From positions 48,157-80,156 of the forward strand of contig NZ_MPKA01000021.1 of NCBI RefSeq assembly GCF_001945605.1: 32,000 nucleotides of DNA, read 5' to 3'. The notes below the pieces were generated by a model. It searched no databases. It had not been told where the DNA came from and was given only the letters and a program-made list of their open reading frames with translations. Shown piece by piece: positions 1 to 32,000 of the stretch (position 1 is the stretch's first letter; the number at the start of each line of letters is the position of its first letter). This DNA comes from Dubosiella newyorkensis (GTDB lineage: Bacteria; Bacillota_I; Bacilli_A; Erysipelotrichales; Erysipelotrichaceae). Position numbers and translations under genes: made by a program.

Positions 1-266
1 ATCGTTTCATTTTCCTCGTAAGCAAGGGCTGTCTGGCTTAAATAATTCGCGTGATTTTCGATTGTCTGCACATAGGTGTCAAACACTGGATGCAGTCTAG
101 AAAACTCTTCCATCAATCTTGAGGAAGCCGGCGAAGTCCAAAACGATTGAACGTCGTGCATTTTAGCTTCGATTGAGAGAAAGATCGCGTTCATCTCTTG
201 TTCCATATTTTTGAGCTGGGCTGCGTATTGTTGTAGATCGGCCGCGCTGATTTTTAATTGTGACAT
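1..266 (-). CDS. WXG100-family (ESAT-6-like) small protein; 3' end cut by the window edge
   Basis: ATG at 266..264 is preceded by the SD AAAGGAAAG. Hand translation gives MSQLKISAADLQQYAAQLKNMEQEMNAIFLSIEAKMHDVQSFWTSPASSRLMEEFSRLHPVFDTYVQTIENHANYLSQTALAYEENE.., a two-helix WXG100 layout. The central motif is W-T-S rather than W-x-G. It lies directly downstream of a second WXG100 gene. It is absent from the ORF track because it is truncated. Confidence 0.7.
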   Translation of the reverse strand, partial: MSQLKISAADLQQYAAQLKNMEQEMNAIFLSIEAKMHDVQSFWTSPASSRLMEEFSRLHPVFDTYVQTIENHANYLSQTALAYEENET

Positions 267-281
267 CGTTTTCTTTCCTTT

Positions 282-572
282 CTACAGATTCCTTGCTTGA
301 GCAAGACGATTTTGTTGGAGCTGTTCATAACTCGAAGCGCATGTCTTCAACACATCGCTATAAGACTGTATAACGTAGACTAACTTTTTTAGCTCTGGCT
401 GAAGCGCTTGAACGTGTTCAATAAAAGCATCGTTGTCGCTTCCCGACCATATAGAAGAGGTTGAAAGCATGTGCTGATTGATCCTTTGGATCATAGATTC
501 GTACTCCAAAGCTTGGCTCGCTAAGCTTTGGCCCGCTTGATGAAGTTCTTGATAGTTGACTTTGATATTCAT
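282..572 (-). CDS. WXG100-family (EsxA/EsxB-like) T7SS substrate
   Basis: 96 aa, with a helix-turn-helix composition and a central IWSGSDNDAF (W-x-G) motif. SD AAAGGG lies upstream. Located in the operon with the EssC-like ATPase. Confidence 0.8.
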   Translation of the reverse strand: MNIKVNYQELHQAGQSLASQALEYESMIQRINQHMLSTSSIWSGSDNDAFIEHVQALQPELKKLVYVIQSYSDVLKTCASSYEQLQQNRLAQARNL

Positions 573-581
573 AGTACCCTT

Positions 582-803
582 TCAATAGACGATCAAATGA
601 TCGCCATGCTGCACGACTTCTTCATGAAATGAAGAATACAAGATTTGAGTCGTCTCTAAAACGACTACATTTTTAAAAACCGATGTCTCATAGAGACGAT
701 TCCATTCAAGAAGAAAGTGCTGGATCTTTAGCTTTGGATCGATCAAAACAAGCTGATATTCTTGTTCATAGACGCACTTGATCCACACATAGAGCTCATT
801 CAT
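582..803 (-). CDS. YukD/EsaB-like ubiquitin-fold T7SS accessory protein
   Basis: 73 aa. The C-terminal ..HGDHLIVY resembles the ..GDRLEIL end of B. subtilis YukD. The start overlaps the EssC stop (ATGAATGA, 8-nt overlap). The size and position next to essC are typical of this family. Confidence 0.55.
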   Translation of the reverse strand: MNELYVWIKCVYEQEYQLVLIDPKLKIQHFLLEWNRLYETSVFKNVVVLETTQILYSSFHEEVVQHGDHLIVY

Positions 804-3800
804 AAATATGAAGACATGCTCCGCAATCGATCGACTCCTCTTGAAACAAGATCATTTCATACGGTTCTAAGATCGATCGCTTATGAAATGTATACGCATA
901 GTCATTGAAGCCAGCTCCAAACCAAGCTAGATCCATGTTTTCGACCAATTTCGTATCCAAAAGCGTTCCCTCTTGGATCTGGATGATCGAAACGTCCGCC
1001 CTTTCATCGATTCTGCCAACACAAATGTCCAGGACCGGATCTTGAGCGCGCCAGATCTGCATCAAATAGAACAGATCCTCTTCTTTTTTTGCTTGAGCAT
1101 AGGCGATCAAGAGCGGTCGCTTACGCTGCCATACGAGAGGAAGACAATCGCTTCCATAGCCCAGCACGTAGCTGGAGAAATAGTTCTTCGCCTGGGAAAG
1201 CGTAAACATTTGATCGATTTGAGGATACGGCGCGGCAAGGCTGTTTTGGTTTTCAGCTTGGCTCCAGATCCCGCTGCAGATCGTCTGTTTATACGCTAGA
1301 TTCATCATTGGAAACTCCTTTCTAGAGATCTTATAGGTTTGCATGAAGGCGCGAGCGTGATCGATATCATAAAACGAGGACAAGATCCGGTATGTGAACA
1401 ATCGATAAAGCTCTTCGTTTCGCGCTTCGTACGAGGAAGTCAAGCAATATATTTTTAAGAACGGAATATTAACGATTCGTTCTACGTCTTTTGTGCCAAA
1501 TACGACCAGCGTGGCTCGTTTCTTCTCCTTGAGCAAAAAATAGAGCGATTTCCATTCAAAGTTTTTGTGCAGGATATAGACATCTGTTTCATGTGCGCAA
1601 ATCGAATCGACGATCTTTTCTTGCGCTTCATGACATAAAATCAGAGCCGATTGTCCATAGGTCAGCTTCGCTTCATAGACTTTTTTTTGCTTCGGCCAAT
1701 CCAATAGCCAAAGCGAAGAAAAGGAACATTCGCCTAACATCGGCATTACGATCGATATAGAGTCTTCTTGGCGCGCCTCGACTTTCTTTCTGACCCAGTT
1801 AAGAAGGCTTTCTTGTTTGAGGTCTTGATTTACGTAGCGGATCGAATCGAGACAAGACGAAGATGAATGGATATAAAAACTTCTTCCTTTCACTTCCTTG
1901 TCCCGACTTCCTTCTTGAAGAATAAATTCTCCGGCACGATTTAAACGACTCGCCCCCTCATGCATGAGCATTTCCCGGGAGTCGGCTGCTGTGTGTACTT
2001 TTAAACAGATCCGATATTTAGAATTGCTCACGATTTGTTCATCCACGATCCCAGCTGGCTTTTGCGTCGCCAGGATCAAATGGATCCCTAAGGAACGGCC
2101 AATGCGAGCAAATTCCTTCAAATCGCTCATCGCATCGGGGAAACGAGATTTTAATTGAGCGAACTCATCGACTACGATCCATAAATGGGCCATTTTATTT
2201 CCTTGTTCTCGATACGCATGAATATTGGCCGGCTTCCCGCTCTCTTCTTGAAAACGTGCCAACGCGACTTGCCTTTCCTCGATCTCTGCTTGCAAGGAAA
2301 GTAGAAAGCGTTCCATCCCCTCTGTCTCAAGATTGGTGATCTTTCCAGCGCAATGCGGAAATCCATAAAAAGCCTGACCGAAAGCGCCTCCCTTGAAATC
2401 GATCAAAATATATTGGAAATCCAAGGAAGAATACGTGTAGGTACCAAAAAGAAGGAGGCTGGAGATGAATTCAGATTTTCCCGAACCGGTGGTTCCCGCG
2501 ATCAATAGATGCCCTTCCTGCAGATCGATCCAAATAAGTTTTCCTTTTTCAAGACCAACCGGAAACGAGTATGAACGGTTGGAAGAGCGAATATAGGCGT
2601 CTTTGATCGAGTCGTTCAACGGCAGAACGTCTCTAGCGTGTGTTTTTTTTTGAAGGAAGAAAGGTCTAGAGATGATGGAATCAAAAGGAAACTCGCTCTT
2701 TTTTAAAGAACAATACAGAAGGGTCCAATGTTCTTCTTGACAAAATCGTTCATCGAGAAGCGCTTCATCACTAGTCACGATCCAATACGATTCTGTTTTG
2801 GATAAAAGGATAGTCGCTTGTTCATAAGATCGTATCGAAAGATAACCCTCCTCGATGCAGAAGGAATCTAAAACCGAATAGGCAGGTTCTCTTTCTAAAA
2901 ACACCCATTTGCTCGTCCGATTCGAAAGCGTGGAAAGATGATCGAACAAAGGCTCGATTTTTTCGCATTGGATCCAGACGCTTTGGCCTTTTTGAATTTC
3001 GCGAAAGATCGGAAGCTTCAAGTCAAGCTGGAGCAGCTGTTCTTTAGCATACGAGTACAACGGATCGTTTCGAGTTTGATAATTGACCTTCGGAAGACTT
3101 GGAAGAGAAAGAGGGATCCATTCAATTTGGATCGGGATCGTTTCTTGTTCAAGAGGATAGAGAGATAATTCTTCTTTAAAAGAATCGAAAGATTGTATGT
3201 ATTGATGGAACGCTTTTTGGATTTCTTGGATCCTTTCTTCGATATAGTTCTGGTACATCGTATTACGATGTTCTTCTTGTTGTTTTCGCTTCCGTTTTTG
3301 AAGGCGGACGTTGAAGAATCCAAGGCTCAAAAAGGAAAATGACATGAGAAGTGTCGTGATCGACGAAAGAAGGATCGATGTGATCGTTTGTTTTTGAGCG
3401 AACACTTGGATCAAGATAGAGATCGTTGTCGAGAGAAAGATCATGATTGAAGGCGCGATCGATTGGATCAGGGAAATCGATTCAGACTCTATCTTTTGAA
3501 GAAAAGCTTCAAGAGGAGAAAAAGAAGGAAGTACAGGAGGCGAGATCGTCTGCTTCATAGGGATCGATTGAATCGTCAATGTGGAGAAAAGCTCTTTGGG
3601 ATCCTTGAAAGAAAGATCGCTGATCAAAAATTTTGGATAATAAAAGATTGTGTGGATCGCAAAACAAATTTGATCGCCTTCATGAAGAGGTACGTTATGA
3701 ACCACTCGTTTGCCATTGACATACGTTCCGTTTTTAGAATAATCGTAAAGAATTCCATTTTCGATCGTGAAATGGAGCAACGAGATCGTAGGATCGAGTT

Positions 3801-3975
3801 CGCAAAAGCTTTCTCGACCAATTTCGATTCGGTGTTCGAAAGCGCACAGAAAGAAAGATTCTACTTTTTTTTGATAGGAATAAGTGGTCGGTTCGGGTAG
3901 TTTTGTTTTTGATTTAGTATGGGTGCGATAGTATACCGTATGAATGTCGTTGTTTATTTGCCCCAATTTATCCAT
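796..3975 (-). CDS. essC: EssC/YukB-like FtsK/SpoIIIE-family T7SS ATPase with N-terminal FHA domain (short form, 1059 aa)
   Basis: FHA-like segment: ..LLHFTIENGILYDYSKNGTYVNGKRV..LHEGDQICF. Two hydrophobic helices at about aa 175-225. Walker A GTTGSGKS at aa 494-501 (nt 2473-2496). Walker B HLWIVVDEFAQL. Confidence 0.85.
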   Translation of the reverse strand: MDKLGQINNDIHTVYYRTHTKSKTKLPEPTTYSYQKKVESFFLCAFEHRIEIGRESFCELDPTISLLHFTIENGILYDYSKNGTYVNGKRVVHNVPLHEGDQICFAIHTIFYYPKFLISDLSFKDPKELFSTLTIQSIPMKQTISPPVLPSFSPLEAFLQKIESESISLIQSIAPSIMIFLSTTISILIQVFAQKQTITSILLSSITTLLMSFSFLSLGFFNVRLQKRKRKQQEEHRNTMYQNYIEERIQEIQKAFHQYIQSFDSFKEELSLYPLEQETIPIQIEWIPLSLPSLPKVNYQTRNDPLYSYAKEQLLQLDLKLPIFREIQKGQSVWIQCEKIEPLFDHLSTLSNRTSKWVFLEREPAYSVLDSFCIEEGYLSIRSYEQATILLSKTESYWIVTSDEALLDERFCQEEHWTLLYCSLKKSEFPFDSIISRPFFLQKKTHARDVLPLNDSIKDAYIRSSNRSYSFPVGLEKGKLIWIDLQEGHLLIAGTTGSGKSEFISSLLLFGTYTYSSLDFQYILIDFKGGAFGQAFYGFPHCAGKITNLETEGMERFLLSLQAEIEERQVALARFQEESGKPANIHAYREQGNKMAHLWIVVDEFAQLKSRFPDAMSDLKEFARIGRSLGIHLILATQKPAGIVDEQIVSNSKYRICLKVHTAADSREMLMHEGASRLNRAGEFILQEGSRDKEVKGRSFYIHSSSSCLDSIRYVNQDLKQESLLNWVRKKVEARQEDSISIVMPMLGECSFSSLWLLDWPKQKKVYEAKLTYGQSALILCHEAQEKIVDSICAHETDVYILHKNFEWKSLYFLLKEKKRATLVVFGTKDVERIVNIPFLKIYCLTSSYEARNEELYRLFTYRILSSFYDIDHARAFMQTYKISRKEFPMMNLAYKQTICSGIWSQAENQNSLAAPYPQIDQMFTLSQAKNYFSSYVLGYGSDCLPLVWQRKRPLLIAYAQAKKEEDLFYLMQIWRAQDPVLDICVGRIDERADVSIIQIQEGTLLDTKLVENMDLAWFGAGFNDYAYTFHKRSILEPYEMILFQEESIDCGACLHIYE

Positions 3976-5381
3976 GTTCTAAACCAAGTGAAGAATGATT
4001 CGAAGGCGGCTTGCACTTGTTCCTTCCAAGTTGGTTTTCTTAGAATCAAGTTTTTCGAAACCACTTCTGTCGTTTTGTCATCATCATAGGTGACTTTGAT
4101 CGTATTTTTAGCTTTCTTTGCCTTCACTTCAATATAAGGCGAGTTTATCGTGTCATATTGAATGTCCTCCTTTTGAATCACTTGATCGTTCCACTTCACG
4201 TTTTTGATTTCCTTCCCTTCTTTATAAGGTAAACGGACGCGGAGAGTCTTAGCCCCGTCTCCATCCTCGATCCGCTCCATTTTTTGATCAAAAAATAGAA
4301 TCTCTTGTTTCGGTTCTGTTTTGTTCGGGATCTCTAGGAGCTTTTGAGGAATTTTGGGTTTTTGAACAGACGGGGGAGTCAAAACAAGGGGTGCAATCTT
4401 CGGTTTTTCGATCGAATCCTCTTTTACGATGGGCAGATATTCGGATTGTGGTGTTTCTTGCACGATTGGTTCTGGAATCGTTGGACGTTGTTCAAGAGGA
4501 AGAATGAATAGCCGTTGAGAAGATGTCCAAGTATTTCCATCCATATCGATCATTTCTATTTGTATATCGAATTCCTGGGATTCTGTCGTTGCTGGCAATG
4601 GAATCGAGAGCATATCCGAATACACTCGCTCATTGATTTTTACTTGAAAAGATTGAGGTGTTTGGCTTGTTTGAACGAATAATCGATCGTTTTCCCAATC
4701 GATGCTCGCATCCAGAGGGATAGGATCATAGCTGAGATTGATCCACTCGACTTCTTCAAGCAAATGCTTGGAGCGCAGTGTAAAAGAATTGATTCCATTT
4801 TCAAGCGTGGTCGTTTCCTCTTTGATCGGGTTTCCATTCTTCAAGATTTCAAGATCCTCTTGCTGCGTGATCGATATATTGTTTCCAGTCTGTTCATAGT
4901 CCGGAAAAATGAGAGGCCTGATCTCGAGAATCTTACTGCTTTCATTCCCGGCTTGATCTTTCAAATGCCATCGGACTGTTTTCATTTCTGGCTCGACGAT
5001 CAATTCGTCGTTTTCATAAAGCACATCGTCGATATAGATCGCACACTCTTTCAGATCCGTATCTAAGATCGAATATGGAAGCGAAGTAGAACGATTTATA
5101 TAAAGATAATCTTGGACGGGTAAAATAAGTTGAGGAGCCGATCGATCGCCAGTGATCGTTTGCACACCTTGTTCAAGGAGCTGATCTTGTTTGTCTTTGA
5201 GTAAAAATTCGAGTTCGAATGTTTGTGAAAGATGGATATCGATCCAATCTTGATCCCATTCTTTTCCATTGATCAAGATTTGACTTTTTTCGCGATCGAC
5301 TTTTTCATGAAATTTTAGATCGATCCTTTCTTCACTCGTTTCGACTTCAATATACGTTGGTGGTGGAAGTGTTGGTTGCAT
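3954..5381 (-). CDS. Hypothetical 475-aa beta-rich (Ig-like) protein with Pro/Lys-rich linker and Trp-rich C-terminal tail
   Basis: Start chosen at MQPTLPPP (ATG 5381..5379) because GGAGG lies 7 nt upstream; the track ORF starts 17 codons earlier. D-x-(A/D)-G-N motifs (KDQAGNES, IDMDGNTW) are typical of Ig-like domain ends. Linker: PLEQRPTIPEPIV..PKIAPLVLTPPSVQKPKIPQK. Tail: FESFFTWFRTWINWGK. No signal peptide or TM helix is seen. The 3' end overlaps the essC start by 22 nt. Confidence 0.6.
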   Translation of the reverse strand: MQPTLPPPTYIEVETSEERIDLKFHEKVDREKSQILINGKEWDQDWIDIHLSQTFELEFLLKDKQDQLLEQGVQTITGDRSAPQLILPVQDYLYINRSTSLPYSILDTDLKECAIYIDDVLYENDELIVEPEMKTVRWHLKDQAGNESSKILEIRPLIFPDYEQTGNNISITQQEDLEILKNGNPIKEETTTLENGINSFTLRSKHLLEEVEWINLSYDPIPLDASIDWENDRLFVQTSQTPQSFQVKINERVYSDMLSIPLPATTESQEFDIQIEMIDMDGNTWTSSQRLFILPLEQRPTIPEPIVQETPQSEYLPIVKEDSIEKPKIAPLVLTPPSVQKPKIPQKLLEIPNKTEPKQEILFFDQKMERIEDGDGAKTLRVRLPYKEGKEIKNVKWNDQVIQKEDIQYDTINSPYIEVKAKKAKNTIKVTYDDDKTTEVVSKNLILRKPTWKEQVQAAFESFFTWFRTWINWGK

Positions 5382-5392
5382 AATTACCTCCT

Positions 5393-6631
5393 TCATGCAA
5401 ATTCGGATGTAAAGAGCTGGAGCTGATCGCAAAGATCGATCAATTCTCGCCCTTCTTCATCCATCGTTTGGATTCTATCAAATGCGTCTGGTAGATACGT
5501 TTCTTTTTCCATGCTCGCGTACAATAAGATCAATTGAATATATCGCTTGATTGCTCGATCATGGACCTCTATTTTTTGGGCAAGTTCTTTTTGTTGATCG
5601 ATTGATAAAACGATTTGATGTTCGATGCATATTTCGATCAAACGAATGAGATCATCTTCTTGCCCGAGCTCTTTTAAAAGAAGAAAGAGTTCACTGGGTT
5701 CGAAATCTTCATCTTTCCCTGCCTGCCATTTTAAAAATAAGACGTTTTGGGCATCGATCGAATGGGTGTCGATTTTTTCCAACCAATATCGGCAAAGGAG
5801 CGGATCTTTTGTACGGATCACTTCGTTTGTGAAATAGTTTTGTTCTTTTTCTTCAAGAAGGGATCGTTCGAGCTTTCCTTCTTCGATCCAGTGATAGAGC
5901 GGACGTCCTTGAGCGATATATTGATCAATCAAATTCCGCGGCTGAAATTGGCACAGTCCAAAAAACAAGACAGACAGAAGAAGGAACAGTGCCAAGATCT
6001 TTATTTTATTTCGACGTTGTTTATAACGCTTGCGGATCGCGTTGGTGCTCGTAAACTGCTTTTTGATCCAGGATCGTTGAACGATTTGATAAAAAAGCGG
6101 GCTAGCATAGGCTAGATCGTCTTTTATCGACTTTAAAGCCTTCGATTGGGAGGGAAGTTCTTGAGAGAAAACATAAATGGAAGAAGTTTTGGAAGGAATA
6201 CAGCCATTGAAATCGATCAGTACAGGACTTCCATTCAAAACGAGTACATTGGAGGGTTTCCAATCGATATATAAGTACCCTGTTTGATGGAACGAATCGA
6301 TCGCATCGAGCAATTCTAAAAGAAATCGGATCCGCGTTTTATAGGCTGGATTTTTTTCGAGCCACGTTTCGAGCGACTGGCCTTCGATCTTTTCTTCAAT
6401 GATCGCAAGTGTGTTTTGTTCTTCGATCACATCGATCAAATGCGGATAATAGACACCTCTAAGTCTCGACAAGATTTCGATCTCCTGCAAATATTGATGC
6501 CTTAAGACAGGATCTTCTGTTTTGAGCATCGTTTTTTTTATCAATTCATTGCCTGTTTTTTCATCTTCTACGATCTCGACTTTTGAAAAATTCGTAAAGC
6601 AAACGATTTCTTTCGTTTTATAGCGGTTCAT
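5393..6631 (-). CDS. EssB/YukC-like membrane protein: N-terminal protein-kinase fold, one TM helix, helical C-terminal domain
   Basis: Kinase-like motifs, numbered from the M at 6631: LIKK (beta3 Lys candidate), LQEIEIL (alphaC Glu), YIDWKPSN (D123, K125, N128 of the catalytic loop), IDFNG (D140, DFG-like). No glycine-rich loop and no APE motif. TM helix: KILALFLLLSVLFFGLCQF. This architecture matches the pseudokinase-TM-helical layout of EssB. An alternative start at 6655 is possible. Confidence 0.6.
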   Translation of the reverse strand: MNRYKTKEIVCFTNFSKVEIVEDEKTGNELIKKTMLKTEDPVLRHQYLQEIEILSRLRGVYYPHLIDVIEEQNTLAIIEEKIEGQSLETWLEKNPAYKTRIRFLLELLDAIDSFHQTGYLYIDWKPSNVLVLNGSPVLIDFNGCIPSKTSSIYVFSQELPSQSKALKSIKDDLAYASPLFYQIVQRSWIKKQFTSTNAIRKRYKQRRNKIKILALFLLLSVLFFGLCQFQPRNLIDQYIAQGRPLYHWIEEGKLERSLLEEKEQNYFTNEVIRTKDPLLCRYWLEKIDTHSIDAQNVLFLKWQAGKDEDFEPSELFLLLKELGQEDDLIRLIEICIEHQIVLSIDQQKELAQKIEVHDRAIKRYIQLILLYASMEKETYLPDAFDRIQTMDEEGRELIDLCDQLQLFTSEFA

Positions 6632-7586
6632 GAAATTCAAGCTGCTTGTTCCCAAAGACGATCTTCATTCCATTCTTTAAGCGCATCTTACGGATAACGC
6701 GCTTCTCGCCAAGAAACGTTCCATTCGCGGACTTGAGATCTTGAAGATAATACCGTTCGTTGGTTTTCGTGATCTTAGCGTGTTTTAATGAGACGCTCGC
6801 TTCTTGTAGGCGTATTTCACAGCTCATCGCTCTACCCACTATCATTTGTTCGAACATTAATTCGTATCGATCTTGGCCATCATACAAATATGCGCTTGTC
6901 TCTTGTTGAGGATGAAAAAGGATTTGAGTATGTTCGAATTCTGGTGTTCTAGCTTCTTCTTCTATAAATTCGATCGCTCGAGAACAATACGTTCCAATTT
7001 CTTCGCGAGCGATAAAACCGCTTTCACGCTTTTGAAGGTGATACCACTTCTTTGGAAAGTATTTTTTTTGAAGCATCTTCAAGCCAATGATCACATTGGG
7101 GATGGAAAATTCTTTTTGGCGCAGGCTTTGATATAAATAGCCGCTAATTTCATAGGCGCTGTTCGTTCGATAGCGTCTTGCAAGATCTTGGATGAATTCT
7201 TTGCATTCATCATGGCGGTACATCCAGCAGTCGAGCTGCAAAGGCAAAACGATAAATCCAAACTCTGTACCCTTTGAAGACACATAGATCGATTCTGTAT
7301 CGAGAAGAACAGGCTTGTTCCGATTGACATTGATCGCTCTTTCTAATAGATCGATCAAAAAACAATAGCCTTCCTCTTCTTGAAAAATATATTGCTCCAA
7401 AAAATAAGAGAGCGGAACCAAATTTTGAAAAGAATAAGAGAGAATATTGGCCTCTAGGTTCGCCTCGATGCAATAGGCATCGGATCGGATCTTCTCAAGG
7501 ATCGATGGATCGATCATTTCTTTTTGTTTGAGATGAATATAAAGTGTTTGATCGCGTTCAATTTTTTTGAGAATTTGTTCTTTCAT
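6618..7586 (-). CDS. FHA-domain protein (C-terminal FHA, about 230-aa N-terminal domain of unknown function)
   Basis: C-terminus: ..MIVGRAMSCEIRLQEASVSLKHAKITKTNERYYLQDLKSANGTFLGEKRV..LKNGMKIVFG, a canonical FHA pattern (G-R...S-x-x-H...N-G-T). SD AAAGGGGA lies upstream. The stop overlaps the next gene by 14 nt. Confidence 0.85.
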   Translation of the reverse strand: MKEQILKKIERDQTLYIHLKQKEMIDPSILEKIRSDAYCIEANLEANILSYSFQNLVPLSYFLEQYIFQEEEGYCFLIDLLERAINVNRNKPVLLDTESIYVSSKGTEFGFIVLPLQLDCWMYRHDECKEFIQDLARRYRTNSAYEISGYLYQSLRQKEFSIPNVIIGLKMLQKKYFPKKWYHLQKRESGFIAREEIGTYCSRAIEFIEEEARTPEFEHTQILFHPQQETSAYLYDGQDRYELMFEQMIVGRAMSCEIRLQEASVSLKHAKITKTNERYYLQDLKSANGTFLGEKRVIRKMRLKNGMKIVFGNKQLEFHEPL

Positions 7587-7840
7587 AACGTCCCCTTTCT
7601 ATGTGCCTCTTATTAAATACGACAAAAATTCAAAAAATGGTCCCAATTTCTAAAATTTTTTTATTTTTTTGTCTTATGCATACGTACCTATTTATTAATC
7701 TATATCTTATATGTTATTAAAATATATTTTTTTCATATAATGTATAGACAAATAAAAAGAATTCGTATATTATGAAGACGTAAAAAATGTATACCCTTTC
7801 AACTAGGATCCATTGGAAGGAAAGAATAAGGAGAGAATTT

Positions 7841-9142
7841 ATGAAAAATTTGGATCGCTTTACCGAACCTTTGATCGAATTCGGTGCGAAACTTAACAAC
7901 TTTAAACCTTTAGAGATTCTTCGCGACGCCTTCATGCTTGCGTTCCCGCTTACGATTTTTGGTTCGATCACGTTGATCATCGCCAATTTCCCATTCTTAT
8001 CTCAATTGATCGGAGAAACGAATGCCGCAACATTGAATACGATGCTTGGGCCTGCTTCGACAGCAACGATGAGTATCGCAGCCGTCTTCCTATGCATGGG
8101 TATTGGGTATTATTATTCAAAATCAAAAGATTGTGATCCAATTTTTGGAGCCGCGATCGCACTTGCAGCCTTCTTGCTTGTCACTCCAATGTTCATGAAT
8201 GTAGATTTGGAAAGCGGTGAGCAGCTTCTTGTCAGCAACGTCTTCAATATCGACCGCTTAGGTGCAAGAGGAATGTTCGTCGCTATGATCGGTTCTTATC
8301 TTGCCGCCTTCATGTATTGCTGGGTTACAGAGAAAAACTGGACGATCAAGATGCCTAGTTCCGTACCTCCTGCTGTTTCGAAATCATTCTCTGCATTGAT
8401 TCCTGCTGTATTGACATTGACTGTCTTCTTATTGATCCGCATTGGTTTTGAATTCACGCCTTGGGGCAACGTGCATGATTTTATTTACCAAGTCGTTCAA
8501 GCGCCATTGACAAATTTGGGAAAAGGTCTTGGTGCTACGATCTTAGCGATCTTATGTATCCAGCTTTTATGGTTCTTTGGTTTGCATGGACAAATCATCG
8601 TCAACTCTGTGCTCGATCCAATCTGGAACACATTGACACTTCAAAACTTGGAAGCTTTCCAAGCAGGAACTCCAATTCCGAACATCGTAACAAAGCAATT
8701 CATCGAAATCTTCACTGTAGGTATTGGTGGTTCTGGTATGACATTGGCTGTCGTGATCATCTTGATGTTCTTCTGTAAGTCGCAACAATTGAAACAAATT
8801 GGTCGCTTAGCAGCGCCTGCTGGCATCTTCAACGTCAACGAACCCGTCATCTTTGGTATGCCGATCGTAATGAATCCTATGATCTTCATCCCGTGGATCG
8901 TAGCGCCAGTCATCAACGTGATCATCGTTTACTTCGCAATGTCTTCAGGACTTGTACCATATACAACAGGAATCACCGTTCCTTGGACGACGCCGATCTT
9001 CTTGTCTGGATGTCTAGCGACAAACTCTGTAATGGGTGGAGTGATCCAGCTAGTCGAACTCGTTGTGGTCGGAATTTGCTGGTTCCCATTCTTGAAGGCT
9101 TTGGATCGTCAAAACGTCAAATTAGAAGAAGAAGCAGAATAA
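7841..9142 (+). CDS. PTS lactose/cellobiose-family EIIC permease
   Basis: Start at MKNLDRFTEPLIEFGAKLNNFKPLEILRDAFMLAFPLTIFGSI.. (typical CelB/LicC N-terminus) with SD AAGGAGA upstream. Polytopic throughout. The track ORF starts 18 codons earlier in AT-rich sequence. Confidence 0.85.
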   Translation: MKNLDRFTEPLIEFGAKLNNFKPLEILRDAFMLAFPLTIFGSITLIIANFPFLSQLIGETNAATLNTMLGPASTATMSIAAVFLCMGIGYYYSKSKDCDPIFGAAIALAAFLLVTPMFMNVDLESGEQLLVSNVFNIDRLGARGMFVAMIGSYLAAFMYCWVTEKNWTIKMPSSVPPAVSKSFSALIPAVLTLTVFLLIRIGFEFTPWGNVHDFIYQVVQAPLTNLGKGLGATILAILCIQLLWFFGLHGQIIVNSVLDPIWNTLTLQNLEAFQAGTPIPNIVTKQFIEIFTVGIGGSGMTLAVVIILMFFCKSQQLKQIGRLAAPAGIFNVNEPVIFGMPIVMNPMIFIPWIVAPVINVIIVYFAMSSGLVPYTTGITVPWTTPIFLSGCLATNSVMGGVIQLVELVVVGICWFPFLKALDRQNVKLEEEAE

Positions 9143-9143
9143 A

Positions 9144-10049
9144 ATGACCTCAGTTGTTTGCTTTGATATCGGAGGAACCGCAATTAAATATGGCTTGATC
9201 CAAGATGGAACGATCATCGATCAAGGAAAATTTGCAACAGACTTAACGAATGGATCGCTCATGTTGAGCCGCATGGGCGATATCATTCAAGACTACAAAA
9301 AAGCTCATGAGCTAGATGGGATTTCCATCAGCTCCCCAGGCTTTGTAGATAATCGATCCGGCATGATCATTTCGGGAAACATCATTGACGGATTCAACGG
9401 ACTCAATATCCGGGATTACTTTCAAAAACATTACCAATTAGATACAGCTATCGAAAACGATGCCAACTCGGCTACGATCGCCGAACACGCTTTAGGCAAC
9501 GGAAAAGGCTATGAGAACATGGTTTGCATGACGTTGGGTACAGGTGTTGGCGGTGGTATCATCATCAACAATAAGCTTTATACCGGAAACGCGAAAATGG
9601 CTGGAGAATTTGGTTTCATGTTCATCAACGGCATTCAAACGGATCGCCCAGAAGATGAGATCCTTTCTGGCTACGCGTCGACAAGAGCGCTTGTCGAATC
9701 CGTGAATAAAGAACTCGAAGAAGAGATCGACGGGATCGAGGTTTTTGATCGCGCCAATCGTGGAGATGCTTTGTGCAAGCAAAAAACTTCCGATTTCTTC
9801 GATGCGATCGCGATGGGCATCTACAACATTGCCTATACGATCAATCCTGATATCGTTTTGATCGGTGGAGCTGTTTCCATGCAGCCTCAGCTCATCGATG
9901 AAGTTAAAAAGCGGATCGAATACTTAACACCATCTTTTTCTCTCAACTTACTGGATATTATGAAGATCGATCGCTGCAAATTCTTAAACGATGCAGGACT
10001 CTATGGAGCCTATGCCAACTTTATAGAGTCAAGAAAAGTCGAAGCGTAG
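9144..10049 (+). CDS. ROK-family sugar kinase
   Basis: N-terminal VVCFDIGGTAIKYGLI (ATP-binding DxGGT). ..ENDANSATIAEHALGNG.. and ..LGTGVGGGIIIN.. are ROK signatures. The start lies 1 nt after the EIIC stop. Confidence 0.85.
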   Translation: MTSVVCFDIGGTAIKYGLIQDGTIIDQGKFATDLTNGSLMLSRMGDIIQDYKKAHELDGISISSPGFVDNRSGMIISGNIIDGFNGLNIRDYFQKHYQLDTAIENDANSATIAEHALGNGKGYENMVCMTLGTGVGGGIIINNKLYTGNAKMAGEFGFMFINGIQTDRPEDEILSGYASTRALVESVNKELEEEIDGIEVFDRANRGDALCKQKTSDFFDAIAMGIYNIAYTINPDIVLIGGAVSMQPQLIDEVKKRIEYLTPSFSLNLLDIMKIDRCKFLNDAGLYGAYANFIESRKVEA

Positions 10050-10067
10050 TCTTCGGCTTTTTTTTTT
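10038..10067 (+). terminator. Rho-independent terminator of the EIIC-ROK operon
   Basis: GTCGAAG / CTTCGGC stem (one G-U pair) with a 6-nt loop containing the ROK stop codon, followed by T10. Confidence 0.7.
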
Positions 10068-10113
10068 GCGAATAGATATGTTACGATAATCAAAATTCTG
10101 CCGCCGGGTAGTG

Positions 10114-10161
10114 CTCACGTTTGTCATAAGGCCTTTGAAGACAAACGGGAGTGTTTTTTTT
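10114..10161 (+). terminator. Second hairpin plus T8 immediately upstream of the next gene's RBS (tandem terminator or 5' attenuator)
   Basis: CTCACGTTTGTC / GACAAACGGGAG gives 11 bp with one mismatch and a 14-nt loop. TG and T8 follow, then TAGGAGG and ATG at 10175. Confidence 0.5.
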
Positions 10162-10174
10162 AGGAGGAAATAAA

Positions 10175-10654
10175 ATGTATCATTCAATGCGCCGTTCAAG
10201 GCAACAGCTTTCTGAACAAGAGACGATCAAGATCTTAGAAAACGCAACTTCAGGCGTGCTTGCTCTTTTCGATGCGGATGATTATACGTATGCCCTTCCC
10301 ATCAGCTATGTGTACCATGGAAACGAGATCTATTTTCACAGCGCCTCTTCTGGACATAAGATCGAAGCGATCAAATATCATCAAAAAGTGTCTTTTTGCG
10401 TAGTTGCGCAAGACAAGATCGTTCCGGAAAAATTTACGACCTTTTTTAAAAGCGCGATTGTCTTTGGAACAATCGAGATCATCGAAGATGAAGCAGAAAA
10501 AAGAAAAGCGATCGAATGTCTTTCTAAAAAATATTCTCCCCATGAAACCGAGGAAAGAACTCAACAAGAGATCGATCGGTTTTGGAAGCAGCTGACGATG
10601 CTAAAGCTCAATATTGAAAAGATAAGCGGGAAACAATCGATCGAGCTTGTTTGA
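10175..10654 (+). CDS. Pyridoxamine 5'-phosphate oxidase-fold family protein (Nim / nitroimidazole-reductase-like)
   Basis: MYHSMRRSRQQLSEQETIKILENATSGVLAL..YALPISYVYHGNEIYFHSASSGHKIEAI..VSFCVV is the typical N-terminal pattern of the Pyridox_ox_2/Nim family. SD AGGAGG lies 8 nt upstream of ATG 10175; the GTG at 10151 in the track sits inside the terminator T-run. Confidence 0.7.
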   Translation: MYHSMRRSRQQLSEQETIKILENATSGVLALFDADDYTYALPISYVYHGNEIYFHSASSGHKIEAIKYHQKVSFCVVAQDKIVPEKFTTFFKSAIVFGTIEIIEDEAEKRKAIECLSKKYSPHETEERTQQEIDRFWKQLTMLKLNIEKISGKQSIELV

Positions 10655-11221
10655 ATGATGTTAAAAAACAACACTTGGATCTTAGGATATGGCTTTGTTT
10701 TCAATCCATTGATCAATCTTCCCGTCTTCTTTTGGATCGATGTTTCTTATGAGAATTTAAGCTATATTGGAACGACCCTTCATCATCCGCTCTACCTTGT
10801 GCTTTGGGCCATCTCAAGCGTATTCGGATTGTATTTCTTTTCAACCGCTATTTGGAGCGCGTATTCGATTCCGTATCGTCGATGGCTCCACGCCCTATTT
10901 TGTATCGGCATGATCCTTTCCTGTCTCATTCCCTATTCAGCCGATATGCCAGGTTGGATCAACGATCTGCATGTGTGGATCGCGATCGTTTGTGTGTCGG
11001 GATTTATCTTTTCTTGGCTTAAAACGATCCTATATTCTTGGCTTCCCTCTTCGTTTTGGATCCTTTATAAAGCGTTGCTCATTATCTTCGCGCTAGGATT
11101 TCTAGCGATCTGTTTTGCGGGATCGATCAATGGTTTGAGCGAAATCATTTTCTCGATTGGCGTCAACGCGATCTTGAGCCTTACCCTCTTCAATTTAAGC
11201 AAGAAGGATAAAAAAAAATGA
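10655..11221 (+). CDS. Hypothetical polytopic membrane protein (about 5-6 TM)
   Basis: The ATG immediately follows the preceding TGA. Hydrophobic helices throughout, with a lysine-rich tail KKDKKK. No family recognised. Confidence 0.6.
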   Translation: MMLKNNTWILGYGFVFNPLINLPVFFWIDVSYENLSYIGTTLHHPLYLVLWAISSVFGLYFFSTAIWSAYSIPYRRWLHALFCIGMILSCLIPYSADMPGWINDLHVWIAIVCVSGFIFSWLKTILYSWLPSSFWILYKALLIIFALGFLAICFAGSINGLSEIIFSIGVNAILSLTLFNLSKKDKKK

Positions 11222-11230
11222 TCGAACTTT

Positions 11231-12694
11231 TTAAGCTGGATCATTTTTTAATACCACTCGTTTTGTAGCGATATTTTGACAAAAGAGCGCATCGTGCTCC
11301 ACAAATAATAGCGTATACTGACTTTCTTGAAGCATTTGTTCGATTTGCACCCGACTCTGCAGATCTAGATCGTTCAAAGGTTCATCCCAAATATACAAAT
11401 GGGCTTCTTCGCAAAGGCTTCGCGCAAGCATGATCTTTCGTTTTTGACCATTGGATAATTCAAGAAGTGGGTGAGCGAGCTCTTCACGGGAAAAGCCGAG
11501 TTTTCTAAGCAACGTCATGATTTTTGTTCGATCGATCGCATATTGCTCGATATAGTTTCGCAAAGAGCCTTTGACTTCCTCGAGACTTTGGGCAACATAC
11601 GAGATTTTGAGTCCGCTAGCAAGATCCAATTCGCCTGTATATTCCACTTGTCCTAGGATTGCTTTGAGCATGCTGCTTTTGCCGCTCCCGTTTGGACCTG
11701 CCAGCAAGACGTGTTCTCCTTGCTCGATCGAAAAGCTGACTTTATTCGTTTGCCAACCATCATAAAGAACACTTACATTCAAGAAGCTGATGAGTTTTGC
11801 TCGCTTATATGGGATCGTTTTAATTTGTAGCTGTTCAAGCTTGATATCGCTTTTGAGAAGCTTTTGTTTTTGAGCGATCGCTTTTTCTTTACGTGCTTCG
11901 ATCGTCTTGGAGCGTTTCATGAGCTTGACTGCTTTATGTCCGATAAATCCTTTATCGGCTGCTCCGATCTTTTCTTTTTCTTTAGAATGGGACCATTCGC
12001 TATTTAGGCGTGCGGATGAGGAGAGTCGTTTGATTTCTTTCTGTAGACGGATGTTTTCAGCTCGATCACGTGCAAGCTTATGTTCGTGATCGATTTGCCA
12101 AGCTGAATAATTCCCTTGTCGAACCGTAATTCCATGATCGATCACGACTAAATGATCGATACAGGCATCCAACAGCACTCGATCATGACTGACAAGCAAG
12201 AAACCTTCCTTCGAGCTTAGATATTGGGCGAGGAGCTTCTTTCCTTCAAGATCTAAATGGTTGCTCGGTTCATCTAACAAGATATACGCTCCTTCTTTCA
12301 AAAACATAGCACCTAGCATGCTTCGCATCCTCTCCCCATACGAAAGAGTCTCAAAGGGATGCCAAAGAATATCGTTTCTAAGATGGAGCTTCGCGCATTC
12401 TTTTTCGATCTGCCATGCTTGAGCACCAGAAATTTCTTCTAAAAGTTCGATCGTCAATAAAGCTGGGTCTATTCTCTGACAAGGAAAGATTTCTGCAGAT
12501 ACAGGTTGAATCAATGTTCCACTTCCTTCAAGTTCTCGAGCAAGGATCTTCAAAAGTGTCGTCTTTCCGCAGCCATTGGCGCCGATCATGCCGCATTTCC
12601 ATCGGGTATCCAAGGAAAATGAGATATGATCCAGTATGGGATCATCAATCGATTCATATTGAAAGGTATATTTATTGAATGTGATCATCGCCAT
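11231..12694 (-). CDS. ABC-F ATPase, Lsa-like (candidate antibiotic-resistance ribosomal protection protein)
   Basis: Two ABC cassettes and no TM domain. Cassette 1: GANGCGKTT, LSYGERMR, ILLDEPSNHLD. Cassette 2: GPNGSGKSS, LSNGQKRK, YIWDEPLNDLD. A charged inter-domain linker separates them. The N-terminus MAMITFNKYTFQYE..LDTRWKCGMIGANGCGKTT..FPCQ resembles Lsa-type proteins. Start at ATG 12694 with SD GGAGGTG. An attenuator lies upstream. Confidence 0.85.
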   Translation of the reverse strand: MAMITFNKYTFQYESIDDPILDHISFSLDTRWKCGMIGANGCGKTTLLKILARELEGSGTLIQPVSAEIFPCQRIDPALLTIELLEEISGAQAWQIEKECAKLHLRNDILWHPFETLSYGERMRSMLGAMFLKEGAYILLDEPSNHLDLEGKKLLAQYLSSKEGFLLVSHDRVLLDACIDHLVVIDHGITVRQGNYSAWQIDHEHKLARDRAENIRLQKEIKRLSSSARLNSEWSHSKEKEKIGAADKGFIGHKAVKLMKRSKTIEARKEKAIAQKQKLLKSDIKLEQLQIKTIPYKRAKLISFLNVSVLYDGWQTNKVSFSIEQGEHVLLAGPNGSGKSSMLKAILGQVEYTGELDLASGLKISYVAQSLEEVKGSLRNYIEQYAIDRTKIMTLLRKLGFSREELAHPLLELSNGQKRKIMLARSLCEEAHLYIWDEPLNDLDLQSRVQIEQMLQESQYTLLFVEHDALFCQNIATKRVVLKNDPA

Positions 12695-12710
12695 CGTTTT
12701 CACCTCCAAA

Positions 12711-12743
12711 TAAAAAGACCGCAAAGAAAACTTCCGCGGTCTT
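12711..12743 (-). terminator. Leader terminator (attenuator) immediately upstream of the ABC-F RBS
   Basis: Minus-strand RNA reads AAGACCGC-GGAAGTTTTCTTT-GCGGTCTT followed by TTTATTTGGAGG. The 8-bp GC-rich stem runs directly into a U-tract and the SD. Confidence 0.7.
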
Positions 12744-12825
12744 GATTGATTTGGCGTTGATAAAAATGGACCGATCAATTGGTCCCGTGTTTAAACATGA
12801 TTAAAAGATGGAAGTTTTCTGTTTT

Positions 12826-12858
12826 CTAGTCGTTTGTATAAACAGAAACATTCAACAT
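12826..12858 (-). CDS. Putative 10-codon leader peptide MLNVSVYTND of the ABC-F attenuator
   Basis: ATG 12858..12856 is preceded by AGAGGTGA; the stop is TAG at 12828..12826. It lies between the predicted promoter and the terminator. Confidence 0.5.
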   Translation of the reverse strand: MLNVSVYTND

Positions 12859-12879
12859 CTTCTCACCTCTTTCTCGAAT

Positions 12880-12908
12880 ATTATATGCTTCTGCTTTCAA
12901 AAAGACAA
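12880..12908 (-). promoter_or_regulatory. Sigma-A type promoter for the ABC-F leader
   Basis: Minus strand reads TTGTCT (12908..12903), a 17-nt spacer, then TATAAT (12885..12880). Confidence 0.55.
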
Positions 12909-13019
12909 GTTTTCACAAAATTCCTTTAAAACAGCCACTTTTTCCAGTTGCTTGTTTTTAGTTTCATGCCTTGTTAAGATGAAGATGCCAAAAGAAAAGG
13001 TATTAAAAATTGGTTTAAA

Positions 13020-13086
13020 CATAGAGAAGATCTATGCGGGATCAAAAAGCGTTCTAGCAAATTGGACACAAAAGTCGTTAAAATGA
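13020..13086. repeat. Imperfect direct repeat, copy A (67 nt)
   Basis: CATAGAGAAGATCTATGCGGGATC....GACACAAAAGTCGTTAAAATGA. It contains an internal CATAGA/TCTATG inverted repeat. Confidence 0.6.
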
Positions 13087-13211
13087 GCAAAATAGACTCG
13101 AAGAAATTGAGAATAAGATGAGGGAAAGCTCTCTCGTTACAACAAATCAAAAGAAATCAATCGATTCGAGCGATCAGTCAATAGCTAGACGAAAGAGATA
13201 CGATCCTAAAG

Positions 13212-13279
13212 CATAGAGAATCTATGTCGGATCGAATGCATCTCGTCAAGCTTTCGCGACACAGAAGTCGTTAAAATGA
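13212..13279. repeat. Imperfect direct repeat, copy B (68 nt)
   Basis: CATAGAGAATCTATGTCGGATC....GACACAGAAGTCGTTAAAATGA. The 3' 22 nt match copy A at 21/22 positions, the 5' end is conserved, and the centre has diverged. Confidence 0.6.
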
Positions 13280-13491
13280 AATGTCAACAACGGTCAAATA
13301 AAACATGGTTATGGCAGCAAGCGGAAATGAACGGTCAAACCTAGATCGATCATCACAAGCGAAAACATCTGAAAGGAAAGATGGACGCAGGACCGAGCGA
13401 AAAGAATAAGTCCAAATCATAATGAATAGGAAGCATAGAACCACTCGATATGTGGTCAAATAGATAGACGAATTCATTCATCCAAAACATA

Positions 13492-13515
13492 AAAAGAGTC
13501 CGAAAGGACTCTTTT
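13492..13515 (-). terminator. Rho-independent terminator after the membrane/TPR gene (A-tract/T-tract, potentially bidirectional)
   Basis: AAAAGAGTCC-GAAA-GGACTCTTTT, located 5 nt after the stop at 13520. Confidence 0.75.
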
Positions 13516-13519
13516 CATA

Positions 13520-14761
13520 TTATTCGACATCTAAATTGAGATTGTTGATCTTTGTAAGATACGATTCTGCTTTTTTGACAAAATACATCGTATTGCCAAG
13601 CTGAACCACTTTTTCAAAATACATCTTTGCGATGTTGTAGTCTTCCTGTACAAAGCTGATCAAAGCGATATAGTAAGATGCGTCCACTTGCTGAAACGGA
13701 AATGGCGAATGCTTCAAAGAAGCGAGATAATACTTTTTGCATTCATTGAAATCGCCATTCATCAATCGGATCTTGTTTTCGATCGAAGCGATCTCTTCAG
13801 AACGGATCATCACGCCCGTTGGGCCAAAATTCATGCGAACTTTGCTCGCTTCTTCCTTGCATCGAATCAGTGCTGCCTCATCTTTGAGCATATAATCGAT
13901 ATATCCCATCAAAGACCAATACGTCAAAGTGCTTGCCGCGTCTTTTCGCGGATACGTGATCAAGATATCTTGCGCGAGTTCTGGATCATCCATATAGATC
14001 AAGCATTGCGCCAACAATGATTTTTGCGTCAATTTGATCTTGTTTCGCTTCGTCGAATAATAGACGATCGCGGAAAAGCAAGCTTGAGGATCGCAATTTT
14101 CATACAAGAGCTTCGTGATCGGAATAAAGCATTGAGCCCGATAACGAAGAAGAGCGTTGAACGCCATCATATAAAACAAAAGCGCCAAGACCAAGATCCA
14201 AATGTTGTTGATGAAAAACATGATGCAGAAGATCGCGACGATCCCTAATGCGTAGATCAAAGAGATCCGATCGATCTGCTTGCGGCACTTGATCGCCAGC
14301 TCCTTGTATTCTGGAAGCAGCTGATGATGGATCTGATAAATACGGACGATCTCCTCGTCGTTGCTGATCTTTCTTGCCCGCAAGGAAGAGAGAGTCGAAC
14401 TTCTTAAGGAAAGCCAGCCATAGAGCGTGACGATCATCATCGGGATCACAAGAAAGGTGCTGATCATAAGCATTGTATCTGGCATCATAAATAGAAGCAT
14501 GAAAATCAAATAAGGAGCCCAGGCGCTGATTGGAATGAGCATTTGAGAGATCAAGACGGCATTGACGATCCCCGCTACGACCAAACCACCCATCGCATAC
14601 GTTAACACGATATTCGATTTCATGAACGAAAGGACTTCTGGAGGTACGATCCCAGCGCTTGTGATCGCTGAATTTGAGAACGTGAATGCCATCAAGAGCA
14701 CACCCACACAAAAGGCCGCAACTAAAATCAAGAACTGAGTTTTACATTTATATTTCCACAT
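13520..14761 (-). CDS. Hypothetical membrane protein with C-terminal TPR-like helical domain
   Basis: Start at MWKYKCKTQFLILVAAF.. (ATG 14761), 1 nt after the cysE stop. About 6 hydrophobic helices in the first 240 aa are followed by a soluble helical repeat region (..YYLASLKHSPFPFQQVDASYYIALISFVQEDYNIAKMYFEKVVQLG..). Confidence 0.65.
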   Translation of the reverse strand: MWKYKCKTQFLILVAAFCVGVLLMAFTFSNSAITSAGIVPPEVLSFMKSNIVLTYAMGGLVVAGIVNAVLISQMLIPISAWAPYLIFMLLFMMPDTMLMISTFLVIPMMIVTLYGWLSLRSSTLSSLRARKISNDEEIVRIYQIHHQLLPEYKELAIKCRKQIDRISLIYALGIVAIFCIMFFINNIWILVLALLFYMMAFNALLRYRAQCFIPITKLLYENCDPQACFSAIVYYSTKRNKIKLTQKSLLAQCLIYMDDPELAQDILITYPRKDAASTLTYWSLMGYIDYMLKDEAALIRCKEEASKVRMNFGPTGVMIRSEEIASIENKIRLMNGDFNECKKYYLASLKHSPFPFQQVDASYYIALISFVQEDYNIAKMYFEKVVQLGNTMYFVKKAESYLTKINNLNLDVE

Positions 14762-14762
14762 A

Positions 14763-15308
14763 CTATTCCTCGTCTTTTTCTTTATGGAGAATATTCCTAG
14801 CAGGCAATCCGACCGCTGTCGCATAAGTGGGAACATCGTTCAGCACGACCGCGTTCGCTCCAACTTTGCTGTAGGCGCCTAGCGTAATATTTCCTAAGAT
14901 CTTCGCACCCGAACCGACATAGACTCCATCCTCTAATGTTGGGTGTCTTTTGCAATCTGTCGATCCTCTTCCCCCTAAGGTCACTCCATGGTAGAGCTGA
15001 CAATCATCCCCGATAATCGTCGTTTCGCCGATCACTACCCCCATACCATGATCGATGACTAGACCTTTTCCGATCGTCGCTCCTGGATGGATCTCGATGC
15101 CCGTTTTATGACGAGCCCGATTCGACAGCCACCGAGCAAATGTATGATGGTCATGTCTCCAAAACCAATTGGCAATTCGATAATGATACAAAGCTTTAAT
15201 GTGCGGATAGATGAAGAGGACCTCGAATTTTGATTTAGCAGCAGGGTCGAGCTCCATCGTCCGCTTTACGTTATATTTTGCATATTCGATCAATGAACTT
15301 TTAGACAT
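14763..15308 (-). CDS. cysE: Serine O-acetyltransferase
   Basis: DPAAKSKFEVLFIYPHIKALYHYRIANWF.. followed by hexapeptide repeats GIEIHPGATIGKGLVIDHGMGVVIGETTIIGDDCQLYHGVTLGG. Confidence 0.9.
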   Translation of the reverse strand: MSKSSLIEYAKYNVKRTMELDPAAKSKFEVLFIYPHIKALYHYRIANWFWRHDHHTFARWLSNRARHKTGIEIHPGATIGKGLVIDHGMGVVIGETTIIGDDCQLYHGVTLGGRGSTDCKRHPTLEDGVYVGSGAKILGNITLGAYSKVGANAVVLNDVPTYATAVGLPARNILHKEKDEE

Positions 15309-15314
15309 GTATCA

Positions 15315-15343
15315 ATTTTAGATTTTTTTCAACTAAAATGCAA
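15315..15343 (-). promoter_or_regulatory. Sigma-A type promoter placing the transcription start at or next to the cysE ATG (leaderless mRNA candidate)
   Basis: Minus strand reads TTGCAT (15343..15338), a 17-nt spacer, TAAAAT (15320..15315), then only 6 nt (TGATAC) before ATG 15308. No SD is present. Confidence 0.45.
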
Positions 15344-15382
15344 GATAAGCAACAACTTCCCGTCTTTTCCCATATTTAATTG

Positions 15383-15412
15383 AAAAAAGCACATCTATAC
15401 ATAGATATGCTT
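15383..15412 (-). terminator. Rho-independent terminator after the adhesin gene
   Basis: Minus-strand AAGCATATCTA-TGTA-TAGATGTGCTT (one G-U pair) followed by TTTTTT. Confidence 0.65.
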
Positions 15413-15419
15413 CGTGGGA

Positions 15420-17951
15420 TTAAGATAATTTGCGCTTGATCCAAACGATCAATACAATCGAAGTAACCAAAACGGCTAGGCTAGCGAACAATCCAGTCCG
15501 CATGGAAGTAGGCACTTTAGGGGCTACGACTTTAGTTTTTTCATTTTGGAAAGCGAACGTATAGATCGCTTGCTTTTCTTGTTTTTGATCGTCGATCGAA
15601 ACTGTTCCTTTTTCATCCACTACGATCTTCACCTTTCGTTTACTTCGATCATATCCATTAGGCGCCTTTGTTTCTTGGATCGAATACGTGCCTGCCTTCT
15701 GGATCGTAAAGAGAACCGTTCCATTTTGAGGATCTCCTTCCATGTTTTGGAGCATTTCACCCTCTTCGTCATAGAGTGCGAACTCAAAATCAAGAGAAAG
15801 GATCGGTTGATTTTGCATATCCACTTTTTGAACTTGGACTTTGATCGTTTCAAAATCATTTTCAAACAAATATTCAAATGGATTCGATCCAGTTTGCCAT
15901 TGCTCTTTTTCGATCGTTTCCATTTTCTCCAAACGCACATACCCTTGTGGCGCTTCTATTTCTTCAATCGTATAGGAGCCATAAGGAAGATCCGCTTCAA
16001 ACCGAACATTTCCTTCCTTATCGCTATATTGTGTTTCTAGCACTGTATTTTCTTCGATCTCGATTTCTTCTCCCTCTGGATTCACATAAGCGATCTTCTC
16101 TTTATTCGAAAGAGCGAACAAGGAATCCGCGAGAGGTTTTTTCGATTCGGCATCGATTTTTTGAATCTTGATCTTTGCTTTTTTACGTTCGTTTTCAAGC
16201 TTCGCTTTCTGAACAATCAACTGTGTTTCACTATTTTCCGCCTTCAATTCAATCGGATACTTTGTGGAATCTAAAACATAACCGTCTTTGGTTTTCGTTT
16301 CATGAACGACATAGTTTCCCAACGGAAGCTTTGCGCTGAACGCTTTTCCTTCATGATCCGTAGTTAGTTTTTCTACGACTTGTCCTTTTTCATAAAGGAT
16401 CGACTGATCGGCTGGATCTAGAATATCCTCTTGAGCGAGGATCTCGAATTCGACACCTTCAAGACCTTTAAGGGCGTATTCGAAATTCGTCTTGATCACT
16501 TCTTCTTGGATCGTTTCATGATCGACGAGAACTTCTCCTTGTTTTTGGATTTCGATCTGGCCACGAATCGCTTGATTGCTCATTTCGAATTCGATCGTTC
16601 CACTTCCCGTCTGTTCTTTGACGATCCAGTTTTTTTCTGGATCCAAATAATAATCTTTGCCGCTCTTGACTTCTCTTGCCTTATAGATATGATGACTTGA
16701 TTCGTACGCTTGAACTTTCGCGTTTACATCTTGTTCGGCTTTTTTTTGAGCCATCGCTTTTGCATCCGCTTCATTTCTATGAAACCCTTGCGCAAGCCAT
16801 TCATTTTGGCTGGCTTCATCGTACGCATCAAAATTGACTAAATAGTTTTCTTCATACGTTTCGGATTGGAATGTCTGCTTTTCTTGATGCTTGAATTCGA
16901 TCGTTCCTTGCCCGTTCGTCGAGGCGGTATGGATCAAAACATCGTCTTTATAAAATTCGAATTCAACGTTAGGAATCGGTTTTTTCGTCTCCGAATCCGT
17001 TTTCAGCAGCTGTAGATGAATGTTCATATTGCCTTCTTTGCTCGTATCGGCTTTGACTGTTTGTGTTTGCGGAGCGATATCGAGCTGATAATGGAAAGAA
17101 AAACTTGGTGTGTCTATCTTGCCAAAAGAACCGATCGTTTGATTGTTGTTTTGAAAATAGACTTTTTTAGAATTGGTGACTTCGTTCGATGGATATAATG
17201 CTTGATAAGAAAGGGTTCCTGTTTTTGAAGCGCCTTTTTCAAGCCACACGAGCAGCGTGTTTCCTTCCTGTTGGGCTTGAACATGGTCAGGAATCGAAGT
17301 GGAAAAATAATGAGTGAAGACAGAATTGGTGTCTTCTAAACGAATCGCGTTTTCTTTTCCATAACCAGCAAAGGTGATAGTTTGCTGGCTAAAAGAAACA
17401 GGTGTATCGAATGCTTTGATCCGTTCTAAGATCTGATTTCTTTTCTCTTGAACTTCGCTAGGAATATCATAGAGTTCTCCTGGATGTTTGACTTCCCACA
17501 TACAGATTTGGGTAGCGGCAGCCATCGCTTCTGAATAATCGCCTTGATAGCCATAGCCAACACTTTGGATCTTGGAAAGCAGCGCGATCTGTTCGGGCGT
17601 ATATCCTAATCCAAATACGTTTTGAGATAAGACGGCGTCGGCTTGTTCATTGAAGGCTTGAGAACCATACAGGATCGATTGCTCAAACAAAATATCTGGC
17701 TCCAAACAAAAGAGCACTTCATTGCCAACTTTGAAATAGCCAACATACGATAATGGATCATTCCATGAGATATAAGGGTTGTTTCTATCATCCCCTTGGA
17801 ATGTATAGAGCGGATATTTTCGACTCACGCTGGATAGAGGATAGAATTCGGCTTGCCACGTCCCTGAAGCGAACAAGGGGCTGATCATTCCTGTCAAAGT
17901 CATGAGCATGCTCGAAACAATCGCTAATGTAATGTGTAATAGTTTTTTCAT
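15420..17951 (-). CDS. Surface-anchored adhesin: signal peptide, candidate thioester (TQxA-type) domain, CnaB/SpaA-type repeats, C-terminal sorting-signal-like anchor
   Basis: Signal peptide: MKKLLHITLAIVSSMLMTLTGMISPLFASG. Candidate thioester residues: LFC82LEP and AATQ148ICMW. Repeated G-x-Y-x-(I/V)-x-E-x-x-x-P/K-x-GY motifs (LGNYVVHETKTKDGYV, YGSYTIEEIEAPQGYV, AGTYSIQETKAPNGYD). C-terminus: ..PTSMRTG-LFASLAVLVTSIVLIVWI-KRKLS. SD GAAGGAG. Confidence 0.75.
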   Translation of the reverse strand: MKKLLHITLAIVSSMLMTLTGMISPLFASGTWQAEFYPLSSVSRKYPLYTFQGDDRNNPYISWNDPLSYVGYFKVGNEVLFCLEPDILFEQSILYGSQAFNEQADAVLSQNVFGLGYTPEQIALLSKIQSVGYGYQGDYSEAMAAATQICMWEVKHPGELYDIPSEVQEKRNQILERIKAFDTPVSFSQQTITFAGYGKENAIRLEDTNSVFTHYFSTSIPDHVQAQQEGNTLLVWLEKGASKTGTLSYQALYPSNEVTNSKKVYFQNNNQTIGSFGKIDTPSFSFHYQLDIAPQTQTVKADTSKEGNMNIHLQLLKTDSETKKPIPNVEFEFYKDDVLIHTASTNGQGTIEFKHQEKQTFQSETYEENYLVNFDAYDEASQNEWLAQGFHRNEADAKAMAQKKAEQDVNAKVQAYESSHHIYKAREVKSGKDYYLDPEKNWIVKEQTGSGTIEFEMSNQAIRGQIEIQKQGEVLVDHETIQEEVIKTNFEYALKGLEGVEFEILAQEDILDPADQSILYEKGQVVEKLTTDHEGKAFSAKLPLGNYVVHETKTKDGYVLDSTKYPIELKAENSETQLIVQKAKLENERKKAKIKIQKIDAESKKPLADSLFALSNKEKIAYVNPEGEEIEIEENTVLETQYSDKEGNVRFEADLPYGSYTIEEIEAPQGYVRLEKMETIEKEQWQTGSNPFEYLFENDFETIKVQVQKVDMQNQPILSLDFEFALYDEEGEMLQNMEGDPQNGTVLFTIQKAGTYSIQETKAPNGYDRSKRKVKIVVDEKGTVSIDDQKQEKQAIYTFAFQNEKTKVVAPKVPTSMRTGLFASLAVLVTSIVLIVWIKRKLS

Positions 17952-18102
17952 AAACCATTCTCCTTCTTCTAGTCGATTACGACGAGTATTGAATACGAAT
18001 TTTTTTTAAAGAATGGTTCCGAATTTTTATTTTTCTTATATTTCCCTTATTTTTCCCATACTTTCACATAGGTTCTTTTTTTGTGTGTTCTTCTTTTTCC
18101 TC

Positions 18103-18131
18103 TTGTTTCGATCGCCTCGCTTCAGTATGAT
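18103..18131 (+). promoter_or_regulatory. Sigma-A type promoter for ygiQ
   Basis: TTGTTT (18103-18108), a 17-nt spacer, then TATGAT (18126-18131), 33 nt upstream of the ATG. Confidence 0.4.
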
Positions 18132-18163
18132 AAAGAGCAACGAGTTAGAAAAGAGGTATCGAG

Positions 18164-19996
18164 ATGGCTTTTTTACCAACAAGCTATGAAGAGATGAAAC
18201 AAGCTGGTCTTGATTCGGTGGATTTCGTATATATTTGTGGAGATGCGTATGTAGATCATCCTTCGTTTGGATGCGCAATCATCACACGGACATTGGAAGC
18301 TTTCGGGTATACGTGTGCGATTTTAGCGCAACCCGATTGGAATAAGGACGAGGAGTTTTTACAGTTTGGAGAGCCGCGCCTTGGTTTCTTGATCTCTGCT
18401 GGCAACATTGATTCGATGGTCAATCATTATTCGGTCAATAGAAGACGCCGCGATAAAGACAATTATTCCGATCAAGGGATCATGGGGAAAAGACCGGATC
18501 GAGCGACGATCGTCTATTCGCAAGTGGTTCGTCGATTGTTTCCACACGCCAATATCTTGATCGGAGGAATCGAAGCCTCCCTTCGTCGATTGGCGCATTA
18601 TGATTATTGGGACGACGCGGTTCGCCGTTCGATCTTGATCGATTCGCAAGCGGATCTTTTGATGTTTGGGATGGGCGAGAATACGATCATCGAGGTGGCG
18701 GACGCTCTCAACAGCGGAATGAAGATCCAAGATCTCGTCTATATTCGAGGTACTGCTTGGAAAACGAAATCGCTTGACTCGATTTTTGATGATTATATCG
18801 TTTTACCTTCTTATGAAGAGGTAAAGACGGATAAATATGCCTACGCGAAAAGTTTTATGATCCAACATGAAAATCAAGACGCGATCCAATCGAAAATGCT
18901 GATCGAGCCTTACGATGGATGGTATGTCGTTGTCAATCAGCCCCCGCTTCCTTTGAGCCAAGAAGAAATGGATTTTACGTATTCTTTACCGTATGAGAGA
19001 ACTTTTCATCCAAAATACACTTATATTCCGGCTATCGAAGAAGTTCAGTTTTCGATCACGAGCAATCGCGGCTGCTTTGGGAATTGTGCCTTTTGTGCGA
19101 TCACAAGCCATCAAGGCCGGATCATTTCCACACGCAGTGTAGAAAGTGTCGTTGAGGAAGCAAAAACGATCACGAAGATGAAGAATTTTAAAGGGTATAT
19201 TCATGACATCGGAGGGCCAAGCGCCAATTTCTCAAGACCAGCGTGCGATAAACAAAGAGAATATGGCGCGTGCGCGAAACGAGAGTGCTTATGGCCTAGA
19301 AAATGTCCCAACATGAAAGTCGACCATTCGCATTATGTCGAGATGCTTGATGCCGTCCGCGAACTTCCTGGCATCAAAAAAGTCTTTATCCGCTCGGGGA
19401 TTCGTTATGATTATTTGATGTACGATCAAGACGATACGATGTTCGACCGCCTCGTCCAATATCATGTGAGCGGCCAGTTGAAAGTGGCGCCTGAACATGT
19501 AAGCGCGGAAGTGCTTGATAAAATGGGGAAACCAAGAAAAGAGCTGTACTTTAAATTCGTCGATAAATTCTATCAAAAAAACAAACAATTCAACAAGAAT
19601 CAATTTCTTGTCCCGTATTTGATGAGCTCGCATCCAGGAAGCACGTTGAAAGACGCGATTGAACTGGCTTGTTATTTGAAGAAGATCCACCATACGCCTA
19701 AACAAGTCCAAGACTTTTATCCGACTCCAGGTACGTTAGCGACTTGCATGTATTATACGGAAATGGATCCAAGAACAAAAAAGCCAGTCTATGTTGCCAA
19801 AACCTATCATGAAAAACTAGAACAGCGTGTCTTGATGCAGTATTCGTATCCAAAAAACTATGCGCTCGTCAAAAAAGCGCTCATCAAGGCTGGTCGGGAA
19901 GATCTGATCGGAAATGGTCCAAAATGCTTGATAAAAACGTATCCTCCTCGCATGGTTTCTAAGAAAAAGTCAAGCAAAAAGCATATTGACAAATAG
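18164..19996 (+). CDS. ygiQ: YgiQ-family (UPF0313) radical SAM protein
   Basis: N-terminus MAFLPTSYEEMKQAGLDSVDFVYICGDAYVDHPSFGCAIITRTLE. CxxxCxxC cluster: CFGNCAFC. Lys-rich C-terminal tail. Length 610 aa. Confidence 0.9.
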   Translation: MAFLPTSYEEMKQAGLDSVDFVYICGDAYVDHPSFGCAIITRTLEAFGYTCAILAQPDWNKDEEFLQFGEPRLGFLISAGNIDSMVNHYSVNRRRRDKDNYSDQGIMGKRPDRATIVYSQVVRRLFPHANILIGGIEASLRRLAHYDYWDDAVRRSILIDSQADLLMFGMGENTIIEVADALNSGMKIQDLVYIRGTAWKTKSLDSIFDDYIVLPSYEEVKTDKYAYAKSFMIQHENQDAIQSKMLIEPYDGWYVVVNQPPLPLSQEEMDFTYSLPYERTFHPKYTYIPAIEEVQFSITSNRGCFGNCAFCAITSHQGRIISTRSVESVVEEAKTITKMKNFKGYIHDIGGPSANFSRPACDKQREYGACAKRECLWPRKCPNMKVDHSHYVEMLDAVRELPGIKKVFIRSGIRYDYLMYDQDDTMFDRLVQYHVSGQLKVAPEHVSAEVLDKMGKPRKELYFKFVDKFYQKNKQFNKNQFLVPYLMSSHPGSTLKDAIELACYLKKIHHTPKQVQDFYPTPGTLATCMYYTEMDPRTKKPVYVAKTYHEKLEQRVLMQYSYPKNYALVKKALIKAGREDLIGNGPKCLIKTYPPRMVSKKKSSKKHIDK

Positions 19997-20035
19997 TTTT
20001 TTTGCTTGTATTATTGAATGGTCATGATAATGTAT

Positions 20036-20123
20036 GGAGAGTTGTCCGAGCGGCTTAAGGTGCAGTCTTGGAAAGGCTGTGTAGCGAAAGTTACCAAGAG
20101 TTCGAATCTCTTACTCTCCGCCA
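20036..20123 (+). tRNA. tRNA-Ser (anticodon GGA) with encoded CCA
   Basis: Acceptor stem GGAGAGT/ACTCTCC. Anticodon stem CAGTC/GGCTG with loop TTGGAAA (anticodon GGA). Long variable arm. T-arm AGAGTTCGAATCTCT. 3' GCCA. Confidence 0.9.
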
Positions 20124-20135
20124 TTCAAAAAATAA

Positions 20136-20158
20136 TCTCCCGCAAGGGAGTTTTTTTT
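20136..20158 (+). terminator. Rho-independent terminator after tRNA-Ser
   Basis: CTCCC-GCAA-GGGAG followed by T8. Confidence 0.8.
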
Positions 20159-20190
20159 GTGCCTAAATTTACTTTTTGCACACTCTAAAA

Positions 20191-20219
20191 AAGAACCGCT
20201 ATTGTGCTTCGCGGTTCTT
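20191..20219 (-). terminator. Terminator of the alpha-galactosidase (pseudo)gene
   Basis: Minus-strand AAGAACCGC-GAAGCACAATA-GCGGTTCTT followed by TTTTAG. It overlaps the restored stop codon at 20199-20201. Confidence 0.6.
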
Positions 20220-22399
20220 TGAATCGATTTGTTCGAGTTCGATCATACATGCTTCATCGGTTCCTAATTGATCAGGTAAGATTAGACCCGCATCAATGCT
20301 TTTCCCATAAAGAGGTGGCCATCTTCTTTTCGACGATACCAACGATTCTCATCAAGGCCTTGCAAAAAGACGTGCGGCTTTTTCATGTTGGGCCTATGTT
20401 CGAAAACGACCGCTTGCACGATAATCTTCTTTTCATCTTTCGATACAAATGACCATGCGCTGACATTTTGTTGATTCGGATCCGAAAGCCGATAATAATC
20501 TCTTTCTAAAACGAGTTCCTGCATCGATTTATAGACCTTGATTTGTTCTTTGACTTCTTCTTTTTCTTTAGGACTCAATTCAGAAAGATCCAATTCATAA
20601 CCAAATGTTCCAGCCATCGCCACGATCCCTCTTGTGTAAAGAGAAATATTTCGTCCTGTTTGATGATTCGGGATCGCCGAGACATGGGATCCTGTCGCGC
20701 TGATCGGATAAAAGAAGCTAGTCCCGTGTTGGATAAAACAACGATTATGGGCATCTGTATCGTCTTAACACCAATATTGCGGAAAATAGTATAACATTCC
20801 CGTGTCAAAGCGTCCCCCTCCGCCTGCGCATCCTTCAAACAAAATATTTTCAAATCGGGATGTTAGTCGATCTGCAAGATCGTAAACTCCAAGCATATAA
20901 CGATGCGCCATTTCGCTTTGCATTTTTGGACTAAGCGAAGGAGCGTAAAAGTCGCTGATCGAACGATTCATATCCCATTTGATATAATCGATCTCGTTTT
21001 CCTCGATCAACTTAGCAAAAATGTGTTCCAAATAGTCGACCACTTCTGGATTCGCCATATCAAGAACGAGCTGATATCGGCTGCGGGCGGGATCTCGCAA
21101 TGGAGATCGAAGCACCCAATTGGGATGATCGCGATAGAGCTTCGAGTTTTCAGATACCATTTCTGGCTCGATCCACAAGCCAAACTGCATTCCTAAAGCA
21201 TGGATCTTTTCGACAAGTTGTCTTAGCGGCATTTGTAGCTTTTCTTCGTTGACGAACCAGTCTCCTAAGCTTGAATCGTCATTGTGACGCTCTCCAAACC
21301 ATCCATCATCCAAAACGAACAGCTCGATCCCAAGTTCGTACGCGCTTCTCGCGATCGAAAGAAGCTTTTCTCCATTGAAATCGAAATAGGTCGCTTCCCA
21401 GTTGTTGATCAAGATTGGTTTTTTTTGATGAACAAAAGAAGAGCGGATCTAATGAGAACGGATAAAATCGTGATATTGATTGCTTAAAACACCTAATCCT
21501 TTTTCTGAATAGGACAAGATCGCTTATGGCGCGCACAAATGCTCACCTGGTTTCAACTGCCAGCGAAAGTTCTCGCTACGAAGTCCGATCGTCGCACGAA
21601 TCTGATCCAGTTGATCTTTTTCTATATCGGCTTCAAAACCGCCCGAATAGACAAGAAGCATTCCATACGCTTCTCCGCTTGTTTCGTTCGTGTTCTTTTT
21701 CGCAAGGATAATTCCTGGATTGTGCTGATGAGAAGATTGACCACGTCTAGATCCGATAGAAAATGTTCCATGGCTCAAAGACGTGCGCTCTGTAAGTCGT
21801 TCCATGGCATGTCTTCCATGAAAGTGGATCACTTCGTAATCGCTTTCTGGTAAATCGAGACTTGCGCTCACGGCCTTTTTTACTTGAATTTCAAAAGGCG
21901 TCATATTGCGTATCGTGACCGAACGGGTGATTACATTTTCTTCCTCGAAGATCCCATAGAGCCAATATACAAAGATGTCATATACAGTATCCTTGAACGT
22001 GATCTTTAAGGATTGTGTCTTTTGGTCACGATCAAACGAGGCGGGCAGCTTTTCGATCGTATATTTTCCATCGAGAATCTCATAGGAATAATAGCGCAGA
22101 TCGAGCGAAGAAGAACCATCCGGAACTCTCAGTAACAAAGCCGGTTCGCGAAAATCCGAGATCCCGCCGCATGGATACTCAAGAAGACAATCGTTCAGAG
22201 AGTACATTCGGCTTTTTTCCGTATCCCATAAATTGGCAGAAAAGCTGATTTCTGGATAATCTTCGATATAACTCATATCCATTTCTGTATTTGGCCCATA
22301 CCATGTATGGTTCAATATCCCATACTGATCGACTTTCATTTGATAGAGAGAACCGTTTGTCGTCAGCGAAAACACTTGATCTCGTACTTGTATTGACAT
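20199..22399 (-). pseudogene. aga: GH36 alpha-galactosidase pseudogene (three in-frame stops plus one frameshift)
   Basis: A single reading frame carries MSIQVRDQVFSL.., ..PILINNWEATYFDFNGEKLL..DDGWFGERHNDDSSLGDW..KWDMNR..CAGGGGRFD.. and ..GTFGYELDL... It is interrupted by TAA at 21524-21526 (..HLCAP*AILSYSEKG..), TAG at 21449-21451 (..FIRSH*IRSS..) and TAA at 20765-20767 (..PQYWC*DDTDA..). A 1-nt loss at about 20287-20290 moves the conserved tail GLILPDQLGTDEACMIELEQ.. out of frame. Confidence 0.85.
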
Positions 22400-22488
22400 T
22401 TTTAATCTTCTTTCTGTTTGATTAATTCCATGTTTTATTCGAATGAGTTTTAAATGTCAACTAGATTTAGTAAATTTTTTTGTTTTTT

Positions 22489-22770
22489 TTACTTACTCAT
22501 TTCAATTTCAGTTGGTTTTTTCCAACGCATTTCTTGACGATATTGTTTGGGTGACTTATTAAAAAGGGATTTAAAAGCACGAGAAAAATGAAGCTGATTC
22601 TCATAGCCGACTTCTTGCAAGATCTCGGCGATCTTCATATCGCTCACTTGCAACATACCGGCCGCCTTGGTCATACGATACTGTAATAAAAACTGCATAG
22701 GAGCCTTTCCAGTCACTAGTTTGAAGCTTCCGATTCTCTTAAAAAGACCCTCGATCAACAAGGCTTTCAA
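22489..22770 (-). pseudogene. AraC-family regulator remnant (C-terminal HTH half only)
   Basis: ..GKAPMQFLLQYRMTKAAGMLQVSDMKIAEILQEVGYENQLHFSRAFKSLFNKSPKQYR covers the end of HTH-1 plus HTH-2. No ligand-binding or dimerisation domain is present. Upstream sequence switches abruptly to an opposite-strand ABC ATPase fragment. Confidence 0.65.
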
Positions 22771-23043
22771 AATGGAAGAACGCTTAAAATTGGTATTCGT
22801 CCTGAAAATTTGCGTGTTGGAACCAAGGAAGACAAAAATAAGCTAACAGGACGAGTGGATGTAGCAGAAATGCTCGGCAGTACGACAAACATTTATATTA
22901 CTATGAAAAACGGTGCGAAGGTCGTGGCGGCTTTACCTGGCGATGTGCGAGCGTAAACCGATCAAGAGCTCTTTCTCGTTCCAGATCTAGATATGCTCCA
23001 TGTTTTCGATGCGGAAACGGGATTGAATATTCTAGAGATGTGA
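22771..23043 (+). pseudogene. MsmK/MalK-type sugar ABC ATPase remnant (C-terminal regulatory domain only, with in-frame stop)
   Basis: Frame-1 translation gives ..LKIGIRPENLRVGTKEDKNKLTGRVDVAEMLGSTTNIYITMKNGAKVVAALPGDVRA*TDQELFLVPDLDMLHVFDAETGLNILEM*. The IGIRPE..V.V.E.LG......HVFD.ETG pattern is typical of MalK/MsmK C-termini. TAA at 22954-22956. No Walker motifs lie upstream. Confidence 0.65.
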
Positions 23044-23050
23044 ATAGAAA

Positions 23051-23088
23051 AAAGAACTGTAATCCATTAAATTTGGACACAGTTCTTT
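23051..23088. terminator. Hairpin terminator between the MsmK remnant and the lipoprotein gene (mainly serves the minus-strand operon)
   Basis: AAAGAACTGT / ACAGTTCTTT 10-bp stem with an 18-nt loop. On the minus strand it is followed by TTCTATT. Confidence 0.5.
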
Positions 23089-23092
23089 CTAT

Positions 23093-23881
23093 TTACTCTA
23101 TCGAGTGTTGGAATACGTCTTGCACGAGGGCTTCGATTTGTTTCTTTTGCGCTTGCGTAAGGATCGAATTTTCTTTTGTGATCGTGATCTCTTGATCGAA
23201 TCGGACGACATTATCACCATATATTGTCGTTTGCTTGGTCACGCTTCGAATGGAGACGAGTCTGTTTTGCTGGTCGAGCGTAAAATACATTTCATTGAAT
23301 TGGATCTGAATATCCACGACGTCGTTCAATCCTTGATCATAAGACTCGAGAATTTGTTCACTTTTTTCGTTTGGATCTTTTAAAGTCACCTTAATCACCT
23401 GTCCTTCTCGTTCATAACTGTAATTGGGATCAAGGCCAATGATTTCTCCTTTCACATCTCTTTGAAAAATAGTCGAAAGAGTGCTGGAGAACGGGTTGTT
23501 TATAACAAATACAATTGGCATAGAAGTGTAACCATCGTCAATATACTGCTCCTCTTCTTTTTTGAGATTCATCACGATTCCTTGCTCTCCATCAATCGCC
23601 GTTACGCTTTGAACTCGAATCTCTACTGGGTCTGTTCTTAAACAATCGTTCAAGTCGTATTGGATCCCCTCGGATTTCCAGATATCGTTATAAAAGGTGA
23701 GTGCGTGCCCATCGTGGATCGCGACCGTTTGATAACAACCTTCCGCCCCTGTTTCTTGTTGATACTCGAAAGCTTCTTTCATTACGGGATAAATCGAAGG
23801 ATCTTCTTTCTTTTGGCTATGACAGCCGACCATAGTGAACATCAGCAGTCCGATGAATCCTAGCTTGATTAAATTTTTCAT
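23093..23881 (-). CDS. Lipoprotein of unknown function (262 aa)
   Basis: Start at MKNLIKLGFIGLLMFTMVGC-HSQKK, a signal peptide with lipobox MVGC. SD GGAGGTG. The ATGA overlap with the anti-sigma stop indicates coupling. Confidence 0.75.
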   Translation of the reverse strand: MKNLIKLGFIGLLMFTMVGCHSQKKEDPSIYPVMKEAFEYQQETGAEGCYQTVAIHDGHALTFYNDIWKSEGIQYDLNDCLRTDPVEIRVQSVTAIDGEQGIVMNLKKEEEQYIDDGYTSMPIVFVINNPFSSTLSTIFQRDVKGEIIGLDPNYSYEREGQVIKVTLKDPNEKSEQILESYDQGLNDVVDIQIQFNEMYFTLDQQNRLVSIRSVTKQTTIYGDNVVRFDQEITITKENSILTQAQKKQIEALVQDVFQHSIE

Positions 23882-25089
23882 GATTGGATCACCTCCACAT
23901 TCAGACCGTCTTTTTCTTTTTCGATCACGAATTCGATCGGCTGCCACTTGTTTGAGTATTTAAAACGAATGAGTCCTGATTTAAGAGTGTTTCCATCGAG
24001 TTTGACTTTGACTTCTGCTTCATATTCTCCTTCATTCAAATTTGTCTGCAAGGAAGACAGAGGAGCGTTAGGCATTCCATTCATATACACTTTCTTTCCT
24101 TCATGCCAGATGATGAATTCGGTGAATTGAGCGTCTCTTAGATCTTTATAATTCAAAATGATCGTCGCGCTCGATGTCGACGAAGCTTCTTTTTCCATCC
24201 AGTTTTGAAGAATGATCGGATGTAAATAAGCTTCTTTAATCGAATCAAAATCGCTTTTCTTGAATATTCCTAGATCATCCCCTTCATAACTCCATCGAAT
24301 TTCCTTTACATCTTGAACAAGAGCTAAAAGACGCATCGAGAGTCGAGAAATCGTTAAAGATGGATCAAAGCTTTGTAGGTCGTTTTCTGGATCGAGAGAT
24401 TCTATATCCACAAACAACACACCGTTCTTGAATCGTGTCGTACACGATGCGATCGATGTTCCGTATGTGATGAGTCGCTTCACATCGTTTTGATCGCTAC
24501 CGCTTTTTGAACGCATATTGTAAAGACGAGCGATCGATTTTTTTATAGGATGGCCTTGGTCCCATTCTATGAGTCCGTTGATCCATACTTGATCGATATC
24601 GTCGGCTTCAAAAGAAGCTTGAAAGTTTTTCTCCCCGTTTGGGGTTTCAAATAAAGTCGCTTTCAAAATATTTTGTTCTTTTTTCCAGCGAATGCGTCCG
24701 ATTCCTTCTCCTTCTTTGAGATCTTGACTGTAGAGCTTGATTGTTCCTTGGTTATAGGTGATCGTGTTGATCAAATCCTTTGGCGGGATCATAGAGCCGA
24801 TCCCATACGTTTTGATGGCGAATAAGCTTCCGATAACCAAGCAGGTCGCGATGATGGTAATCACTAAATTTCGGGTGGTTTTTATTCGGATCGTTTTTAA
24901 ATAATCAATTTGGCGACTTGGTGCTTTCGTGATCGCATTGTCTGTCTTCATGTTTTTATAGGCCCTATCACATTGTGGACAAGTTCGTAAATGATCTTGG
25001 ATCCATTCGTTTGTTCTTTCATGGGTCAATCCTTCAATATAGCTTGGCAAAAGATCGAGTATAATGTCGTGTGTCGTTTGTTCATCCAT
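23878..25089 (-). CDS. Zinc-finger (H-x3-C-x2-C) anti-sigma factor with one TM helix and about 300-aa extracytoplasmic domain
   Basis: N-terminus ..DHLRTCPQCDRAYKNM.. TM helix LVITIIATCLVIGSLFAI. The start overlaps the sigma gene stop by 8 nt. Confidence 0.75.
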   Translation of the reverse strand: MDEQTTHDIILDLLPSYIEGLTHERTNEWIQDHLRTCPQCDRAYKNMKTDNAITKAPSRQIDYLKTIRIKTTRNLVITIIATCLVIGSLFAIKTYGIGSMIPPKDLINTITYNQGTIKLYSQDLKEGEGIGRIRWKKEQNILKATLFETPNGEKNFQASFEADDIDQVWINGLIEWDQGHPIKKSIARLYNMRSKSGSDQNDVKRLITYGTSIASCTTRFKNGVLFVDIESLDPENDLQSFDPSLTISRLSMRLLALVQDVKEIRWSYEGDDLGIFKKSDFDSIKEAYLHPIILQNWMEKEASSTSSATIILNYKDLRDAQFTEFIIWHEGKKVYMNGMPNAPLSSLQTNLNEGEYEAEVKVKLDGNTLKSGLIRFKYSNKWQPIEFVIEKEKDGLNVEVIQS

Positions 25090-25546
25090 CGTTTTCCATC
25101 TCCTTTCTCAGTTTTTCTTTAGCGCGATAAAAAGTCACTCGTGACCAGTTTTCAGAATGTTCCATGACTTCTCCGATTTGAGCGAAGCTTAGATCTCCAT
25201 ACATCCGCAAATAAATGACTTCCTTTTGTGCTTCGCTCAGCTTACGGATCGCTTTGAGCAAGCGGATTTTATCGACTGGATCGACTTGAGCGCTGGCGAT
25301 CATGGAATCATCTAGATCAATCGTAGATGGATGCTTGCGAAGATAGGCGGCATACAATCGTTTAGCGATGGAGCAAAGCCATGTAGAGACTTGACAAGAT
25401 CCATCGTATGATTTTAAAGAGCGATACGCTTGATAAAACGTTTCTTGCGTCAGCTCTTGAGCGATCGATTCATCATGACAGTTCGAAAGCAAAAATTTGT
25501 AGATGAACTGGGCGTATTGCTTATAAACGTGTTCGAATGATTCCAT
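25082..25546 (-). CDS. ECF-type sigma-70 family sigma factor
   Basis: Region 2: ..ELTQETFYQAYRSLKSYDGSCQVSTWLCSIAKRLY. Region 4: ..QKEVIYLRMYGDLSFAQIGEVMEHSENWSRVTFYRAKEKLRKE. Start chosen at MESFEHV (SD AAGGAG). Confidence 0.85.
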   Translation of the reverse strand: MESFEHVYKQYAQFIYKFLLSNCHDESIAQELTQETFYQAYRSLKSYDGSCQVSTWLCSIAKRLYAAYLRKHPSTIDLDDSMIASAQVDPVDKIRLLKAIRKLSEAQKEVIYLRMYGDLSFAQIGEVMEHSENWSRVTFYRAKEKLRKEMENDG

Positions 25547-25736
25547 CTTCTTTCTCCTTTCACTCATTTATGTTGAAAAGGCCCTATTCGTTACAATTAT
25601 TTTAATATTTTTATTTCATTCGCAAAAGAAGTGTTATGAAATAAAATCGCATGAATGATATTTCAAACACGCTTTTGTTTTGATGAATTTCTCAATGGAT
25701 CTTGTAGAATAAAGCCATCAAGAGGAGGAAAGAACA

Positions 25737-25895
25737 ATGAAAAAAATCAAACAGCAAGAAATCATGCAGCGCTATATCGCATCGCGCTCAAGGGATATAT
25801 ATATATATATGGAGTGTTCCCACTTACTCAAACACAGCGAAAAGCCCGATCAAAGCGTTCGCATTCCCCGCAATCTTAAAACTATGTGGACTTGA
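25737..25895 (+). CDS. Possible 52-aa small ORF (MKKIKQQEIMQRYIASRSRDIYIYMECSHLLKHSEKPDQSVRIPRNLKTMWT)
   Basis: AGGAGG lies 8 nt upstream of the ATG, and a strong terminator overlaps the stop codon. No similarity recognised. It contains an (AT)8 tract and is too short for the ORF track. Confidence 0.3.
   Translation: MKKIKQQEIMQRYIASRSRDIYIYMECSHLLKHSEKPDQSVRIPRNLKTMWT
25795..25810. repeat. (AT)8 dinucleotide microsatellite
   Basis: gATATATATATATATATgg read directly from the sequence. Confidence 0.95.
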
Positions 25896-25920
25896 AGATG
25901 AATAATTCAAGTCCTTTTTT
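25888..25920 (+). terminator. Rho-independent terminator
   Basis: GGACTTGAA-GATGAATAA-TTCAAGTCC followed by T6. Confidence 0.75.
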
Positions 25921-26046
25921 ATTTCATTTTAATTTTGTGTTCGCTCAAGTTCGCCTTTTGCGAATGGAATTTTAAATTCTACAGAAACTATTCCTGTTTT
26001 TCAATCGAGTCTACATAATGTATGCAAGATATGAAGGGAGATCATT

Positions 26047-26537
26047 ATGGAAACGAACGCATTATGAACACAACCTGTTTCAAAACTATTATTTCATCTT
26101 GCTTTGCCGGCGATTTTCGCGCAGCTCGTCACTCTTCTTTATAATTTGGTGGACCGTATCTTTATTGGTCCAATGAGCGATGGAATGCTGGCGATGGCCA
26201 GGGTTGGATTATGCGCTCCTATCGTAACGATCATCACAGCCTTTACGAATTTATTTGGACGTGGGGGAGCGCCTTTAGCCACGATCGTAATGGAAGAAGA
26301 GAAGTATCAAAAGGCGGAACATTATTTAGTAACGACATTCATCTCATTGATTGGGACTTCATGCATGTTGACCTTGATCGTTTCCATTTTTAAAAAGGAG
26401 ATCTTATTGGTATTAGGGGCTAGCGAAGCTACCCTTCCTACGCGTTTGACTATATTTCGATCTATATTTTGGGAACACTTTTTATTCAGCTTGCGGTGGG
26501 CATGAACGACTATATCACAGTGCAAGGATATGCGAAG
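26047..26537 (+). pseudogene. MATE-family efflux transporter remnant (N-terminal about 160 codons; in-frame TGA, frameshift, 3' truncation)
   Basis: SD AAGGGAG, then METNAL*TQPVSKLLFHLALPAIFAQLVTLLYNLVDRIFIG.. (MATE N-terminal signature). TGA at 26065-26067. The frame changes near 26438, after which ..YAFDYISIYILGTLFIQLAVGMNDYITVQGYAK continues in another frame. Homology ends at about 26537. Confidence 0.7.
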
Positions 26538-26538
26538 G

Positions 26539-26964
26539 ATCAGAAAGATCGTGGAAACCGTTAATTTGCAAGGAGAATTCGTCTATATGGCAGACTCCCT
26601 TCCAGAAGACGCATGCGCGATCATTGTCTCATATTCTGGAGAAACACCGATTTATAAAGAGGTGATCGCTTCTTTAAAACAAAAAAAGATCCCGATTCTC
26701 GGGATCACGAATATTGGCGACAATATGGTATCATAAGCAAGCGACATTGTCCTTCATCTCTGTACCCGGGAAAAGCTTTATTCCAAGATCGCTACATTTT
26801 CAGCGGATACTTCGATCGAATATTTGTTGGATGTTCTTTTTGCGGGAGTGTTTTCGTTGCATTGTAAAGAATATTGGGAGACAAAGATCGAACGCTCTTC
26901 CAAGATCGAGCGTGGCCGTTTTTCTTCAATCAGCTTGCTTAAAGAAGATAAAGATGAATCGTAA
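26539..26964 (+). pseudogene. RpiR/MurR-type SIS-domain regulator remnant (C-terminal part, in-frame TAA)
   Basis: ..DACAIIVSYSGETPIYKEVIASLKQKKIPILGITNIGDNMVS*ASDIVLHLCTREKLYSKIATFSADTSIEYLLDVLFAGVF.. The S-x-SGET, ..IT.. and ..AD..L.. pattern is typical of a SIS domain. TAA at 26734-26736. No HTH domain lies upstream. The 5' boundary is approximate. Confidence 0.6.
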
Positions 26965-26966
26965 AA

Positions 26967-26990
26967 AAGGAAGCACTTTATGGCTTCCTT
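26967..26990. terminator. Bidirectional terminator between the RpiR remnant and the GH2 gene
   Basis: AAGGAAGC-ACTTTATG-GCTTCCTT flanked by an A6 run and a T-run. Confidence 0.7.
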
Positions 26991-26999
26991 TTTAAATAC

Positions 27000-29225
27000 T
27001 TATGCTTTTTTGATTTGGTTCAGTTTATTGTTCAAGTCGATGATTTGTTCTTTCGAGAGCGCTTTTGACATTCTTAACGCCGTCTCAACTGGGAATCCCA
27101 TCATCATTTCCATCATATCTGTGGCTTCTTCTCCTTCTGGTCTTTCTCCTAAAAGAGAGCCCATGCCTTCTAATACTGGCTTTAATAGAGCGGCTGCTTC
27201 TGGAACGCTAAAGATTTCACCGAAAGAGTCCATGATCGATAGATAGCCTTCTTTTTCTACGCCATCATTGAACCAGTTGTGGACGCTTCCACCCACCACA
27301 ATGTAATCTGGATTCTTTTCTTCCACTTTGCGGATCTTCATTGTATCTGCGATGTATTCATTCGATCCTACAGCTTTGATTTCATGTTCACCAGAAATTT
27401 CTACATTCCAACGACAAATGTGATCAACTGCTTTTTGTGTTCCCATGTCTTTTCCGTCTACGTACAAAGTCACTTCTGGCTCATTCGTATACACTTTGAC
27501 TTCAGTCACTGGCTGTTCGCGATCGATATACCGTTTTTTCGTCAAATATACGAATGGTTCTTTTGACAAGTATGCTTTGTAGATATAGAATGAGTCTTTT
27601 TTCGTCTTTCGATCGAAAGAAACAAGTCCTTTTTGGTTTCTTCCTGGAATACCGCCTTCATTTCTCGCGTCGGCAGCGAAGTCAAATCCATTCCATACAT
27701 GCATTGCCCATATCCAAGGACGTTCTGTGACCATCTTCAGCATATGTTCATGATAGATGGCTTGATAGTCTTCTGTATAGTCGCCACGACCTGGTTTTTC
27801 TGAATGGTATTTTGGATTGGCGTCTGCTCCAAATTCTGAGATTCCGATCGGAATATTTGGATACTTAGCGTGGAAATCATCGAACCAAGCATCGTTGTCT
27901 TCGATCTTTCCTGTATACCATCCAAAGTAATGGTTGTAGCTTGTCGCATCTGGAAGAGCTACTAATGGAGAATCTGTACGAAGCATACTTACATGTGCCA
28001 TCACGGTTTTACGAGTTGGATCGAGCTCATGGACAAGATCATTGAGTTCTTGATGGTTTTTCAATAAGTCTTCGCTTTCTCCTGCGATCGTGATCTCGTT
28101 TGAAAGTCCCCATACAAAGATCGAAGGGTGATTGTAGTTTTGGATCACGAGTTCACGCATTTGTTCTTTTGTATTTTCGTTGGCTGCTTCATTCGCCATA
28201 TGGCTAGAGATATATGGAATTTCAGCCCACATGATCAATCCATTTTCATCGGCAAGATCATACCATTTTTGATCGTGCTGATAGTGCGCTCCACGGATCG
28301 TATTGGCTCCCATTTCCTTCAGGATCGCCATATCGGTTTCATGATGCTGGTCTTCAAGCGCATTTCCGAGATTTTCCCAATCTTGGTGACGAGCCGTACC
28401 GATCAATTGATAAGGATGTCCATTTAAGATAAAGCCTTTTTCTGGATCGATCTCGAATGTACGGAATCCAACGCGGATCGTGAGTTCATCCAGTTTGTCT
28501 TCTCCTCTTGATAGTGTCGCATCAGCAGTATAAAGATATGGATCTTCTACACCATCCCAAAGATAAATGTTTTCCATCGGGATATTGAACGATACCTGAT
28601 TATTTTGAATCGTGCCTGTTTGACATGCGACCGTATTTCCTTTTGCGTCTTTAACGCAAACCGTTACTGTATCGCCATTTTGCGCATTTTGCGTATAAGC
28701 AGCGACTTGAAGTTCGCCTTTACCATCTTCAAGAACAACTGGAGTTAAAGCGATTCCAGTTCCTCCATAATAATTAAGCGCAAAATGAGCTTTATTGACT
28801 TTGATCAAATTCACATTACGATACAATCCACCATAGAATGTGAAGTCTGCTTGTTGTGGGTACACTTCGTTGTTTGGTGTATTGTCGACTAAGATCTCAA
28901 GAGAGTTGCCGTTTTTCAGCTCTTCTGTTAAATTGACACGATAGGTGGAATATCCGCCCTTATGTTCAGCTAATTCTTTGCCATTCAATACAACTTTTGA
29001 TGTTGAATTCGCTCCGTTCACTTCTAAATAAAGTTCTTCGTTTTCATCAAGAGCAGGGACATCTAAAAGTTTGCGGTAGCTTGATTGTCCTCTCCAATAA
29101 TCGTTGCCACCATCTGTTCCATCGATGGCATTCCATGTATGTGGTACATTGATTTGTTTGACTTGATTGTTCCCATCGAGCTTAGAGAACGCCCAATCTT
29201 TATTGATATTTATAATTTGACGCAT
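27000..29225 (-). CDS. Glycoside hydrolase family 2 enzyme (beta-galactosidase/beta-glucuronidase-like)
   Basis: N-terminus MRQIININKDWAFSK..VPHTWNAIDG..YWRG (GH2 sugar-binding domain). TIM barrel with HPSIFVWGLSNEI (acid/base Glu) and IGISEFGAD (nucleophile Glu). 741 aa and intact. Confidence 0.85.
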   Translation of the reverse strand: MRQIININKDWAFSKLDGNNQVKQINVPHTWNAIDGTDGGNDYWRGQSSYRKLLDVPALDENEELYLEVNGANSTSKVVLNGKELAEHKGGYSTYRVNLTEELKNGNSLEILVDNTPNNEVYPQQADFTFYGGLYRNVNLIKVNKAHFALNYYGGTGIALTPVVLEDGKGELQVAAYTQNAQNGDTVTVCVKDAKGNTVACQTGTIQNNQVSFNIPMENIYLWDGVEDPYLYTADATLSRGEDKLDELTIRVGFRTFEIDPEKGFILNGHPYQLIGTARHQDWENLGNALEDQHHETDMAILKEMGANTIRGAHYQHDQKWYDLADENGLIMWAEIPYISSHMANEAANENTKEQMRELVIQNYNHPSIFVWGLSNEITIAGESEDLLKNHQELNDLVHELDPTRKTVMAHVSMLRTDSPLVALPDATSYNHYFGWYTGKIEDNDAWFDDFHAKYPNIPIGISEFGADANPKYHSEKPGRGDYTEDYQAIYHEHMLKMVTERPWIWAMHVWNGFDFAADARNEGGIPGRNQKGLVSFDRKTKKDSFYIYKAYLSKEPFVYLTKKRYIDREQPVTEVKVYTNEPEVTLYVDGKDMGTQKAVDHICRWNVEISGEHEIKAVGSNEYIADTMKIRKVEEKNPDYIVVGGSVHNWFNDGVEKEGYLSIMDSFGEIFSVPEAAALLKPVLEGMGSLLGERPEGEEATDMMEMMMGFPVETALRMSKALSKEQIIDLNNKLNQIKKA

Positions 29226-29262
29226 TTAATTACCTCTTTCTGGATCTGTTTGACCTATCGGA

Positions 29263-29271
29263 ATTATAGCA
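29263..29271 (-). promoter_or_regulatory. Extended -10 element (TGcTATAAT) upstream of the GH2 gene
   Basis: The minus strand reads TGCTATAAT, 38 nt upstream of ATG 29225. No good -35 hexamer is present. Confidence 0.35.
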
Positions 29272-29291
29272 CTGCCAAACGTAAAAATATA

Positions 29292-29305
29292 TGTAATCGG
29301 TTACA
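29292..29305. promoter_or_regulatory. cre-like / LacI-family operator palindrome
   Basis: TGTAATCGGTTACA fits the catabolite-responsive-element consensus TGWAANCGNTNWCA at every position. It sits where the -35 of the GH2 promoter would be. Confidence 0.5.
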
Positions 29306-29361
29306 TTCTACAATTTCACTTATTTTAGATTAAATTAAATATAATTTTAGCAATTTTCATT

Positions 29362-29390
29362 AAAAAAAGCCGATATTCGCGGCTTTTTTT
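29362..29390. terminator. Bidirectional terminator (A7-GCCG-loop-CGGC-T7)
   Basis: AAAAAAAGCCG-ATATTCG-CGGCTTTTTTT, located 5 nt after the stop of the minus-strand gene at 29395. Confidence 0.75.
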
Positions 29391-29394
29391 GTTA

Positions 29395-29910
29395 TTATTG
29401 GTTATTGCTCGAAGCATTTGCTGCATTTGTTGTCACAGCACTTTCTTCTTCTCGGATCGCGTCGATCGCAAGAACGATCATCAAAAGTACGAGCGAATCT
29501 TGATCATCTTCGTAATGGATCGCATAATGATCTGTCATATGCCAAAGTTCTTTATCGATCTTTGCGATCGTTTGTCCTTTATCGTTTTTCACGACATAAT
29601 TCCAATTGAAAAAATCGCCTTCGACTTTCCACCCTTCATAGCTGACGCTCAGTTTTGGACGAAACAAAGAGACTTCTTTGCGGATTTCTCCAATTTTCTT
29701 TCCATCTTCAAACATTTCGAAAGTTGGAAGCAATGCGATCATTTTTTTATGGATCGAACCGATTGGCTTCCCTTTGGCGTTCTCGATTTTTAACGTTTTT
29801 GTGAGAGAGGGTTTTCCAATCACACGATAAGCAAGATTTCCATTTTGGTTTTTGACATCAAATTTTCCGAATAGAGAAAACATTTTTTGAGCGATGTACA
29901 ATATTTGCAT
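29395..29910 (-). CDS. LURP-one-related / YxjI-family (tubby C-terminal-like fold) protein
   Basis: MQILYIAQKMFSLFGKFDVKNQNG..YRVIGK..LLPTFEMFEDGKKIGEIRKE.SLFRPKL..EGDFFNWNY.V resembles B. subtilis YxjI as I recall it. Confidence 0.65.
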   Translation of the reverse strand: MQILYIAQKMFSLFGKFDVKNQNGNLAYRVIGKPSLTKTLKIENAKGKPIGSIHKKMIALLPTFEMFEDGKKIGEIRKEVSLFRPKLSVSYEGWKVEGDFFNWNYVVKNDKGQTIAKIDKELWHMTDHYAIHYEDDQDSLVLLMIVLAIDAIREEESAVTTNAANASSNNQ

Positions 29911-29959
29911 ATATAAACTCCTATCTTATTTAATGATATTATAATCCTTTATTGGTGAT

Positions 29960-29987
29960 TTGAAAAACAAAAGCCTTGCAATATATT
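29960..29987 (+). promoter_or_regulatory. Sigma-A type promoter for the acyP-luxS operon
   Basis: TTGAAA (29960-29965), a 16-nt spacer, then TATATT (29982-29987). Confidence 0.35.
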
Positions 29988-29995
29988 TAATGATA

Positions 29996-30014
29996 AAATT
30001 GAATATTTCAATTT
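29996..30014. promoter_or_regulatory. Perfect 8-3-8 palindrome just downstream of the predicted -10 (possible operator)
   Basis: AAATTGAA-TAT-TTCAATTT. It is AT-rich, so a chance occurrence is not negligible. Confidence 0.3.
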
Positions 30015-30075
30015 ATGTTCCACGCTTTTCTAGATGAATATGTTAAGATAAATACGATAAAGAAGGTGATAAAGC

Positions 30076-30408
30076 ATGATGTTTTGGAATCGAAAAAAAC
30101 AAAATCAACCGATCCAATATGAGAAGCCAAAGCCAGATGATGTTCGCATAGCCGTTCATTTTACAGGAATTGTCCAAGGGGTCGGCTTTCGAGTGGAAAT
30201 GTGGAGGAGAGCGAATGAAATGCGCTTAAGCGGTTGGGTGAGAAATAATTTAGATGGCAGTGTCGATGCGAATCTGCAAGGAAACATCAAAAAGATCGAT
30301 ACGCTCCTTGAGCAGATGCAGCAGATTCCTAGGATCCAGATAGAGCGGATCGACACCCAGCAGATTCCTCTACAAGACAATGGACCTTTTGAAATGCTGA
30401 ACTATTAA
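30076..30408 (+). CDS. acyP: Acylphosphatase (with about 20-aa N-terminal extension)
   Basis: ..VRIAVHFTGIVQGVGFRVEMWRRANEMRLSGWVRNNLDGSVDANLQG.. matches the V-x-G-x-VQGVGFR and GWV-x-N signatures. Confidence 0.8.
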   Translation: MMFWNRKKQNQPIQYEKPKPDDVRIAVHFTGIVQGVGFRVEMWRRANEMRLSGWVRNNLDGSVDANLQGNIKKIDTLLEQMQQIPRIQIERIDTQQIPLQDNGPFEMLNY

Positions 30409-30417
30409 GGAGAAATT

Positions 30418-30900
30418 ATGGAAAAGATAGCAAGTTTTACGATCGATCATATTGCCTTGAAACCTGGTTTTTATGTTTCTAGAAATGATCGATTCGATGG
30501 AATGAATATCACAACGTTTGATTTGAGAATGACTTCCCCAAACGATGAGCCGGTCATGAATACAGCTGAGATCCATACTCTTGAACATTTAGGAGCCACC
30601 TATTTGCGAAACGATCCCTTTTGGAAAGATAAGACGATTTATTTTGGTCCAATGGGATGCCGAACTGGATTTTATTTGCTTGTTTCGGGAACGCATTCAT
30701 CCAAGGAGATGCTTTCATCTTTGATCGCTATGTTTGAGTGGATCAAGGAATTTGAAGATGAAGTTCCTGGGGCGAGCCCAAAAGACTGCGGGAATTATTT
30801 AGATATGAATCTGCCAATGGCAAAATGGGTTGCTGCCCGTTATCTCGAAGTTTTGAAAAACGCAACAGATTCGGAATTGGAGTATCCACATTGCGAATAA
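30418..30900 (+). CDS. luxS: S-ribosylhomocysteine lyase
   Basis: ..SFTIDHIALKPGFYVSR.., the metal-binding HTLEH motif and ..GPMGCRTGFYL... 160 aa. SD AAGGAG. Confidence 0.95.
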   Translation: MEKIASFTIDHIALKPGFYVSRNDRFDGMNITTFDLRMTSPNDEPVMNTAEIHTLEHLGATYLRNDPFWKDKTIYFGPMGCRTGFYLLVSGTHSSKEMLSSLIAMFEWIKEFEDEVPGASPKDCGNYLDMNLPMAKWVAARYLEVLKNATDSELEYPHCE

Positions 30901-31394
30901 AAACTAGAGAAGTGATCTATTCGGCATTCATTGGCTCGATTCTTTATCTTCTGTTTGTTTTATTTTCGAATATCTTATACGTGGAAATGCTCACATTCAC
31001 ATTGGTCGTATTCTCGCTTTCATTTCCGATCTATACAGTCGTTTATGGAGCTCTTCTTTTTGGAATGCTTCAAATCTTACTGAATGGACTGCTTCCTTGG
31101 AATGTGATGTATTTATGCATCTATCCACTATACGCATTGATTACTTATGTATTCAAAAATATACTAGAGAATCATCCGCTAAGGATCGCTTTTTATGGAA
31201 TGTTTTTATCGTTTTTGATGGGACAATTGATGGAGCTCCCATTTCTCTTTTTCAGTAAAACGATCACGATCGCTTATATTCTTTTAGGTCTTAAAACATC
31301 TATCATTCAATCATTGATCACTTTTTTAGAGTTTTTATTTTTATTTGATCCTGTAAAGCGGATATTGATCCAAATCAGAAAGGAATCGTTATGA
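30891..31394 (+). CDS. Polytopic membrane protein (possible ECF-type substrate-capture component)
   Basis: Start proposed at TTG 30891 (GGAG lies 8 nt upstream), overlapping the luxS stop. The ATG at 30825 in the track lies well inside luxS. About 5-6 TM helices. The ATGA overlap with the downstream DUF4430-like gene indicates coupling. The functional call is inference from context only. Confidence 0.5.
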   Translation: MRIKTREVIYSAFIGSILYLLFVLFSNILYVEMLTFTLVVFSLSFPIYTVVYGALLFGMLQILLNGLLPWNVMYLCIYPLYALITYVFKNILENHPLRIAFYGMFLSFLMGQLMELPFLFFSKTITIAYILLGLKTSIIQSLITFLEFLFLFDPVKRILIQIRKESL

Positions 31395-31813
31395 AAAAGA
31401 AATGGCTATTTGCTTTGATCGCTCTTTTATTGGTCGTTGGGATCCTCTTGATTTCAAAACTTGGGAATATACCTTCTGATCCGAGTGCGAAACAAATTCA
31501 TATTCAAGTTGTCGATGAAACGGCAGAACCAGCCAAAACAATTTTATCTCAATCGTATTCTACGAACTCTAAAACATTAAAAGAGTTTTTAGAAACTGAA
31601 AAAGAGCTCGAAGCCAAGCTTGAATCGGGATCGTATGGAACGATCCTTCAATCGATCAAAGGCATGGATCAAGATATGGATAAAGGACCTTGGCTCATAT
31701 ATGAATCCAACACAAATCCTACTTGCAAAGAACAAGGAGCTTGTCCTGTCATGGACGATATTCCTCTCAAAGACCAAGATAAATTTATATTTAAACGAAT
31801 CCAATCATTTTAG
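31391..31813 (+). CDS. Membrane-anchored DUF4430-like protein
   Basis: N-terminal anchor MKKKWLFALIALLLVVGILLIS. The C-terminus ..GPWLIYESN......IPLKDQDKFIFK fits the W-x-Y-x-x-N....l-x-d-G-D-x-i pattern I associate with DUF4430. Confidence 0.5.
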   Translation: MKKKWLFALIALLLVVGILLISKLGNIPSDPSAKQIHIQVVDETAEPAKTILSQSYSTNSKTLKEFLETEKELEAKLESGSYGTILQSIKGMDQDMDKGPWLIYESNTNPTCKEQGACPVMDDIPLKDQDKFIFKRIQSF

Positions 31814-31835
31814 AAGGTTATCCCTTCTTTTTTTA
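31812..31835 (+). terminator. Rho-independent terminator of the luxS operon
   Basis: AGAAGG-TTATC-CCTTCT followed by T7. It overlaps the stop codon. Confidence 0.75.
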
Positions 31836-31840
31836 TTTAC

Positions 31841-31874
31841 AAAAAAAAGACCAGAAAGCATACACTTTCTGGTC
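31841..31874 (-). terminator. Rho-independent terminator of the rRNA operon
   Basis: Minus-strand GACCAGAAAG-TGTATG-CTTTCTGGTC followed by T8, located 9 nt after the 5S 3' end. Confidence 0.8.
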
Positions 31875-31882
31875 TTCTCTAG

Positions 31883-31998
31883 AACCGGCAGCGTCCTATT
31901 CTTGCAGGCGCTAAGCCAACTACCTTCGGCGATGGAGTGCTTGACTTCTGTGTTCGGGACGGGAACAGGTATTTCCACTTCTCTGTCACCACCGGATC
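31883..31998 (-). rRNA. rrf: 5S ribosomal RNA
   Basis: The reverse complement reads ..CCGGTGGTGACAGAGAAGTGGAAATACCTGTTCCCGTCCCGAACACAGAAGTCAAGCACTCCATCGCCGAAGGTAGTTGGC..AGAATAGGACGCTGCCGG. It contains the conserved CCCGAACAC, AAGTnAAGC, GCCGAnGGTAG and GTAGGACGC blocks of Firmicute 5S. Helix I pairs CCGGTGGTG with CGCTGCCGG. The ends are accurate to about 3 nt. Confidence 0.9.
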
Positions 31999-32000
31999 TT

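What the first reader, a model, noticed from the sequence alone, without database searches (positions are those of the whole stretch)
1..7586. Rearranged, minimal T7SSb-like operon without EsaA/EssA, with FHA, kinase-fold and Ig-like orphan genes
Seven co-directional minus-strand genes run from 7586 to 1 and continue past the left edge. They are joined by start/stop overlaps (6618-6631, 3954-3975, 796-803) or gaps of 16 nt or less, so they form one translationally coupled operon.

Recognisable T7SSb parts are an FHA-FtsK/SpoIIIE ATPase (EssC-like), a 73-aa YukD/EsaB-like protein, a kinase-fold/TM/helical EssB-like protein and two WXG100 proteins.

The visible operon lacks the large polytopic EsaA/YueB and the small EssA of the S. 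aureus/B. subtilis paradigm. The gene order (FHA protein, essB-like, orphan, essC, esaB-like, esx, esx) is not the textbook order esxA-esaA-essA-esaB-essB-essC. Two additional genes (a 322-aa FHA protein and a 475-aa Ig-like protein) have no named T7SS counterpart that I know of.
Basis: partly seen in the sequence, partly recalled or inferred. Interest (0 to 1): 0.8.

Follow-up and report, generated by a model that had tools for sequence, protein, structure and literature searches.

The report
Single-ATPase type VII secretion variant
This is a real, intact type VII protein-secretion operon from a gut Erysipelotrichaceae bacterium; it resembles the "T7SSe" variant published in 2024, but its motor protein has one ATPase domain instead of three, a form I did not find in that catalogue.

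Summary
Seven tightly coupled minus-strand genes lie at the stated coordinates, and the operon continues past the left edge.

The interpretation needs updating. The kinase-fold protein is not an EssB. It matches true Hanks kinases, and the catalytic Lys, Glu, Asp, Asn and Asp are conserved. The two "orphans" do have named counterparts in Garrett, Higginson and Palmer 2024 (T7SSc-j):
- The 322-aa protein is DUF6382+FHA, like TseJ.
- The 475-aa protein is an Ig-like, TseI-like protein.
- The 73-aa protein models as a ubiquitin-like fold, like TsxB.

No EsaA or EssA is encoded in the window or in the 10 kb beyond it.

Three things look new:
- The same ten-gene order recurs in every one of about 27 Erysipelotrichaceae species loci that is long enough to show it. 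These include Holdemanella, Faecalitalea, Faecalicoccus and Absicoccus.
- The order is FHA protein, kinase, Ig-like protein, EssC, ubiquitin-like protein, two WXG100 proteins, a small helical protein, a glycine-rich 270-aa protein, and DUF4176.
- The EssC is always 1017-1153 aa with a single Walker A. Its 360-aa C-terminal module is private to this clade.

RefSeq does not name these proteins EssC. Five of their accessions, and the genus names, are absent from the 2024 lists.

Verdict: a new variant of a known kind, probably controlled by threonine phosphorylation. That control is inferred, not shown.

The parts
6618..7586 (-). J: 322-aa cytoplasmic protein. The N-terminal ~230 aa are DUF6382-like and the C-terminal part is an FHA domain (TseJ-like).
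   Evidence: FHA E 1.3e-17. DUF6382 (PF19909) hits 11 of 20 orthologues, best E 3.6e-5; the window copy itself is below detection. The GR, SxxH and NG phosphothreonine-binding motifs are conserved in the four orthologues aligned. No TM segment.
5393..6631 (-). D: 412-aa single-pass membrane Ser/Thr-kinase-like protein. The compact kinase domain (1-~200) is cytoplasmic, the TM helix is about 208-231, and the C-terminal domain lies outside the cell (TseD-like).
   Evidence: Pkinase E 1.6e-14; no YukC/EssB hit. The best PDB matches are true kinases. The beta3 Lys, alphaC Glu, Y[IV]D[WL]KPxN and LIDFN are conserved in 4 lineages; the glycine loop is degenerate. TM from hydropathy.
3954..5381 (-). 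X: 475-aa all-beta, Ig-like multidomain protein with a proline-rich linker and a C-terminal Trp-rich amphipathic helix (a small TseI-like protein).
   Evidence: No Pfam hit. A profile search reaches Big-domain proteins, E 3.9e-9. AF2: residues 10-156 form two beta-sandwiches at pLDDT 75-90; the rest is low confidence. Foldseek top hits are tandem Ig-like arrays and no EsaA appears among the 50 listed. Some orthologues carry a signal peptide and/or a C-terminal TM helix.
796..3975 (-). C: 1059-aa EssC/TsxC-type motor. It has one FHA domain, two TM helices (about 167-221), a D0-like region, one FtsK/SpoIIIE ATPase (Walker A GTTGSGKS at 494) and a 360-aa C-terminal module with no P-loop.
   Evidence: YukB 9qks_G E 5.9e-50, over residues 444-692 only. 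One Walker A in 21 of 21 orthologues, against 2-3 in five long EssC controls. The C-terminal module finds only 11 proteins, all 1017-1151 aa except one 112-aa fragment, among 1.84 billion representatives.
582..803 (-). B: 73-aa ubiquitin-like (beta-grasp) protein ending GDHLIVY, with no Gly-Gly end (TsxB/EsaB-like by fold).
   Evidence: No Pfam, NCBIfam or PDB sequence hit. The AF2 secondary structure is bb-a-bb-b at pLDDT 72.6. Foldseek top 50 are ubiquitin-like domains, TM 0.52-0.73. There is a weak in-register alignment to YukD.
282..572 (-). A1: 96-aa WXG100 protein with a conserved W-x-G.
   Evidence: WXG100 E 1.9e-11. W-x-G is present in 17 of 17 orthologues.
1..266 (-). A2: second WXG100 protein (96 aa in full; the window holds 88 codons). 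It has W-x-S-P-A-S instead of W-x-G and a conserved C-terminal Y-x-x-x-E.
   Evidence: WXG100 E 1.2e-10 and ESAT6_2 E 2.6e-18. Full length seen on L001 13710-14000. Both motifs are conserved in 17 of 17 orthologues; 20 of 96 residues are identical to A1.
7587..7786 (.). 200-nt intergenic region between the first operon gene and the divergent PTS EIIC gene. This is the presumed promoter region.
   Evidence: The position follows. The consensus scan found no convincing minus-strand promoter here, so the promoter itself is not identified.

Best explanation
The window holds the first seven genes of an eleven-gene operon for a type VII secretion system of the 'variant' class (T7SSc-j of Garrett et al. 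2024). It is closest to T7SSe, in a reduced form specific to Erysipelotrichaceae.

Proposed working (inferred unless marked as shown):
- The membrane machine is built from the EssC-type motor C. Shown: it has one FHA domain, two TM helices and one functional-looking FtsK ATPase. It works with the single-pass kinase D and the ubiquitin-like protein B, which in known T7SS docks on the motor.
- The Ig-like protein X, which is membrane-tethered in many relatives, extends into the cell wall. It would play the part taken by EsaA or TseI.
- The two WXG100 proteins form a heterodimer. A2 carries the conserved C-terminal Y-x-x-x-E export signal. The heterodimer is exported and is needed for export of other cargo.
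- The next three genes, just beyond the window, form a cargo module: a 62-aa helical targeting partner, a conserved 270-aa protein and its DUF4176 (Ltc-type) chaperone. The 270-aa protein has a WXG/LXG-like N-terminus and a glycine-rich C-terminus that probably acts on membranes.
- Activity is switched by threonine phosphorylation. Kinase D keeps all catalytic residues and phosphorylates itself or a partner. The two FHA domains (in C and in J) keep the phosphothreonine-binding residues and read the mark to assemble or activate the machine. A PP2C phosphatase, encoded next to the operon in this lineage, resets it. This is the logic of the T6SS PpkA/Fha1/PppA pathway.
- Because ATPase domains D2 and D3 are replaced by a fast-evolving module without a P-loop, substrate recognition must work differently from T7SSa and T7SSb.
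For: T7SS identity:
- EssC-type ATPase (TIGR03928 E 4.2e-78; YukB 9qks_G E 5.9e-50) plus two WXG100 genes.
- B models as a ubiquitin-like fold.
- DUF4176 E 7.2e-30. This family is a set of T7SS toxin chaperones (PMC12478183).

Affinity to T7SSe:
- J is DUF6382+FHA.
- D is a TM kinase with conserved catalytic residues.
- There are two non-identical WXG100 proteins.
- X is Ig-like, and orthologues have a signal peptide and/or a C-terminal TM helix.
- The order D-I-C-B-A1-A2 is the same as in a locus with a T7SSe-type gene set, L040.
- The nearest long EssCs in a neighbour-joining tree belong to that clade.
- The GR, SxxH and NG motifs of the EssC FHA domain are conserved in at least 90% of 21 orthologues. 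This is the pattern reported for TsdC, TseC and TsjC but not for T7SSb EssC (Table S1).

A functional, selected system:
- The same ten-gene order occurs in every locus long enough to show it, across about 27 species, plus loci L039 and L042.
- The ORFs are intact, and the Walker A and DE of Walker B are conserved.

Single ATPase.

PP2C:
- PP2C_2 E 6.7e-31, four genes downstream.
- The linkage is kept in the closest relative, L042, although its upstream flank differs.

Cargo module:
- The 270-aa protein is 33-39% identical across the Erysipelotrichaceae orthologues (27% to L039), more than EssC at 28-30%.
- Its N-terminus weakly resembles WXG100.
Against: - Nothing here shows secretion, kinase activity or phosphorylation.
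- The kinase has a degenerate glycine-rich loop and a truncated C-lobe, so it could be a pseudokinase scaffold like EssB.
- PP2C is absent from the 10 kb downstream in Absicoccus-type and Faecalicoccus-type loci and in L039.
- In this contig PP2C appears to have its own promoter, after a terminator-like hairpin.
- The window's own X has neither a signal peptide nor a TM helix, so an extracellular location is not assured here.
- The X model is low confidence overall (pLDDT 50).
- B is linked to YukD by fold class only. YukD itself was not among the top 50 Foldseek hits, and the profile comparisons were not significant.
- The TseH and TseK counterparts are not evident.
- The tree has no bootstrap support and used no published reference sequences.
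Confidence: 0.7

Rival explanations
1. It is simply a member of the already published T7SSe. Nothing here is new beyond a new host family.
For: The component set overlaps strongly: A1, A2, B, an FHA-bearing C with phosphothreonine motifs, D, an I-like protein and J. PP2C is nearby in this lineage. The core gene order is the same as in L040.
Against: The paper says every TsxC has four NTPase-type domains, and its representative is 1572 aa. Here there is one P-loop in 1017-1153 aa, in all 21 orthologues checked. TseH and TseK are not found, and TseF is not conserved. The short EssCs form their own long branch. Five RefSeq accessions of this clade and the genus names are absent from the paper's accession lists. 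One of the supplementary files I searched is truncated.
Confidence: 0.2
2. It is a decaying remnant of a T7SS. The short EssC is a truncated, non-functional gene, and the operon is on its way to loss.
For: The EssC is about 450 aa shorter than usual. Its C-terminal third is poorly conserved (mean majority-residue frequency 0.28-0.45 per 50-residue block). X has lost its signal peptide and TM helix in some lineages.
Against: The same shortened length, intact reading frames, translational coupling and invariant Walker A and Walker B motifs are kept across genera that share only 27-30% EssC identity. The Holdemanella EssC cluster alone has more than 4000 member sequences in public data. A remnant would not keep ten genes in order at that divergence.
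Confidence: 0.05
3. It is a canonical T7SSb whose missing parts (EssB, EsaA, EssA) are encoded elsewhere in the genome. The kinase, the FHA protein and the Ig-like protein are unrelated neighbours.
For: The window comes from an incomplete MAG, so the rest of the genome could not be searched. T7SS accessory genes can be dispersed.
Against: The kinase, FHA and Ig-like genes are translationally coupled to the EssC gene. They stay with it in every locus examined, although the flanking genes differ. The EssC fails the T7SSb EssC model cut-off (263 against 778 bits). Its FHA domain has the phosphothreonine motifs that T7SSb EssC lacks.
Confidence: 0.05
4. The kinase-like protein is a catalytically dead scaffold, functionally equivalent to EssB. 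The FHA domains then bind phosphothreonines written by the housekeeping PASTA kinase, or bind without phosphate. The system is a T7SS but is not self-regulated.
For: The glycine-rich loop is degenerate. The kinase domain is compact at about 200 aa, with no recognisable APE motif or full C-lobe, like the EssB pseudokinase. PP2C is not conserved in the cluster across genera.
Against: The beta3 Lys, alphaC Glu, catalytic Asp, Asn and the DFG Asp are all conserved in four lineages that share only 24-27% identity. EssB has lost all three catalytic motifs (PMC12599244). Garrett et al. also describe the TscD active site as conserved.
Confidence: 0.3

Closest known systems
T7SSe (Garrett, Higginson and Palmer 2024, Microlife 5:uqae013; example Neobacillus sp. 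114)
   Same: - Two non-identical WXG100 proteins.
- A small ubiquitin-like protein that InterPro does not detect.
- An EssC with an N-terminal FHA domain that keeps the GR, SxxH and NG motifs.
- A single-pass membrane Ser/Thr kinase with an intact active site.
- A cytoplasmic DUF6382+FHA protein and an Ig-like envelope protein.
- A PP2C phosphatase, present in this lineage.
- The same core order: kinase, Ig-like protein, EssC, ubiquitin-like protein, WXG, WXG (L040).
   Different: - EssC is 1017-1153 aa with one P-loop, against about 1570 aa with four NTPase-type domains.
- The Ig-like protein is 3-4 times smaller and often lacks the signal peptide or the TM helix.
- No evident TseH or TseK.
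- PP2C is not a conserved cluster member.
- A conserved trio of small helical protein, 270-aa glycine-rich protein and DUF4176 is part of the cluster.
- The host family is Erysipelotrichaceae, and the proteins are absent from the paper's accession lists.
T7SSb (Ess/Yuk system of Staphylococcus aureus and Bacillus subtilis)
   Same: - An FHA-bearing membrane FtsK-type ATPase.
- A WXG100 substrate and a ubiquitin-like small protein.
- A single-pass membrane protein with a cytoplasmic kinase-fold domain.
- DUF4176-type chaperones with helical partner proteins for cargo.
   Different: - No EsaA and no EssA.
- The kinase-fold protein is not in the EssB/YukC family and keeps the catalytic residues.
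- The FHA domains keep the phosphothreonine-binding residues.
- One FHA domain and one ATPase domain, instead of two and three.
- A WXG100 pair instead of a single homodimeric EsxA.
T6SS threonine-phosphorylation pathway (PpkA / Fha1 / PppA of Pseudomonas aeruginosa; the TssL-Fha pathway of Agrobacterium tumefaciens)
   Same: A membrane Hanks-type kinase, an FHA-domain protein and a PP2C phosphatase are encoded with a secretion machine. This would give a post-translational on/off switch. It is an analogy of logic, already drawn by Garrett et al..
   Different: The secretion machine is unrelated and there is no protein homology beyond the generic domains. Phosphorylation here is untested.
T7SSa ESX systems (EsxA/EsxB with EccC)
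   Same: A heterodimer-type WXG100 pair in which only one partner carries a conserved C-terminal Y-x-x-x-D/E-type motif (A2).
   Different: There are no EccB, EccD, EccE or MycP. In ESX systems the motif is bound by EccC domain D3, which does not exist here.

Membership tests
Type VII secretion system (generic) | A membrane-bound EccC/EssC-type FtsK/SpoIIIE ATPase | tested here: met
   FtsK_SpoIIIE E 3.3e-18. Best NCBIfam hit is T7 EssC, E 4.2e-78. YukB 9qks_G E 5.9e-50. Two TM helices.
Type VII secretion system (generic) | A WXG100 (EsxA-type) protein encoded in the cluster | tested here: met
   Two WXG100 genes, E 1.9e-11 and 1.2e-10.
Type VII secretion system (generic) | EssC-dependent export of the WXG100 proteins | not testable with these tools
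   Needs a deletion mutant and secretome analysis.
T7SSb | EssB/YukC-family pseudokinase membrane protein | tested here: not met
   No PF10140 or NCBIfam EssB hit at E up to 1. The protein matches Pkinase and true kinases instead, and its catalytic residues are retained.
T7SSb | EsaA/YueB polytopic membrane protein | tested here: not met
   No such hit for any product of the window or of the 10 kb beyond its left edge. X has no TM helix, and the 50 listed Foldseek hits are Ig-like arrays, not EsaA.
T7SSb | EssA/YueC small membrane protein | tested here: not met
   No hit, and the operon has no small TM protein.
T7SSb | EssC reaches the equivalog model TIGR03928 (three ATPase domains, two FHA domains without phosphothreonine motifs) | tested here: not met
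   263 bits against a cut-off of 778. One Walker A. GR, SxxH and NG motifs present.
T7SSb | EsaB/YukD-family protein | tested here: inconclusive
   No PF08817 hit, and profile against the PDB is negative. hhalign to YukD gives E 0.044, in register. The fold is ubiquitin-like.
T7SSe (Garrett 2024) | Pair of non-identical WXG100 proteins (TseA1, TseA2) | tested here: met
   20 of 96 residues identical. Each has its own conserved motifs.
T7SSe (Garrett 2024) | TseC: EssC with an N-terminal FHA domain that keeps the phosphothreonine-binding motifs | tested here: met
   G53, R54, S65, H68, N82 and G83 are conserved in at least 90% of 21 orthologues.
T7SSe (Garrett 2024) | TseC has four C-terminal NTPase-type domains (about 1570 aa) and falls in the TseC clade | tested here: not met
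   One Walker A; 1017-1153 aa; the C-terminal 360 aa have no P-loop. It forms a separate long branch next to a clade with T7SSe-type context (no bootstrap, no published references). The accessions are not in the TseC list.
T7SSe (Garrett 2024) | TseD: single-pass membrane Ser/Thr kinase | tested here: met
   Pkinase E 1.6e-14, one TM helix, catalytic residues conserved. The family HMM hits the kinase of L040 at E 7e-23.
T7SSe (Garrett 2024) | TseJ: cytoplasmic DUF6382 + FHA protein | tested here: met
   FHA in 20 of 20 orthologues. DUF6382 in 11 of 20, best E 3.6e-5; the window copy itself is below detection. No TM helix.
T7SSe (Garrett 2024) | [quoted passage not shown] | tested here: inconclusive
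   Ig-like character is supported. A signal peptide and/or a C-terminal TM helix is present in several orthologues but in neither position in the window's copy. It is only 475 aa.
T7SSe (Garrett 2024) | TseB: ubiquitin-like protein | tested here: met
   AF2 plus Foldseek. The hit types (TBCE UBL and similar) are the same as those the paper lists for TsxB.
T7SSe (Garrett 2024) | TseF: PPM/PP2C phosphatase at the locus | tested here: inconclusive
   Present four genes downstream in this contig and in L042, probably as a separate transcript. Absent from L007, L008 and L039.
T7SSe (Garrett 2024) | TseH and TseK: small single-TM proteins (TseK is zinc-ribbon-like) | tested here: not met
   The operon has no small TM protein. 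A 247-aa protein with zinc-ribbon, GYF and DUF4234 domains and three hydrophobic segments lies about 6 kb downstream, but it is not conserved with the cluster. L039 has a 52-aa TM protein between D and X.
Phosphothreonine switch of a secretion system (works like the T6SS pathway) | Kinase with intact catalytic residues, FHA reader with an intact phosphothreonine pocket, and a PP2C eraser, all encoded together | tested here: met
   The eraser is present only in this sub-lineage.
Phosphothreonine switch of a secretion system (works like the T6SS pathway) | Secretion depends on phosphorylation | not testable with these tools
   Needs kinase-dead and FHA-pocket mutants plus phosphoproteomics.

The most novel reading that the evidence does not exclude
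The Erysipelotrichaceae cluster is a distinct T7SS subtype not yet catalogued; it would be the next letter after T7SSj. It is carried by abundant human and animal gut commensals such as Holdemanella biformis. It runs on an EssC with a single ATPase domain, which would show that the D2 and D3 domains are dispensable for type VII export and that substrate recognition has moved to a clade-specific C-terminal module. It exports a conserved glycine-rich 270-aa protein as a core cargo, not a polymorphic toxin. It carries its own kinase/FHA switch.
Probability: 0.45. Interest if true: 0.7.

Novelty: new variant of a known kind. Interest (0 to 1): 0.6.

Why it matters
- **Minimal motor.** T7SS mechanism is currently explained through the three-ATPase EccC/EssC, in which the distal domains bind substrates and gate the active one. 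A conserved natural system with only one ATPase domain would be a minimal model. It would test which parts of the motor are really needed.
- **Regulation.** The locus contains a compact phospho-signalling set: a kinase, two FHA readers and, in this lineage, a PP2C. This makes the proposed and still untested phospho-regulation of variant T7SSs directly testable.
- **Hosts.** The carriers include cultured and widespread gut commensals (Holdemanella, Faecalitalea, Faecalicoccus, Absicoccus). Their interactions with neighbouring bacteria or with the host are poorly understood.
- **Annotation.** Public annotation labels only the two WXG100 genes as T7-related, so genome surveys currently miss these systems.

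Tried and rejected
- **X homologues.** A single-sequence search with X found only near-identical copies. A profile search added one orthologue and two distant Big-domain proteins, so the AF2 alignment was thin and the model poor (pLDDT 50).
- **B against YukD.** Sequence tests were negative or insignificant: a PDB profile search, hhalign at E 0.044 and probability 1%, and an HMM against a Pfam-positive YukD at E 0.057 among 30 targets. Only the fold supports the link.
- **J N-terminal domain.** Its profile hit nothing in the PDB apart from FHA domains.
- **The 270-aa protein.** No hit in the PDB, Pfam or NCBIfam.
- **PP2C as a core component.** Considered and rejected for the family as a whole. 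It is kept only in the window's sub-lineage.
- **Promoter.** The scan found none on the operon strand in the upstream intergenic region.
- **EsaA identity for X.** Rejected.
- **The 662-aa surface protein downstream as a TseI equivalent.** It has a signal peptide, a beta-helix, a MucBP domain and a C-terminal TM helix. Rejected because it is not conserved with the cluster.
- **Published TsxC sequences.** I did not extract the ten reference sequences from the supplementary PDF for a formal phylogeny. I used contexts of database hits instead.
- **Limits of the literature check.** The absence of these genera and accessions from the Garrett supplements is limited by one truncated file. A literature search for Erysipelotrichaceae or Holdemanella together with T7SS terms found nothing relevant.

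Full report
**1. The observation**

The ORF list shows the seven co-directional minus-strand genes at the coordinates given. The overlaps are 14 nt (6618-6631), 22 nt (3954-3975) and 8 nt (796-803). The gaps are 11, 9 and 15 nt.

Pfam and NCBIfam results:
- The 322-aa protein has a C-terminal FHA domain (E 1.3e-17).
- The 412-aa protein has an N-terminal protein-kinase domain (E 1.6e-14).
- The 1059-aa protein has an FHA domain plus a single FtsK/SpoIIIE domain. Its best NCBIfam hit is T7 EssC, at 263 bits against a cut-off of 778.
- The 96-aa protein and the edge-truncated protein are WXG100.
- The 73-aa and 475-aa proteins hit nothing.

The identical EssC sequence is on 20 contigs in public assemblies, including MAGs GCA_948706785.1 and GCA_948685775.1. 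This let me read 10 kb beyond the left edge as locus L001. The operon continues there with:
- the rest of the second WXG100 gene;
- a 62-aa gene and a 270-aa gene;
- a DUF4176 gene (E 7.2e-30);
- a lipoprotein gene, followed by a terminator-like hairpin.

After that come a PP2C_2 phosphatase gene (E 6.7e-31) preceded by a promoter-like site, a hexapeptide-repeat gene, a 662-aa surface-protein gene and a gene for a zinc-ribbon/GYF/DUF4234 membrane protein. No EsaA, EssA or EssB family member appears anywhere in that stretch or in the rest of the window.

**2. The literature changes the framing**

Garrett, Higginson and Palmer (Microlife 2024, PMC11217815) describe eight T7SS variants beyond T7SSa and T7SSb. 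Several contain membrane Ser/Thr kinases (TsxD), PP2C phosphatases (TsxF), DUF6382+FHA proteins (TsxJ), Ig-like envelope proteins (TsxI) and ubiquitin-like TsxB proteins.

The paper notes that the FHA domains of TsdC, TseC and TsjC keep the phosphothreonine-binding motifs GR, SxxH and NG, whereas T7SSb EssC does not (Table S1). It also proposes T6SS-like control by threonine phosphorylation. The closest described system is T7SSe, not T7SSb.

**3. Testing each component**

*Kinase (D).* It matches real kinases in the PDB and not EssB/YukC. There is no YukC or EssB family hit. In four lineages only 24-27% identical, the following are all conserved: the beta3 Lys, the alphaC Glu, the Y[IV]D[WL]KPxN catalytic loop and the LIDFN (DFG-type) Asp. 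The glycine loop is degenerate and the C-lobe is short. EssB has lost all three catalytic motifs (PMC12599244). One TM helix (208-231) follows a Lys/Arg-rich stretch, which places the kinase domain in the cytoplasm (positive-inside rule).

*FHA protein (J).* DUF6382 is detected in 11 of 20 orthologues (best E 3.6e-5), though not in the window's own copy. FHA is detected in all 20. The GR, SxxH and NG motifs are conserved in the four orthologues aligned.

*73-aa protein (B).* All sequence tests against YukD failed or were insignificant. An AF2 model built from 14 orthologues (pLDDT 72.6) has the strand-strand-helix-strand-strand-strand order of a beta-grasp fold. Its top 50 Foldseek hits are all ubiquitin-like domains, with TM-scores of 0.52-0.73. 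These are the same kinds of hits the 2024 paper lists for TsxB. The protein ends in GDHLIVY and has no Gly-Gly.

*475-aa protein (X).*
- No TM helix or signal peptide in the window's copy.
- A profile of 20 orthologues reaches proteins with bacterial Ig-like (Big) domains, E 3.9e-9 and 1.8e-5.
- The AF2 model is poor overall (pLDDT 50). Residues 10-156 form two confident beta-sandwiches and the rest is predicted as all-beta, with a disordered proline-rich linker and a terminal helix.
- Foldseek returns tandem Ig-like arrays (SbsB, SiiE, titin). No EsaA appears among the 50 listed hits.
- Orthologues in Faecalicoccus and others carry a Sec-type signal peptide, and many end in a clear TM helix. 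This is the TseI topology on a much smaller protein.

*WXG100 pair (A1, A2).* A1 keeps W-x-G. A2 has W-x-S-P-A-S and a C-terminal Y-x-E-N-E in 17 of 17 orthologues. This suggests a heterodimer with one signal-bearing partner.

**4. The unexpected part: the motor**

Only four full-length relatives of the EssC surfaced among the 120 listed hits of the large word-indexed search. All other hits (1246-1660 aa, apart from one 959-aa Streptococcus entry) matched mainly the D1 ATPase domain, about a fifth to a third of the query.

A genome scan with the J alignment then found 27 loci. Nearly all are Erysipelotrichaceae: Holdemanella biformis DSM 3989, H. hominis, H. porci, Faecalitalea cylindroides ATCC 27803, Faecalicoccus acidiformans, Catenisphaera, Floccifex, Absicoccus and Solobacterium. 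The best identity to the window's J is only 42-44%, so the window's own species is not among the reference genomes.

Every locus long enough shows the same ten-gene order, with an EssC of 1048-1153 aa.

Evidence that the motor has a single ATPase:
- All 21 orthologues checked have exactly one Walker A. Five long EssC controls have two or three.
- The D1 Walker A, the DE of Walker B and the TQKP motifs are conserved in at least 90% of the orthologues.
- The last ~360 residues have no P-loop. They are poorly conserved and show only faint HMM similarity to the D2/D3 region.
- Searched against 1.84 billion representative proteins, this module finds 11 proteins. Ten are 1017-1151 aa, with the match at the C-terminus; the eleventh is a 112-aa fragment.
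- The single FHA domain aligns with the second FHA domain of long EssCs.

**5. Relation to T7SSe**

- L039 has a 1316-aa EssC that also carries only one Walker A. It shows the same gene order with a 945-aa Big-domain X and a 52-aa TM protein, so it looks like an intermediate form.
- L040, the locus of a long EssC hit, has a T7SSe-type gene set: zinc-ribbon protein, PP2C, kinase, two small genes, a 2076-aa protein, EssC, an 83-aa protein, two WXG100 genes and lipases. It shares the order kinase, large protein, EssC, small protein, WXG, WXG.
- L041 has a T7SSj/f-type context.
- In a neighbour-joining tree of D0-D1, the short EssCs form one long-branched clade. Their nearest long neighbours belong to the clade that holds the L040 EssC. 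The tree has no bootstraps and includes no published reference sequences.
- RefSeq names the short EssCs only 'FtsK/SpoIIIE domain-containing protein' or 'FHA domain-containing protein'. It names B, X, the 57-aa protein and the 264-aa protein 'hypothetical'.
- Five RefSeq accessions of short EssCs, five neighbour-gene accessions, six genus names and the term DUF4176 are all absent from the 2024 supplementary files. One of those files is truncated in the copy I searched.
- No paper linking Erysipelotrichaceae or Holdemanella with T7SS was found.

**6. The cargo module and the phosphatase**

The 270-aa protein is conserved at 33-39% across the Erysipelotrichaceae orthologues (27% to L039), more than EssC itself. 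It has a near-invariant C-terminus, SYxHKxREWEFGxKLGFIAGLGFKI. Its N-terminal ~70 residues weakly resemble the second helix of WXG100.

DUF4176 proteins are toxin-specific chaperones of T7SSb (PMC12478183). I therefore read the 62-aa, 270-aa and DUF4176 genes as a targeting partner, a substrate and a chaperone. No conserved immunity gene follows them. For that reason I lean towards a core cargo, not a polymorphic toxin, but this is inference.

The PP2C gene follows the operon in the window's contig and in its closest relative L042, although the upstream flanks differ. It is absent from the 10 kb downstream in Absicoccus-type and Faecalicoccus-type loci and in L039. It has the DGHG, SDG and DD motifs of active PP2C enzymes (read from the sequence).

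**7. Mechanism**

*Shown:* the gene content, order, coupling and conservation; the single P-loop; the intact catalytic and phosphothreonine-binding motifs; and the fold classes of B and part of X.

*Inferred:* C, D and B form the membrane core; X extends into the wall; A1/A2 and the 270-aa protein are exported; and the kinase and FHA domains switch assembly or activity, reset by PP2C where it is present. Candidate phospho-sites are the Ser/Thr-rich stretch after the DFN motif of D and the Thr-rich N-terminal tail of C. This last point is pure speculation.

The main rivals are that the locus is plain T7SSe, or that D is a dead scaffold.

**8. Verdict**

The finding is real, and it is a T7SS.

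The specific Erysipelotrichaceae form appears uncatalogued. It has a single-ATPase EssC, a small Ig-like protein and a conserved cargo trio. I rate it a new variant of a known kind, with interest about 0.6.

Noticed in passing
window 20765-22399 (- strand): A GH36 alpha-galactosidase appears split into two ORFs: the N-terminal domain (21524-22399, 291 aa) and a Melibiase fragment covering profile positions 44-257 of 347 (20765-21412, 215 aa). They are separated by about 110 nt. This is a probable frameshift, pseudogene or assembly error.
   Followed up: no
window 31883-31996 (- strand) and 20036-20123 (+ strand): A 5S rRNA gene lies at the right edge of the window, so an rrn operon probably continues beyond it. 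There is also a tRNA-Ser(GGA) gene.
   Followed up: no
window 15420-17951 (- strand): An 843-aa surface protein with three SpaA (prealbumin-like) domains, E 4.2e-48. It is unrelated to the T7SS operon as far as I can see.
   Followed up: no
L001 17975-19963 and 20033-20776 (left of the window): Two genes lie downstream of the PP2C unit. One encodes a 662-aa protein with a signal peptide, beta-helix-like repeats, a MucBP domain and a C-terminal TM anchor. The other encodes a 247-aa zinc-ribbon/GYF/DUF4234 membrane protein. The zinc-ribbon protein recalls TseK (described as zinc-ribbon-like with one TM helix), but it is not conserved with the cluster in other genera.
   Followed up: partly
window 1-266; L001 13710-14000 and orthologues: The second WXG100 protein never has W-x-G. 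It has an invariant W-x-S-P-A-S and a C-terminal Y-x-E-N-E in 17 of 17 orthologues. That resembles the Y-x-x-x-D/E export signal of mycobacterial EsxB-type proteins, although the EssC domain that binds that signal in ESX systems is missing here.
   Followed up: partly
X orthologues in L010-L037 (window 3954-5381 is the local copy): The topology signals of the Ig-like protein vary between genera. Some copies have a Sec signal peptide plus a C-terminal TM helix, some have the TM helix only, and some have neither, ending instead in a Trp/Lys-rich amphipathic helix (the window, Holdemanella, Absicoccus, Catenisphaera). I cannot explain how the copies without a signal peptide would reach the cell surface.
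   Followed up: partly
L016, L034, L035: Three MAG contigs labelled Waltera intestinalis, Bacteroidaceae bacterium and Segatella copri carry this Erysipelotrichaceae-type cluster. The likeliest cause is mis-binning, not horizontal transfer.
   Followed up: no
L039 4459-16161: This is a related cluster with a 1316-aa EssC that still has only one Walker A, a 945-aa Big-domain X, a 52-aa CcmD-like TM protein and a kinase gene split into 166-aa and 348-aa ORFs. It could be an evolutionary intermediate between T7SSe and the short form.
   Followed up: partly
L007 15346-17284 and L008 15563-17504: In the Absicoccus-type and Faecalicoccus-type loci the cluster is followed by two conserved reverse-strand genes (about 304 and 343 aa, no Pfam hit) and then the suf operon. 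I did not test whether those two genes relate to the T7SS, for example as immunity genes.
   Followed up: no
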